NCBI GenBank assembly: GCA_963751455.1
Contig: CAVVUN010000001.1
Span: forward strand, 160,001-224,000
Origin: Nitrospirota bacterium
Lineage (GTDB): Bacteria; Nitrospirota; UBA9217
Direction of reading: 5' to 3'
Length of the DNA stretch: 64,000 nt
How positions within the stretch are numbered: position 1 is the stretch's first letter; the number at the start of each line of letters is the position of its first letter. Positions 1 through 64,000 of the stretch are shown here, in pieces. The position numbers and the translations under genes were made by a program. A model generated the notes under the pieces. That model did not search any database. It was not told the DNA's origin and was given only the letters and a program-made list of their open reading frames with translations.

Positions 1-61
1 CTATATCGGCTGGTCCGGTCAGTTCGGCGCCGAGTAATTCCGCTAATTTCCCAAGTTTCAT
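1..61 (-). CDS. lpxD: UDP-3-O-acylglucosamine N-acyltransferase, 5' end only (runs off window)
   Basis: Manual translation MKLGKLAELLGAELTGPADI from ATG at 61; canonical position after bamA-skp. Confidence 0.7.
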   Translation of the reverse strand, partial: MKLGKLAELLGAELTGPADI

Positions 62-91
62 AGAAATGATTTTTGACTTCCGCTCATTAGA

Positions 92-117
92 AGACCCTTC
101 ACTTCGTTCAGGGTGAC
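92..117. repeat. REP-like short hairpin (GTCACCCTGAACGAAGTGAAGGGTCT on - strand)
   Basis: Imperfect palindrome in the skp-lpxD spacer; resembles the GTCATCCTGAGCGAAGCGAAGGATCT class of dispersed repeats (recalled, not searched). Confidence 0.4.
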
Positions 118-140
118 GGTTTTAAATTGTATAAAAACCG

Positions 141-692
141 TCACTTCTTGACGTCTTCCTGTTTGTCCATCTCCGTGATGACCTTTGCCGTCAGATCGAG
201 ATCTTCATCGGCATAAAGAATCGAGGGAACTTCGGCCTTGGAGAGAACGTTGATCGTTTTGTTCATCACGAGGGAGACCTTTTCCTTCTTGGCAATGTCC
301 TTGAGTACCGCGACCATATGCTGGTTGAACTCATTCGACAGCTCCTCGTTTTTCTTGCTGATCTCGGCGCTGAAATCGTTCCGCTTCTTGTCGAAGTCGT
401 TGATCTTTCGTCCGACCGTCTCTTCCTTCTCCTTCTGAGCCTTTTCGTTCAGGAGTTTTGCCTGTTTTTGCTTATTGTATTCTTCCTGCAGCTTTTGGAT
501 TTCATCAGCGTCCATATCCAGTATCTTCTTCCGGCTTTCATAATATTCCCGAACGATACCCTGATATTTCTTGCCGAGTTTCGTCTTGTCGAACACGCTC
601 TGCGTATCGACGTATGCGATTTTGCCTCCGGCTGCCGATGCCTGTACGGCCATAAGACTTATTGCTGCGATCATCAATAGTATCTTTTTCAT
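141..692 (-). CDS. skp: OmpH/Skp periplasmic chaperone
   Basis: Signal peptide, KIAYVD motif, coiled coil, C-terminal DLTAKVI; directly downstream of bamA. Confidence 0.92.
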   Translation of the reverse strand: MKKILLMIAAISLMAVQASAAGGKIAYVDTQSVFDKTKLGKKYQGIVREYYESRKKILDMDADEIQKLQEEYNKQKQAKLLNEKAQKEKEETVGRKINDFDKKRNDFSAEISKKNEELSNEFNQHMVAVLKDIAKKEKVSLVMNKTINVLSKAEVPSILYADEDLDLTAKVITEMDKQEDVKK

Positions 693-780
693 TGAGCCTC
701 CTCAAATCACATTGTTATAAGCAGCCAAACTGCTGCGCTGCTTGGACTTCGTAAAGCGGCTGACGAGTTCTTATTTACCG

Positions 781-3219
781 CTAGAACAGGGTGCCGATAT
801 TGAATTCGAATTGGCTCGCCTGGTCCTCGGGCTTTCTGTTCACGATATAACCCCATTCAAAGCGCAGCGGTCCGAGCGGCGACAGCCACCAGAACCCCAA
901 TCCCCAGCCTTGCTTCAAGTCACGGAAACTGATCCGTGTCGGATCGTCAGCAAGCGCTTCATCGACTCTATTTCGAAGAATATCGTCCGCGAAAGCCCTT
1001 CCAATATCGTAAAATATCACTCCCTTAAGGCGTGCAGCGGGTACCAAGGGGAAATTATATTCAAAGTTGAATATCAACTCCTTGTTGCCTCCCACCCTGT
1101 TTCCGGAGCTGTCAACCGGACCAACCGTTCCATACCTGAACCCGCGCACTGTACCACCTCCGCCGCTGGTCCCGCCGACGAAGAAGCGTTCGCCGATCGG
1201 CACCGGCTTATCGATCAAAGAGCGTATTGCGCCGATCCGGCCCCTGGCCATGAATACCGTGTCCCAGAACAGAGGGAAAAACCATGCGGAATCAGCCACG
1301 GACTTGATGAACTGAGGGTCACCGCCCAGTACCCCTCCCGCATATTCGACAAATATGCTGTTTTTCGAACCGGTTCGCGGATCCAGATAGAAATCACGCG
1401 AATCCCGTGTCAGAGATGCTGTTAAGGCACTCGTTGTTACCGCCGTTCCATAGAACTGGAGCTGCTGCTCCAGTACGTACGGATTTCGACTTGTCTCATC
1501 GATTTCCTTGACCCCGGAACTGTCGAGACTGTACCGGATCGAACCTGAAAGAAACTCATCGAACGTTTTGCCGAAGCCGAGCGCGAAACCGTTCGAATCG
1601 AGAGTGTAACCATCGTACAGCTGTGTCTGACGGTACAGATCTATTCTTCCATATACCGGTTCGTCAAAAAGATACGGCTCCATGAAGCTGAGCATCATTA
1701 TTCGATGCTTGCCGCCCCATTGCGTTTTAAATTTAAGAAGCTGGCCGCGGCCCGCCAGATTGCCTTGTGTCACTTCCGCGATTCCCACAAGCCGGTCAAC
1801 CGAGCTGTAGCCTCCGCCGACGCTCAACGTGCCTGTCATTTTCTCCCTGACCTTGACGTTCAGGTCCATGACCGGCTCCCGCAAACGCCGCTCGGGCGCG
1901 ATATCCACAGTTTCGAAGAAATTCAGATTGTTGATCCGTTCATAGCTCCGCTTGATCGCCTTCTTGCTGTACAGGTCACCTTCGTTCAGCCGCATTTCGC
2001 GCCTTACTACCTTGTCGCGCGTCTTGCTGTTGCCGGTGATGTTGATCCTGCCTATTTGGACCTCTCCGCCCTCCTGGATCTCGATATTGATTGCAACGGT
2101 CTTCCTCTCCGGGTTTATATCGAACAACGGCACAACGCTTGCGAACGGACGAGCGATGCCGTCGTAGCGGTCCATGATCCTGTTGACATCCTGCCGGAGC
2201 ATTTCCCTGCTGAAGATGTCGCCCTTTTTAAGCTTGATCTCTTTATCGAGCTCGCTGTCGGAAAGGATGGAGTTCCCCTTGAATGTGACGGAACCGACTT
2301 TGAACTGTTCGCCTTCCCGGATGTTGATGGTAACGACAAGTTCATTCTTCTCCGCGTACGTTCTCAACGGGCCGAATTCGAAACGTTCTTCATCCGGCAG
2401 CCATGTTTCCGAGCGCCTGGTGACAATCTTCGGTTTAATGACCGGCTCATCCACCTGTACCTGGATATAGCCCTTGTTGTAATACAGATTCCTGATGGTT
2501 TCCAGATCTTCGGTGAGGTCTTCGGTCCGCAGAGTGCCGCTCCTGCCCAAGAACGAAAAGAACCAGTGTTCCTGGTTCTTGAGGGGTTCCTTGATCTCGT
2601 CATCGGTCAGCGCCTTGTTGCCTGTTATGACGATATCGGACAGCTTTACTTTGTCCTTTTCTTCGATATAAAAGACGACATTCCTGTCGCCCCCGCGCAC
2701 TTCGGTAATGACCGGAACAACGACGGCATCGTAGTACCCGGAGTCCTGATATTTCAACCGTATCTTTTCCGCGGTTTCCTGGATGAGTTGGATGTTAAAA
2801 GCGGCGCGCGGAAGCAGGGTCATTCCCTCTTTCAGCTTCTCAGTCGTCAGTTCATCATTGCCTTCAAAAGAGATTTCCCGTATCAGCGGTTTTTCTCTGA
2901 CAGAGAAAATGACTTTCAGTCCGTCCTCGAACCCCTCGGTCTTGACCTGAACGTCCTCGAAATGGCCCAGCTGATACAGGCTCTTGATATCTTCTTTTAG
3001 CTGCGCCGGCGAGAACGGCTCCCCTTCCCGGGTTTTTACCTTTGCCAGAATCGTCGCAGCTTCGATCCTTCTGTTTCCCTGAACCTCGACAAACGTAACT
3101 TTTGTCTGTTCTGCTGGGTTTGTTTCTCCGGTTTTGGTTGTTTCTGAAGCCCGGCAGACCGTTTGCAGCGCGATCAGCATCAAGGCACAGCTGAGAAAAA
3201 CACCTAGTTGTCTTGCCAC
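781..3219 (-). CDS. bamA: Outer membrane protein assembly factor BamA
   Basis: POTRA repeats (VQGNRRIE, ITGNSKTRDKVVRRE), VRGF motif, terminal FEFNIGTLF; probable GTG start at 3219. Confidence 0.97.
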   Translation of the reverse strand: MARQLGVFLSCALMLIALQTVCRASETTKTGETNPAEQTKVTFVEVQGNRRIEAATILAKVKTREGEPFSPAQLKEDIKSLYQLGHFEDVQVKTEGFEDGLKVIFSVREKPLIREISFEGNDELTTEKLKEGMTLLPRAAFNIQLIQETAEKIRLKYQDSGYYDAVVVPVITEVRGGDRNVVFYIEEKDKVKLSDIVITGNKALTDDEIKEPLKNQEHWFFSFLGRSGTLRTEDLTEDLETIRNLYYNKGYIQVQVDEPVIKPKIVTRRSETWLPDEERFEFGPLRTYAEKNELVVTINIREGEQFKVGSVTFKGNSILSDSELDKEIKLKKGDIFSREMLRQDVNRIMDRYDGIARPFASVVPLFDINPERKTVAINIEIQEGGEVQIGRINITGNSKTRDKVVRREMRLNEGDLYSKKAIKRSYERINNLNFFETVDIAPERRLREPVMDLNVKVREKMTGTLSVGGGYSSVDRLVGIAEVTQGNLAGRGQLLKFKTQWGGKHRIMMLSFMEPYLFDEPVYGRIDLYRQTQLYDGYTLDSNGFALGFGKTFDEFLSGSIRYSLDSSGVKEIDETSRNPYVLEQQLQFYGTAVTTSALTASLTRDSRDFYLDPRTGSKNSIFVEYAGGVLGGDPQFIKSVADSAWFFPLFWDTVFMARGRIGAIRSLIDKPVPIGERFFVGGTSGGGGTVRGFRYGTVGPVDSSGNRVGGNKELIFNFEYNFPLVPAARLKGVIFYDIGRAFADDILRNRVDEALADDPTRISFRDLKQGWGLGFWWLSPLGPLRFEWGYIVNRKPEDQASQFEFNIGTLF

Positions 3220-3295
3220 CTTTATTGCACCCTCCGGAGTCCGCGATAAAGAACGGATTACTATAGCATTTACAAAGGGATGTGTAAACAAAATT

Positions 3296-4426
3296 CTATA
3301 AACAGAGCCTTGTTACGGCCTCGTTGGTGAGTAAAAAACCGCGCCGGGTCAGCCTCAGCATACCCGCTCTCTCTTCGATCAACCCGGTCTGCTTAAGCAC
3401 GTCCGCCTTCATCACGAGTTGCTGCCGCGCGCCAGGACCGAATTCCTTTTCATAAAGACCGAGGTCGAGTCCCCTGCTCATCCTGAGACCCAGCATTACT
3501 TGTTCATTTGCGGACTGGACGGGTTCCAGGACTTCGGCGCCTTCAGTAACGGACCGGCCGTCAAGCATCCGCGAGGCATATTCGCGGATGTCGGCAATAG
3601 TTTGATACCGTTTACCTGAAATAAAGGACCAAGCGCCCGGACCAAGTCCCAGGTATTCTCCCCGCTCCCAATAGTTGGTGTTATGGCGGCATGCAAAACC
3701 GGGAAGCGAGAAATTAGATATTTCGTAGTGATCGTAGCCGGCAGTGATCAGCCTTTCGACGGCCTGTTCATACTGGCCTGCAGTATATTCATCATCCGGG
3801 AGAGTAAATCGGCCATGAGCTGCCTCCCGTTCGAAATGGGACCCGTTGTCCAGGGATAGACAGTAGGTTGATATGTGTTCCGGCCTCATCCGCACGGCAG
3901 TTTCCACGGTCTCGTTCCAGAGCTCTTCTGTCTGACCGGGCACCCCATAAATAAGATCGATGCCAATATTGGAAAAACCCGTGATTCTAGCAAGCTTGAA
4001 CACTTCAAGAGAGTCGCGAACAGTATGGACTCTGCCGAGTTTCCCTAAAACCTCATCGGAAAATGATTGCACGCCCAAGCTAAGCCGGTTTATACCGTGT
4101 TCCCGCAAACTGCTGAAAAGGCTTATCGAACTTGTATTAGGGTTTGCTTCAATCGTCCATTCAGCGTCCGGGGAGATATGAAAACTGTCCCGAATAATAT
4201 TGATCAGCATTACCAGTTGATTCGAATCGAGAACCGTCGGCGTTCCGCCGCCGATATAGACTGTTTCGAATACCCGGTTTTTGAATGAAACTTCATATCG
4301 TGAGGCCTCGGCGCGGAGACCTTCCAGGTAACTGTGGGCAGCTTGCCGAGAATATACTGTTGAATAAAAGCTACAGTAGTGGCATTTTCTAACACAAAAT
4401 GGAATATGTACGTATATGGATAACAT
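3296..4426 (-). CDS. hemW: Radical SAM heme chaperone HemW (HemN-like)
   Basis: YVHIPFCVRKCHYCSF, GGGTPT, YEISNF, HNTNYW motifs; start likely ATG 4426. Confidence 0.92.
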   Translation of the reverse strand: MLSIYVHIPFCVRKCHYCSFYSTVYSRQAAHSYLEGLRAEASRYEVSFKNRVFETVYIGGGTPTVLDSNQLVMLINIIRDSFHISPDAEWTIEANPNTSSISLFSSLREHGINRLSLGVQSFSDEVLGKLGRVHTVRDSLEVFKLARITGFSNIGIDLIYGVPGQTEELWNETVETAVRMRPEHISTYCLSLDNGSHFEREAAHGRFTLPDDEYTAGQYEQAVERLITAGYDHYEISNFSLPGFACRHNTNYWERGEYLGLGPGAWSFISGKRYQTIADIREYASRMLDGRSVTEGAEVLEPVQSANEQVMLGLRMSRGLDLGLYEKEFGPGARQQLVMKADVLKQTGLIEERAGMLRLTRRGFLLTNEAVTRLCL

Positions 4427-4519
4427 TGTCTTCTTTATATTAATTAATGTTATAGAAGGCTGCACAACCGGGCTGGCGGTTATGATTGCAACCCATGTGC
4501 CATTCGGGATAGTGCCGTA

Positions 4520-4978
4520 TCAAGGATTTGGAATCCGAATGAGGAGCGCGGACTCATCGCAGTTGGGGAACTTGACGCAATTGAGGCAGTCGGTCCAGAT
4601 TTTATGAGGAAGTTCTTTCTTGTCCACTTCATTAAAACCGAGTTTTTTGAAAAACCCGCCTTGGTAGGTGAGGACGAATACTTTCTCAACCTGCAGTTCT
4701 GCTGCTTCAGCGAGGCACCGGCGCACCAGTTCTGAGCCGACACCCCGCTTCATCGTGTCCGGTCTAACAGCCAGTGATCTGATTTCGGCAAGTTTGTCCC
4801 AGCTGACGTGGAGCGCACAGACACCTGTAAGGTTACCGTTGTCTTCAGATACATGAAAATCACGCAAATGCTCATAGAGTTCGTTCAAAGTCCGGGGAAG
4901 CATCTGTCCGGATTCGGCAAACCCGTTAATGAGCGACTGGATATGTTTGACATCCGCCAGTTTCGCTTTCCTAATCAT
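4520..4978 (-). CDS. argA: Short GNAT N-acetyltransferase (ArgA-type N-acetylglutamate synthase)
   Basis: MLPRTLNELYE, AEIRSLAV, LPHKIWTDCLNCVKFPNCDE. Confidence 0.8.
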   Translation of the reverse strand: MIRKAKLADVKHIQSLINGFAESGQMLPRTLNELYEHLRDFHVSEDNGNLTGVCALHVSWDKLAEIRSLAVRPDTMKRGVGSELVRRCLAEAAELQVEKVFVLTYQGGFFKKLGFNEVDKKELPHKIWTDCLNCVKFPNCDESALLIRIPNP

Positions 4979-5113
4979 ACGGCAAAAACTACTATGTTAG
5001 GTCTTCAAAGTCAATAAAAAACATTACCGTTCTACGCGCTTTGCCGAAATGTGCGCGATTGCCGCTGTCACAATGTTCATACAGAATAATTAATTTTTTT
5101 GAAGCGGTTTCTG

Positions 5114-5142
5114 TTGATAGAAACAGCAGTTTCTGATAGTAT
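5114..5142 (+). promoter_or_regulatory. Putative sigma70 promoter of the Ig-like lipoprotein gene
   Basis: TTGATA-17bp-TAGTAT, overlapped by GTTTCT/AGAAAC inverted hexamers. Confidence 0.45.
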
Positions 5143-5238
5143 AGCTGCAGATTTTATTGTGGTTCTTTAGAGTAAGTGAAGCGGACATATAATCTTTCTT
5201 GTACTGAAAGCCACCGGACGAGGAGAGACCGGACTCAT

Positions 5239-6180
5239 ATGAAAATGCTGAAATATTTCATTTTGGTTGCAGTCGCCGCTTTATTAAGCGTTCTCGCTGC
5301 CGTCAGTTGTATACGGGGCGGGAAACTAGACTCGATAATCATTACGCCGGATAACCCGATCATCGCTATTGGCACAAAGCAGCAGTTTAAAGCCACGGCA
5401 CATTTTACAGACGGCACTGCGCTTACGTGGACTTCAGCGGCCAATTGGACATCATCAAACCCCGATGCAGTTGCGATTGGAAACGTGACCGGCTCATTCG
5501 GCGTTGCGACTTCTCTCACCGGTACGGGGGCCTTTACTATAATAGCAACCGATCCAGCAAATGGAATTGAAGATTCTACAACACTGATTGTTGCCGAACC
5601 AGATGCGCTTGAACTGACACCGGCCAATGCATTCATGGCAATCGGAACAACGCATCAGTTTATTGCTGCCGCTCTATTTTCAAACACGAGCGGGACCCAG
5701 AATTTGTCATCATTTGCAACGTGGAAGACGACCGTCCCGTCCGTCGCGACAGTCAGCGGTACAGGCCTTGTCACCGCAAATACGGCCACTGCCGGCTCGA
5801 CTGAGCTGGTTTCCGAATACACATTCACGGATCCAGACACTGATCTTGTTTCCAGAATATCGGACACTACTATCATAACCATAACAGAAACGGCGCTCGA
5901 TTCGATTACAGTAACTTCAGTTCCTGCCGTCGATCCACTGACGATCATGGTCGGACAGACCATGCAGTTCATAGCAATGGGAAATTACCCGGGCAGCACA
6001 GCGACGAGAGATTTTACCCAATCGGTCTCATGGACTTCCTCGGATTCTAACGTTGCAAATATCAGTAATATACCGGGTTCAAATGGTTTTGCAACAGGCA
6101 TCTCCACGGGCACAACGATCATTACGGCGACTGATCCGATAACAAACAAATTAGGAAGCATAACGCTGACGATACAATGA
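5239..6180 (+). CDS. Ig-like (Big_2) domain lipoprotein, 3 domains
   Basis: Lipobox-like AVSC; three repeats of IxITP..G.T.QF.A.....W.SS...VA.I. Confidence 0.85.
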   Translation: MKMLKYFILVAVAALLSVLAAVSCIRGGKLDSIIITPDNPIIAIGTKQQFKATAHFTDGTALTWTSAANWTSSNPDAVAIGNVTGSFGVATSLTGTGAFTIIATDPANGIEDSTTLIVAEPDALELTPANAFMAIGTTHQFIAAALFSNTSGTQNLSSFATWKTTVPSVATVSGTGLVTANTATAGSTELVSEYTFTDPDTDLVSRISDTTIITITETALDSITVTSVPAVDPLTIMVGQTMQFIAMGNYPGSTATRDFTQSVSWTSSDSNVANISNIPGSNGFATGISTGTTIITATDPITNKLGSITLTIQ

Positions 6181-6274
6181 GAACGTTGATTGTTTTTCTT
6201 GATAGAACCTGGGAAATATCACAGTATCGGCAGTCGATCTCTAATGCGGTGTTCGCGTCCCGGCAAAAGGGCTC

Positions 6275-6304
6275 TTGACTTTACAACTCTGATTGGAGTA
6301 TATT
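6275..6304 (+). promoter_or_regulatory. Putative sigma70 promoter of clpC
   Basis: TTGACT-18bp-TATATT about 40 bp upstream of ATG 6344. Confidence 0.5.
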
Positions 6305-6343
6305 TTAAGCAGGTTTGAAAAGATTTATTTAAGGCGGTTTTCC

Positions 6344-8785
6344 ATGATGTTTGAAAAGTTTACGGAACGAGGAAGAAAAGTAATTGTTTATGCTCGCGAA
6401 GAAGCCGAACGGCTTCAGAACGACTATCTCGGCACCGAGCACATCCTGCTCGGGACGCTTCGCGAGGAGGACGGCATCCCCGTCTCCGTACTCCGGAAAA
6501 TGGGGATTGATGTCGACCAGATCCGTGTTGAAGTAGAAAGGAACCTTCCTTCCAGCGGCAACACGCTCACGTTCGGCGATATACCGTTTACTCCTCGGGC
6601 AAAGAAAGTTCTCGAATACGCGGTTGAAGAAGCGCGGCTCCTCGGCCATAACTATATCGGAAGCGAACACCTTCTCCTCGGTCTGATCAGGGAAGAAGAA
6701 GGCATCGGCGGCAAGATACTTCGAAGCTTCGGAGTGAACCTGCTCGGCTCGCGGCAGTTGGTCATTAATTATCTGCGCCGCGCCGCCACCCAGGTCAGCG
6801 CTAAAAAAAGTCCCACCCCGGCGCTCGACGAATTCAGCAGGGACCTCACGCTTCTTGCAAAAAGCGGCAAGCTCGATCCCGTAATCGGTCGTGACCAGGA
6901 AATAGACCGTGTGCTCCAGATCCTGTCACGCAGGACCAAGAACAATCCCGTTATCATCGGCGAGGCCGGTATCGGCAAGACCGCCATTGTGGAAGGGCTC
7001 GCGCAGCGCATCATCAATTCCGACGTTCCCGAGAATATCCTGAACAAGCGGGTGGTATCGCTCGACCTCGGCGCGCTTATCGCAGGCACAAAATACCGCG
7101 GACAGTTCGAAGAGCGCCTCAAGATCGTGATGAAAGAAATTGTTCAGGCCGATAACATCATCTTGTTCATAGACGAACTCCATACTCTCGTCGGAGCAGG
7201 GGCCGCGGAAGGCTCTATCGACGCATCGAGCATGCTGAAACCGGCGCTGGCACGCGGAGAAGTCCAGTGCATCGGCGCAACCACGCTCGATGAGTTCAGA
7301 AAGCACATTGAAAAAGACGGCGCGCTCAAGCGACGGTTTCAACCAATATATGTGCAGCCGCCCAATGTCGAGGAAACAGTCAGCATAATCAAGGGCCTGC
7401 GTCCAAAGTACGAATCGCATCACAAGATAAGGATCACCGATGAAGCGGTGCTTGCTGCAACAAAGCTTGCAGATCGCTACATTACGGACCGTTATCTTCC
7501 TGACAAGGCAATCGATGTGATTGACGAAGCGGGCGCTAAGGCAAAGCTTAACCGGTATACGTATCCCGCGGAAATGAAGTCCATCGAGAAGAAGCTGAAA
7601 AAACTCGAACAGGAAAAGAACCTTTTCTCCCGAATAAAGGATTATGTCAGGGTTGAGTCGATCCACGAGGAAGAGGACCGTTTGAGAGAGACCCTCGACG
7701 GTATTCATAAGGACTGGAAAGACAATCAGGAAAAAAACGTCCCCGTTGTCGGCGAGGAAGAAGTAGCGGTGATCGTTTCACATATCACCGGCATCCCGCT
7801 TGCGAGGCTCGAAGAGAAAGAGGCTTCGCGGCTGCTCCGTATGGAAGAGGAACTCCATAAGCGGATCGTCGGCCAGGATGAATCCATTATTGCAGTTTCG
7901 CGCGCGATCAGACGTTCCCGCGTCGGCCTCAAAGGCCGGAAACAGCCGATCGGATCCTTTATTTTCCTGGGACCTACCGGCGTCGGCAAGACAGAACTCG
8001 CGCGCTCCCTTGCGATGTTCCTGTTCGACAGCGAAGACGCGCTTATCAGGGTCGACATGTCCGAATATATGGAAAAATTCAGTTCATCCAGGCTTGTCGG
8101 TTCCCCCCCGGGATACGTCGGATACGATGACGGCGGCCAATTGACCGAGAAGATCCGTCGCAGACCGTATTCCGTTGTGCTCTTCGATGAGATCGAGAAG
8201 GCTCACCCGGATATTTTCAACATGTTGCTCCAGGTCCTGGACGACGGGTTTATGACCGACAGCTTCGGCAGAAGAGTGGATTTCCGTAACACGGTCATCA
8301 TCATGACCTCCAACCTGGGCGCCCGGATGATCGACAAGGATACGACGCTCGGATTCCAGCAATCCAGTTCGCAGAGTCAATATGAAAAGATGAAAGGAAA
8401 CGTAATAGCCGAGTTGAAGAGATCGTTCAATCCCGAGTTTTTAAACAGGATCGACGATGTGGTGGTCTTCCACCCGCTGACCAACGAACATCTCGTAAAG
8501 ATCGTGGACATGCTCGTTGAAGAATTGAACAACCAGATGATGGTGGACCGCAGCATCCAACTCGAGGTTTCGCCCGAAGTAAAAGAATGGATCATCCGTG
8601 AAAATTACCAGCCCACTTACGGCGCCAGGCCCATGCGGCGGGCCATCCAGAAATATCTTGCAGATCCTCTTTCAGAAGAGATCCTGAGAGGCCGGTTCAA
8701 GGACATTCATAAGGTGCTTGTGGCTTTCAAGAACGGCTCGATAGAATTCCAGGAAGAAGAAGCGATTCTTCTTGCCAAGGTCTAA
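6344..8785 (+). CDS. clpC: ATP-dependent Clp protease ATP-binding subunit ClpC
   Basis: [13 protein letters not shown]-domain, two Walker A motifs ([16 protein letters not shown]), [18 protein letters not shown]. Confidence 0.96.
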
Positions 8786-8805
8786 AGTCTAAACCTCATT
8801 ATAAA

Positions 8806-8839
8806 TAAAAAAGGAGCGGTAATTCCGCTCCTTTTTTTT
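8806..8839. terminator. Bidirectional rho-independent terminator
   Basis: AAAAAGGAGCGG-taatt-CCGCTCCTTTTTTTT between convergent genes. Confidence 0.85.
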
Positions 8840-8852
8840 GTCCATACCTTTT

Positions 8853-10088
8853 TTATTTTATCACCTGATCGATAAAAATGCCTGCTGCAGCAAAAGCCTG
8901 TTCTGGGGTACCAGAACCGTCATCAAGCATAAAAATCCCCTTCCTTACGGACCTGCTGAGAAGCGCCTGTTTCCCCGATGTTTGGATCTTTTTAAACGAA
9001 ATTCCTTCCGGAAGCCTGAACGATTTCGTCTGCGGTTCGCGGTGTTCTTGAACAACCAGAAAATCGTCCAAAAAAGGGATCAGCGAGGCAACCCGCGCAG
9101 TTCTCTCTTCCTTCGGCAAGTGACTGCCGCTCGAGGAAAAAGAAACAGAAAGCGTCCTCATCCCCCGTTGTGCAGCAGCTTCATCGTCCCTGGTACTCAG
9201 CGAAACCATAAAAAAAAGGTCGGGCCGGGAATAATCACTGAGACAAAGTACATGCTGCAGCATGCTTACAGGCACCACTTCATCCCTGATGCCCATAAAA
9301 ATGCGGCATCTCTTTGCGGAAGCATCGAAGTTGAGCAGCACTGCATCGCTTTCAATGACGTCCTGCTCTATGTTCAAGCGCGGCGGGCGCCCTTCCTGAA
9401 GCACGATCTCCGAAAAGGGAACACCGAATCTTATTTCGCCTCCGTTCTTCAGCAGCGAATTGACCATTTGTTGCGCCACGGAAGCAAACCCGCCATGAAC
9501 CATGAAAGGAGCGGAATCGCACAAGGTTATAAGCGAAGAAAGCGAAAGAGCTGCGACCGGCTGCTCAAAGAAAACATGAGACTGCACATCGAGGAAGGCA
9601 AAAAATTCCGGCGTGAAGCCGTATTTGCTGAGGAAACCGCGGGCGGTCCGGTGCCTCGATAGAAAAGCTGCAAGACCTCCCTTGGCCTGCAGCTCCGCCT
9701 CTTTGCGGATATCCCGGTAAAAACGCGCGATAGCGTCTATTTCGTCCGGGAATTCCCGGCTCAGCTCTTCGAGGGTCTCTCCCTGCTCCGAATAGAGAGT
9801 GATCCGTTTCCCGGGAAGGGCTACCTGGTAGCAGGGCGAATATACGGACGCTCCCGGAGCGATTCCCAGGCTCTCCATGAATTTTTGAATCGAGCCGCCC
9901 CGTTCGAAACCGAACGACAGGTCCGGTCCGGAAAAAACAAAATTCTTCTTTCTGAAAGCCGCCCACGACCCTCCTGCGGTTGTCTCGGGAGCGAGCACGA
10001 TCACTTTTTTATTCTGCCTCGCTGCCAGGGAAGCCGCTGCCAGGCCGCCCAGACCTGCTCCGACCACTGCGACATCGTATTTCGGCAA
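8853..10088 (-). CDS. FAD-dependent oxidoreductase, phytoene dehydrogenase-like
   Basis: YDVAVVGAGLGGLAAA Rossmann motif; probable TTG start at 10088 after GGAGG. Confidence 0.75.
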   Translation of the reverse strand: MPKYDVAVVGAGLGGLAAASLAARQNKKVIVLAPETTAGGSWAAFRKKNFVFSGPDLSFGFERGGSIQKFMESLGIAPGASVYSPCYQVALPGKRITLYSEQGETLEELSREFPDEIDAIARFYRDIRKEAELQAKGGLAAFLSRHRTARGFLSKYGFTPEFFAFLDVQSHVFFEQPVAALSLSSLITLCDSAPFMVHGGFASVAQQMVNSLLKNGGEIRFGVPFSEIVLQEGRPPRLNIEQDVIESDAVLLNFDASAKRCRIFMGIRDEVVPVSMLQHVLCLSDYSRPDLFFMVSLSTRDDEAAAQRGMRTLSVSFSSSGSHLPKEERTARVASLIPFLDDFLVVQEHREPQTKSFRLPEGISFKKIQTSGKQALLSRSVRKGIFMLDDGSGTPEQAFAAAGIFIDQVIK

Positions 10089-10287
10089 GGTTCCTCCTGT
10101 ACATGTCCCCAAAAAACAGAAATTACTCTGGTCCAATGCTGGCACAGAACGAGGGGCGCTCGGTCCTGTGCATTTATAAAACTTAAAGAATCCGCTGAAC
10201 GACATGGTCACAAACAAAAAAGGAAATAGGGTTATATTGCATCTTCCTATTTCCTCTCCGTCACCTTATCATCTTCAGTAGTATGCG

Positions 10288-12381
10288 CTATTGCGTCTTG
10301 GCCTTCTCCCGCATCGCTTCCTTGCGCGACAACCGGATCTTGCCCTGGCGGTCTATCTCGAGCACTTTTACCAGCACTTCGTCACCCTCGTGCAATTCGT
10401 CAGTTACCTTCTCCAGCCGCCGTTCGGATATCTGAGAAATGTGCAGCAGACCGTCGGTTCCGGGGAATATTTCGACAAAGGCGCCGAAGTCCATGATTTT
10501 TCGGACCTTGCCCATATAGAGCTTGCCGACCTCGGCCTCTTGCACGATTCCTCGTATAATTTCCTTGGCCTTGTTCGCAGCCGCTTCATCCGAGGAAGCG
10601 ATATTGATTATGCCGCTGTCCTCAATATCGATCTTTGCTCCGGTCTGTTCGACGATGCTTCGGATCACCTTGCCCCCGCTGCCGATCACGTCCTTGATCT
10701 TGTCCGGGTTGATCTGCATGGTGATGATCCTAGGCGCGAAGGGGTTCAACGTTTTCCTGGGCAGCGGCAGGGTTTCGAGCATTTTGCCGAGAATATGGAG
10801 CCGTCCGTCCTTCGCCTGCTGGAGCGCACGGCGCATCACTTCGATCGTGATGCCCTCTATCTTCATGTCCATTTGAAGCGCTGTGATGCCTTCGCTCGTC
10901 CCGGTCACCTTGAAATCCATGTCGCCCAGGTGGTCTTCAAGGCCGAGAATATCGGACAGCACGACTACCCGATCCCCTTCCTTGATAAGGCCCATCGCGA
11001 TTCCAGCAACCGGCGCCTTGATCGGGACACCCGCGTCCATCAGGGCCAGCGTACCTCCGCAAACGGTCGCCATCGAAGACGACCCGTTCGATTCCAGGAT
11101 GTCTGACACGAGCCTGATAGTATAGGGGAACTCCAGCTTTGACGGTACCATGGCCTTCAGGGCCCGCTCCGCAAGCGCCCCATGACCGACTTCACGCCTG
11201 CCCGGTCCCCGAAGCGGCTTGGTTTCTCCCACGCTGAACGGAGGGAAGTTGTAGTGCAGCATGAAGGTCTTGAAGTATTCACCTTCCAGTGAATCGATAC
11301 GCTGTTCATCCTCGGAAGTGCCCAACGTCGCCACAACCAGGGCCTGTGTTTCGCCTCTCGTAAAGAGCGCACAACCATGAGTCCTCGGCAGAAGCCCGAC
11401 CGCCGAGCTGATCGGCCGTATCTCCTCCGGTTTTCTTCCATCGGCACGAACGCTTTTATCGAGGATGATCTTCCGTACCTCATCTTTTTCGAGACCCAGG
11501 AATATCGTTGATACCTGGCGATTCCTCAGCGGGTCGTCGTTCTTGAGTTTCTGCTTGATCTCGTCAAGCAGAACATCCAGTGTTTTCTGCCGTTCCATTT
11601 TGTTCGGGATTACGATGGAAGTCCGAAGACGCTCCATGGCGAGGTCAGCGACCTGGGCCGCAAGTTCCTTGTCGATCTCCACGGTCTTGACCGACCGTTT
11701 CTGCTTACCGACTTTTGCAACCAGATCGTTCTGAAGCGCTACTATTTTCTTTATCTCGCGATGAGCTGCTTCCAGCGCTTCGAGCATCTGGTCCTCGCTC
11801 AGTTCGCTGGCTCCGCCCTCTACCATCATGATTGCGTCTGCTGTCCCCGCTACTACCAGGTTAAGCCGGGTGTTCTCGAGGTCCTTTTGACCCGGGTTGA
11901 TCATGTAAGTTCCGTCCTTGTACCCGACGCGCACCGCTCCAATGGGTCCGTTGAACGGAATATCGGATATCGCAAGGGCAGCAGAGGAGGCAATCATCCC
12001 CATAAGATCCATGGAGCTTTCGTCCCCGATGGAAAGTACAGATGCGATGATCTGCGTGTCGAAGTAATAACCTTCGGGAAACAATGGCCGTATCGGGCGG
12101 TCGATCAATCTCGAGGTCAGTATCTCTTTTTCGCTCTGCCGTCCTTCCCGTTTGAAAAAGCCTCCGGGAATCCTTCCTGCCGCATACGCTTTTTCCTGAT
12201 AATCTACTGTCAACGGGAAGAAAATCCACGTTTTCTCTTTCGACCTTCGATGCGACTGCCGTCGACAAAACCACGGTATCTCCGTATCTGGCAACGACGG
12301 CTCCGCTGGCCTGTTTGGCCATAAGTCCTGTTTCCAGAATTATCGTCTGCCGCTTATTTCTGTTTCTACCGTTGTTACCAT
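10288..12381 (-). CDS. pnp: Polyribonucleotide nucleotidyltransferase (apparent frameshifts in first ~150 bp)
   Basis: [32 protein letters not shown] and S1 domains; N-terminus [12 protein letters not shown].. / [12 protein letters not shown] in other frames. Confidence 0.95.
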
Positions 12382-12413
12382 GAACCCTCTCTTTTCCCTT
12401 GGAATTGACGCTG

Positions 12414-12677
12414 CTACTTCCGTATGCCGAGTTGATCAATTACCTGGCGATAACGATCAAGATCGTTTTTCTTCAGATAATCCAGATGACGCCGCCGCTG
12501 GCCGACCATCTTCAGGAGACCCCTCCGCGAATGATGGTCATGCTTGTGCGACTGCAGGTGTTCTGTCAGATGCGTGATTCTTCCGCTGAGAAGCGCGATT
12601 TGCACTTCCGGAGAGCCCGTATCTGAAGGATGCCTGCGATACGTATTGATCAGACTGTTTTTCTTTTCCTTATCCAT
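12414..12677 (-). CDS. rpsO: 30S ribosomal protein S15
   Basis: [35 protein letters not shown]. Confidence 0.97.
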
Positions 12678-12827
12678 TCAACCGTACCTCCTTTCATGAG
12701 TATTCGTAAAGCGTTAAATTATCATATTTTCATATTGTTGTAAAGCAATATATTCGCGTTGGTGCTGCTTTGCGAGACGCGCCGAGGCACATGAGTGACT
12801 GCCTGCAACGCGCTGCACCGGATCTCT

Positions 12828-13708
12828 TCAACTAAGAACAAGTTCCGGCCGGATTTCCCGCTCCCACGCTCTTGCCACCGCGAGCAGCGCCCCGGACGGT
12901 CCGTGTATCCTGAGCGGTGTGGCGCCGGAGCCGGACAAATCCGGATCCGCAATCCGGTTACCGTGACTAATTTTGTTTGCATCCGCCTGGTTTACCTTAA
13001 GAGAGGGAAAATCGGAAAGCGCCTCATCAATCGATATTAAAACCTTTTCCAGAGCTCCTGCAGCTGCAAAACCGGCAAGCTGATCGAGAGATAGCGAGCA
13101 CTCAATCGTGAATCGGCCAGACCTCGACCGTTCGAGAACGGCAAGGTGCGCCCCGGCGCCGAGCGACCTCTCCGATATCAGCGCAGAGCGATCTGATATA
13201 CACGCCTTTGGAGCATGCTACTGTCATGTTGACGAGCGGGTCTTCATATCCGGTCAACTCAATGCTGAAGATCGAAACCTGTCGGGGCATGTGCGGTTGC
13301 GCTTTTCCCATGCGTGCGAGCCTGTACGACGCTACGCCGCCCACCTTTACCGCAGAATAAGCGGGCGGACGCTGCATGATCGTGCCGGTAAAACCGCGGA
13401 GAACACTGAAGCAGCGCCGACCGATCAGGCGGGCTGTACGGCCGCCTTTCAACCACGCGGCCGTCTGCGTCAAGCGTATCGGTGATGATCCCGAGACGCA
13501 TAACTGCCTTGTATTCCTTCTCTCCCGCCTCGATATACTGCGCAATTCTGGTTGCCTTGCCCGCGCAAAGAACGAGAACGCCCGTGGCACCAGGGTCCAG
13601 TGTTCCGGTATGGCCGATCCGCTTTTGCCCCGTGATCCGCCGCGCCGCCTGGACAACATCGTGCGATGTCATACCGGAGGGTTTATTTATATTAAGAACG
13701 CCGTCCAT
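12828..13708 (-). CDS. truB: tRNA pseudouridine(55) synthase TruB (several frameshifts)
   Basis: NKPSGMTSHDVV, GHTGTLDPGATGVL, QRPPAYSAVKVGG, CSKGVYIRSL split over frames; ends IRPELVLS* at 12828. Confidence 0.88.
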
Positions 13709-13714
13709 AGACCG

Positions 13715-14691
13715 TTAAGGCTTTTCAACTGCGAGTGCGACCGCCCTGCTTACGGCGCCTATGACGCGTGCCTTTATTTCGGCCAACGTGCCGTCCAGTA
13801 CGCCGCCTGCCGCGTTTTTATGCCCTCCGCCGCCAAGCGACTGCGCCACTGCGGAAACATCGACACGTCCTTTTGACCGAAGGCTTATCTTAAACTGAGA
13901 ATCTGCGGTCTGTCTGAACAGTATCGCTACTTCGACACCTTTGGTTGAGCGGACAAAGTTGATAAAATTGTCGGTGTCCTCTGCTGAAGCGCCATGCCTT
14001 CGAAACAACTCCTCGGTCACCGTCACCCAGGCAATTTTACCGTCATTGCTGCATTCCATCCCGGACAGAACGCTTCCGAGCAGTTTCAGCCGTCTGTACG
14101 CAAAAGATTCGTATACGTTTTCGGTAACTATCCATGGATCAGCGCCTGATTCTATCAAGGGAGGCGGCAATCCTCATGCTCTTCGGGGTTGTGTTCGTGT
14201 ATCGAAACGAACCGGTGTCGGTCAGAATTGCAGTATACAGACAGATCGCTATCTCGGGGTCAATGCCGACTCCGAGCAAATTGATGAGTTCATACACCAT
14301 TTCTCCCGTTGCCGAAGCAGAAGAATCGAGCCAGGTAAAAGGCCAATCGAGCTGATTCGTAATGTGATGGTCTACGTTGATCAGCTTATCGGCCGGACAC
14401 GATGTATCGAAAAGGCCTGTTCGAGCGGGATCGGAATCAAGAACCACGACGGCGTCGTACCGGCCCTTTGATTTCAGTTCCCGTTCGTATCTTTTCGGAT
14501 ACGGGAAGAAACCGGTACATCTCCGGGACCGGATCTGCGTTCTGCGCCGTTACCTTCTTTTTCAGCTTCTCGAGAGCAAGCATGAGCGCAATTTCCGAGC
14601 CCAGTGCGTCTCCGTCCGGATTTCGGTGGACGGTTATCAGCACGCTGCCGCAGGACTTCAGTAGAGAGGCGACATCGGATGCTTCACTCAT
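13715..14691 (-). CDS. nrnA: DHH/DHHA1 bifunctional oligoribonuclease/PAP phosphatase (frameshifted)
   Basis: HRNPDGDALGS, INVDHH, TDTGSFRY, GGGGHKNAAG split over three ORFs. Confidence 0.88.
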
Positions 14692-14693
14692 CC

Positions 14694-15053
14694 TCAGGGC
14701 CTTTCTTCTTCTCCTCGATCTCCCTCGAGAAGCTCCATGATATGTGCGCCCTGTTCGACGCTCGTGTCGAAACGGAACAGGAGCTCGGGGATAAACCGCA
14801 ACCGCATCCGTTTGCCGAGTTCCGATCGTATGAACGGCGCGGCGTTCTTGAGACCGGCAAGGGACGTTTTCTTATCGCCTCCGTAGACGCTTACGAAAAC
14901 AGTTGCGTTTCTCAGGTCATGGGCCACATCTACGCCGGTTACGGTTACGAAACCGATTCTCGGGTCCTTTATCTTGCGCATGAGGATATCGGCGATCTCC
15001 TGCTTCATCTGATCGCCGACGCGGTCGGATCGTTTAAAGGTTGGTTTTGACAT
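14694..15053 (-). CDS. rbfA: Ribosome-binding factor A
   Basis: RSDRVGDQ, IKDPRIGFVTVT, LRFIPELLFRFD; ATG at 15053. Confidence 0.93.
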   Translation of the reverse strand: MSKPTFKRSDRVGDQMKQEIADILMRKIKDPRIGFVTVTGVDVAHDLRNATVFVSVYGGDKKTSLAGLKNAAPFIRSELGKRMRLRFIPELLFRFDTSVEQGAHIMELLEGDRGEEERP

Positions 15054-15110
15054 GGGATTGAACAGACAACGGAGGACAAATCGCAAGACTGTCTTCGCTG
15101 CTCCGCCTCG

Positions 15111-15393
15111 TTAAAATATCTCTATGTGATAATCCAGCAGACTCAGCTCGGGTACGGCGCGAACCATGTTTAATACGTGGTCCATTGTCTGGTTGAGGTG
15201 GCTCTTATCGTTACTTACGGCAGCTACTGCGAGGGATGCTTTCTGCCAGAGGTCATTGTCTGCGATCTCAGCAACCGACACATTGAACTCTGCTCCGGAT
15301 CCGGTCTTTCAGACTCCGGAGCGAATGTCTCTTGTTCTTCAGAGATCCGCTCTCCGGGATATGCATTTCAATAGTGCAAACAGCGATGAACAT
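15111..15393 (-). CDS. DUF503 (YlxP-like) protein, one frameshift near 15290; missing from ORF track
   Basis: Manual translation MFIAVCTIEMHIPESGSLKNKRHSLRSLKDRIR / FNVSVAEIADNDLWQKASLAVAAVSND; usual position between infB and rbfA. Confidence 0.8.
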
Positions 15394-15414
15394 TGCTATA
15401 CCGACTGCCGACTG

Positions 15415-18033
15415 TTAGAGCTTCGCGGCAACTTTATCGATAACATAGGCTTCGATCACATCGCCTACCTTGAGGTCGTTGAAATTCTCCACGCCCAGAC
15501 CGCATTCGTAACCCGTCTGGACTTCGCGGACATCGTCCTTGAAGCGTTTGAGCGAATTCAGTTTTCCTTCATACACAAGCACGTTGTCCCTGAGCACCCG
15601 TATACCGTCCGCCTGCCTTGTCATGACGCCTTCCACAACGTAAGAACCCGCGATGGTGCCGATCTTCGAGACATGGAACGTCTGGCGTACCTCGGCGCGT
15701 CCCAAAACGCGCTCTTTGAGGGTCGGCTCAAGCAGTCCTTCCATGGCGGCCTTTATATCGTCGATCGCGTTATAGATGATATTGTAAAGGCGTACATCCA
15801 CTCCCTCGCGCTGCGCCAGTTCCGTGCCCTTCGGTTCGGGCCTCACATTAAACCCGATGATAATGGCGTTGGATGCGGCAGCAAGCATTACATCCGTTTC
15901 AGTGATTGCGCCGACTGAGCTGTGAATGACCTTGAGTTTCACTGCGGGTGTCGAAAGCTTTTCGAGCGAATCGACGATAGCGCCTGCCGAACCGGACACA
16001 TCGGCCTTGATCACGATGTTAAGTTCCTTCACCATTCCTTCCTGGATCTGCGCATGAAGGTCTTCGAGCGTTACTTTTTTCATCGTGGACAGTTCGAACG
16101 TTCGCTGCTTTGCCTGGCGGAGTTCCGCTATTTGACGCGCCTTGCGTTCTTCCTCGAGCACCACGAACCGCTCGCCTGCGAGCGGAACACTGGAAAAACC
16201 GATCACTTCGGCCGGCATGGATGGCCCCGCCTGATCAATCCGTACACTCTTGTCGTTAATGAGCGCGCGCACCTTTCCGAACTGCGCGCCGGTGACGAAG
16301 AAATCTCCGACCTTGACGGTACCGGACTGGACAAGCACGGTCGCCACGGGGCCCCGCCCCTTGTCGAGCTTCGCTTCAATCACGGTCCCGCGGGCCATTT
16401 TATTTGGATTCGCTTTCAGTTCCAGAACATCAGCCTGAATGAGGATCATTTCGAGCAGGTGTTCAAGCCCGATTTTCTTCTTCGCGGAAACCTCGCAGAA
16501 GATGGTCTGCCCTCCCCATTCTTCGGGAACAAGCTCGAACTCGGAAAGTTCATGTTTGACCCTGTCCGGTTTGGCTTCCGGTTTGTCTATCTTGTTGATC
16601 GCCACGATGATCGGCACTCCTGCAGCCTTTGCGTGGTTGACCGCCTCTCTGGTCTGCGGCATAACGCCGTCATCCGCGGCAACAACCAGGATGACGATAT
16701 CCGTCACCTGGGCTCCACGCGCACGCATGGCCGTGAATGCGGCATGACCCGGCGTGTCGAGGAACGAAATGTCCCTTCCCTTCAAGCTTACCTGGTAAGC
16801 GCCGATATGCTGCGTGATGCCGCCCGCTTCCTTGGAGACGACATTGGTTTCCCGTATGGCGTCCAGGAGCGATGTTTTGCCGTGGTCGACATGGCCCATA
16901 ATCGTAACCACCGGCGGCCGTATCAGCATGGCCTCCGCCTCATCCGCCTTTTCTTCGAGCAGGTCTTCCGCGGATTCGATGCTCGTCATCTCAGCCTTGA
17001 TTCCGTATTCGTCCGCCATGAGCATAGCGGCATCCGTGTCCATCGACTGGTTCTGGGTGGCCATGATCCCCATGGCCATCAGTTTTTTCATTACGTCGCC
17101 CACTTTTTGGCCGACGATCTCTGCAAATTCCTTTATGGTGCACCCTTCCTGGATCTTTACGACCTTTTTCCGGGGCTTCGTGATTTCCGCAACATCGGTC
17201 TGCTGGATATTGTATTTATCATCCTTTTTATGCGGCTTTTTCCCGGCAGGAAGCGTTTTGAGGTCCGGCATTTTCTTAAAAGTCGGTTTTTCACGGAACT
17301 CGCGCTCCTGCTTCTGTTCGAAATCCGTCTTCTTCTGCCATTTTTTCTTCGCACCTTTCCCCGGGGCAGGAGTCGGGATCAGTGAAGGCGGAACCTGGGA
17401 GGGCGCCAGCACGGGAGAGCCGAAAGAAGATCTTGTTGTAAACGGCCTTCCCGAAGGACGTCCGTCTCCTGCAGGTCTCTGGTATCCTGTATGCGGCCGG
17501 CCTGAAGGGACCATGCCCGGCCGGGTCTGAGCAGGACGCTGCGGCGGTATACTGGCAGTCGTTTGTGTCGGGGCTGCGGCGGCGGGCGCCGAAGAGACTG
17601 CCGCGGCGCCTTCTTTTTCTTCACTGGATTTTACGGGCGTAACAGGTGCGGGCTTGGCCTGTCCCGCGGGAGGAATGACCGGAGGCGCGGGAATAACCGG
17701 TTTGGGCAGCGGCGGCGGGATCGGAGCCGGCTTTGGCTTGGTGCCGGGCTTTTCGAGTGTCGAGGAGAATTTGCCTATCAGTGCTGCCGCTTTTTTCATC
17801 CGTTCTTCCCTGGAAAGAAGCGGGTCGACGGCGACGGCATCTTTGTCCTTTTTTACTTTTTCTTTTTCCTTGCGGACAGCCTTCAGCTTTTCGATCAGGG
17901 ACTTGGTCTCCTTGTCATCAAGACCGCTGGACGCAGTTTTCCCCTTGATCCCCATTTTTTCAAGGACGACAACGAGGTCTTTGCTCTCTACGCCCATTTT
18001 TTTTGCCAGTTCGTGCACCCTGATCACGGTCAT
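15415..18033 (-). CDS. infB: Translation initiation factor IF-2
   Basis: IRVHELAK N-terminus, [20 protein letters not shown]. Confidence 0.98.
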
Positions 18034-18074
18034 AAAATCGTTTACCCCCAAAAAGTGACAATACTTATTGTACT

Positions 18075-18662
18075 CTACTCATTGATATTTATCAAGCTTT
18101 TTAATCTTTCGGTCTCTTTCCCTATTGCCTGAGCGAATCCGCTGTCTTCAATTGCAATCACTCCCACCAGTTCGCGGCCGAACATACCGCCCATTTCCTC
18201 GCGGGTAAAAAGGTTCGCATACGGAATGGATAAGGCCTGAAGCAGAACCTTCTCCTTGGTTCCTTCAGATACGTCCTCAGCACATAGGATCATCTGGACG
18301 CGGCCCTTCTCCAGGGCATCCCGCACTGCCGAATATCCTGCAGCGGCTTTGCCGGCCTTCATGGACATGGTCACAAGGGATCGTATCTTCTCCCGGACGC
18401 TTGAGGAAAGAATCTCTATAAAGGCCTCGACACTCCCCGACAACTTTTTCAACCGGAGCGCCCGGGAAAGGTTTTCGCGACTCAGCGCCTTCTCGATGCA
18501 CTGCCGATTTGGACAAACATAAGCGGCGCGTCCAGGCATCTTCTCGCGGTAGTCTATGACGGGACCTGCAGGTCCGGCTATAATTCTTACCAGATGTTGT
18601 TTATTAAAGCCGCCACGGCATCCTATGCAGGTCCTTTCGGGCTCGTGCTTCATCGTCTTCAT
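18075..18662 (-). CDS. YlxR/DUF448 - L7Ae (YlxQ-like) fusion protein
   Basis: [15 protein letters not shown] (YlxR) followed by [24 protein letters not shown] (L7Ae). Confidence 0.85.
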
Positions 18663-18726
18663 TCGTTAAAAATCCTTCGGTTCGATTGGAGCCGTGCTTG
18701 CCGAAGGGATGAGTTTTCTCTGACCG

Positions 18727-20076
18727 TCACTTTTTAACAAGCGCCCGCGCGGACAGAATGATCTTTTGCGCGGTTTTCTCTCCTATGCCGGGAACCGCGA
18801 GGATTTCCTCATCGGACATCGCCGCGATCTTCTCGATTGTGTCATACCCCGCCTCCTTAAGCTGTTCGGCGGTCTTGGGGCCGACTCCTTCGATCACGGT
18901 CAGACCGTCTGCCTGTGGCTGCTCCACGTTTGCCGGCGCTGCCTGGGCTTCCATGGTCTCCGCTGCCTCGGTTTCCTCGGCCATCTTGCGTGTTTCCTCA
19001 ACAATGGCCGCTTCAATCTCCTGTTCGCGTTCTTTCTGCCGTTCCTGATCGTATTCCGATTCGCTCAGAATGTCGATCTTCCAACCCGTCAACTTGGCAG
19101 CAAGACGCACGTTCTGTCCTTTCTTGCCGATTGCCAGAGAGAGCTGCGAGTCAGCTACTACGGTCAGCGCTGAGCGATCTTCCTCGGTTACGCCTACCTT
19201 TTCCACCACGGCCGGACTCAAGGCCTTCGCGATGAAGATGCGAGGGTCTTCAGACCATGGGATAATATCTATTTTCTCGCCCCTCAGCTCCCGCACCACT
19301 GATTGGACCCGCGAACCTTTCATTCCGACACACGCGCCGACCGGGTCCACCTGGGAGTCCTTTGACATTACAGCGATCTTGGTGCGGTCCCCCGCCTCAC
19401 GGACAACCCCCTTGACCTCTACGATGTTTTCATATATTTCGGGGACCTCCATCTCGAACAACCGGGATACGAATTCCGGATGGGCGCGGGAAAGAACCAC
19501 CTGCGGACCTTTCGATGTATCGCGCACTTCAAGGACGTAGGCCCGGACGCGGTCACCCCTGCGGTAACTCTCGCGGGGAACCTGCTCCCGCGCGGGCAGC
19601 ACAGCCTCGGTCTTCCCCAAGTCTATATAATAGGCGCCTTTTTCATGCCGCAAAACTATACCGTTCACCAGTTGCCCGATCTTGTCGTTGAATTCCTTGA
19701 AGATGACGTCCCGCTCGGCTTCGCGCACCTTCTGCACGATTACCTGCCGTGCCGTCTGTGCGGCGATCCGGCCGAATCCCTGGAATTCCACCTGGAGCGG
19801 CACTTCCCCGTCCATCTGCGCATCGGGGTACAGTTCAAGCGCCTCTTCGAGGGTTATCTCCTCTTCGGGATTCGTGACGGCGGGAACTACTTTCTTATAC
19901 GCATACATGATTATATCGCCCCGTTTCGGGTCGATCTGCACGGCGATTCTCTGCGCGCCGTACTTTTTCTTGGCCGCGCTCACCAGCGCCGACTCAACGG
20001 CCTCCACCACCATGTCCTTCGAAATCCCTTTTTCCTTGCTGATCTGGTCTATCACATGAATCAATTCCTGACTCAT
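18727..20076 (-). CDS. nusA: Transcription termination factor NusA with C-terminal HhH repeats
   Basis: FGRIAAQTARQ, DPVGACVGMKGSRV, AIGKKGQNVRLAAKL; ATG at 20076. Confidence 0.98.
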   Translation of the reverse strand: MSQELIHVIDQISKEKGISKDMVVEAVESALVSAAKKKYGAQRIAVQIDPKRGDIIMYAYKKVVPAVTNPEEEITLEEALELYPDAQMDGEVPLQVEFQGFGRIAAQTARQVIVQKVREAERDVIFKEFNDKIGQLVNGIVLRHEKGAYYIDLGKTEAVLPAREQVPRESYRRGDRVRAYVLEVRDTSKGPQVVLSRAHPEFVSRLFEMEVPEIYENIVEVKGVVREAGDRTKIAVMSKDSQVDPVGACVGMKGSRVQSVVRELRGEKIDIIPWSEDPRIFIAKALSPAVVEKVGVTEEDRSALTVVADSQLSLAIGKKGQNVRLAAKLTGWKIDILSESEYDQERQKEREQEIEAAIVEETRKMAEETEAAETMEAQAAPANVEQPQADGLTVIEGVGPKTAEQLKEAGYDTIEKIAAMSDEEILAVPGIGEKTAQKIILSARALVKK

Positions 20077-20109
20077 CGTTCTCCTCCTGATATAAATACA
20101 GAAACTGAA

Positions 20110-20166
20110 TAGGGCATAGCGCATGGCGTAAAAGATTTCCGCTGCCCTATGCATTTTGCTCTATGC
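20110..20166. repeat. Intergenic palindrome with 7-bp periodic arms
   Basis: TAGGGCA-TAGCGCA-TGGCGTA ... TGCCCTA-TGCATTT-TGCTCTA-TGC. Confidence 0.55.
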
Positions 20167-20168
20167 GG

Positions 20169-20630
20169 TTAAAATTCCACCTCAAGCGCGGCCTTCGCGA
20201 TATTACCCAACGGGATCTCAAGGAGACCACCCCCCTCAGGTTCTATCCTGACGCCGGTTTCAGCCATGCCGAGCAGTTTTCCACTCAGTACTTTCTGCCC
20301 GTCGATCGGCTGATACATCTTGATTTTGACCCTGCTTCCCGCGAAACGGACGAAATGTTCGGGCTTGGTCAGCTTCCTGTCAAGCCCCGGCGAGGAAACT
20401 TCAAGCATGTACGCATGAGGAACGATGTCTTCGACATCGAGCGCTGCGCCAAGGTCTCTGCTTACGGTCTCACAGTCGTTCAGCGTGACCCCGCCCTGTT
20501 CCCGATCGATATATATCCTCAGAAGCCACTTGGGCCCCTGTTTCTGGAATTCCATGTCCCAAAGGGACAGGCCCATGGATGCAAGTATGGGGTCTAAAAT
20601 TTCCTGTATCTCTTTTTCACCCGCAGACAT
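20169..20630 (-). CDS. rimP: Ribosome maturation factor RimP
   Basis: LRIYIDR..GVTLNDC, LEVSSPGLDRKL; ATG at 20630. Confidence 0.95.
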   Translation of the reverse strand: MSAGEKEIQEILDPILASMGLSLWDMEFQKQGPKWLLRIYIDREQGGVTLNDCETVSRDLGAALDVEDIVPHAYMLEVSSPGLDRKLTKPEHFVRFAGSRVKIKMYQPIDGQKVLSGKLLGMAETGVRIEPEGGGLLEIPLGNIAKAALEVEF

Positions 20631-20642
20631 ATTGTTTGTCCC

Positions 20643-20676
20643 AAATAAAAAGAGTGGGCAAAAGATGCCCACTCTT
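20643..20676 (-). promoter_or_regulatory. rimP-nusA leader hairpin (attenuator-like)
   Basis: AAGAGTGGGCA-loop-TGCCCACTCTT followed by U-rich tract just upstream of rimP. Confidence 0.7.
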
Positions 20677-20874
20677 CAAGGAATTTTCCAGAGTGTTAAG
20701 TACCTTGTAACATAGCGGGACAAATAATGCAAGTGAAAAAAGCCGGTTTCGTGAATAAATTTAAGGCACGCAATCGCGGCATCGAATTGCATTCACAGCT
20801 GAAGGCGGAAGATGACTACGGCAGCAAAGAAGAAACCTATTCCGGGCAGTCGCCGCTGCTGGAGGATTATCAAT

Positions 20875-20906
20875 AAAAAAAGCAGGCCGGTTCCCGACCT
20901 GCTCGT
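20875..20906 (-). terminator. Terminator of Gly/Thr-rich gene 1
   Basis: AGCAGG(C/T)CGG hairpin with A-tract on + strand. Confidence 0.7.
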
Positions 20907-20927
20907 CTTATACCGACCGAAATCCCA

Positions 20928-21560
20928 TTACATTCCTGAACCGCCTGCTCCGCTCGAGCTGCTGCCCCTGCGCCGCCGAGCTGCTCGCATGATTCCGCCG
21001 GTGCCGTTTATTCCGCCTGTTCCTGTTCCATTCGTACCACCGGTCCCGGAGCCGCCCATTCCGGAACTGTCAGTGCCTCCTGTGCCTGAATCGAAGGTTC
21101 CCGTTCCTCCTGTGCCTAAATCAGTACCTGTTCCGCCGGTTCCCATGTCAGACGTTCCACCCATACCGGAACCATTCATGCCGCCGATGCCCGTGTCGCC
21201 CGTGCCTCCGGTACCCGAGCCGTTAATGGTACCAGTGCCGCCCGTGCCTCCGGTACCCGAGCCGTTAATGGTACCAGTGCCGCCCGTTCCCATGCCGTTC
21301 ATGGTACCGGTACCGCCCGTTCCCATGCCGTTCATGGTACCGGTACCGCCCGTTCCCATACCGTTCATGGTATCCGATCCACCGGTACCCGTTCCGTTGA
21401 TTCCGCCTGTGCCTGATCCGTTGGTTCCGCCTGTACCCATATCGCTTGTTCCTCCGGCACCGGAGCCGCTCGTGCTGCCGCTATAAGCGAATGCTACTGC
21501 AAAGGTAAGAGTGAAAATCGCTGCTGTGATAAGAGAAATCATCTTCCTCATCGCGTTCAC
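20928..21560 (-). CDS. Secreted low-complexity Gly/Thr/Met repeat protein 1
   Basis: Signal peptide ending AFA-Y; many G(M/S)GTGGTGTxN repeats; 33-bp and 42-bp DNA repeats at about 21198-21370. Confidence 0.8.
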   Translation of the reverse strand: MNAMRKMISLITAAIFTLTFAVAFAYSGSTSGSGAGGTSDMGTGGTNGSGTGGINGTGTGGSDTMNGMGTGGTGTMNGMGTGGTGTMNGMGTGGTGTINGSGTGGTGGTGTINGSGTGGTGDTGIGGMNGSGMGGTSDMGTGGTGTDLGTGGTGTFDSGTGGTDSSGMGGSGTGGTNGTGTGGINGTGGIMRAARRRRGSSSSGAGGSGM

Positions 21561-21593
21561 CTCTCTCTTTCTATAGAATTGACACTTGATCTT

Positions 21594-21621
21594 AACTTAT
21601 CATAGGACCCGACGTTGTCAA
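21594..21621 (-). promoter_or_regulatory. Putative sigma70 extended -10 promoter
   Basis: TTGACA-16bp(…TGa)-TAAGTT; conserved in the paralog. Confidence 0.6.
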
Positions 21622-21735
21622 GGCGACAGAAAACTGAGATGATACAGCGGTATTATCAAACAATTCCTTTTTGTAATATGTAACTCAAATTTTTCCTCTC
21701 AAAAAGAACTCGTAATGGCACTTATTTCCAATAGA

Positions 21736-21768
21736 TAAAAAAAGCAGGTCGGGGATAACCGCCTGCTT
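21736..21768 (-). terminator. Terminator of Gly/Thr-rich gene 2
   Basis: AAAAAAGCAGGTCGG..CCGCCTGCT, homologous to the 20875 hairpin. Confidence 0.65.
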
Positions 21769-21797
21769 AGACTAAAATTAAAGCAATCCGTCACTCG

Positions 21798-22205
21798 CTA
21801 ATAGCTTTTAGAACCGCTGCCAGAATTTGAACCGCTGGAACCTCCCGCGCCGGAGCCCGAACTATCCATGCTGTTCGATCCGCCCGCCCCCGAGCTGGAA
21901 CTGGAGCCATAGCCTTGCGAATCAGCGCCGCCTGTGCCCATACCATTCGTACCGGTGCCGCCGGTGCCCATGCCATCAGTCCCCGTACCGCCCGTACCCA
22001 TACCATCAGTCCCTGTGCCTCCCGTACCCATACCGTCAGTGCTCGTGCCGCCGGACCCGGTGCCGCTTGTACCGCTCTCACGATCTCCTTTTGAACCCCA
22101 TGCCAGTTGGTCTCCCTTTGAGAGGTCGGCCCCGTCATAGGCAAATGCCAGCCCAAAGGTAAGAACAAAAACAACAGCCATTCCAATCAAAAGCGTCTTC
22201 TTCAT
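21798..22205 (-). CDS. Secreted low-complexity Gly/Thr/Met repeat protein 2
   Basis: Signal peptide ending AFA-Y; (DGMGTGGTGT)n 10-aa repeats; GGAGAGG RBS. Confidence 0.8.
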   Translation of the reverse strand: MKKTLLIGMAVVFVLTFGLAFAYDGADLSKGDQLAWGSKGDRESGTSGTGSGGTSTDGMGTGGTGTDGMGTGGTGTDGMGTGGTGTNGMGTGGADSQGYGSSSSSGAGGSNSMDSSGSGAGGSSGSNSGSGSKSY

Positions 22206-22250
22206 AATTGTCCACCTCTCCTTTATATTTTAAGATAGCTGCTTTTTATA

Positions 22251-22278
22251 AAGTTACCATAGCGAAAGTCGTTGTCAA
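22251..22278 (-). promoter_or_regulatory. Putative sigma70 extended -10 promoter
   Basis: TTGACA-16bp(…TGg)-TAACTT; conserved in the paralog. Confidence 0.6.
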
Positions 22279-22512
22279 GAGAGCTTCATAACTCATATAG
22301 AACGACGGTATTAGCAGAAAAACTATGATTTTAGTTTTCTAATACACAAAGAAAAGGCTAGACACTGGCAGTGTTTAAAATAGCCGAACACACAGTACGT
22401 ATTCAAATAACTATGGTTGTTCCTGCCGAACGCTGAGAAGGCCTCTTCTTCGGTTAAGGACAGCATTCGGAGACTTCTTGTCTGATACAATCAGAACAGA
22501 GGTTCATCTATC

Positions 22513-23349
22513 GTGCCTAATGATACAAATAATATAAATGCTCTCGTCCTGGCAGGAGGAATAAACCGGATTGTGTTGTATGACGGTTATATACCGGGGT
22601 ACAAGGGTCTGCTGCCCGTTGGCGGGAAGCCTTTAATACGCTATACGCTCGAGGCATTGAGAGGCACTCCGGAGGTGAAGCGCATTTGCATTGTAGGTCC
22701 GATTGATCAAATCAGGATTAGCATCACGGACTCAGGCGGGTATGAATTCCTGGACGGAAGCGAAACCTTGATCCAAAATATCCAAAAAGGCCTTCATCAT
22801 TTCTCAGTATCCACGCCCGTGCTTATCATACCGTCAGATCTTCCACTCGCAACTCCGCAGGCAATACGAGACTTCCTGGCAAAATGCGGAATAATTGAAA
22901 CTGAATACCGTTCTAATATTCTCTGGTCCATGGTGCCAGAGAAGGACTTTACCGGTCAGTATGCCATGGTTAAAAAAGGATTCAATCGGTTCAGGGACAT
23001 TTCGGTATGCCACGGCAATCTTCTTCTCGCAACGCCCTCGCTCATTGAAAACCGGAACTTCATATCCCGGATGGAAAACATATACAATGCGCGCAAGAGT
23101 TCTATCAGGGCCGCCCTTGCGGTGGGACCGTTTGTCGGTCTGAGTTACCTCATCGGGGTTCACCTGCTGAAGTTGATGACGATTTCCCGTTTTGCCAAAA
23201 TCGCATCTGCGGGGTTCGGTATAGGACTGGTGCCGGTTATTACCGATTATCCGGACATCGCCGTGGACATCGATGAAGCCCGGGATTATCAATTCATAAT
23301 TGAAGAATTGGAGCGCAGAGGGAAAATATTTCTAAAGACAATACCTTAA
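22513..23349 (+). CDS. MobA-like NTP transferase
   Basis: ALVLAGG, KGLLPVGGKPLI, SDLPL, AVDIDE. Confidence 0.8.
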   Translation: MPNDTNNINALVLAGGINRIVLYDGYIPGYKGLLPVGGKPLIRYTLEALRGTPEVKRICIVGPIDQIRISITDSGGYEFLDGSETLIQNIQKGLHHFSVSTPVLIIPSDLPLATPQAIRDFLAKCGIIETEYRSNILWSMVPEKDFTGQYAMVKKGFNRFRDISVCHGNLLLATPSLIENRNFISRMENIYNARKSSIRAALAVGPFVGLSYLIGVHLLKLMTISRFAKIASAGFGIGLVPVITDYPDIAVDIDEARDYQFIIEELERRGKIFLKTIP

Positions 23350-23354
23350 TAAGA

Positions 23355-23750
23355 GACTGGAGGAGGGTTGAAGATACGATAGGCTTCGCAAAACTGATGG
23401 GCTATAGGAAAATCGGGATTGCAACCTGTATCGGACTCCTTGAAGAGACCAACCGTCTTGCCTCTGTTCTGAAAGCGCAGGGCTTCGTTCCAGTGAGCGT
23501 CTGCTGTAAGACAGGAAGCATTGACAAACTTGAGATGGGGTTATGCGATTCTTGCGATCTGAGCATCCTCGCTGTCACCGTGATAAAAATCAAAGCACTC
23601 TCTGATCTGTGCGTGTTCGTGTGTAGGGCAATACCCGAACTTTACCGGCCTCTTCGCCGGATCAGCGCTCCAGCAGTTCGTAGCGCCTGTCTTCCTTCAC
23701 GCCTCGCTGCAGACTGCCCACGAAAATTCATCAGTATTAGTCTTAGTCAT
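23355..23750. pseudogene. DUF1847 metal-binding protein pseudogene, split into oppositely oriented pieces
   Basis: + strand WRRVEDTIGFAKLMGYRKIGIATCIGLL..VSVCCKTGSIDK (23355-23543); - strand N-terminus MTKTNTDEFS..TNCWS..YCPT..DSEDAQIARIA (23541-23750) with internal TGA. Confidence 0.65.
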
Positions 23751-23833
23751 TTGTCCCTCCCTGCTTTATCAGTAGTTGACTAAGACCTATACGATAGACC
23801 TCTACGCTGTTCTGTCAACAGGATAGTCCGGTC

Positions 23834-24290
23834 CTAGAGTGCGCCCTTCAGTGACCCTCTCGAGCGTTTTGTAACGCCCTTTACCAAATAGATCAACGGC
23901 GCAAATGGCGACATAATAAGTCCCCACCAGAAGAAGGTTTTCTTCAACATTCGCTTCTTGTATTTATCGGCGAAGTTTTGTTCCGTCTTCTTTTTCACAC
24001 AGTGAGTAAAATATTGGCAATGGTGTCCTATCTCATGGTAAAGGACAGCAGCAAGCATGAACTTGGCAACAAAAGGTAAGAAAAATACAAACCGAGGCAC
24101 GCCGCTGTAAATCGTACCTACAGCAAGTTCAATTCTAGCCGGTTCACGCCCCTTCCGTGGCCAATAGAGCCCGCCCGCTTTTTGATTCTTCTTGTATGTC
24201 AGATGATCAACAAGAGTGATCGAATCTAATCCAACCAGATGCTCTTGAGGAACTTTAATCAATAGTTTCGAAATTAGCTTTTCAAAGGGA
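23834..24290 (-). CDS. Hypothetical protein with HExxH zinc-binding motif, probably 5'-truncated
   Basis: VLYHEIGHH…EQNFAD; predicted start lies inside the RAYT element. Confidence 0.55.
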
Positions 24291-24300
24291 AACCATAGGG

Positions 24301-25170
24301 TCAAGTCTTTCTCCGTGTATTTTCGCTTTCTCGGAGCCAACGGCTAATTGTGGAATAGTGTACCCCCACTTGGCGTGCAATCTCGCTCTGGCGGTAGCCA
24401 TGCTTTTCAACAGCTTCGCTCAATCTTTTGTACATCTTCTTCTGATCTCGCTCAATCCCCTCGGGGAACAGGACATGCAATTGCGGTCTCGTTGCGTACC
24501 GCTGGCTCCGGGGAATTTCTGGGATATCCTTGTGTTTTTTAAGGCGATCGGTAAGTTTCTCGACAAAGCTGTCCTCGCCCAACAGAGCCTGGCCCCGTAC
24601 CTCGGTCCAAATACTCTTTTGCCCGATGCCCCAGGAAACGAACTGGCGATACTCCTGCTCCGCTTTTGAACGTTTTCGGCTGAATTGTCCAAGCACCCAG
24701 TCAGTCGTCAGACTCGGATGCGGCTCGGTTTTTCCGGCCGTAGCCAGATAACTGGACCATTTCCATTCATCTGGTTTTTCCATCAACGTGGCGCGAACAG
24801 GGTTCAAAACGACGTACCGGCAGACTTCCAGGAGATGACTGTCTTTCTGGATCAGAATGGCTTTATACCTGCCCTGGAAGAGGTGGCCAATCTTCCCGTT
24901 CCTTCTGTTAAAGAGCTGAGTATACACACCGTTCAACTGTCGCATCCCGAGGGACAAGTTGCCCTCCGGCGTCTCGATCAGGAGGTGATAATGGTTCGTC
25001 ATCAGGCAATATGCATGGCATATCCAGTTGTATCGCTTATTTACGTGTTGCAGGGTGTTCAGGAAGTTCTCGCGGTCCTGGTCGTCCTTAAAGATGGGCT
25101 TTTTCCGATTGCCGCGCGAGGTGACGTGATAGACCGCTCCAGGATATTCTATTCTTAGGGGTCGTGCCAT
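24301..25170 (-). CDS. REP-associated tyrosine transposase-like (Y1 HUH) protein, copy 2
   Basis: MARPLRIEYPGAVYHVTSRGN, NHYH (HUH), RYVVLNPVRA (catalytic Tyr), C-terminal HTH. Confidence 0.9.
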   Translation of the reverse strand: MARPLRIEYPGAVYHVTSRGNRKKPIFKDDQDRENFLNTLQHVNKRYNWICHAYCLMTNHYHLLIETPEGNLSLGMRQLNGVYTQLFNRRNGKIGHLFQGRYKAILIQKDSHLLEVCRYVVLNPVRATLMEKPDEWKWSSYLATAGKTEPHPSLTTDWVLGQFSRKRSKAEQEYRQFVSWGIGQKSIWTEVRGQALLGEDSFVEKLTDRLKKHKDIPEIPRSQRYATRPQLHVLFPEGIERDQKKMYKRLSEAVEKHGYRQSEIARQVGVHYSTISRWLRESENTRRKT

Positions 25171-25202
25171 GCAGTTACCATAGCATAAGGGAAACCATAG
25201 GG

Positions 25203-26072
25203 TCAAGTCTTTCTCCGTGTATTTTCGCTTTCTCGGAGCCAACGGCTAATTGTGGAATAGTGTACCCCCACTTGGCGTGCAATCTCGCTCTGGCGGTAGC
25301 CATGCTTTTCAACAGCTTCGCTCAATCTTTTGTACATCTTCTTCTGATCTCGCTCAATCCCCTCGGGGAACAGGACATGCAATTGCGGTCTCGTTGCGTA
25401 CCGCTGGCTCCGGGGAATTTCTGGGATATCCTTGTGTTTTTTAAGGCGATCGGTAAGTTTCTCGACAAAGCTGTCCTCGCCCAACAGAGCCTGGCCCCGT
25501 ACCTCGGTCCAAATACTCTTTTGCCCGATGCCCCAGGAAACGAACTGGCGATACTCCTGCTCCGCTTTTGAACGTTTTCGGCTGAATTGTCCAAGCACCC
25601 AGTCAGTCGTCAGACTCGGATGCGGCTCGGTTTTTCCGGCCGTAGCCAGATAACTGGACCATTTCCATTCATCTGGTTTTTCCATCAACGTGGCGCGAAC
25701 AGGGTTCAAAACGACGTACCGGCAGACTTCCAGGAGATGACTGTCTTTCTGGATCAGAATGGCTTTATACCTGCCCTGGAAGAGGTGGCCAATCTTCCCG
25801 TTCCTTCTGTTAAAGAGCTGAGTATACACACCGTTCAACTGTCGCATCCCGAGGGACAAGTTGCCCTCCGGCGTCTCGATCAGGAGGTGATAATGGTTCG
25901 TCATCAGGCAATATGCATGGCATATCCAGTTGTATCGCTTATTTACGTGTTGCAGGGTGTTCAGGAAGTTCTCGCGGTCCTGGTCGTCCTTAAAGATGGG
26001 CTTTTTCCGATTGCCGCGCGAGGTGACGTGATAGACCGCTCCAGGATATTCTATTCTTAGGGGTCGTGCCAT
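25203..26072 (-). CDS. REP-associated tyrosine transposase-like (Y1 HUH) protein, copy 1
   Basis: Identical 289-aa protein with the same motifs. Confidence 0.9.
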   Translation of the reverse strand: MARPLRIEYPGAVYHVTSRGNRKKPIFKDDQDRENFLNTLQHVNKRYNWICHAYCLMTNHYHLLIETPEGNLSLGMRQLNGVYTQLFNRRNGKIGHLFQGRYKAILIQKDSHLLEVCRYVVLNPVRATLMEKPDEWKWSSYLATAGKTEPHPSLTTDWVLGQFSRKRSKAEQEYRQFVSWGIGQKSIWTEVRGQALLGEDSFVEKLTDRLKKHKDIPEIPRSQRYATRPQLHVLFPEGIERDQKKMYKRLSEAVEKHGYRQSEIARQVGVHYSTISRWLRESENTRRKT

Positions 26073-26149
26073 GCAGTTACCATAGCATAATAAAATGTGA
26101 ATTGCAATAAGAAAGACTTGACCCTAAAAGGGTTCTGATCATATATAAA

Positions 26150-27667
26150 CCTTAACGTTGCATAAAAAATCGCTATGCGGCCCGTTGCAATCGGTCGAGA
26201 TAATGCAACAACCCCTTTTTGACTCGTGGATTGGCGTTCATTGTCAGAGTTAGCTTGCCGCCGGGCTGTGTCAGGCGGCCGGCACGCTGTATAAGTGTTC
26301 TTCGCAGGGTATTGGGCTCCGTGAACTCCCAAAGAGCGGCCCGTTTTTCGGTGGTGCCCCGGTCGGGTTCATGCGCGACCATGTGAAGTTCCTTCAGGAG
26401 ATTGTGCGAGATGATCGCCGACATCATGTATAGCTGATTTCCGTGCAATCTTCTCACAGCCACGTAATCCATATTGCACTGGGACTTTAGCTCTCCAAGG
26501 ATGTTTTCCTGAGAACCGCGGCCCTGATGGAAGTTCAGGACTTTCTTCACCGTCGTTGTTTTGTTTGTAACGATCACCTTGAAGTCAAACCCGTATTCGT
26601 GCGGCGTGAACATATCAAGCTGCACCGGCTCTTTTGACTGCTTTTTGGCTTTTTGACGAATAAAAAGAAAGCGGAACCGGCTGTCCCAGCTTTTCGGCTT
26701 CCAGGGTGTGTCGAAATAGGAAACAACGGAATCGTAACGCCTCCAGCGTTTTTTGGCTTCGATCATGTGTTTGAGTTCGGAGAACCGCTCAAAGGGGACC
26801 GAGATGGTGAACTCAATTCCGTCGCGCTCCAGCGCGCCGACGATTTCATCGCTGAAGAAAGCGCTGTCCATGCGCACTTCGATGACGATATCCGAACAGG
26901 TTGCACGCACCTGTTCGATGCACGCAAGGATGAACGCCCGGGCGCCGTTGGAATCATGTACGTTACCCGAACGGGGCAGGACGTCAAGGACCATGCCCAA
27001 CTGAGCGATCATGCAGAAAAGCGGATAATAGCTTCTCTGCCCTTTTTTCTTTTTGTTGAAGCCTACGGCGGCACCCTCAGCCCATCGGGAGGTCGAGAGC
27101 ACAGAGCCGTCGAAATCAAGCGTCACGCGACGAAGCTTCAAACCCTGTATGCGGGAGAGCGACATTTCCCGGCAGAACCGACGAAGATTCAAAATGTCCT
27201 TTGCGTCGACCGTCATCAATGCCCGGCTGATCGTGGAAACGTCCGGCATTTTTCGGAGGCCCAGAAGACGAAGCGCCATAAGGTCGTCCTGATAGTATTC
27301 GATGTCGCGGAGTTTCCGATAACCCAGCATCAGATGCACGATCAGCACGAGCGTAATGACGTGATTGCCGAAGATGGCGCTCGACGGTAGATGATCAAAG
27401 CAGCTTTTCAAGCGGGCTTTCAGATTCAGCTTCGTGAAGAATGCCTGAATGATAGCAAGGCCCGCGTAGGAAGTGAGCTGTTGATCCTCGAACTTCAGTT
27501 CCGGTATTTTGTGAACGCGGCTTAGAACCTGTGCTTTACTGGACTTCACTTTCAGTGGCCTCCTGCTTGAGTGAAATAATGATATCGCAGGAGCACTATA
27601 TCCAATAATGAAGCCTGTTTCCAGAGGTTTCTGCATATTTTCAAGAAATGTTTATGCAACTACAAGG
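26150..27667 (-). mobile_element. IS1380-family insertion sequence (~1518 bp)
   Basis: Terminal IRs CCTTAACGTTGCATAAA / CCTTGTAGTTGCATAAA enclosing a single transposase. Confidence 0.85.
26173..27549 (-). CDS. IS1380-family DDE transposase
   Basis: LTSYAGL, TLDFDGSV, YYPL, VRMDSAFF, RGSQENILGELK; GTG start at 27549 after GGAGG. Confidence 0.88.
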   Translation of the reverse strand: MKSSKAQVLSRVHKIPELKFEDQQLTSYAGLAIIQAFFTKLNLKARLKSCFDHLPSSAIFGNHVITLVLIVHLMLGYRKLRDIEYYQDDLMALRLLGLRKMPDVSTISRALMTVDAKDILNLRRFCREMSLSRIQGLKLRRVTLDFDGSVLSTSRWAEGAAVGFNKKKKGQRSYYPLFCMIAQLGMVLDVLPRSGNVHDSNGARAFILACIEQVRATCSDIVIEVRMDSAFFSDEIVGALERDGIEFTISVPFERFSELKHMIEAKKRWRRYDSVVSYFDTPWKPKSWDSRFRFLFIRQKAKKQSKEPVQLDMFTPHEYGFDFKVIVTNKTTTVKKVLNFHQGRGSQENILGELKSQCNMDYVAVRRLHGNQLYMMSAIISHNLLKELHMVAHEPDRGTTEKRAALWEFTEPNTLRRTLIQRAGRLTQPGGKLTLTMNANPRVKKGLLHYLDRLQRAA

Positions 27668-30050
27668 TTAATTCTCCGTAGGCGTTATAAATGAAAGTGG
27701 TTATCCCCGATTGCGGGTCCGTGATTATTTTCAGGTTACTCTTCGTGTCATACTCTAAAACGGACGCCATGTTTGCCGGGTCCGTCAGCCGGGTAAGATT
27801 GTCGTTGTTGTCATACGTCAAGAGGTGAATGTTTCCTAGAGGATCGGTTGTGCTGGTTATGTTACCCCGTGCGTCATATGTCAATGTCGTACTGTTACCA
27901 TTCGGATCCGTGATCCGGTTTATGTTGCCCTGTGCATCAAGCCCTCTGGACCATGTGTGACCTAACGGATCTATGATTTCCGTAATTTCTGCATACGGCT
28001 CCAGTTCATAGTAATACCATGTATTGCCGTTAGCGTCTTTTTTAATTACGTATTCACCCGGCGCTGAGTAGTCCGTCTTGTTTCCGAGAGGATCAATGAT
28101 CGAGCCCACCACGTAACCTATGTCCGCATCGTAATACACGTTGTTGATAGTCGTGGTCCCCTTTGTAGTTATGATGGAGCTCATGTAGCTGTACGTGTTG
28201 TAGGCGTATACCGCTTCATTTCCGGCCATATCCACGGAACGAATGAGGTTATTATTGGCGTCGTAATAGAAAAAAGCCTGTCTGTTTAAAGGGTCTGCTA
28301 TGGATGAAACCTTGCCGTTGGCCCCGTATGAAAAGGTTATTTGCCTTCCGGCCGCGCTTGTAACGGAGATAAGTCTGTTATTACCGTCATATTGAATCGT
28401 CACCAAATTGCTGTTAGCGTCCGTGATGCTACCAAGCCTTCCGGTTGCATCGAAATGCTGAGTAAGCTTCGTCTTTTTGATCTTCAGGCTGAAGGTCCCG
28501 TCCGGGTTTTTAATAAGGTTATCGTATACCCATCTCGGAGCAGTATAGATGCCGCCACCCGCAGGCGGAAAATTATCGACCTTGCCTGATCCCCGCTTTA
28601 TATCAACGTCGCCGCCTGGATTTTCAGTCAGCCTGGTCTCGTAGTTCGAAAACCAGCTTCTCCCGAAAATCCCCTCGCCCGGATCGTCCGCATTATACGT
28701 CCTTTTAACAAATACACCGGGCCCCCTGCCCCGAAGCACCACGTCTGTATCCAGTACGAGGTAATTTAAGTTAGAAAGGTTTACCTTCATACTGGGCATA
28801 CCGGGACTGCTGCATCCGCCGATGTCAGAGGGTTCGTCATATATGACAGGAGGATTGTCTTCGGCGTCTCCGGCATTGGTGCCGTGAAGATGATGACCTC
28901 CCCTTATCCCTTCCATCTGATTGATACTTAATTTATAAGATGAATAATTACTGTGCTCCTTATCAGGGAATACAAGGGCGGTCCCGCTCCATCTGTTCTT
29001 AAATTCTGCGGTCGTTAACGTTATATACCCTTTGTCCGGGTCGATGATGGAAACCTTTTCTTCCTGAAGATCTGTGACGGTAACAAAATGATTGATCTTC
29101 AAATGAGCGATCCACGGCGCTTTGATCAACTCCTTTGCTTCACCGAAACTTAATTTGGCGCCTATTGCTTCTACCCCGATTTCCCGTGAAGCTTTTTCCA
29201 AATCTTTCAAAGACAATATCAGGCCGTCTTTTGATAGCTTATTCTTTAGTGTCTTGCCTTTTATCTTCAAAACGTCCGCGAGCGCCTTTGAACCGCATGA
29301 TAAGGACGCTGTATTCTTAGCATGCTTGGCTGTGCGATTGATGATTTTAAGAAGGTACGTGGCCTCTTTGATAATGTTCCAGTCCTTGCTTTCGCGAAGC
29401 GCCTCTTTAAGCTCGCTGATTGAATTCTCGTAATCCCCGTTAAGAAAATGGAGCCTCGATAGTTTCAGTGCGGCTTGGTGGGCTACACGGGATTTGGGCG
29501 CAACTCTTTTTGCATTTACGAACGCCTTGACTGCCTCCTGGAAATCGCCCTCCTCATAGTATTCCCCCAATCTGAAATGGGATAATGCGGCTTCGGGCAG
29601 ATCGGGGAAACTCTCGGTTATTATCCTGTGTTTTGCGGCAACTTTATCCCATCTGCGGCCTTTCCAGTCTTCCTCCGCTTTATCGCTGATTTCCTTTATC
29701 GTCTTCGGTTCAATCGCGTTGAACGGGGAGCCGGCTTTTGCAGTATCCGGGGAAACAGATTCGATTACCGGAGCCGGGCTGAATATCGTAAATAAGAACG
29801 GGTCGGAAATTCCTCCGCCCGGCGAAGGATTTGTGACAGTCACCGGGACATCTCCGAGGGCGGCTAGCCAGTCTGTGGGAATCGCCGCCTGGATATTGTT
29901 ATTATCCTTGAAAAAGGTCTCTACGTCGCTCTTGTTGAACTGCGTCTGGCTCCCTCCCCTCTGTGTCAATATGACTGAGACACCTCCCCTATGGTAAATT
30001 AGAGTAGCGGGCGGGGGAGGAAATAACCTTATGATAGCAACAAAGATCAA
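27660..30050 (-). pseudogene. RHS/YD-repeat protein with TPR, C39 peptidase and DUF6531 domains; C-terminally truncated by IS1380, N-terminus chimeric
   Basis: TPRs, then SCG/NHFV/IIDP C39 motifs, RTYN..FGRSW (DUF6531), YD repeats (YDARGNITSTTDPLG); stop codon lies inside the IS inverted repeat; no RHS core or toxin tip. Confidence 0.8.
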
Positions 30051-30131
30051 AGCAACCCAGGGAAACGAAGGAGCCCGTAGCGGCGTTCTCTTTTAATCCT
30101 CTGATACATTCCGTTATTTCTGCGGACATTC

Positions 30132-30407
30132 TTAACAACAAATATATGCCACTTCCGAATTCTTGCCCGGAACTGCTTTGACGAAAGCTTTCTCGACTTT
30201 CTCCCCGTTCCAGTACAGCCCCGCCTGAAGAGTGTATGTCGTCGTGGCCGTAATCACGTTTGAGTACGCAGTCGAGAGATTGACACTTGCCGATGCCGTA
30301 GAGGACGCGTCCGTACCGCTCAGCGTGGAGTTTGCCGAACTAGCGGTCCCGTATTGTGGAATGGCAGATATGGTCACCGTGGTGCCGACGGGGATATTAG
30401 AGGCCGA
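30132..30407 (-). pseudogene. C-terminal fragment of a Ser/Thr-rich beta-sandwich surface protein
   Basis: SASNIPVGTTVTISAIPQYG...; no own start, fused in frame to IS3 fragment. Confidence 0.45.
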
Positions 30408-30641
30408 TACGTCGATGATAATTTCGGCCTGCCTGAGACGATTGGTAAGCCGTTCATTCTCTTTGCGGAGCTTTTCGTTCTCTACATGGAGAGGATGGCG
30501 GACTGATTCCTTACGCCCCCGCTTCTTGGGCGCGAGGCCGGATAGTACGCCGCGGTCGCGCTGACCTTGCCAGGTTTTGAGATTCGATGCATAGAGCCCT
30601 TCTCGGCGCAGGAGCGTACCAAGGCACCCCGGCTCATCGCA
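30408..30641 (-). mobile_element. IS3-family orfA fragment
   Basis: LGTLLRREGLYASNLKTW..GLAPKKRGRK..LRKENERL..AEIIIDV. Confidence 0.7.
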
Positions 30642-30811
30642 AGGCTGGTTCGCAGGAACCAAGCTTATTCAGGATATTAAGGTCTGAATCATAAATAGAA
30701 ATTTCTCCGCTGCTTCCGCCGACAAATACCCATCCCTTTTCCTTGGCGGTGTCGATCCCGGCTACCTCGTATTCCATTTTCAACTGCTTTTCACACTGCT
30801 CTATAAGCACC

Positions 30812-30880
30812 ATGTACCGCATCCTCGACGAAAACCAGGAGGTCAAGGAGCGCAGGAACCAGCTCACCCATCCCGTGTAT
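30812..30880 (+). mobile_element. IS3-family orfB fragment
   Basis: Manual translation MYRILDENQEVKERRNQLTHPVY. Confidence 0.55.
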
Positions 30881-30963
30881 CTGACAAAAGGGGCTTTCTT
30901 TGTCTCTTTTCAATAGCGGCTGCCCCATCTGCTTCGCCGTCCGGCTCTGTGAGCCAACATGCG

Positions 30964-33900
30964 TTACAACGCTTCATCAGCTCCGATGTCCCATAGAGCT
31001 TGGCGGGCCTGCGCGTCAGTGTCATCAGAAAACAGACCGGAACCCGGGTCGCTTACGCCATGGTCCTTCGCCCCGGCATCGCTCGCAGCAAGGTGATAAT
31101 CTCCACTTGCCTCATTCACAAACGTAAACGTTTGCGATATCCGATCATGGGTATTTCCCCCACCAGTCACCGTATACCCCATTGAGGCGTTATTAGTTGC
31201 GTTATAATCCGTACCGGCATCAAACGTCCCTCCCGCAGGCTGATTACACAGATACATAAGATTGTTCTTAGCGATGACACTGCCGCCATTCTGGTACATC
31301 CCCTGATAACAGTTTACTAAAGTGTTGTTGAAGTAATAGGGTGTACCGATACTGGTGTATACACCGCCTATGAAAGTGCCGGCCCCTGACCGGTTCCAGT
31401 CAAGGAACAGGTTGTTAAATATCCTAACAACCGTGTTGGTTTCGGGGCCATTCGAGACCCCGTCTGAGTATGTGACCGTCCCGCTCAGAACTCCCTTAAT
31501 GATGCTATGAGATATCCGTATATCCCCGGCGCCAACGACGTTGGCTGTGCTGATTCCGTTCGCATTCGTTCCGGAAGAGGCGGTGACCTGTATTTGCAGT
31601 CCTTCGATGCGTACGTAATTGGCGGCGATATTAATCGCCTGTCCGGTTGTTTCAATCCGGTACTTACTGGTGTCCCATTTCCCCTGGTGGCGCTCACTTG
31701 CCGGCGTATAAATCCGGATATAATGGTCAGCATCCGTTGTGAATCCCGTTAGATTCACCGCGGTAGTATCCTGCATTGCATAACACTCAATGTAAAGAAT
31801 CCGATTGAGGGCGACCAGGTCAGCGGATTCCGCAGTGAGGGCTGCATTGAGCGAAGTATAATTACCGCCCGATGGTTTGACCGTGACCGTCCGGATAGTT
31901 GGCTGCATGCCGGAGGCTATATATTCATCTGCTCCGATGTCCCATACAGTCTGGCGCGCCTGCCCGTCGATATCATCGGAGTAAAGACCGGAACCCGGAT
32001 CGCTTACACCGTGATCTTTTGCCCCTGCATCACCGGCGGCAAGGTGATAATCTCCATTTGCCGCGTCAACAAATGTAAATGATTGAGATATTCGATCATG
32101 TACATTCCCGCTTCCCGTTACCGTATATCCCATTGTGCCATTGTTAGTTGCGTTATAATCCGTACTGGCATCGAAGACGCCTCCCGCAGGCTGATTACAC
32201 GAATACATAAGGTTGTTCCTGGCGATGACACTACCACCATCCCGGTATATCCCCTGATAACAGTTTATGAAAGTGTTGTTGAAGTAATAGGCCGTACCAA
32301 TGGAGGTGTATACACCGCCTATGAAGGTGCCGGCTCCTGACCTGTTCCAGTCAAGGAACAGGTTGTTAAATATCCTGACGACCGTGGCGGTGTCGGGCGC
32401 ATTCGAGATCCCATCTGTGTATGTAACCGTTCCGCTCAGAACTCCCTTGATGATGCAATGAGATATCCATATATCTCCAACACCAACGACATCCCAAATT
32501 TTTATTCCGTTCGCATTGTTTCCGGAAGAGGCGGTGACCTGTATCTGCAACCCTTCGATGCGAACGTAATTGGCGGCGATATTAATCGCCTGTCCGGTTG
32601 TTTCAATCCGGTACTTACTGGTGTCCCATTTCCCCTGGTGGCGTTCGCTTGCCGGCGTATAAATACGGATATAATGGTCCGCATCCGTGGTGAATCCAGT
32701 CAGGCTTACCGGCGCTGTATCCTGCATCGCGTAGCATTCAATGTAAAGAATCCGATTGAGGGCGACCAGGTCAGCGGATTCCGCAGTGAGGACTGCATTG
32801 AGCGAAGTATAATCACCGCCCGATGGTTTGACCGTGACCGTCCGGATAGTTGGCTGTATGCCGGAGGCTATAATAGTATCAGTGCATGCACTTGACAAAT
32901 TTCCTGCCAGGTCGCTGAACTTTGCGTACACGGTCTTTTCGCCGTCTCCCGGGGTTAACGTCCATACCTTTGTTGTGCCATAGGTCTCAGCGGCTGACCA
33001 TGCAGTATTGTCATTACTAAGCTGCATCTGGGAGCAGCCAATGTCATCACTACAGGAGAGGGTGAGAGTTACAACGCTGTTATTGGTAGAAGCTGCGCCT
33101 TCGTTGATTACGATCGTACCTGTCGGCAGCGTAGTATCGACGCCGACACTTACCAACTCACTTACCATGGATGAAGAAACGGCTGAGGGCTCATCTATAT
33201 ATGCACTTACCGGCCCGCTTTCGATTGAAGAGGAAACCTCCAGAGGCCTATCTATATAGGCGCTGACGGGTCCGGTCGCAAGAGAGGATGACACCAGCGT
33301 CGGCTGATCGATCAGTACACTTATCAGTCCGGCATTATTCATTATTGCCTCGCTCGGTTCGGGACTGAAGGGCTGCGTAACGAATATTACAGACCTGATG
33401 TTCAACGATTCTATGGTTGCTACACCTTCAGCGAGAGCATTTACATTGAACGAAGTCTCTCCACTTAAAGGTATCTGAATTCCTGACGGTACGGAAACAA
33501 TCGATGGATTATCGTTATTCAAGGAAAGTGTAAGGCTTTTGCCGATTAATGGATCTGTACCGGCAGTAATCGAACTGGTACTGCCCGGCGTCAATGCGAA
33601 CTGTCCGGGACTAAAAATGAGCTTTGCCACAAAAATAGAAATACTGCTGGAACCATAAAGATTGCTGCAAGTTATATTTGCTGGCCCTGTCGAAGCACCT
33701 ATAGGCGCGGTAATTTCAACTTTTATTTGCTCATCGCTGTACACTTCCAGAACCTTGATAATAAGGGCCGCATTATCAGATGTTACTCGATTCAGCGTCA
33801 GGAGATTTTGTCCGGAAATGGTAGTGATAACGCTTGAACCAATGAATAAGTAATCCGGATTAATGCTTTCAAGCAGGGGCGGATTGGGGCTGGTTGTATC

Positions 33901-34095
33901 GGTGACTGTAGATAAAAGATTGCCCACCTTATCATATTTGTATAACTGGCCGTCACTGCCGCTTACGACCCGCGTAAGGCGCCCAACATTATCATAAAAA
34001 TAATGTAGTTCATCAGCCGAAGCTGAAGAAAATACGGCAAGGCAGATAATAATCGTCACAGTTGTAAACAGAGATGCTTTTAATGCTCTCCTCAT
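30964..34095 (-). CDS. Large secreted protein: YD-repeat pair, IPT/Ig-like domains, two tandem beta-helix-like domains
   Basis: Signal peptide; YFYDNVGRLTRV..YKYDKVGNLL; duplicated 317-aa module ending WDIGADE. Confidence 0.8.
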   Translation of the reverse strand: MRRALKASLFTTVTIIICLAVFSSASADELHYFYDNVGRLTRVVSGSDGQLYKYDKVGNLLSTVTDTTSPNPPLLESINPDYLFIGSSVITTISGQNLLTLNRVTSDNAALIIKVLEVYSDEQIKVEITAPIGASTGPANITCSNLYGSSSISIFVAKLIFSPGQFALTPGSTSSITAGTDPLIGKSLTLSLNNDNPSIVSVPSGIQIPLSGETSFNVNALAEGVATIESLNIRSVIFVTQPFSPEPSEAIMNNAGLISVLIDQPTLVSSSLATGPVSAYIDRPLEVSSSIESGPVSAYIDEPSAVSSSMVSELVSVGVDTTLPTGTIVINEGAASTNNSVVTLTLSCSDDIGCSQMQLSNDNTAWSAAETYGTTKVWTLTPGDGEKTVYAKFSDLAGNLSSACTDTIIASGIQPTIRTVTVKPSGGDYTSLNAVLTAESADLVALNRILYIECYAMQDTAPVSLTGFTTDADHYIRIYTPASERHQGKWDTSKYRIETTGQAINIAANYVRIEGLQIQVTASSGNNANGIKIWDVVGVGDIWISHCIIKGVLSGTVTYTDGISNAPDTATVVRIFNNLFLDWNRSGAGTFIGGVYTSIGTAYYFNNTFINCYQGIYRDGGSVIARNNLMYSCNQPAGGVFDASTDYNATNNGTMGYTVTGSGNVHDRISQSFTFVDAANGDYHLAAGDAGAKDHGVSDPGSGLYSDDIDGQARQTVWDIGADEYIASGMQPTIRTVTVKPSGGNYTSLNAALTAESADLVALNRILYIECYAMQDTTAVNLTGFTTDADHYIRIYTPASERHQGKWDTSKYRIETTGQAINIAANYVRIEGLQIQVTASSGTNANGISTANVVGAGDIRISHSIIKGVLSGTVTYSDGVSNGPETNTVVRIFNNLFLDWNRSGAGTFIGGVYTSIGTPYYFNNTLVNCYQGMYQNGGSVIAKNNLMYLCNQPAGGTFDAGTDYNATNNASMGYTVTGGGNTHDRISQTFTFVNEASGDYHLAASDAGAKDHGVSDPGSGLFSDDTDAQARQALWDIGADEAL
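30970..32870. repeat. Diverged internal tandem duplication, period 951 bp
   Basis: cggaggcta at 31911 and 32862; long near-identical stretches between the copies. Confidence 0.9.
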
Positions 34096-34403
34096 GGACC
34101 CTCCCTGCCCGCTGCCCTGCAATAATGCGCTTGACGCAATGGCTTCGCTTTATGCAAAAAAGTAATTCAGCAAACTGGCTAGCCAGTGTTGAAAGCAAGT
34201 GAGACCAAGGAAGGGCACTCACATAGCAAATAAGGCGAATGCTTACAGAAAGAAGGATTTTTTAGCAGAAAATGATTTTTTTATTCGTATTTGAATTATA
34301 CTTTGATACTTACTAAAAAAGTACCTCGAAAGGGTGGGATGTCAAGAAAACTAAGGTATGATTTTTATACTAAAGGAATAAATAAGAGTCTACCGGGCGC
34401 ACC

Positions 34404-34432
34404 AAAAAAAACCCCTCCCGAGGGAGGGGCTT
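34404..34432 (-). terminator. Rho-independent terminator
   Basis: CCCCTCCC-ga-GGGAGGGG hairpin with A-tract. Confidence 0.8.
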
Positions 34433-34458
34433 TATACTGCAGATTCGCGAAGTAGTGG

Positions 34459-35895
34459 TTAGATCGTCTTTGACGCCTCGCTTGAATAGCTGCTTTCCAG
34501 TCCGGACACGTCCACGGTAGTCACGACAAAATAATAGGTCCCCGCCGAGAGATTCAGGCTTTTTGTAATCGTGTTCGTTCCCGGATTGGCGACATTCACA
34601 ACAGTATATGTCTGGTTCGTGGCCGTTCTATAATATAGTTTATACTGCGAGACATCGGATGCAGCGTTCAGAGCAGACCCGTCGGTACGTGTAGTAGGCG
34701 CGTCCCAGGTGAGCGTTGCAACGGCTCCCCCCGTAACAGTCAGTGCTGCCGTCGCCGTAACACTTCCCATTGTCGATGTGATAACGGTCGTCCCCGATGC
34801 GACCCCGGTGGCAAGGCCCCTCGAACCGTCCGCATTGCTGATGCTTGCTACAGCAGTAGCAGATGATATCCACGTTACAGCCGTCGTAAGGTCTTGTTTC
34901 GAGTTGTCCGAGAAGGTGCCGGTCGCGGAAAATTGCTGCGAAGTTCCACTGGCTATGGTGGCTGCAGCCGGCACAACTGTGAGAGATACGAGCACCGCCG
35001 GAGTTATTGTCAAGGCACTCGTACCGCTTATGCTTCCTGACGTTGCCCTGATCGTTACGGAACCGGCGCCTACCCCGCTTGCCAGACCGGTGCTGCTGAT
35101 AGTTGCCCGCGTGGCATCCGAGGAGCTCCAGGCAACTGTCTTCGTCACATCTTGAGAGGTATTATCCGAGAATTTTGCCATGGCTGCAAATTGCTGGGTA
35201 GTACCTTTGGCGATGCTGGCTGTGGCCGGCGTCACTGAAATTGATGCAAGTGCAGCTGCTGTAACAGTCAATGCCGCCGATCCGCTTATGCTTCCCAATG
35301 TTGCCCTGATCGTTGCCGAACCAGCGTTTTCTCCCTTTGCCAATCCGGTCGCACTTATTGTTGCTCTGGTCGTATCCGAGGAACTCCAAACTACGGACGA
35401 CGTCACATCCTGGCTTGTGCCATCCGAGAGCGCTCCTGTCGCAATAAACTGCTGCGTGGTCCCTTTGGCGATGCTCGCAGCGGCGGGCGATACCTGTACC
35501 GATATGACTGTTGCCGGCGTTACCGTCACCACACTCGACCCGCTGACGCTTCCCAATGCTGCTGTAATTGTTACCGAACCTGATCCGATCCCGTCTGCCA
35601 GACCTGTGCCGCTGATTGTTGCAAGCGTCGTATCCGATGAACTCCAGGTAACGGACGAGGTGACATTTGCCGTCTTGTTGTTCATGTAGAGGGCCGTTGC
35701 CGTGAACTGCTGAGAGGTGCCGCGCGCTATGACCGGATCCACAGGATCCACTGTAATCGACACAAGCCGAGGTTTATTCTCTTCCTCAGTGCTTGCCAAT
35801 GTTCCCTCCGGGTCTCCGCTTCCGCATGCCGAGATACTTGCTGCCATCAGCGATGCCAAAAAAATCAAGCCAACCTTTTTACTCCACATACTCAT
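34459..35895 (-). CDS. Lipoprotein with four Big_2 Ig-like domains and C-terminal fibronectin type III-like domain
   Basis: Lipobox ISAC; 4x IAKGTTQQF..VTWSSSD; ATLTWDAP..GTYYFVVT..ESSYS. Confidence 0.88.
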   Translation of the reverse strand: MSMWSKKVGLIFLASLMAASISACGSGDPEGTLASTEEENKPRLVSITVDPVDPVIARGTSQQFTATALYMNNKTANVTSSVTWSSSDTTLATISGTGLADGIGSGSVTITAALGSVSGSSVVTVTPATVISVQVSPAAASIAKGTTQQFIATGALSDGTSQDVTSSVVWSSSDTTRATISATGLAKGENAGSATIRATLGSISGSAALTVTAAALASISVTPATASIAKGTTQQFAAMAKFSDNTSQDVTKTVAWSSSDATRATISSTGLASGVGAGSVTIRATSGSISGTSALTITPAVLVSLTVVPAAATIASGTSQQFSATGTFSDNSKQDLTTAVTWISSATAVASISNADGSRGLATGVASGTTVITSTMGSVTATAALTVTGGAVATLTWDAPTTRTDGSALNAASDVSQYKLYYRTATNQTYTVVNVANPGTNTITKSLNLSAGTYYFVVTTVDVSGLESSYSSEASKTI

Positions 35896-36044
35896 GTTAC
35901 CCTCCCCTTTTGGACCGAATTAAACAACATAGAGCATCATTCCCCGCAGCGGCGAATGAAACGTAGTAAACGAAGTCATCAGTAATTCTGTACAGCTTGG
36001 AGAAATAACGACTATAGTGTGATAAACCTCGCGCGCATAATAAT

Positions 36045-36062
36045 CTGTGACCAAAGTCACAG
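36045..36062. promoter_or_regulatory. CRP/FNR-family binding site
   Basis: cTGTGA-ccaaag-TCACAg, matches TGTGA-N6-TCACA, between divergent surface-protein genes. Confidence 0.65.
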
Positions 36063-36566
36063 TTTATCCTGCTCCCAATGTTCTTTCACGGGTGAGTGGA
36101 AGAGGGCTAATTTTCGATACAAATTGTTCAAGGAGAGTTATTGCAATTTGAGCCTCGAAGGATGCCTATTGCCAGGCCACTTATGCAGTTTATTGAGCGG
36201 TAGGGATTGCCAAATTAACGATGGATTGTTTCCGTCCTGTACAACGGCCCCTGACTATGTATCTTTTGGGCACAGGGATTTTAGAAATTGAGTTCTCATC
36301 GCGTTTCAGTCTGCACTCCATGTTTGTTCATAGTTTTTGGAATTCCTCTAAAATTCATTAAACGTCATTAAACTCAGGCTTTATTTCTTAAAACGTGTCC
36401 TCTTAATTGAGGATTTTTGAGTCGCTGCCGAAATGTTCACACTTTTAATTCGGTCCGAAAAGACGTGAGAACCAGGCATTCTCGTTTAGCATAAATCTTG
36501 CTTTAGCCCGTATTGATAAACGTCAGTCCCGGGTCTTTTTTCAACTGCATTGAAAAGGAGGTTCAC

Positions 36567-38543
36567 ATGGCACAAATGAAGAATTTTATTGTTCTCCTTA
36601 TTGTTCTTTTATTTATTACGGTTTTTGTTTCATGTGGTCACAGAAGAAAGCATGGGGGCGCCGGTAACCCGCAGTCCCCGGATGAACAAATTGTAGCGGT
36701 GATACCTTCTCTTCCGCCGTCTTTGCAGAGTGCCGGGGGCAATGGATCGACCGGGACTGGAGGAAACGGCCCGTCCGTATTCATCGCAGCCACGGGCAAG
36801 ATCAATATCATGAAAAACGGAACGGTGGATGCCGGCTTCATTCTGCCCACTACCCGTAATTTCGGAGAAAACCATGTCGTTCTCTCCGCCGAAACGCATG
36901 AGGTACAGCTGAATACGGATAGTATTCCCGGCGGATTGTATATGAAAACCGGGTCAGGCCTGCTGTATCTCGGCAACGGAAACAACGTGCTGGATGAAAC
37001 TTCGATCACGGGCCTCACGGTTCCCGCGGATGCCGTGCTTGTCCTTAATGGCAACGGGGCCCGGTCGTTCCATCACGAGGATTGGACCAATTATGGAGCG
37101 CTCGATCTGGTAAATGATGTCTTGATTGAAGGCAAGATCATCAGCTCTCCCTCTCTTTCAAAAGGCATTGCAATTACTGCGAATCGCATAGAAATAGCGG
37201 AAGGCGGGATAATATCCGCGTCAAGCGTAACAGCGGATGTCCCGGCAAGGGAGATACACCTCACGGCTCAAACGGGCAGAAAGATCGTGAACCGCGGGTT
37301 GATTGAAGCCAGGGGCATGGGTACCGGGAACGGCGGTAATATTTTTTTGAACGCTGACGAACTCGCGAGCAACACCGGCATCATCGACACAAGCGGCGGG
37401 GACACGGATACCGGCGCAGGCGGCAATGGCGGCAACCTCGAGGTCAATGTGTATTACGGCAATTTCTATTCATCGGGAACTGTTCTATTGAACGGCGGTG
37501 CCGGCACGTTGAATGGCGGAAATGGGGGGCGGGCTTCAATAGTAACGCGCGGTATACCGGATTACAGCATAACCAATGTTGAGTTTCCCACTCACGGCGA
37601 CATAATAATCAGCGGCACCTGGGAAGCGAACGGCGGCAACTGCTCGAGCGGCAATGGCGGCAACAGGGGTTCACTCGTGTTCGTCACGAATGCAATGGGC
37701 AGCATTGTCGCAAACGCGGAGCTCTCCGCAAAGGGAGGCAACGGAACCGGGTCGCAGACAGCGTCAGGCGGCGGGGGCGCAGACCACGCGATCGTTTTCC
37801 AATCCTTGAATAAGTACCCGGGCGATGCCTCGGTTCCCGGAAAAATCCGGCTCACAGGCGCGTTCGATGTCAGGGGCGGAGACGGAGAGTTGAATGGAGG
37901 CAATGCCGGTCAGGTTCGGATAGAAGCGTTTGCGGGAAACAAGGACTATACGGGAACAGATGTTGAAGTTATCCTTCCCGACGTTGTCCTGAACGGCGGA
38001 AACGGCGCCTCAAAAGGCGGGGACTCAGGCCGAATCGAAGCGTATACGCTTGTTCCTCAGGACGGTAGCGCGAATTCAGTCCAGAGCTACGCCAACACAA
38101 ATGCTGTGCCGGCAGGTCCGATCGTAAACGAGGCAGCCATCCAGGCAAAAGGCGGTTCGGCCACAAGCACATCCGGCGTCGGTGGTGCGGGAGGCGTCGT
38201 GGTCTTCCAGACTGATGATATTTCTCTGTACAACGGTCCCTCGTTCAGTTCCGTATCAACCACAATCACCAATTCCGGGAACATGGACTGCACCGGCGGC
38301 AACGGTGAACGCGGCGGTGACGCGAAAAGCGTAACAATGACTGCAGCGACCGTTTCAAATACAGGCGATATCGTCTGCAATGGAGGCGCGGGAACTATAA
38401 CCGGGGGCAACGGTGGCGCCGTCACCGTGACTTCGACGCAGGGCACATCTGCTTATACAGGCATTGTTCAGACTTCAGGCGGCACGGGATCATCTCCCGG
38501 CAACAACGGGACACAGACAGTGGATGGTGTAGTCGTTCCTTAA
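36567..38543 (+). CDS. Glycine-rich beta-helical lipoprotein (adhesin-like)
   Basis: AAGGAGG RBS; lipobox FVSC; repeated xNGGxG..GGNGGxVxI coils. Confidence 0.75.
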   Translation: MAQMKNFIVLLIVLLFITVFVSCGHRRKHGGAGNPQSPDEQIVAVIPSLPPSLQSAGGNGSTGTGGNGPSVFIAATGKINIMKNGTVDAGFILPTTRNFGENHVVLSAETHEVQLNTDSIPGGLYMKTGSGLLYLGNGNNVLDETSITGLTVPADAVLVLNGNGARSFHHEDWTNYGALDLVNDVLIEGKIISSPSLSKGIAITANRIEIAEGGIISASSVTADVPAREIHLTAQTGRKIVNRGLIEARGMGTGNGGNIFLNADELASNTGIIDTSGGDTDTGAGGNGGNLEVNVYYGNFYSSGTVLLNGGAGTLNGGNGGRASIVTRGIPDYSITNVEFPTHGDIIISGTWEANGGNCSSGNGGNRGSLVFVTNAMGSIVANAELSAKGGNGTGSQTASGGGGADHAIVFQSLNKYPGDASVPGKIRLTGAFDVRGGDGELNGGNAGQVRIEAFAGNKDYTGTDVEVILPDVVLNGGNGASKGGDSGRIEAYTLVPQDGSANSVQSYANTNAVPAGPIVNEAAIQAKGGSATSTSGVGGAGGVVVFQTDDISLYNGPSFSSVSTTITNSGNMDCTGGNGERGGDAKSVTMTAATVSNTGDIVCNGGAGTITGGNGGAVTVTSTQGTSAYTGIVQTSGGTGSSPGNNGTQTVDGVVVP

Positions 38544-38583
38544 ATCGTCTTGAATAATCATTTCAATTTTCAGTAACCGCGAG

Positions 38584-38612
38584 GGGCAGGACAAATCCTG
38601 CCCTGTTTTTTT
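38584..38612 (+). terminator. Rho-independent terminator
   Basis: GGGCAGGA-caaa-TCCTGCCC followed by T tract. Confidence 0.85.
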
Positions 38613-38794
38613 ATTTGACGGGGAGAGGCCTCTCGTTCTGTTCAATAAAATCTTTTCTTTTTCCGCAAGTTGTGATTTGCATCACTGAAAAAGCAGGAGA
38701 TAAAGTTTAACAAGCAAGCAGTACTTCTGCGACTTTAGTTTATAAAACCAGCGCCCGGGCGGGTTTTCTCTCAGGAAGGACGAGGAGACAACTA

Positions 38795-39754
38795 ATGGAA
38801 AGAACATGGGAAGCACCAGATGTTGATCAATATTTTTATCCCCGCGGCATGAGGCGAATAACCAAAGGACTTCCGTTTGCTGATGAGAAAAACCCGGCAA
38901 TGGCATATACCCTTTCGCTGCTCATGTGGGGAGGAGGCCAGCAATACAGCGGTCAGCGAGTAAAAGGAGTTTTGTTCCGGGTATTCATGCTTGTTCTCAT
39001 GGCATTGATCGCGATCTCTTTCTTGTACCGAGGCGAGCTTCCGACTCTTCTCCAGATGTACGATATTTCTCATGCCGAAGCTTTTTTGTCGGCCGAACTG
39101 CTGTTTTTTTTCATACTGATCTTCTGGACTTGTAATGCGGGCAATGCCTACCATACGGCTGTAAAGGCGAGAAAGGTTCCCTTTCCCGGGATGCAAAGCC
39201 GCATTTGGCCGTTGCTCGGTTCTCTGCTCGTTCCCGGCTGGGGACAATTCTTAAATGGACAACCGCTGAAAGGAAGCATCTTTACGGGTTTTTCGGTGCT
39301 CGGCATTTTTTCACTGGTTTCGGTACCCGCTGTTCTCAGGTACTGGCCTTCGCTGGAAACATCCCAGGCCCGTTCTATCGTTGAAGCAATCTTCGCTGTT
39401 TCCGCTCTCTATGCTCCTCTCATCCCGGTAATATGGCTTTTGAGCGGATATGACGCACTGATTGTAAGCTTCAACGACGCGAAGAAAGAATCGATCGTCG
39501 ACAGGATACTGTTAGGCGTCACGCGTCTGCGAATGGACGGATGGTTCAGCAGCATATGGCCCCGGTTCAAAGCAGTCATCGCCTTTACACTGCTTGCCGC
39601 AGTTATTTCGTTCGTCCTAAACCGCTATAATCCGGTGACTTATTATGGTGCGCATCTGGCAGGCGTCCAGTTGTGGTTGCATCAGCAGGGAATGACGCTG
39701 GTGCCCGACCTCATCAGTGAACTGCTGGCCGGACCGGAATCGCTCGGAAATTGA
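38795..39754 (+). CDS. Integral membrane protein with two TM2/DUF5683-like repeats
   Basis: LSLLMWGGGQQYSGQRVKG and GSLLVPGWGQFLNGQPLKG. Confidence 0.7.
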   Translation: MERTWEAPDVDQYFYPRGMRRITKGLPFADEKNPAMAYTLSLLMWGGGQQYSGQRVKGVLFRVFMLVLMALIAISFLYRGELPTLLQMYDISHAEAFLSAELLFFFILIFWTCNAGNAYHTAVKARKVPFPGMQSRIWPLLGSLLVPGWGQFLNGQPLKGSIFTGFSVLGIFSLVSVPAVLRYWPSLETSQARSIVEAIFAVSALYAPLIPVIWLLSGYDALIVSFNDAKKESIVDRILLGVTRLRMDGWFSSIWPRFKAVIAFTLLAAVISFVLNRYNPVTYYGAHLAGVQLWLHQQGMTLVPDLISELLAGPESLGN

Positions 39755-39766
39755 CGTGATATTTAC

Positions 39767-39808
39767 AAAAAAAGAGCGGAGGCTGGAATGAGTTCGTCCT
39801 CCGCTCTC
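39767..39808 (-). terminator. Terminator hairpin between convergent genes
   Basis: AAAAAAAGAGCGGAGG...CCTCCGCTCT. Confidence 0.7.
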
Positions 39809-39827
39809 AGGTAGAGCTTGCAGCGCA

Positions 39828-40442
39828 TTAGTACCGGAAACCGAGATTCATCGTTGCGGTGTACCCATCCAGTCTAACAGTCAAGCCATCGTATTCCGGC
39901 TTCACCCTGCGATATCTTCCCTCGAATCCAACGTAAAAGCTGTCTGAAAAATTTATATTCAGTCCAACCCCCATATGCGGCCCATAGTCCACTTCCCTGA
40001 AACTGCGATCACTGCCGTTCGCGCTCTCAATTTCGAATCTCGTAAAATATGCTCCGATGCCGGCTTCAGCGTAGGGCTCTACAGGTCCGAGCGGCAAATA
40101 TAGTTTCGCGGACAGGAGCACCGGGATAGCATCAAGCCTTGTTCTACCCGCCCCTATGCCAGGGAACCGCCTGTTCTCAAAGTACCCGATGCCGAACTCC
40201 GTGCCGAATACGGGCACATAGTAATGGCCGAAGCCGATCTCTGCGTTCATTCCATTCCTTCTGTCAAAATCTGTTCCGCTGAATTCATCCATTCTGATTC
40301 TTTCACTGGGATAATAGTAGCCACCCTTAATCGCAGTATAGTCCGGCCGTTTCTGAGATGCGGGCTCAGCCTGTGACAGCCAGGGAGCCAGTACAATGAG
40401 AACGGCCGCTATAACCATGAGTAACATAACTGTTCTTTTCAT
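39828..40442 (-). CDS. Outer membrane beta-barrel protein (OmpA/OmpW-like, 8-stranded)
   Basis: Signal peptide; PYAEAGIG; terminal LGFRY. Confidence 0.8.
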   Translation of the reverse strand: MKRTVMLLMVIAAVLIVLAPWLSQAEPASQKRPDYTAIKGGYYYPSERIRMDEFSGTDFDRRNGMNAEIGFGHYYVPVFGTEFGIGYFENRRFPGIGAGRTRLDAIPVLLSAKLYLPLGPVEPYAEAGIGAYFTRFEIESANGSDRSFREVDYGPHMGVGLNINFSDSFYVGFEGRYRRVKPEYDGLTVRLDGYTATMNLGFRY

Positions 40443-40764
40443 AGTCGACACCTCCTTGCCAGCATTTGACACCGTCTCCTCGAACATTTCCTGACTACTA
40501 TCTCATGGTACCCGTGACTTAGTACGAGATGAGAATCCGCTCGATAAAACGCATTTTAAAAAGCATATCACCTTTACCGATTCAACGTTTATTCATCGAG
40601 TGATCTGCAAAACCGCGAAACCGCAAATCGTACAGTTGCTACGCTTCAATTATACACAAAAAAAAAGTATTATCTAATTCGGGCGGGATACCTTCTACGG
40701 AAGGCGCATTAACGGTTATGATGGGAATGAGAATGAGTCGGTTTGCAGTCAGTAACGTGCCAAG

Positions 40765-41523
40765 TTATTTTTCCATGATCCCTTCAACTAATTTTCCGCG
40801 GATAAAGTCCTTTATAAATTCCCTTTCCTGATCTCCGATCTTCGTAAACTTGACACCGACGCCTTGCTTTTTCGTCACATCCCTGCTGCTGTGATTGTAC
40901 ACGATCTTTCCTTCGACTCTTATGATCTGGCCCGGAGCATTCGGGAGATAGAAAACAAAGGGATGGACGCTGCCATACGCAAGTTGTCCGGTTGTGGCTA
41001 CGAACATGCCCAGCTCCGAAATAACGACTATGAAGTCTTTCCCATCAACGCTATAGAACGAACTGCCGTCGCCGATAATAACATTCAGGTACGTCTCGAG
41101 TCTCACAAAGCGACGGGGCCTCTTCTCTGTTGCCTGTTGAACCGCTAGGTAGACCTGTTCAAGACTCGTTGGATGGCAAAGGAAAACGGCGCAGCCTGCC
41201 TGCTCGCAGGCCTGCTGAATTTGCGTGTCATTGCTGGCTGAGTAGATGATTACCGGAACATCCTTCATCCTGCTGTCCTGTTTCACCCGCCTCAGAAGAT
41301 CAAGGCCGCCCATCCGGGGGAGGTCAAGATTGGTTACGAGTGCGAGCGGCACAGTCATTTCCATGAAGGTCAGCGCGTCCTCGGCCGTTCTCGCGGTTAC
41401 CACATGGTACTTGAGACGCTGAAGAAAAATGCTGGTGTAGAATTGGCGTACGGGCTTGCCGTCCACAACCAGCACAATCTGGGATTTAGTCTCTGGCTCC
41501 TGCGTTTCTTTTCCAGTGTCCAT
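40765..41523 (-). CDS. Response regulator receiver (atypical) + PilZ domain protein
   Basis: VLVVDG..TNLDLPRMGG receiver lacking the phospho-Asp; RRFVR..ISELGMFV..GVGVKF PilZ. Confidence 0.8.
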   Translation of the reverse strand: MDTGKETQEPETKSQIVLVVDGKPVRQFYTSIFLQRLKYHVVTARTAEDALTFMEMTVPLALVTNLDLPRMGGLDLLRRVKQDSRMKDVPVIIYSASNDTQIQQACEQAGCAVFLCHPTSLEQVYLAVQQATEKRPRRFVRLETYLNVIIGDGSSFYSVDGKDFIVVISELGMFVATTGQLAYGSVHPFVFYLPNAPGQIIRVEGKIVYNHSSRDVTKKQGVGVKFTKIGDQEREFIKDFIRGKLVEGIMEK

Positions 41524-41540
41524 CGGGTATGCTTTCTTTC

Positions 41541-42230
41541 TCAGCGATCAGCGCTTTCCTTAAAGCGCTGGATCGAGATATCCTTTGCTTTTTCATCGTA
41601 GTGACAGCCGGCGCACATGCTATGGCCGTTGACTGAGCCTTTTCGTATCTGCGAAAGAAGCTTCTTCCCGTCCTTGACGTCCCCGGTACTTATACCTCTT
41701 GCTACTACCGCGTATTGCCCATCCTGCACTGAGAAGAGCATTTTATTTCTAACCGTGACATCCACTATTCCTTTACAGGTATAGACATCCGTGGCTGTAC
41801 CATGCACAATAACGGAAAAGGCAGCGCCCCGGGTTCCGGCGACCGCCGTTGCCGTTTCGATGCTGATTTTGCTACCCGGCTTCAGAAGTGAAAAAAACCA
41901 TACAGATCCTTTTATCAGCGTCGTTCGGAAATCAGCCGGTTCTGCTCCAAGCACATATTCCGTCACATTCCCGATCATAAAGCGGCCAATACCGTCCAAG
42001 GTAATTACAGCAACGCCCTCTGCATCCGTCCGCAGTTTATCTGATGAGAAAAGCTTTGAGCCGGGCTTGAGACCGGTCCACTTATCGTCCTTGAACCGTT
42101 GAAGCTTGCCGGCAGATATGCTGGTCACGGTCCCCCTCGATGCATACTTTTCATATTTTTCACAGCCGTGTGCGGGAATTATTACGATGGCGAGAACAAA
42201 GAGAAAGAGTATATTTGCCTGCTTCTTCAT
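41541..42230 (-). CDS. FecR-domain lipoprotein with C-terminal CXXCH
   Basis: DKLRTDAEG, IETATAVAGTRG FecR motifs; CAGCH at 41601-41615. Confidence 0.75.
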   Translation of the reverse strand: MKKQANILFLFVLAIVIIPAHGCEKYEKYASRGTVTSISAGKLQRFKDDKWTGLKPGSKLFSSDKLRTDAEGVAVITLDGIGRFMIGNVTEYVLGAEPADFRTTLIKGSVWFFSLLKPGSKISIETATAVAGTRGAAFSVIVHGTATDVYTCKGIVDVTVRNKMLFSVQDGQYAVVARGISTGDVKDGKKLLSQIRKGSVNGHSMCAGCHYDEKAKDISIQRFKESADR

Positions 42231-42312
42231 TTTTACCCCCTGCCGATGCCTGACTGCAATTTATTTTACTATAAACAGGTAAAAATGGGAAGATAAAATA
42301 CTTAACCGTCTT

Positions 42313-42960
42313 TTAACGAACAAAAGAACTTGTCTTGTAAAAAAGGCTGTTCGTAGCGGGCCGGCCGTTCATCATATCGGAAATCTCTTTTCCAATCACT
42401 ATGTTTGCTGCCACGAGCGCTTCCTTTCTAGTTTTGTCTCGAGGCAGGGGAACAACTATTTTAAGAAGTTTTATGTAAAGTTCGCCAAGTCCTGGGAAAA
42501 TTGAAAACAGCATACCCTGGGAATCGAGCCAATGATGATAATAATAGGTTTTATTCAGCGTTATCGGCCTTGCCTTTGTCATTTTTGAGCAGATAAGCAG
42601 TGTGCAGCCGAAAGGCTTGCGGTCGTATACACGGCATGATCGAGAATCATTATCTCTGAAGATGCATATAGCGCTGTGGGTCTTTGCAGTGCTGGCGACG
42701 GAAAGATAATTTTTTTCGCGAACGCCGCAGCTGTCGCTCTTTACCGGCGATATCAGGAACGCAGGCGGCGCTTCTATGTCGGGCGTAAAGAGTTCGGCAA
42801 CCAGGTATTTTCGGAACAACTGGATTTTATCGAGTTTCAGGTGGCCTGCCAGAAGGTCAATCTGGCCGGGAAGAAATATACCGGGAATGGTGCAGCAGGA
42901 ACCGCAGTTGACGCATGCTCCGAAATATCTTTCGAGATTCTTGTACACTGTTCCACCCAA
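42313..42960 (-). CDS. YkgJ-family cysteine cluster protein
   Basis: CVNCGSCC..CIF..CRVYDRKPFGC. Confidence 0.75.
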   Translation of the reverse strand: MGGTVYKNLERYFGACVNCGSCCTIPGIFLPGQIDLLAGHLKLDKIQLFRKYLVAELFTPDIEAPPAFLISPVKSDSCGVREKNYLSVASTAKTHSAICIFRDNDSRSCRVYDRKPFGCTLLICSKMTKARPITLNKTYYYHHWLDSQGMLFSIFPGLGELYIKLLKIVVPLPRDKTRKEALVAANIVIGKEISDMMNGRPATNSLFYKTSSFVR

Positions 42961-43018
42961 TGAGGAAAGAGTTTAGTATTTTATCTTAACGATGAAGTGT
43001 TTTCTTGACGTACGTTGT

Positions 43019-43717
43019 TTACTTCACGGCCCTTTCTTTTTCCTCGACGAGACTCTTCACAATCGTTTTGACCGGTTGTCTATCCGTTCCCTGGTACATG
43101 AACTCCGTCCTTACCAGTTCCCTTGTACGGTCCGGCGTAAGCATGCGCATGACTGAGATACGATTCAAATCGTCGTAGTCGTACAAGGTGCACGTAACAA
43201 CCTGCTCCGTGCCGGATACGACTTTGCCCAGTTCAAGAGCAGTATGCCTCACTCCGTCGGCAAGACCTATCACGAACCCTCCTACGGTTCCCGCTGCCAT
43301 GGGCGTAACCACGAAGGCCAACGCTGCGATGGCTTCCTCATTGCTATATGTACCCGCTCTGAGCGATTGGGCCATTACCTCTGAGGCCTCAAACCCTACG
43401 TTAAATCCCTTACCTGTCCATTCATACACAACGAGAAAAGGCTTGGCCAAGTCCGGCGCGTGCCTGGTCACGGCTACATCGTAACTGATCTGAGGACGGT
43501 TCTGGTTCATCCATACGATAGTGAAGTGGTCGCCGGGTTTCGAAGGACGCTGTTCAAGCGGGACCCCGAGCACAGGCAATCCCTTGTCATCATACGAAAT
43601 AGACCGCACCACCGTCTCAGATGTACCGGCCGTACGGTACTTTTCCAGATCAACTTGGTGCGCTGCACAGGCAGTAACGGTTGCGACAAGGCCAAGGGTC
43701 AAAATACAGTACTTCAT
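43019..43717 (-). CDS. Hypothetical lipoprotein
   Basis: MKYCILTLGLVATVTAC lipobox; no family recognised. Confidence 0.6.
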   Translation of the reverse strand: MKYCILTLGLVATVTACAAHQVDLEKYRTAGTSETVVRSISYDDKGLPVLGVPLEQRPSKPGDHFTIVWMNQNRPQISYDVAVTRHAPDLAKPFLVVYEWTGKGFNVGFEASEVMAQSLRAGTYSNEEAIAALAFVVTPMAAGTVGGFVIGLADGVRHTALELGKVVSGTEQVVTCTLYDYDDLNRISVMRMLTPDRTRELVRTEFMYQGTDRQPVKTIVKSLVEEKERAVK

Positions 43718-43728
43718 TAAATACACCA

Positions 43729-44754
43729 TCAGCGCCTGTACTGTCGTTCCCTCAACCACTGGTCGGCTTTCGGGAAGCCCAAACGCGCGGATGTTCGAAT
43801 GTCTTCTCGACCCTGCGGCCTGTTTCCACTCTTAATCATGGCCATCCCTCGCTCAAAATACGCCTCTGCCAGATCCGGCTTCAATTTGAGTGCCTTATCC
43901 AATTCCCGCACGGCATCCACGTATTTCTCCTGAAAGCGCAGCATTTTGCCGCGCGCCATATAGGCCTTCGCAAAGTTCGGATCAATCTCCAGCGCCTTGT
44001 TGAAGTCCTTCAACGCCTCTTCAGACTTCTTCTGGCGGGCATATGCCGCTCCCCTTCCCAAATAGGCGCGTTTGTCTCCGGGATCTGCCTTCAGTACATC
44101 GTTAAATACGGCGCTGGCCGCTTCGAATTGACCCGACTGCATGAGGGCGGCAGCGTTCTGGAGGAGACCGTTGACGCGCAGTTCTTCGACCCCCCTGGCG
44201 AACGCCTTCTCCTTCTGCTGTATCTCCTCGGCCGGTTTTGCCGGCTGCTGGTTCTTGTCCGGCTTGATAAGCTCGAGTTCACGCCTGAGTTTTTCTACTT
44301 CGTTGAGGGCAGCTGTCATCTGGCGGCGGGATTCCTCGAGTTCGGCCTGTTCAGCGTTGTTCTTTCTGAGACTGTCAACGGACTGAGCCACCTCTTCGGG
44401 GTTAAGCGATATCTGGGCCTTGATGTAATAGCTGGCGCCGTTCCATTTCTCGTCAAGGATCTCGACGTTCACGATGCCGGCGGTAAGAGTGACTATCTGG
44501 TCTTTGGTCAACCGGTAATCCTTTACCACGGTCTCTGACTGAACATAGGTCCCCACTTCCTCGAGCAGAAGCCGTTTCAGCTGCTCAAGCGAGACGGTTC
44601 GGCTCGACACCTTGCTGTCTACCTCGCTCGCCTGGTAGGTATAGTCCCTGATGAATGTTTTCTTTTCAGCAGCAGCTTCTCTGCCGCCGGTAACAATCGC
44701 CAGCCAAGCAAAAATGGCAAGAACAATTCTCAATTGGACGGTTGATCCGTTCAT
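43729..44754 (-). CDS. Secreted tetratricopeptide repeat protein
   Basis: Signal peptide; AYLGRG, AYMARG, AYFERG TPRs. Confidence 0.8.
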   Translation of the reverse strand: MNGSTVQLRIVLAIFAWLAIVTGGREAAAEKKTFIRDYTYQASEVDSKVSSRTVSLEQLKRLLLEEVGTYVQSETVVKDYRLTKDQIVTLTAGIVNVEILDEKWNGASYYIKAQISLNPEEVAQSVDSLRKNNAEQAELEESRRQMTAALNEVEKLRRELELIKPDKNQQPAKPAEEIQQKEKAFARGVEELRVNGLLQNAAALMQSGQFEAASAVFNDVLKADPGDKRAYLGRGAAYARQKKSEEALKDFNKALEIDPNFAKAYMARGKMLRFQEKYVDAVRELDKALKLKPDLAEAYFERGMAMIKSGNRPQGREDIRTSARLGFPKADQWLRERQYRR

Positions 44755-44791
44755 GATCCGACTCCTTAGTTCTCGTTAATGTCCGGTTTTT

Positions 44792-44959
44792 GTAACTATT
44801 CAGCTTCTTTTCAGAACAGCATTAAGACAAATCTAAGAAAAAGCCCTTCTATCCGCAGATTTCGCAGATTGACGCAGATTCTAAAACCGGAATTCTGGTT
44901 TTGTTTTTATCTGCGAAATCTGCGTAATCTGCGGATAAAAAAATGACCTGAGTAGTTAC
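44792..44959. mobile_element. MITE-like element (168 bp), 12-bp TIR, 8-bp TSD, internal CGCAGATT hairpin
   Basis: GTAACTATTCAG ... CTGAGTAGTTAC flanked by CGGTTTTT at 44784-44791 and 44960-44967. Confidence 0.75.
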
Positions 44960-44981
44960 CGGTTTTTTAGATTTACTTGTT

Positions 44982-46004
44982 TCATTGCACGTTTAGATAC
45001 TGCTCAAGTTTGAGCCTCTCCTCGGGATTGGACATAATAATCAGGCGATCTCCTGCGCTTACTATCTGCTTGCCCGCCGGATTGTACACCCAACCGTCGG
45101 CATTTTTTAATGCAAGCAGCAGGATTGCCTGATGCTTTTTCAAATTTAGATCGGCGATCGTTCTGCCGGAGCGGCAAGCAGGAACAGGTACTTCCTCAAC
45201 CCTGAGGTTTTTGTCCTTGTCGCGAAGCATGATGTCCAGGAATGATACAACCGTGGGCCTGATCATCTCGGAAGCCATACGGAGACCGCCTATAAAATTT
45301 GGCGATACGACTGCATCCGCTCCGGTGCTATGGATTTTGTCACGCCTGGCAAGATCTTCGCATCTCGCCACAATGCGCGCCTTTTCGTTCATCTGCCTGG
45401 CGGTCAAACTTATGACGAGATTCAGGTTATCATCGTTCGCAGCGCAGAATACGCCGGATGCCCGCTCGATCCCGGCTTTATGCAGCACATCATTGTCGGT
45501 GGCATCTCCCTCGATGACCGCAGATACCCCGGAGCCATCCGTAATTCCCTTCAGGGCCGTCCGGTCCTGCTCAACAATCACATAAGGCCGTTTTGTGGCC
45601 GCCAGTTCATTCGCAATCTGCTTTCCAATCCTCCCATACCCGCATACGATGTAATGATCGCTCAAGCTATCAACGATCTTTTCCATTCTTCTCCTCCTGA
45701 ACGACTCGCTCAGATCGCCTTCGACGATGGAAGCTGTGAAGTTGGTTATTATATAGGAAAGAGTACCGATCCCGGAAAGCGCGATCATGATTGTAAAGAG
45801 CCGGCCGCCCGGCTTTCCGTTCAGATCAACTATCTCGCCGAAACCGATGGTCGTCAGTGTGATAACTGTCATGTACAGGCAATCAACGACCGTATACCGT
45901 CCTTCGCCGATAACCCAGTACCCTGTCGTACCGACAGCCGTTATCAGGATGAGCAGAAAGGCGGAAAGGAAAAACTTGTTGCGAATGGTCTGTCCGAGGG
46001 TCAT
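44982..46004 (-). CDS. Potassium channel protein with TrkA-N/TrkA-C (RCK) domains
   Basis: TLTTIGFGE selectivity filter; IVCGYGRIG; EGDATD. Confidence 0.92.
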   Translation of the reverse strand: MTLGQTIRNKFFLSAFLLILITAVGTTGYWVIGEGRYTVVDCLYMTVITLTTIGFGEIVDLNGKPGGRLFTIMIALSGIGTLSYIITNFTASIVEGDLSESFRRRRMEKIVDSLSDHYIVCGYGRIGKQIANELAATKRPYVIVEQDRTALKGITDGSGVSAVIEGDATDNDVLHKAGIERASGVFCAANDDNLNLVISLTARQMNEKARIVARCEDLARRDKIHSTGADAVVSPNFIGGLRMASEMIRPTVVSFLDIMLRDKDKNLRVEEVPVPACRSGRTIADLNLKKHQAILLLALKNADGWVYNPAGKQIVSAGDRLIIMSNPEERLKLEQYLNVQ

Positions 46005-46135
46005 GGGCTTCCATAAAATAGAGTGCCTGGTCGCTTTAGCCGATTTCGAGAGCTTATTCTTTATACCAAGGAATCAGAACGCGGTTTTATCGGACTGAGA
46101 TTAACACAGAAAGTTTCAAAAATAAAGGGTATAAT

Positions 46136-46299
46136 CCTAAAAACGGCATTTGAACACGGATGAACACGGAAACAGCGGATCAAAACAATGTGATAGAGCA
46201 AAAAGCCATCTCGCCTTTTGGGTGAATCCATTACTGTTCGTAACTTCCTATAAATCCGTGTTGATCAGATTTTATCCGTGTCCAACTGCTTTTTTCAGG
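46136..46299. mobile_element. MITE-like element (164 bp), CCT ends, 5-bp TSD, internal CACGGA hairpin
   Basis: CCTAAAAAACGGCA ... TGCTTTTTTCAGG flanked by ATAAT at 46131-46135 and 46300-46304. Confidence 0.65.
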
Positions 46300-46485
46300 A
46301 TAATGCATTCTTGTGAGTGTGCAATCTATTCAGAACAAAAATGAAAGCATTTTATCCGTGAGGGCGATCGATGATGGCTCCAAGTCGGATACCGCTTACA
46401 AAACCTGCATTATTTCCTTCCCTCGCTCCATTTTTTCTGGTATAAATAGATCATTCTTATTGCTCTGAGGGGGGCTGTTTTTTTC

Positions 46486-46902
46486 GTGAAACAAGAGAAC
46501 GAAAATAAGAATAACGGAATACAACGATATTCAGTCGTCCGGCAGCGTACGTCTTCTCTTCGCGTCATTCCTTTCGAAGGTATCGCAAACAAAGAGCATT
46601 TAGTCACGATTGTGAATATGAGCGTCGGCGGTGTCGGTATCGCCTCCCACGAGCGGATTGAGCCGGGCCTGGTGTGTTTCGATGAACAGGTGGGCGGCCA
46701 CAAGTTCGGAGTGGTGCGATGGTGCAAGAAGAGCGAGAACGGTTATCGGGCCGGTATTCATTTCGTGACCCTTCCACATGAAAAGGAAACCTATCTCCTT
46801 GACCAGGTGCAGCTGTCGCGCTGTAGTCAGGCGCTTCAGGACCCGGAAAAGATAATCACCTCACTGCTGGAGTCCATCCAGAGCGAAACGAATGAAATAT
46901 AG
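46486..46902 (+). CDS. PilZ-domain protein
   Basis: IVNMSVGGVGI, GVVRWC, YRAGIHF. Confidence 0.7.
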   Translation: MKQENENKNNGIQRYSVVRQRTSSLRVIPFEGIANKEHLVTIVNMSVGGVGIASHERIEPGLVCFDEQVGGHKFGVVRWCKKSENGYRAGIHFVTLPHEKETYLLDQVQLSRCSQALQDPEKIITSLLESIQSETNEI

Positions 46903-47043
46903 TCTCCCTGATTGAAACCCGCCGTTCTTCGGCTTAACCACTATCCTTGTTTATCTTTTCGCTTTTTTCCGCAAGGCAAGTCAACTTCAGTCAGTTTATT
47001 AAGGTAGGAGGCTGAGAGGAAATGGCCGTGGTGCCGTGCTCTG

Positions 47044-48018
47044 TTATTTGTTCAGGAGAGCTGCCGCTTCTTTCGCAAAATAGGTCAGGATCATGTCCGC
47101 TCCGGCACGCTTAATGGCGATAAGCGACTCCATCATGGCCCGCTCGCCGTCGATCCAGCCCAGTCTGGCGGCGGCTTTGATCATCGAGAACTCTCCGCTA
47201 ACATTGTAGGCGGCGACCGGAAGATTAAACTGCTGCCTCACCTGGTGGATAATATCGAGATAGGCCAATGCAGGCTTTACCATGACGATGTCCGCTCCTT
47301 CATCAATGTCCAACGCGACCTCGCGCAGCGCTTCCCGGCTGTTAGGAGCATCCATCTGGTATGAGCGGCGGTCGCCGAACTGGGGTGTCGATTCAGCCGC
47401 ATCCCTGAAGGGCCCGTAGAAGCTCGAAGCATACTTGGCTGCATAGGACATGACCGGGATATCATAAAAACCTTCCTGGTCTAATGTATGGCGGATCGCT
47501 CCGACCCTTCCGTCCATCATGTCGGAGGGCGCTACCATGTCCGCGCCCGCTCGTGCGTGCGAAAGCGCTTCCCTCGAGAGAAGCTCCAGGGTAGCGTCGT
47601 TCTGAACAACCCCATTCTTGATCACGCCGCAGTGGCCGTGGCTGGTGTACTCGCAGAGACACACATCGGTGATCACAATAAGATCAGGCAGCTTGTTCTT
47701 GATGGCCTTGATCGCATGCTGAATGATGCCTTCGTCGGAATATGCTTCACTTCCGACTTCATCCTTGTGTTCCGGTATCCCGAACAGCAGAACGGCCGGA
47801 ATGCCGAGGGCCTTCACCTCTTCACAGTCCTTTACGATATTGTCGATTGACTGCTGGTAATTCCCGGGCATGGAGCCGATCTCTTTCTTCACGCCCTTGC
47901 CGTGGGTCACGAAGAGAGGGTAAATGAAATCATCGGGCGAAAGCTTCGTCTCCCGTACCATGCGGCGGATGTTCTCATTGGACCGAAGTCTTCTTGGACG
48001 GTATACAGGTTGGAACAT
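47044..48018 (-). CDS. hemB: Porphobilinogen synthase
   Basis: [33 protein letters not shown]. Confidence 0.98.
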
Positions 48019-48150
48019 TGGCGTCCCCTCGTAAAGAAAAACGAAATTTTGATGAACATGAAAGCGGGAAAATAACCCTTAGATAAAAAAGGGCATCCCC
48101 CATCCGGTTTTATCTGAAATACACGGTGAATATGCCTTGTTTAAGGCTGG

Positions 48151-48528
48151 TTAGCTGCATCCGCAGCCGCTCGAGCCGCACCCGCCGCTGCTGCTGTGGT
48201 TATGCTCTTCTCCGCCGCACCCGCAGCTTCCGCCCTGAGGAGCGCCGTTCGGGAAACCGATGACGAACCCTTCTCCGCGTTCGTCGCTGATAAAGCCCAG
48301 CTCGGCGCCTTCAAGCGTCTTGGCTGTATCTGCGTCAAGGTAGAGCTTGGCACCGTTCTGTTCGACGACGGTATCTCCGTCCCCGGCCTTGTCGTCGATC
48401 ATTATCTCGTAAGACGGGCCGCAGCAACCGCCCGCGGCCGCTGATACGCGCAGGCCGTGATTCGGCACGCCTTCGACTTTGAGGATCTCTTTTATCTTGT
48501 CCGCAGCCATATCAGAAATAGTTATCAT
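48151..48528 (-). CDS. HesB/IscA Fe-S cluster assembly accessory protein
   Basis: GGCCGPSY, LYLD, SCGCG with Cys/His-rich tail. Confidence 0.85.
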   Translation of the reverse strand: MITISDMAADKIKEILKVEGVPNHGLRVSAAAGGCCGPSYEIMIDDKAGDGDTVVEQNGAKLYLDADTAKTLEGAELGFISDERGEGFVIGFPNGAPQGGSCGCGGEEHNHSSSGGCGSSGCGCS

Positions 48529-48562
48529 GAAATCTCCTTTTCACCGTTTGCAGCGAAACTTT

Positions 48563-50098
48563 TCAACGCTTAATCTTGTAGTACTCCACCATCGCTTCCA
48601 CGAGCGCGGGAATGGTATATTCCCCTGGCATAATGTCGGGCTGCATCCCGTACTCTTGCGCGGTCTTGGCGGTCACCGGGCCGATACAGGCGATGACAAC
48701 CCCCTGTAATAGCGTTTTATACTCTTTTTGGCCCAGTATTTCAACAAAATTGTGGACTGTCGATGAACTTGTAAACGTAACGGCCGAGATCTTCTTCTCT
48801 TCAAACAGCTTTTTAGTACGCAGAACGTCCGCTTTTGGCTTCACGTTCTCATACGCGGTCGCAACCGTAACGTCGGCACCGAGTTCTCTCAACCTGTCTG
48901 GGATGATCTCGCGCGCTGCTTTCGCCCTCGGTATGAGGAATTTCAGTCCTTTGACGCCGGCTCCTGCAAATGCGTCAACGACACCCTCAGCTTTAAATTC
49001 TGCCGGAACCAGGTCAGCCTTCAAACCAAATGCGTCGAGGGCTTCCGCAGTCTTCGGTCCGACGGTGCAGATGTTCACGCCTTTGAGCATGCGAAGGTCC
49101 TTCCCGACAGTCCGGAGACGGTCAAGGAAAAACCGCACGGCGTTGGCGCTCGTAAAGATCATCCAGTCAAACTTTTCGATCTCCCGTATGGCTTTGTCCA
49201 GTTCGTCCCAGCTTGCGGGAGGCACGACGTCGATCGTCGGGAATTCTATGGTCGTCGCACCCCTGTCTATCAGGGTCTCAGCAAACACGCTTGCCTGCTC
49301 GCGCGAACGGGTTACGACGATCCGTTTGCCGAAGAGCGGCTTTGACTCATACCAGTTCAGTTTCTCACGAAGCTTGACGACCTCGCCGACTACAATAATT
49401 GCAGGCGGCCCCAGACCAGCCTCGGCGACCCTGGCAACGATGTCCCGAAGCATCCCCGTTACCACGCGCTGATCCGTACGCGTGCCCCATTGAATGAGGG
49501 CCACCGGAGTATCTGCGCTCCGTCCGTGGGACACCAGATTTTCCACGATGTTCTTCAGGTTCTTCATGCCCATGAAGAATACGAGGGTGCCGATGCCGGT
49601 CGCTATCTTGTCCCAGTGCACCTTGGACTCGGGCTTCGTCGGGTCCTCATGTCCGGTTACGAATGCAACGCTTGCAGTATGTTCACGGTGGGTCAGTGGT
49701 ATGCCGGCATAGGTAGGGACAGAGGTGGCAGCGGTGACTCCGGGCACGATCTCAAAAGGAATTCCATTGTCTACAAGTTCTTCCGCCTCTTCCCCTCCCC
49801 GCCCGAAAATGAAGGGGTCTCCACCCTTAAGCCTGGCGACGATCTTCCCCTCTTTGGCTCTCCTGACAATGAGGCTGTTGATCTGGTCCTGGGGCAGGGT
49901 GTGCCTCCCGCCCTGCTTTCCGACGTAGACCAGTTCAGCATCGGGGCGCCGCTCGTCCAGCAGCCGTTCATTGGCGAGATAATCGTAGATGATCACGTCC
50001 GCCTTTTTGACACACTCCAGCCCTTTGACCGTGATCAGGCCGGGATCGCCTGGTCCCGCGCCGATGAGATAAACTTTACCGATTGATTGCATCATCAC
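48563..50098 (-). CDS. cobA: Uroporphyrinogen-III C-methyltransferase / uroporphyrinogen-III synthase fusion (CobA/HemD)
   Basis: GAGPGDPGLIT, RLKGGDPFIFGRGGEE, then IFTSANAV, FTSSSTV, CIGPVTA. Confidence 0.95.
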   Translation of the reverse strand: MMMQSIGKVYLIGAGPGDPGLITVKGLECVKKADVIIYDYLANERLLDERRPDAELVYVGKQGGRHTLPQDQINSLIVRRAKEGKIVARLKGGDPFIFGRGGEEAEELVDNGIPFEIVPGVTAATSVPTYAGIPLTHREHTASVAFVTGHEDPTKPESKVHWDKIATGIGTLVFFMGMKNLKNIVENLVSHGRSADTPVALIQWGTRTDQRVVTGMLRDIVARVAEAGLGPPAIIVVGEVVKLREKLNWYESKPLFGKRIVVTRSREQASVFAETLIDRGATTIEFPTIDVVPPASWDELDKAIREIEKFDWMIFTSANAVRFFLDRLRTVGKDLRMLKGVNICTVGPKTAEALDAFGLKADLVPAEFKAEGVVDAFAGAGVKGLKFLIPRAKAAREIIPDRLRELGADVTVATAYENVKPKADVLRTKKLFEEKKISAVTFTSSSTVHNFVEILGQKEYKTLLQGVVIACIGPVTAKTAQEYGMQPDIMPGEYTIPALVEAMVEYYKIKR

Positions 50099-50120
50099 TT
50101 TAGTATTTTCAAAAAAAATT

Positions 50121-50200
50121 ACCGCGAAGACTCAAGGTACGCGAAGAAATCATGCTTGATGATTGAGGAAAACTCTTCGCCGCCTTCCCGCCTTTGCGGT
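50121..50200. repeat. Intergenic palindrome with 9-bp periodic arms (CGCGAAG type)
   Basis: ACCGCGAAGACTCAAGGTACGCGAAG ... CTTCGCCGCCTTCCCGCCTTTGCGGT. Confidence 0.55.
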
Positions 50201-50216
50201 TCGCACCAATTATGTT

Positions 50217-51185
50217 CTAAGACGGGTTCTCCAGAAGCCCGTTACCGCTGAAGTCGGTGTTGTGGCCGTACACTTCTCTCAGGATCACGTCGGCCCCCCG
50301 TGCCAGAAGTGTTTCAGCGAGGGTAACACCCAGTTTCTCCGCCTTGTCGCCAGCACCTTTAATCGCATCCTTGATAATACGCTTGCCGTCCACGCTGCCG
50401 ACAAGACCGGTCAGATGCAACTCGCCGTCCTTCATCTCTCCGTAGCAGGCGATCGGCACCTGGCACCCGCCTTCGAGCCGCCGGAGGAGCGCCCGTTCGC
50501 CGGTTACACAGATACGGGTGTCGGCATGATTGAAGAACGCGATCATGTCATTCAGTTCACGGTCATCTACACGGCATTCGATGCCGAGCGCGCCCTGCCC
50601 GATGGCGGGCAGGCTGATTGAAGGATCGATGTATTCAGTTACGTTTTCCGCAAGCCCGAGTCGTTTCACACCGGCCGCAGCGAGGATGATTGCGTCAAAC
50701 TGGCCTTCTTTCAATTTTCTGATGCGGGTGTCCACGTTGCCGCGAAGCTGGTGGATCACGAAGTCAGGCCGGAGGCTCGTAAGCTGCGCCTGCCGCCTGA
50801 GACTGCTCGTACCTACGTTCGCGCCCTTGGGAAGATCTTTAAACGAAACCTTATTTCTCGAAAGAAGTGCATCCCTCGGGTCTTCGCGTTTCGTAATGCA
50901 CGACAGGTGCAGCCCATCCGGGAAAAAAGTAGGAACATCCTTCATGCTGTGTACGGCGATATCAATCTCGCCCGCCAGCATCGCTTCTTCGATCTCTTTG
51001 ACGAACAGCCCCTTCCCTCCGACTTTTGCAAGGGGTACGTCGAGAATTTTGTCACCTGTTGTCTTGATCTTCGTGAGCGAAACGGTGATACCGGTATATT
51101 TTTTCTCAATTTCCGACTTTACCCACTCGGCCTGCCAGAGCGCGAGCGCGCTGCTCCGAGTACCGATCCTGATCTCTTTTCTCAA
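50217..51185 (-). CDS. hemC: Hydroxymethylbilane synthase
   Basis: GTRSSALALWQ, KGLFVKEIE, AVHSMKD, LEGGCQVP. Confidence 0.98.
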   Translation of the reverse strand: MRKEIRIGTRSSALALWQAEWVKSEIEKKYTGITVSLTKIKTTGDKILDVPLAKVGGKGLFVKEIEEAMLAGEIDIAVHSMKDVPTFFPDGLHLSCITKREDPRDALLSRNKVSFKDLPKGANVGTSSLRRQAQLTSLRPDFVIHQLRGNVDTRIRKLKEGQFDAIILAAAGVKRLGLAENVTEYIDPSISLPAIGQGALGIECRVDDRELNDMIAFFNHADTRICVTGERALLRRLEGGCQVPIACYGEMKDGELHLTGLVGSVDGKRIIKDAIKGAGDKAEKLGVTLAETLLARGADVILREVYGHNTDFSGNGLLENPS

Positions 51186-51296
51186 TGAAGGACTCCTTGC
51201 ATTTTTTTTAGCCGCAGATTACGCCGTGGTGTCGCCAATAACCCCATGTGGTTCTTCTTTTATGCCGCAAGCCGCATCCAAAATCCGCGTTTGAAA

Positions 51297-52655
51297 TTAC
51301 CGGCACTTCGATTCCCGGCCCGGTTCCGGACCTTCCTTGTCGGTCAATTCCAGCGAATTCCCATGCGGCCCTGGCCGCTTCAGTTCCTTATCCAGGTTAA
51401 ACAGCCTGCGCGCAATCGCGATGGTACTGTTATCACCGTTATCCCCTGCAGAGGCCGCCTGTTTGAGCACGACCAGAGGTGCGTGCAGCAGCTTGTTGAT
51501 GATCGCCTCGGACATGGCCTCTACGGCCCTTCTCTGGTCTTCGCTGATGCCGTTCAGGGAACCCAGCGTCTTATCCAGTTCCCGTCTGCGGATTTCCTCC
51601 ACTTTTTCGCGAAGGTCGACGATCGTCGGCACTGCGTCGAGAGCGCGCTCCCATTGGAGATAGGTTTCGACCTCCAATGTTACGATCTTTTCGGCCCGTT
51701 CCGCCTCGCGTGCCCTGCCCTCTGCGTTAACGTCCACCTTGCTCTGGAGGTCGTCAATGTCGTAGAGATACACATTGTCCGCTTTGTCAACTTCAGGGTC
51801 GATATTTCTCGGGTTGGAAATGTCGATCAGGAAGATCGGCTTATGGCGGCGTTCCTTCAGCGCGCGCGTAACCATATCCGGCTTCACCACATAATTCGGT
51901 GCGCCTGTTGCGCAGATCAGAATGTCCACCATCACGAGAGCGTCCGGGAAATGCTCGAACCTGATGGCGTCTCCCTTGAACTCCTTGGCCAGTTCTTCCG
52001 CTCGCTCAAAAGTCCTGTTCGCAACCATGATGTTCTTTACGCCGTTTCCCAGGAGGTGCTGGGCGGCCAGCTCCGCCATTTCGCCTGCGCCCAGAAGCAT
52101 GACTGTCTTCCCCTCAAGGTCGCCGAAGATCTTCTTGGCCAACTCCACGGCTGCCGAACTGATCGAGACTGCCCCTTCAGCGAGTTTCGTCTCAGTCCGC
52201 ACCCTCTTTGCAACCGAAATGGCTTTTTTGATCAGCTTGTTCAGGATGGTGCTCGTTGTCTTGGTCTTCAGGGCGATATCGAAGGCGTCCTTGAGCTGCC
52301 CGAGGATCTGCGCCTCTCCCACAACCATGGAATCCAGGCTGGACGCAACGCGAAAAGTATGGCGGACTCCCTGGGCATCCGGATAGACATAGAGTGACTG
52401 TTCCAACGCTTCGCGGCTGAGGGAGTGGTAATCGGAAACGAACTGCTTGATACGATCGATGCCGCTGACGCTTTCATGAACGAACGCATAGATCTCCACC
52501 CGGTTGCAGGTAGACACGATCAGGCTTTCGCGGATGCCCTCATAGGTCATGAGTTTCCTGAGCGCATCGGGAAGCGTGGCTTCGGGGAAGTTAAGCTTCT
52601 CGCGCACCTCGATCGGCGCTGTTTTATGACTCAGACCGACGACGATTATGCCCAT
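51297..52655 (-). CDS. hemA: Glutamyl-tRNA reductase
   Basis: HKTAPIEVRE, STCNRVE, GEAQILGQ, GAGEMAEL. Confidence 0.98.
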   Translation of the reverse strand: MGIIVVGLSHKTAPIEVREKLNFPEATLPDALRKLMTYEGIRESLIVSTCNRVEIYAFVHESVSGIDRIKQFVSDYHSLSREALEQSLYVYPDAQGVRHTFRVASSLDSMVVGEAQILGQLKDAFDIALKTKTTSTILNKLIKKAISVAKRVRTETKLAEGAVSISSAAVELAKKIFGDLEGKTVMLLGAGEMAELAAQHLLGNGVKNIMVANRTFERAEELAKEFKGDAIRFEHFPDALVMVDILICATGAPNYVVKPDMVTRALKERRHKPIFLIDISNPRNIDPEVDKADNVYLYDIDDLQSKVDVNAEGRAREAERAEKIVTLEVETYLQWERALDAVPTIVDLREKVEEIRRRELDKTLGSLNGISEDQRRAVEAMSEAIINKLLHAPLVVLKQAASAGDNGDNSTIAIARRLFNLDKELKRPGPHGNSLELTDKEGPEPGRESKCR

Positions 52656-52795
52656 TCTTGCATCACCCTAATCTGAACTGATCATGAGACAAGGACAGTA
52701 TTGGCAGATTACGCAGATTTCACTAAAGTCTTTTTGTATTCTCATGATTTAACCAAATTTTTCCATCAATTTCGATAGAATTGATTCAGAATTTG

Positions 52796-53608
52796 CTAAA
52801 ACGTATGTTTCCCGATGTTCACCCGGCTTACGACGAAGAAGCTGATCAGAACAAATACGAAGCCGAGAATCGAGAGGAATGCCATCTTTCGCCCGCGCCA
52901 CCCGATCGTACGCAGGTGCAGCAAGACCAGATATATCGCCCAGGTGATCAGGGACCATGTCTCCTTCGGGTCCCAGCTCCAATAGGTGCCCCAGGCGCTG
53001 TTGGCCCAGATTGATCCGGTCAGCATGCCGATGGTAAAGAGCGGCCAGCCGAGCGTCAATGCCTTGTATCCGAGCGTATCCATGATGTCGAGCGAAGGCA
53101 ACCGGTGGAAGATGGCCCCCAGGTGTTTCGACTTGAGCTGCCGCTCCTGGATCAGATACATGACTGAAACGATGAACGCGAAGGCAAAAGCCGCGTCCCC
53201 GAGCACCGCGAAGCTGGTATGCACGCCAAGCCACCCGCTTTTCAGCATCGGATTCAGCTCCTCGATGCTGCTGGATACTATGAACGCAGGAACCATCAGG
53301 ATAATCACGAGGGGCAGCATGAAAGAGCCGAGCGCGGCGATCTTGAACCGTATTTCCATGATCAGGAACACGAACATGATACCCATGCCCAGAAAATTGG
53401 CTGCCTCGAAAAACGTGGTGACCGGCACACGTCCCGATTCTGCCCATCGAAACGAGAAGTATGCAATATGAAGAGCAAATCCGGCTAAAGCGGCTGCCAG
53501 GGATCCTGCGGCGATGCGCTTCAACTGGGGCTTGATAATATACGTAATATAGCCCGCGGCTGACAGAACATAGATGCCTATTGCCGCTTTAAAAAAAAGA
53601 ATATTCAT
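52796..53608 (-). CDS. ccsA: Cytochrome c biogenesis protein CcsA/CcsB (system II)
   Basis: WANSAWGTYWSWDPKETW tryptophan-rich motif. Confidence 0.9.
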   Translation of the reverse strand: MNILFFKAAIGIYVLSAAGYITYIIKPQLKRIAAGSLAAALAGFALHIAYFSFRWAESGRVPVTTFFEAANFLGMGIMFVFLIMEIRFKIAALGSFMLPLVIILMVPAFIVSSSIEELNPMLKSGWLGVHTSFAVLGDAAFAFAFIVSVMYLIQERQLKSKHLGAIFHRLPSLDIMDTLGYKALTLGWPLFTIGMLTGSIWANSAWGTYWSWDPKETWSLITWAIYLVLLHLRTIGWRGRKMAFLSILGFVFVLISFFVVSRVNIGKHTF

Positions 53609-53785
53609 AAAAACGGTTCCCCGGAATAGATTGTGAACAATGACCTTGCATAATACTTTTTAATGGGAGATAAAGTCAAGCAAAAAACGGGAAGTGATTG
53701 AAATGTAGAGGATAAATTCACTTTATTATAGATACCTGCAAAAGGGCCTGAGGTTTGGCTCTTTGTCCGTTCGTAAGGCGCTTTT

Positions 53786-54469
53786 TTACCGTTCTTCGAT
53801 CAGCTTTCCGTCCGACATTCGAAGCACCCTGTCGGCCCGGATGGAAAGCTTGTCATTGTGGGTCACTATCACGAATGTCACGCCCCTGTCACGGTTTATC
53901 CGCTGCAGCATTTCGTGGACGGCCTCCCCCGTAACCGGATCAAGGTTTCCGGTTGGCTCATCAGCCAGAACGACGTCCGGTTTCAGCATCAGGGCACGGG
54001 CGACCGCCACCCGCTGCTGCTCTCCGCCGGAGAGCTCACCGGGCCGGTGGTCCGTCCTCTTGCCGAGCCCTACATCGTTAAGCGCAGATGCGGCCGCCTC
54101 GGCCGCTTCCCGCCGTTCGGTCCCGCGTATAAGCGCAGGCATCATAACATTCTCCAACGCGGAAAATTCCGGCAAAAGGTGGTGAAACTGGAATACAAAA
54201 CCGACACGCTCATTACGGAACCGGGCAATTCTGTCGCTGTCCATTCCGAACACATCAACTTCTCCGTACAATACCTTGCCGGAGGTCGGCCGATCCAGTC
54301 CCCCGAGGATATGAAGGAAGGTGCTCTTTCCAACGCCTGATGCGCCGACGATCGCGAGCATTTCACCTTTTTGAATGTCGAGTTCGATATCCTTAAGGAC
54401 ATGGAGCTTGACGGGTCCGCTCATGAATGTCTTCTGGAGTTTCTCTATATGGATGAGCGGCTGTTTTAT
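53786..54469 (-). CDS. lolD: Lipoprotein-releasing ABC transporter ATP-binding protein
   Basis: GASGVGKST, GFVFQFHHLL, LSGGEQQR, ADEPTGNLD; start uncertain (ATA 54469 or ATG 54424). Confidence 0.92.
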   Translation of the reverse strand: MKQPLIHIEKLQKTFMSGPVKLHVLKDIELDIQKGEMLAIVGASGVGKSTFLHILGGLDRPTSGKVLYGEVDVFGMDSDRIARFRNERVGFVFQFHHLLPEFSALENVMMPALIRGTERREAAEAAASALNDVGLGKRTDHRPGELSGGEQQRVAVARALMLKPDVVLADEPTGNLDPVTGEAVHEMLQRINRDRGVTFVIVTHNDKLSIRADRVLRMSDGKLIEER

Positions 54470-54717
54470 TTTTTCTCTCCCTTTTTATCTCCGGATTTGA
54501 CCGTGTCTATCACTTTCTCGACTGCCTTACCGGTGTTTGATGCCTTTTTCTCCATCTCCTGTTTGACGGTTTCCGCTTCCTTTCCCACTCCCGTAATCCA
54601 TTTGCCGGCGGTCCGGAGCAGGCCGCCTCCGCCGAGAAGAACAAACACGACGAGAATAAGCGCAACCAACACGATCGTCATTAAAATTCTTTTTACTGTT
54701 CCGCCCTTCTTCCCCAT
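54466..54717 (-). CDS. Small single-TM hypothetical protein
   Basis: Hydrophobic N-terminus plus Lys/Glu-rich helix between lolCE and lolD. Confidence 0.6.
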   Translation of the reverse strand: MGKKGGTVKRILMTIVLVALILVVFVLLGGGGLLRTAGKWITGVGKEAETVKQEMEKKASNTGKAVEKVIDTVKSGDKKGEKK

Positions 54718-54752
54718 ACGTCCCCCCCTTTTTTAGTCATACATCTTGCATT

Positions 54753-55988
54753 CTATTCATACCGAAGCACTTCCACAGGGTCTTGCTTTGCCGCCTGCCA
54801 TGATGGATAAAGTGTGGCGAGAAAACTGATCCCCAGCGCTGTAATGCTTATGAACAGGATATCGAGGCCTGTGATTGAAAGCGGCAGACTACTCACCTGG
54901 TACACGTCCTTGGGAAGGGAAACCACGCCTGTTTTTGTGATAATCATTACAGCACCGTAGCCGATAAGCGCCCCGAGTACGGTACCGACTGTCCCGATTA
55001 CGATCCCCGCAAACATGAAGATCCGCATAATGCTGCCCGACGGGGCGCCCATCGATTTCAAGATCGCTATCTCGCGGCTCTTTTCCATCACAATCATCGT
55101 GAGCGTGCCGATGATATTGAAGGACGCCACAATGATGATCACCACCAGAATAAGCGACATTCCTATTTTTTCGAGCTTCAATGCCGAAAAAAAGTTTTTG
55201 TTCATCTCGATCCAGTCCCGTGTATAGTAAGGGTACCCGATGGCCGCCCGAATTTCTCCCGAGATCTTATCGGCATTATAGACCTGGTCCACACGCACCT
55301 CGACACCGCTTACCCTGCCGGGCATATCAAAGAATTTCTGCGCATCAGGCAGCGAAATATACGCGAAACCGGTGTTATAGTCGTACATCCCGGCGTCGAA
55401 GATGCCCACTACTTCGAACTTTCTCATTTTTGGCACCATGCCCACTGCGGTTTCCTCGCCGATCGGGTTGACCATGGTAACGGTGTCCCCGATTGTTGCG
55501 CCAAATTTTCGCGCGAGGTCTTCTCCGATGACAAGGCCGGGCACTTTCCGCCCGGGCGGGCCGAGGTCACCCAGCGATCCCTCGACCATGTTCTTCTCAA
55601 GACTCGTCACCTTGCCTTCGGACTGCGGATTAATGCCGCGCACCACAACGCCCTGCACCCGGTCCCTCGTAGAAAGCATCGCCTGGCTGATAATGAACGG
55701 CGTGGTTGCGGTTACATGCGGCACCCGGTCTATTTTTTCCTTCAAGGCCTGCTCGTCCTTTACGCCCATGCCTGAATATTCCATCACCACGATATGGGAG
55801 ATTGCGGACAGTATCTTGTCCCGGAAATAACCCTGGAACCCGGTCATGACCGATAAAGTTATGATGGATGTTGCAACGCCTATCACAACACCGGCTATGG
55901 AGATGAAGGTATTGAGCGAAATAGTGCCGTAACGCTTCTTGGCCTTCAGGTACCGGAGGCTGACAAATATTTCGTAGGGAGTTTTCAT
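54753..55988 (-). CDS. lolE: Lipoprotein-releasing ABC transporter permease LolC/E
   Basis: SVMTGF, EKSREIAILKSMGA, ATLYPSWQAA, PVEVLRYE. Confidence 0.9.
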   Translation of the reverse strand: MKTPYEIFVSLRYLKAKKRYGTISLNTFISIAGVVIGVATSIITLSVMTGFQGYFRDKILSAISHIVVMEYSGMGVKDEQALKEKIDRVPHVTATTPFIISQAMLSTRDRVQGVVVRGINPQSEGKVTSLEKNMVEGSLGDLGPPGRKVPGLVIGEDLARKFGATIGDTVTMVNPIGEETAVGMVPKMRKFEVVGIFDAGMYDYNTGFAYISLPDAQKFFDMPGRVSGVEVRVDQVYNADKISGEIRAAIGYPYYTRDWIEMNKNFFSALKLEKIGMSLILVVIIIVASFNIIGTLTMIVMEKSREIAILKSMGAPSGSIMRIFMFAGIVIGTVGTVLGALIGYGAVMIITKTGVVSLPKDVYQVSSLPLSITGLDILFISITALGISFLATLYPSWQAAKQDPVEVLRYE

Positions 55989-56002
55989 GAATTGATAGTT
56001 CC

Positions 56003-56094
56003 GCCACAGAGATCACAGAGGACCCAGAGAAATGAAAAGGCAAATTCTTTACTTATCAAGGGATGGCCTCTGTGCTCTCTGTGTTCTCTGTGGC
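56003..56094. repeat. Intergenic palindrome with 9-bp periodic arms (CACAGAG type)
   Basis: GCCACAGAGATCACAGAGGACCCAGAG ... CTCTGTGCTCTCTGTGTTCTCTGTGGC. Confidence 0.8.
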
Positions 56095-56105
56095 AAAGAT
56101 TAATG

Positions 56106-57584
56106 TTATTTTTCCTTTTTCATCTGCGGGAACAGGATAACGTCACGGATGGAACTCGATCCGGTAAGAAGCATCACAAGCCGGTCGATGCCTATCCCTT
56201 CTCCTGCTGCCGGCGGCATACCGTATTCGAGCGCCCTGATAAAGTCCTCGTCCATCTGGTGCGCTTCCTCATCCCCTGCCTCCCGCTCCGTCACCTGTTT
56301 TAAAAAACGCTCCTTTTGGTCAATCGGGTCATTCAGCTCGGAAAAGGCGTTTGCAAGTTCCCTGCCGACAATGAAGAGTTCGAACCGCTCTACGTAATCC
56401 GGATTGTCTTCCCGTTTTTTTGAAAGCGGAGATATATCGGTGGGATAGTCCATGATAAACGTGGGCTGGATCAGGGTCGTTTCGACCACAGCTTCGAATA
56501 TATCATTCAGGATTTTGCCGAGCGATTCTCCGCCTTTGAGGCTCGCGCCCTTTTTGACAGCGTATGCGCGGGCTTTGACCGGGTCTCCGAGAACGTCCTC
56601 AGGGACACCTGCGGCCTTCAGTGCCTCAATAAATGTGAGCCGTTTCCACGGTGGAGCGAGACTGATCTTATTTCCTTCGTATTCTATTTCGGTGGTGCCC
56701 AGAACTTCGCGGGCCACGCTGCTGATCATTTGCTCGGTCATTTCGATGAGATCGCGGTAATCGGCGTACGCCGTATAAAACTCGAGCATGGTGAATTCCG
56801 GGTTGTGACGCGTTGAAATGCCCTCGTTCCTGAAATTCCGGTTTATCTCGTAGACCCGCTCGAATCCGCCGACAAGAAGGCGCTTCAGGTAGAGTTCCGG
56901 CGCGATGCGAAGATAAAGGTCCATATCAAGGGCGTTGTGATGGGTTTTAAAAGGTTTGGCAGCGGCGCCCCCCGGGATCGACTGCATCATCGGCGTTTCG
57001 ACTTCGATATAATCGCGTGAATTCAGAAAGCTCCGAATCGCCTGGACAATTCTGGTCCTGAGGACGATTACCTTTCTGACATCCGGATTTACGATCAAAT
57101 CCACATACCGCTGACGGTAACGAAGCTCGACATCGGTCAGCCCGTGCCATTTTTCAGGGAGTGGACGCAGTGATTTTGAGAGGAGGGTGAAATTCTCCAC
57201 CTCGATCGTCAACTCGTTCGTCTTTGTCCGGAACAGGAATCCCTTGACGCCGATGAAATCCCCGATGTCCAGCTTCTTGAAAAGCGAATAGCTTTCCTCG
57301 CCGAGTGAATTCTTCTGGACATAGATCTGGATCCTGCCCGAGCCGTCCTGGAGGTGGCTGAACCCCGCCTTTCCGAAGCTTCGCATCGCCACAATCCGTC
57401 CTGCGACCGTTACCTCTACGCGTTCTTTCTCAAGGTCTTCCTTGCTCGTATTTCCATGTCGCTCCTGCAGGAGCAGTGCTGACGCTGATACCCTAAATTT
57501 TCCGGCGTACGGCTTTACGCCCATCGCGCTGATCTCATCAAGCTTCTTGAAGCGTTGCTGGATCAACTCGTTGTAATCATCCAT
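56106..57584 (-). CDS. lysS: Lysine--tRNA ligase (class II)
   Basis: LPEKWHGL, RYRQRYVDL, YLRIAPELYLKRL, GIGIDRL. Confidence 0.98.
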   Translation of the reverse strand: MDDYNELIQQRFKKLDEISAMGVKPYAGKFRVSASALLLQERHGNTSKEDLEKERVEVTVAGRIVAMRSFGKAGFSHLQDGSGRIQIYVQKNSLGEESYSLFKKLDIGDFIGVKGFLFRTKTNELTIEVENFTLLSKSLRPLPEKWHGLTDVELRYRQRYVDLIVNPDVRKVIVLRTRIVQAIRSFLNSRDYIEVETPMMQSIPGGAAAKPFKTHHNALDMDLYLRIAPELYLKRLLVGGFERVYEINRNFRNEGISTRHNPEFTMLEFYTAYADYRDLIEMTEQMISSVAREVLGTTEIEYEGNKISLAPPWKRLTFIEALKAAGVPEDVLGDPVKARAYAVKKGASLKGGESLGKILNDIFEAVVETTLIQPTFIMDYPTDISPLSKKREDNPDYVERFELFIVGRELANAFSELNDPIDQKERFLKQVTEREAGDEEAHQMDEDFIRALEYGMPPAAGEGIGIDRLVMLLTGSSSIRDVILFPQMKKEK

Positions 57585-57670
57585 ACAATTCCTTTCATGA
57601 GGACGTGGGAACAGTTACCCGGTATCGTTGTATCCGTGTCAATCGCGCTATTACTTCCTAAACACCGCGG

Positions 57671-57700
57671 ATTATACTGGCCTGTGACAAGAGCTGTCAA
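57671..57700 (-). promoter_or_regulatory. Consensus sigma70 promoter of lysS
   Basis: TTGACA-18bp-TATAAT. Confidence 0.8.
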
Positions 57701-57710
57701 CAACAAAGGG

Positions 57711-58598
57711 TTATCCGGCAAGCATTCGGAGCACTTCGAGATATTTTTCGCTTGTTTTCTTTATGACGTCGTCGGGCAGCGACGGCGCCGGCGGCTTCTG
57801 GTTCCAGGACAGGGATAGCAGATAATCCCTGACAAACTGCTTGTCGAAGCTTTTCTGGGAGACGCCCTCGGCATAGCCGCTTTTCGGCCAGAACCGGGAA
57901 GAATCCGGGGTGAGCACTTCATCGATAAGAATCACCTCGCCGTCATACATCCCGAATTCAAGCTTGGTGTCCGCGATGATGATGCCTTTGGCTTCGGCGA
58001 TCTTGCATGCTTTTTTATAAACACCGAGGGTATACGCTTTTATCCTGTTCGCTGTTTCTTTTCCGACGAGTTTGACCACCGCGTCAAGGCTGATGTTCAC
58101 ATCATGCTCTCCGGCCTCGGCTTTTGTAGAAGGAGTGAAAATCGGTTCAGGCAGCCTGGACGCTTCTGTCAACCCGGGCGGCAGCGGAATGCCGCTGACG
58201 GAACCCGTCGCACGGTACTCCTTCAGCCCGGAGCCGCTCAGGTAGCCCCTGACGATGCACTCCACGGGCAGCGGCTTGGATTTCTTTACGAGCATGCTCC
58301 GTCCTTCAAGAACCTGCTCATGAGCTCTGCAGGCCGCCGGGAAATCGCGAACATCCGTGGACAGCAGGTGGTTTCCCACGATGTCCCGGGTATGCGAGAA
58401 CCAAAACCTGGAAATCTCGGTGAGGACCCTGCCTTTGTCAGGAACTGCGTTAGGCAACACGACATCAAAAGCTGAAATCCTGTCCGTTGCCACAATAAGA
58501 AGCGTCTCCCCGAGGTCATAGATATCGCGGACTTTGCCCCGTTTCGGGGGTTTCAATCCTGAAAGGTTCGTCTCAAGCACCGGTTGCGTTTTCATCAT
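57711..58598 (-). CDS. purC: Phosphoribosylaminoimidazolesuccinocarboxamide synthase
   Basis: [36 protein letters not shown]. Confidence 0.97.
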
Positions 58599-59922
58599 CT
58601 CCTCTTTTCTGTTCTCCATCCCCGGTGCCCTCCCGGGGAAGTTTGAGTATTCTGACCCGCGCAATCCGGTTTTTTCTGAGACGCAGAACGGTAAACATGA
58701 GGTCCTGAAACCGGATCTGGTCGCCTTCGACCGGAAGACGCCCGAACAGGCCCAGAACGAAACCGCCGATAGTCTCGAATTCGTCTTCGGGAAGCGATAC
58801 GCCGACCCGGTCATTTACCTTGCCGATGTCCGTCTTTCCGTCAACGATGTACCGGTTAGCAGCGATCTCCTCTATTTCGCGCAGAACTTTTTCCTGTTCG
58901 TCCTGAATGTCTCCGATGATCTCCTCGATCAGGTCTTCCATGGTTACGAGTCCGTCGGTGCCGCCGTATTCATCCATCACAAGAGCCAGGTGTATCCGCT
59001 TTTCCCGCATTTCCTTCAGCAGCACGCTCACGTTCTTGTTCGGCGGCACGATATACGGCTTTCGCAGCACCTTTTCCAGCCGGAACGGTCCGTTCCCGAT
59101 GTGAACCGGCAGAATGTCTTTCAAATATACAACCCCTATGATGTTATCGATCGTCTCGGAATATACCGGGAGACGAGAGAAACCTTTCTCGTTCATTATA
59201 CGAAGGATGTCATCGATGTCGGCTTCCGCTTCGACAGCTACGATATCGGTCCGCGGCACCATCACTTCCTTTACAACCGTATCCGTAAAACGGAAGACGC
59301 TGTGGATGAGGTCTTCCTCTGATGGTTCAAAGACCCCGCTTTTCCGACCTTCCCTGATCAGGTATTTGACCTCGTCTTCTGATATGAGATGCGATTCTGG
59401 AGGGCCGGCTATCTTAAAGAAACGCAGAACAAGATTGTTGGATGCCGCAAGCACACGCAGGATCACTTTGAATACCCGCGAGAGCATGTCCAGCGGCGTG
59501 GACGTCACAAATGCTATCTGCTCGGAATACCGGAGTGCCAGGGACTTCGGGATCAGTTCGCCTATTACGAGGGTAACATACGTAATTGCGGTCACGATCA
59601 GCCCCACAGCGAGCGGTTCTGCCGCCTTTTGAACGATATCAACCGGGACTTCCATCAAGAGCGGTTTAATCCGCTCTGCGGCGATTACGCCGCCAATAGT
59701 AGCGGCGAGGGTCCCAACCAGCGTTACACCGATCTGTACAGTTCCGAGAAACCTCTCCGGCTCCTCCTGCAGTTTTTGGACTTTCCTGGCCTGCGCGTTG
59801 CCGCTTTTGACGAGGTGCCGTACGCGGCTTTTCCGCAGGGAAATAAGCGCTATCTCGGACGCTGAAAAAAAGCCGTTCAAGACGATCAGGGCAAAAATCA
59901 GGAATATATCCGTTATCCACAT
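58573..59922 (-). CDS. Hemolysin/HlyC-CorC family transporter (CNNM-CBS-CorC)
   Basis: [42 protein letters not shown]. Confidence 0.92.
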
Positions 59923-60024
59923 AAGAGCATACTACGTTGTCGCGCCACGAATTTCAAATCCGAACCAGCGGACGCAACGGGCAGCATACATTCCGGCCGC
60001 ACAGACATCATTGTTTTGCCCCGC

Positions 60025-61494
60025 TTAAAATCCGTATTCCCTCCATCTTTCTTCAACTTTTTTCTGCATCTGTTCGGCCATCTTTATCTCATCCGGCCAC
60101 GGGCGGCTGAAGCCTTCTCCCGGCCCTTTTCGGGTTGCATCGATGCCCATCTTGCCGCCGAACCCGATGTGCGGGCATGAGTGGTCTAGTATATCGAGCG
60201 GCCCGTCCGTGATCACGACGTCGCGCTGAGGATCAACATGGTTCATGACCTTCCACGTCACTTCTGAATAGTCATGAATGTTGACGTCCTCATCGCATAC
60301 GATGACGAACTTCGACAACATCAGCATGCCGGTGCCCCAGATCGTATGGATGGCCTTTTTCCCGTGACCGGGATACCGCTTTTTGATCTTGACGATAACA
60401 TTGTTATGAAAGACGCCCTCGACCGGCATATCCATATCCAGGATGTCAGGCGCAACCATCTGAAGAAGCGGCAGAAAGATTCGCTCGGTGGCCTTGCCGA
60501 GATATGCGTCCTCCTGCGGCGGCCGCCCGACGAGGGTAGCCGGATAGAGAGCATCCTTGCGGTGAGTAATGGCTGTGATATGGAAAACGGGGTATTCGTC
60601 CGCTTGCGAGTAGAAGCCCGTATGGTCTCCAAACGGGCCTTCGGTCCTTCGCTCACCGGGGTCGACATAGCCTTCGAGCACAAACTCGGCTTCGGCCGGA
60701 ACCCGGACGTCGACAGTCTTGCACTGAACGACCTCGAGCGGCCGTTTTCTGAGAAATCCAGCGAATACAAATTCGCCTATTGCGGGCGGAAGAGGCGCCG
60801 TGGACGCATAGATAATCGACGGATCGCCGCCGATTGCCACCGCCATTTCCATTCGTTTGCCTGCCGCTTCATAATGCCGGTAGTGCCTCGCCCCATCCTT
60901 ATGCTTATGCCAATGCATTCCGGTTGTCCGGGCGTCGAAAACCTGCATCCGGTACATGCCCACATTGGTTATCCTCGTGTCGGGATCCACGGTGCAGACC
61001 ATTGGGAGCGTGATGAAGCGGCCTCCATCGCCCGGCCAGCATTTGAGGACCGGTATTTTTGACAGGTCTGCCTGTTCTCCGTTGAGCACCACTTCCTGGC
61101 AGGGCGCTTTTTTCACGGTTTTCGGAAAAAAGTTTGAAAGCTCTGCCAGCTTCGGCAGCATCTGGAGTTTGTCCATGAGTCCCGCACCGGGACCCGGGAA
61201 GAGGTTCACGGGATCGATGATCGCCCTGATCCTCTCCGCTATGTCATCCAGACTTTCCACTTCAAGCGCCAGACAGATACGATTCTGCGAGCCGAACGCG
61301 TTGGTGAGGACCGGAAAGCGAGATCCCTTCACGCGTTCAAACAGGAGCGCCTTGTTCTCGGCGCCTTTCCGTTTCGAAACCCGGTCCGTGATTTCGGCGA
61401 TCTCGAGCTCAGCATCGACCTCCGTCCTGATCCTGACCAGTTCGTTGTTTTTTTCAAGCAGGGCGATAAAATCCCTTATATTTTCAAATGGCAT
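60025..61494 (-). CDS. UbiD-family decarboxylase (menaquinone biosynthesis type)
   Basis: NVGMYRMQ, EGPFGDHTGFY, GKMGIDAT. Confidence 0.92.
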   Translation of the reverse strand: MPFENIRDFIALLEKNNELVRIRTEVDAELEIAEITDRVSKRKGAENKALLFERVKGSRFPVLTNAFGSQNRICLALEVESLDDIAERIRAIIDPVNLFPGPGAGLMDKLQMLPKLAELSNFFPKTVKKAPCQEVVLNGEQADLSKIPVLKCWPGDGGRFITLPMVCTVDPDTRITNVGMYRMQVFDARTTGMHWHKHKDGARHYRHYEAAGKRMEMAVAIGGDPSIIYASTAPLPPAIGEFVFAGFLRKRPLEVVQCKTVDVRVPAEAEFVLEGYVDPGERRTEGPFGDHTGFYSQADEYPVFHITAITHRKDALYPATLVGRPPQEDAYLGKATERIFLPLLQMVAPDILDMDMPVEGVFHNNVIVKIKKRYPGHGKKAIHTIWGTGMLMLSKFVIVCDEDVNIHDYSEVTWKVMNHVDPQRDVVITDGPLDILDHSCPHIGFGGKMGIDATRKGPGEGFSRPWPDEIKMAEQMQKKVEERWREYGF

Positions 61495-61504
61495 AGGAAA
61501 TAAA

Positions 61505-61533
61505 TTGTAGCGGAATCAAGCCTGATTTGCAAT
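61505..61533 (-). promoter_or_regulatory. Putative sigma70 promoter of the ubiD-family gene
   Basis: TTGCAA-17bp-TACAAT. Confidence 0.5.
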
Positions 61534-61601
61534 GAAAAAACATTGACTGCAGCACCCTGGTCGATAAAGAGGGCAAGCAAGGCGTAAACCGAAAGGACAC
61601 A

Positions 61602-62964
61602 TCAAGAATTGTATTTGTGCAGACGGTGCCGGAACGACCGGAACGACAACCTGAGAAGCTTGGCAGCCTCCGTCTTCACGCCGCCTGTTTTGTCGAGGGC
61701 CTTCTGAAGCAGCGCTTTCTCCGCCTTTTCCAGCAAGCCCTCCAGATCGAGACCCTGATCGGGTATCTCGGCCGGAATCAATTCAGGGCACGGCTCGTCC
61801 CTTTTCAGAGAATCGGGTATATGGTCTGCGCTGATAATCTGCTCCGACGAGAGAATGGCCAGCCGTTCTACCGTATTTTCCAGTTCTCGCACATTGCCGG
61901 GCCATCGATAGGCTATAAGCAGTTTAAGGGTTTCCGGAGATAACTTCTTCGGCTCCACCCCTTTCCCCGCAAACTTACGGAGAAAATAATCCACCAGCGC
62001 GGGGATGTCGTCCTTCCGCTCCCGAAGCGGCGGCAGATGAATGGGAATGACATTCAGCCGGTAAAATAGGTCTTCACGGAACGTGCCCTTTGAAACCTCC
62101 GACTGCAAATTGCGATTGCTTGCGGCAATCACCCGCGTGTCCACTTTAATATCCGTAGTTCCTCCAACCCGCATGAACTCCCGCTCCTGGAGAACGCGCA
62201 AGAGCTTCATCTGAAGCGCCGGAGTAGTAGCGCTGATCTCGTCAAGAAACATGGTGCCGCTGTTCGCAGCTTCAAAAAGACCCTGCTTGTTCGCGTTCGC
62301 TCCGGTGAAAGCGCCCTTCATGTAACCGAAGAGTTCGCTTTCGAGCAATGTTTCAGGAAGCGCTGCGCAGTTGACCGTCACAAAGGGCTTGTCTCTTCTC
62401 GAGCTGCTGAAGTGGACCGCTCGCGCAACCAGTTCCTTGCCTGTTCCGCTTTCTCCGGTAACGAGTACCGTGCTCCTCGTGTCCGCCACCTGCCGTATCA
62501 GCGAGAATAACCGCAGCATGGAAGCGCTTTTCCCGATAAAATTTTCGAAGCCTGCCCTGGTTTCCATCTCCCGCTTAAGCAGGATGTTCTCTTTTCTCAG
62601 GTGTCGTTTTTCGAGTGCTTTTTCGATGATCAGTTTTATTTCATCGACTTTAAACGGCTTTGGTTATATAATCGTAGGCGCCCAGTTTCATGGCTTCTAC
62701 AGCCGTTTCAGCAGTCGCATACGCGGTAATCATGATTACGACCGTCTCTGGTGAAACCTCCTTTACGCTTTTCAGCACGCCGATCCCGTCGACTCCCGGC
62801 ATTTTTACATCAGTAATAACGAGATCGAAAATCTCGCTCTGAACTGCTTTAAGCGCGTTATCGCCGTTTTGGGCCGCCACAACGTCATACCCGTCTTTTT
62901 TAAGCATGATCGAAAGAAAATCGCGCATGCTTTGTTCATCGTCTACCAGCAGTATTCTGTTCAT
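61602..62964 (-). CDS. pilR: Sigma54-dependent response regulator, PilR-like (frameshift near 62655)
   Basis: ILLVDDE receiver; GESGTGKE, GAFTGA, WPGNVREL, Fis HTH; split over two ORFs. Confidence 0.8.
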
Positions 62965-62971
62965 AGTTTTA

Positions 62972-64000
62972 TTATAAAGAGGCGAATCTGTTTTTGGTCC
63001 GTTCATCAGCAATACGATTATAGTGCTCGTCCTCGACAATCGGAATGCGTATTATAAATTTCGCATTCTTTCCTTTATCTGTTTCAACCGTAATGGTGCC
63101 GCCATGGTCCTCGATAATCCGGTACACAATGGCGAGTCCCAGGCCTGTTCCGCCGAGTTTCGTCGTAAAAAACGGATCGAATATTTTTTCAAGGTGCTCA
63201 TCCGCAATGCCGTGGCCGGTATCGCTGAATACGATTTCACACCACACGTTTCCGTTTTCTTCAAAAGTAAGGGCCACGTATCGTTATCGTCCCGCCGTTC
63301 GGCATTGCCTGGCATGCATTGATCAGTAAATTCCAGAAAACCTGACGAAAACGCTGGGCGTCACCGCGTATGGCTATTCCGGGTTCGATGTCGCATGTGA
63401 TTTGGATACCGTCGGTGAATTCTCTGCTGTTCCTCATGAGCATAATCGTTTCATCAAGAACTGACGAAAGAACAACAGGTTCGCTCTGAGGAGATTTCGG
63501 TCTCGCATATTCAAGAAACTCCGTAATAATGGTGTTTAAACGGTCCGCTTCACGCACCACAATGTCCATCAAATGTTTGTTGTCGCCGTCCAGGTTCAGT
63601 TCCCCTTGAAGGACCTGGATCGATCCGCTCAGTGAGGCAAGTGGATTTCTTATTTCATGCGCGATGCCGGCGGCAAGACTTCCGACCGTCGCAAGGCGCT
63701 CCTGTCTCCTGAACTGTTCCTCCATTTTCACCATCTTCGTAATGTCCTGAAATATGAGGATAACTCCTCTTACACTCTGGTGTTCGTCTCTCAGAAGCGA
63801 AGCCACCATTCCGAGCAGCGCGGCATCTCCGTCCTTTTTTACAATCTCACCTTCAAACCGGAACGGCCGTTCCTTCAGATCGTCGGTATGGCCGAACAAT
63901 CCCTTGATAGTGTCACCGAAAACTTCCTGCAGACGATTCCTGATCTCCTCGTATGTATAGCCGGTGATAGTTTCTGCGGCACGGTTCCATGAAGTAATAT
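62972..64000 (-). CDS. pilS: PAS sensor histidine kinase, PilS-like (5' end off window; frameshift near 63275)
   Basis: AHEIRNPLAS, WNLLINA, DTGHGI, DPFFTTK, GTGLGL. Confidence 0.78.

Follow-up and report, generated by a model that had tools for sequence, protein, structure and literature searches.

Introduction

The closest described counterparts of the locus studied here fall into two groups: Rhs proteins, whose YD repeats form a cage, and C39 cysteine peptidases, which recognise double-glycine leaders. Solved Rhs effectors of type VI secretion systems (T6SS) are reported to sever their N-terminal part at the motif PVxxxxGE or one related to it, and Rhs1 itself is cut at 289/290 (PMC11461821, PMC8636562). 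The present locus bears on how Rhs toxins mature and open outside type VI secretion. Two Rhs families linked to gspG, in Ralstonia (56) and Xanthomonas (180), are described in the available text of bioRxiv 10.1101/2025.05.08.652813 as predicted substrates of type II secretion; the Ralstonia family was delineated there recently, without a processing mechanism. Bcn-A of X. perforans is presented as an Rhs bacteriocin that depends on type II secretion (PMC7259588).

Characterised C39 enzymes are described as cutting after Gly-Gly, Gly-Ala or Gly-Ser at positions −2/−1. In LahT, the leader helix spans positions −11 to −4, and the oxyanion Gln lies 4.3 Å away, with a His as a possible stand-in (PMC6363468). 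FapD is a C39 peptidase reported to be active in the periplasm (PMC5557850), and in the toxin StbD-CT a C39 domain is reported to cut itself in cis after Gly-Gly in a redox-dependent manner (bioRxiv 10.64898/2026.05.07.723447). Self-cleavage by an N-terminal C39 domain has also been suggested for giant proteins of Omnitrophota, in an account whose available text names no leader or site and has 0 occurrences of ‘double glycine’. Zhang 2012 treats Tox-PLC39 as a toxin domain associated with RHS repeats, and the accessible part of its Table 1 does not count C39 among the processing proteases.

The window analysed here is a stretch of 64,000 nucleotides from a Nitrospirota bacterium (GCA_963751455.1, contig CAVVUN010000001.1, positions 160,001 to 224,000). 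A first-pass annotation made from its letters alone had proposed that one Rhs protein combines a C39 peptidase with a double-glycine leader of its own. Profile searches, alignments of relatives, comparison of loci and structure models were used to follow up this proposal.

Architecture of the Window ORF

The minus-strand ORF at 27660–30050 encodes 796 aa and is a truncated mosaic made of a start derived from an insertion sequence, a CoaZ/IPT-like domain, TPRs, a C39 domain, a leader, DUF6531 and a partial YD cage. Pfam matches follow the order proposed in the first-pass annotation, namely TPR, C39, linker, leader, DUF6531 and YD repeats. TPR models match at aa ~143–235, within a helical stack of aa ~115–246 (29313–29708, minus strand) that was delimited from Pfam and the structure model and is conserved in the family. 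The C39 assignment holds in the profile search: Peptidase_C39 (PF03412) covers aa 246–364 (28959–29315, minus strand) at E 1.7e-17, with 64 bits against a cut-off of 22, and alignment and fold match agree with it. Its triad consists of Cys252 (29295–29297), His321 (29088–29090) and Asp337 (29040–29042), and it is without the Gln at Cys−6.

The double-glycine leader extends from L374 to G385 (28896–28931, minus strand) and carries L−12, M−7, I−4, G−2 and G−1. Re-mapping returned exactly the bases first assigned to Cys, His, Asp and leader, and the aliphatic and Met residues pointed out at −12, −7 and −4 are borne out both in the window and as the pattern of the family. A linker between C39 and leader is present as proposed, its length being an 11-residue spacer from the C39 end (P362) to L374 and not the ~15 residues first estimated. 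The cut is predicted between 28896 and 28895. The segment behind the Gly-Gly (28797–28895, minus strand) begins with a His cluster, where most relatives have a Cys cluster, and is the counterpart of the seal in solved Rhs cages. The N-terminal plug, DUF6531 (28569–28781, minus strand; aa 424–494, E 3.2e-9 in Pfam), is without the PVxxxxGE self-cut motif according to a motif check. Seven RHS_repeat stretches were matched, and the YD repeats (27663–28436, minus strand) keep ~410 of ~865 cage residues, the DPxG core and the tail being gone. By the presence of a YD cage and an N-terminal plug in sequence, the family of the window protein is classed with the Rhs/YD polymorphic toxins.

The Window Copy as a Mosaic Cut by Insertion Sequences

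This copy had been annotated as truncated, and its frame indeed passes at 27671 into a DDE transposase element present in multiple copies. The element (26148–27671, minus strand), which we take to be IS1380-like, has at least nine further near-identical copies in the genome. At the opposite end, the first codons of the ORF are supplied by the end of a multicopy insertion sequence (29955–30085, plus strand; 98–99% identity to C1:301008, C1:307898 and C15:758538), presumably IS3-like. With an insertion sequence breaking into it at either end, the window copy is non-functional, and it has no signal peptide.

The CoaZ/IPT-like domain (ORF aa 37–109; 29724–29942, minus strand; NF058597 match at aa 33–89) has 45% identity to an RHS protein without C39 that is encoded elsewhere in the genome, C15:321404, and was not found in the 157 relatives described below or in the compared loci. 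The DNA upstream of the ORF is homologous to the same C15 operon. It includes a remnant of the second gene of a C15:318776–327442-type RHS operon (30141–30410, minus strand; 53% identity), located between insertion sequence fragments at 30409–30641 and 29955–30085, and a gene (30964–34122, minus strand) for a secreted multi-domain protein with one YD module (33889–34020) right after its signal peptide. The latter is a candidate partner of the cage and may be derived from the non-C39 operon. The missing remainder of the Rhs gene was sought in the source genome, where the best other RHS match reached 32% (~50% being expected), and in the 900-base flanks of nine other copies of the truncating element, which contain no more than a single YD motif; neither search recovered it. 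Since the window copy is a dead mosaic without a signal peptide, the mechanism is argued from intact relatives.

Catalytic Triad and Leader in Close Relatives

Searches with aa 110/115–500 as query yielded 7 proteins plus the best 150 of 991 (E ≤ 0.001), which amount to 157 distinct proteins including the query, 117 of them with a whole C39 domain. The triad is kept almost throughout these 117, with Cys in 116, His in 116 and Asp in 114 (replaced by Asn in two and Glu in one), while the oxyanion Gln at Cys−6 occurs in 18/116. In all 31 proteins scanned with Pfam, C39 stands before the cage.

An alignment built without reference to the motif, from which three truncated rows were dropped, shows GG in the leader columns of 101 of 114 relatives, followed by GK (3), GA (3), GR (2), GS (2) and GT (1), with two rows misaligned. 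A Gly-Gly ends 18–26 residues past the C39 domain in 100/114 relatives, compared with 6.1% of other nine-position windows in the same proteins; the motif that the first-pass annotation expected to be kept in C39 relatives is thus conserved, and a chance motif is ruled out. A stricter leader pattern, defined post hoc from the logo, is found in 56/114 relatives against a background of 0.08%. The distance from the C39 end is 18–26 residues in 109 of the 110 leaders that could be located. Among these 110, Leu occupies −12 in 75 and Glu occupies −8 in 58, position −7 is Met (40), Leu (33) or Ala (19), and position −4 is Ile (29), Val (20) or Leu (20). Aliphatic residues or Phe make up 79% at −12, 71% at −7 and 66% at −4, as opposed to 3–15% at −11 to −8, −6 and −5, and the leader positions that LahT and ComA are described as reading match those conserved here (PMC6363468). 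A Cys or His cluster after the Gly-Gly (68, 18 and 16 of 110) is clade-bound. A further pair of Cys residues within the cage occurs unevenly across the branches (8/10, 7/13, 17/54 and 0/2) and is therefore not connected here with that cluster.

Because these relatives were found with a query that contained the motif, and kin are not independent, a control with relatives lacking C39 matters: the leader pattern was present in 0/10 related Rhs proteins that have the same plug, other N-termini and no C39. P0156, the sole relative whose triad is dead, lacks the GG. As judged from these alignments, a protease and a matching leader in one chain is a trait of the family, and the original reading of the two as fused within a single Rhs chain is supported.

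A Second Branch with Lys or Met before the Gly

A plasmid search returned weak full-length Ralstonia matches first, followed by Rhizobium and Nitrosospira. N-terminal queries from this second branch matched 689 and 1,029 clusters at E ≤ 1e-10, and its residue counts refer to the best 120 of each. The triad is complete in 119/119 (one of the 120 was dropped, its Cys motif not being found) and in 120/120 of those listed, so that the catalytic Cys is kept in 355/356 across both branches; Gln is not among the commonest residues at Cys−6. The leader has Val, Ala, Ile or Leu at −12, Glu at −8 (101/119 and 112/120), Ala at −7 (114/119 and 106/120) and Val or Ile at −4 (117/119 and 106/120). Gly at −2 is invariant in both sets (119/119 and 120/120), and position −1 is Lys in 108/119 of one and Met in 113/120 of the other, then followed by an invariant Gly.

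As Lys or Met at −1 breaks the rule of Gly, Ala or Ser, the register or the specificity differs in this branch. Either a large P1 residue would be accepted, or the register would be shifted by one, or the leader would be bound without being cut. On sequence grounds, the second branch supports the coupling of enzyme and leader, yet no other result speaks as strongly against a plain Gly-Gly cut. The last of the three options can be extended to the whole family: the C39 domain could act as a tethered pro-peptide or chaperone clamp that holds the leader without cutting, its triad serving another substrate, such as the single-YD partner described below or a protein of the target cell. Lys, Met or Arg at −1, seen in the larger branch and in 5/114 close relatives, is in keeping with such a clamp, as are the mostly missing Gln at Cys−6 and the reported role of inactive C39-like domains as chaperones in type I secretion. 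Those chaperone domains, however, lose the Cys that is retained here almost without exception; moreover, the −2 Gly is near invariant, as a narrow active site requires, and with PVxxxxGE lost there would be no other evident N-terminal cut. We consider holding without cutting unlikely, and cleavage behind the leader is the preferred reading.

In the phylum of the source organism, the N-terminal module was matched in 3/401 genomes (E ≤ 1e-10), the source genome included; in a profile search of 40 relatives, none of the matches listed outside the source genome covers TPR-C39. No Xanthomonas name occurs among the best 120 of the 1,029 second-branch clusters. The best ESM Atlas cluster (0.83; 58 members) bears the automatic name C39/RHS/YD-shell, and an R. 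etli database entry, ‘Rhs repeat-associated core/peptidase C39-like domain-containing protein’, records the same co-occurrence of C39 and Rhs.

Structure Models

The model of TPR-C39-leader-plug (pLDDT 92.8, pTM 0.89) forms one compact unit. As the first-pass annotation anticipated for the leader, it contains an ordered helix in a confident model: residues 267–272 correspond to leader positions −10 to −5, and G276 to P1. LahT (6MPZ) is the best Foldseek match and also the best PDB match by sequence. Fold comparisons with LahT 6MPZ gave Z 15.8–17.8, the higher value at rmsd 1.8 with 122 aligned. From the helix, the confidence of the model and the spacing, we infer that the leader would be docked in the C39 groove, and the model may echo solved complexes of C39 with leaders.

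The intact member at locus L012, modelled over aa 40–1200 (pLDDT 89.8, pTM 0.87), has the same leader helix and matches Rhs cages at Z 28–35. Two positions past the GG, its residue 286 is matched to residue 272 of Rhs1 (7PQ5), where the modelled part of the N-terminal plug starts. For this reason the predicted cut would remove TPR-C39 and leave seal and plug on the cage, the site being predicted in the model just ahead of the seal.

Cage, Tails and Immunity Genes

The N-terminal site of T6SS effectors, PVxxxxGE, occurs in 0/100 close relatives and in 0/239 second-branch proteins listed. At the C-terminal end, a DP.G site is present in 31 of the 36 proteins with a located core end, out of 76 long proteins, many of them incomplete; likewise, DPxG (the PxxxxDPxG aspartyl self-cut site) is found in 8/8 loci listed. 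The tails behind DPxG measure 73–192 aa, with one similar pair among 36. Pfam recognises a tail in 1/31 close full-length relatives (DUF4329) and in 0/10 locus tails; ten hand-picked tails of the second branch include HNH, GH-E, Tox-REase-7, NucA/NucB, Ntox37, lysozyme, PT-HINT and DUF4329. A small ORF of no recognised family lies directly behind the Rhs gene in L004, L018, L030, L032 and L033. No small immunity-like gene was found behind it in L003, L010, L012, L015 and L017, where the partner gene comes next instead. Since few tails have Pfam matches and five loci are without an immunity-like gene, the toxin role is putative in the branch of the window protein.

These same gaps, namely the many tails without a known toxin family and the several loci without an immunity-like gene, would fit a different role for the protease, in which the cage is a carrier and the cut frees TPR-C39 to act as the weapon itself, as a peptidase toxin of the StbD-CT or Tox-PLC39 kind. 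Known C39 toxins are reported to process themselves after Gly-Gly, and Zhang 2012 associates Tox-PLC39 with RHS repeats. On the other hand, TPR-C39 is N-terminal and conserved, while the DPxG tails are mutually unrelated and, in the hand-picked set of the second branch, include nucleases and a lysozyme. A C39 weapon is therefore quite improbable, and the domain is better read as the processing enzyme of the cage.

PAAR and VgrG families were absent from the 31 proteins scanned. The same 31 contain no ABC transporter domain, and the leader is internal; a PCAT substrate was rejected as the main reading on these two grounds.

Export and a Single-YD Partner Gene

Three features came to light beyond the scope of the first-pass annotation: export signals in intact members, the branch with Lys, Met or Arg at P1, and a partner gene whose product has one YD module. 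Signal peptides were judged by a rough hydrophobicity score: a hydrophobic 12-mer lies within the first 57 residues of 83/94 close and 212/240 second-branch proteins, compared with 34/1,737 inner windows, and this N-terminal stretch points to Sec export. The gene of the Ralstonia relative lies directly beside gspG and a type II cluster.

Export also bears on whether the leader might be cut in trans, by a sister molecule or a PCAT/FapD-like peptidase, with a role in export or in the maturation of an oligomer. Exporters are described as cutting all characterised double-glycine leaders in trans, and the source genome has a weak second C39-like match (C2:546161, 16.6 bits). Against this stand the near-constant distance between C39 and leader, the single compact unit of the model, the hydrophobic N-termini, which point to Sec export, and the ORFs of L003–L018, among which no C39-ABC exporter gene was seen by eye. 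Cleavage in trans is accordingly very improbable, and a cut within the same chain remains our preferred reading.

Wherever the flank could be read, in 9/9 distinct close loci, the next co-oriented gene encodes a secreted single-YD protein. Loci were scanned for with a single pattern of the His branch, so that 12 of them are biased to that branch. Contigs end before the partner position in L011, L013, L014 and L016. The single-YD gene was not found in L029, L030 and L033, and two Ralstonia loci and Nitrosospira lack a match, while two Rhizobium plasmids carry the partner as proteins of 94 and 107 residues. Similar genes near three non-C39 RHS genes of the source genome mean that the single-YD gene is not tied to C39. 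The YD module of ~40 residues is joined to unrelated domains of adhesion type. Constant in sequence, and shifting between start, middle and end of otherwise unrelated proteins, it resembles a tag that docks proteins onto the cage. More speculatively, the single-YD neighbour could dock on the cage and supply an exchangeable adhesin. This partner is a second, independent lead on how Rhs cages find their targets.

Proposed Mechanism

The evidence from relatives and models makes it fairly likely that the C39 domain binds the leader and cuts behind it, releasing the cage in place of the N-terminal Rhs self-cut. The protein would be exported by Sec and fold outside the cytoplasm, type II secretion following in some lineages. 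TPR-C39 would fold onto the N-terminal plug, the leader helix would bind the C39 groove, and the chain would be cut in cis behind position −1. Two cuts, the N-terminal one and that at DPxG, would give three pieces: TPR-C39 would be lost as a pro-domain, uncapping the N-terminal plug, and the tail released at DPxG would leave through the uncapped plug. Speculatively, the Cys or His residues clustered at the N-terminus that the cut would expose could control the catalytic Cys, as a switch that responds to redox state or metal. The cis geometry is without direct precedent, since in StbD the cut linker precedes the peptidase, whereas here it follows.

A broader reading is tentative and in our judgement rather doubtful: the family would represent a widespread class of Rhs proteins exported by Sec and type II secretion, in which a borrowed RiPP leader-peptidase pair serves as a triggerable N-terminal lock and the single-YD partner as a targeting arm in trans. 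Set out in full, and with the same reserve, it would be a contact-independent toxin system in two parts. One would be the cage, whose protease cap comes off when a Cys/His-based redox or metal switch is released and TPR-C39 cuts its own leader; the other would be the partner, with its exchangeable adhesion domains.

An enzyme, its catalytic Cys and the bond predicted to be cut can now be specified for a family with more than 1,000 sequence clusters, cultured strains being among its members. If the proposed mechanism is true, C39 would join the releasing peptidases of polymorphic toxins, the family would provide the first cis fusion of enzyme and helical leader in the literature searched, and C39 enzymes with Lys or Met at P1 would be suggested.

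Comparison with Known Systems

A literature search, covering mostly sources other than subscription journals, returned no description of the leader or of the TPR-C39-leader-Rhs arrangement, nor does the available text of a papain-family review describe the latter. The arrangement is real, conserved, widespread and apparently undescribed.

The family shares with the T6SS Rhs effectors (Rhs1 7PQ5, RhsA 7Q97, RhsP, Tse5 and Tse15) the YD cage, the seal, the Ig-like plug, DPxG, a variable tail and, presumably, processing by two cuts into three pieces. Unlike these effectors, it is without PAAR/VgrG and PVxxxxGE and has an N-terminal export signal, and it possesses a separate cysteine peptidase together with a RiPP-type leader that precedes the equivalent cut site by ~20 residues. 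Among exported Rhs proteins, RRhs F II (Ralstonia) and XRhs F VIII (Xanthomonas) have the gspG link and predicted type II secretion in common with the Ralstonia relative, which, adjoining gspG, is probably RRhs F II by this inferred match; the main text of bioRxiv 10.1101/2025.05.08.652813, as available, has 0 occurrences of ‘C39’, ‘TPR’ and ‘signal peptide’. Bacterial teneurin-like proteins (PMC13018210) are described with a signal peptide, adhesion domains, a YD shell and an N-terminal cut with a Cys that links the fragments, in a paper whose accessible text has 0 occurrences of ‘C39’.

With regard to the peptidase, FapD and FilB are likewise described as exported C39 peptidases without a transporter, and their NCBIfam models give weak matches here, far below cut-off; they stand alone and act in trans on fibre subunits (a target left unsettled in the available text of PMC5557850), whereas here the peptidase is fused. 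StbD-CT/Cpe1 (bioRxiv 10.64898/2026.05.07.723447) and Tox-PLC39 resemble the family in placing C39 in a polymorphic toxin with a Gly-Gly self-cut, which is predicted here. In StbD-CT, as far as its available description goes, C39 is the C-terminal toxin, the cut lies ahead of it and no helical leader is described; in the present family a conserved C39 stands on the N-terminal side, with the cut predicted after it. The PCAT/AMS domains (LahT 6MPZ, ComA and PCAT1) share the fold, the triad, the −12/−8/−7/−4/−2 leader pattern and the short helix. The family differs from them in having no ABC transporter, in joining enzyme and internal leader in one chain with a likely extracytoplasmic location, in the replacement of the oxyanion-Gln segment by TPRs, and in the Lys or Met at −1 of one branch.

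Neighboring Single-YD Gene

Next to the Rhs gene, in the window and at relative loci, lies a gene in the same orientation for a secreted protein with one YD module of about 40 aa, and this protein is a candidate partner of the cage. The gene was found in all nine distinct close loci (the window's Gly-Gly branch) with a readable flank and in two of the five second-branch loci. It occupies 30964-34122 in the window (YD module, 33889-34020), and, among the loci carrying relatives of the Rhs gene, 14052-17444 in L003, 14122-17064 in L004, 1-1902 in L007, 7980-8801 in L008, 13783-16050 in L010, 8189-10552 in L012, 13897-16494 in L015, 1-6818 in L017, 2801-6304 in L018, 4058-4342 in L031, and 5375-5698 in L032. 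The module may be N-terminal, central, or C-terminal, and it is fused to mutually unrelated adhesion-type domains, including PPC, BACON, PKD, TSP3, Ig, and beta-helix; on two Rhizobium plasmids, it stands nearly by itself in proteins of 94 and 107 aa. The window copy also contains a 949-base internal repeat (30973-31921 and 31924-32872, 86% identical) encoding a beta-helix-like unit.

Other RHS Genes and Mobile Elements

About ten further large RHS genes are present in the same genome. All of them lack a C39 domain, and in most the N-terminus is hydrophobic; they include those at 85759-95964 and 109160-120739 (contig C1), 371567-377986 (C2), 34469-40198 (C11), and 117918-124067, 321419-327442, 1096337-1107912, and 1230182-1236205 (C15). 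Similar single-YD genes lie near three of the genome's non-C39 RHS genes. One further RHS gene (C1, 114560-125912) is likewise split by the DDE element that truncates the window gene. A Y1 transposase gene in the window lies in an exact 904-base tandem duplication (24285-25188 and 25187-26090), which may be either genuine or an artefact of assembly.

Variation Around the Leader and the Cage

Immediately behind the leader Gly-Gly (window residues at 28872-28895), relatives carry Cys-Cys (68/110), x-Cys-x-Cys (18/110), or His-His (16/110). The type changes clade by clade, which suggests a putative metal or disulfide site beside the catalytic Cys. In the giant protein P0156 (6338 aa), the C39 is dead, with Asn/Leu/Asp at the triad positions, and is followed by a decayed leader-like stretch.

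The Ralstonia paralogues P0285-P0299 retain TPR-C39-leader and YD repeats but have a discoidin (F5/8) sugar-binding domain at the C-terminus; the DPxG self-cut site was absent from the last 300 residues in the three checked. Additional domains occur in P0002, P0003, P0004, P0018, and P0077; in P0017; in P0006; and in P0035. They are a GH2-like barrel or an SBBP propeller N-terminal to the TPRs, or a MAM-like or NHL domain within the cage, showing that the TPR-C39 cap and the cage both tolerate passenger modules.
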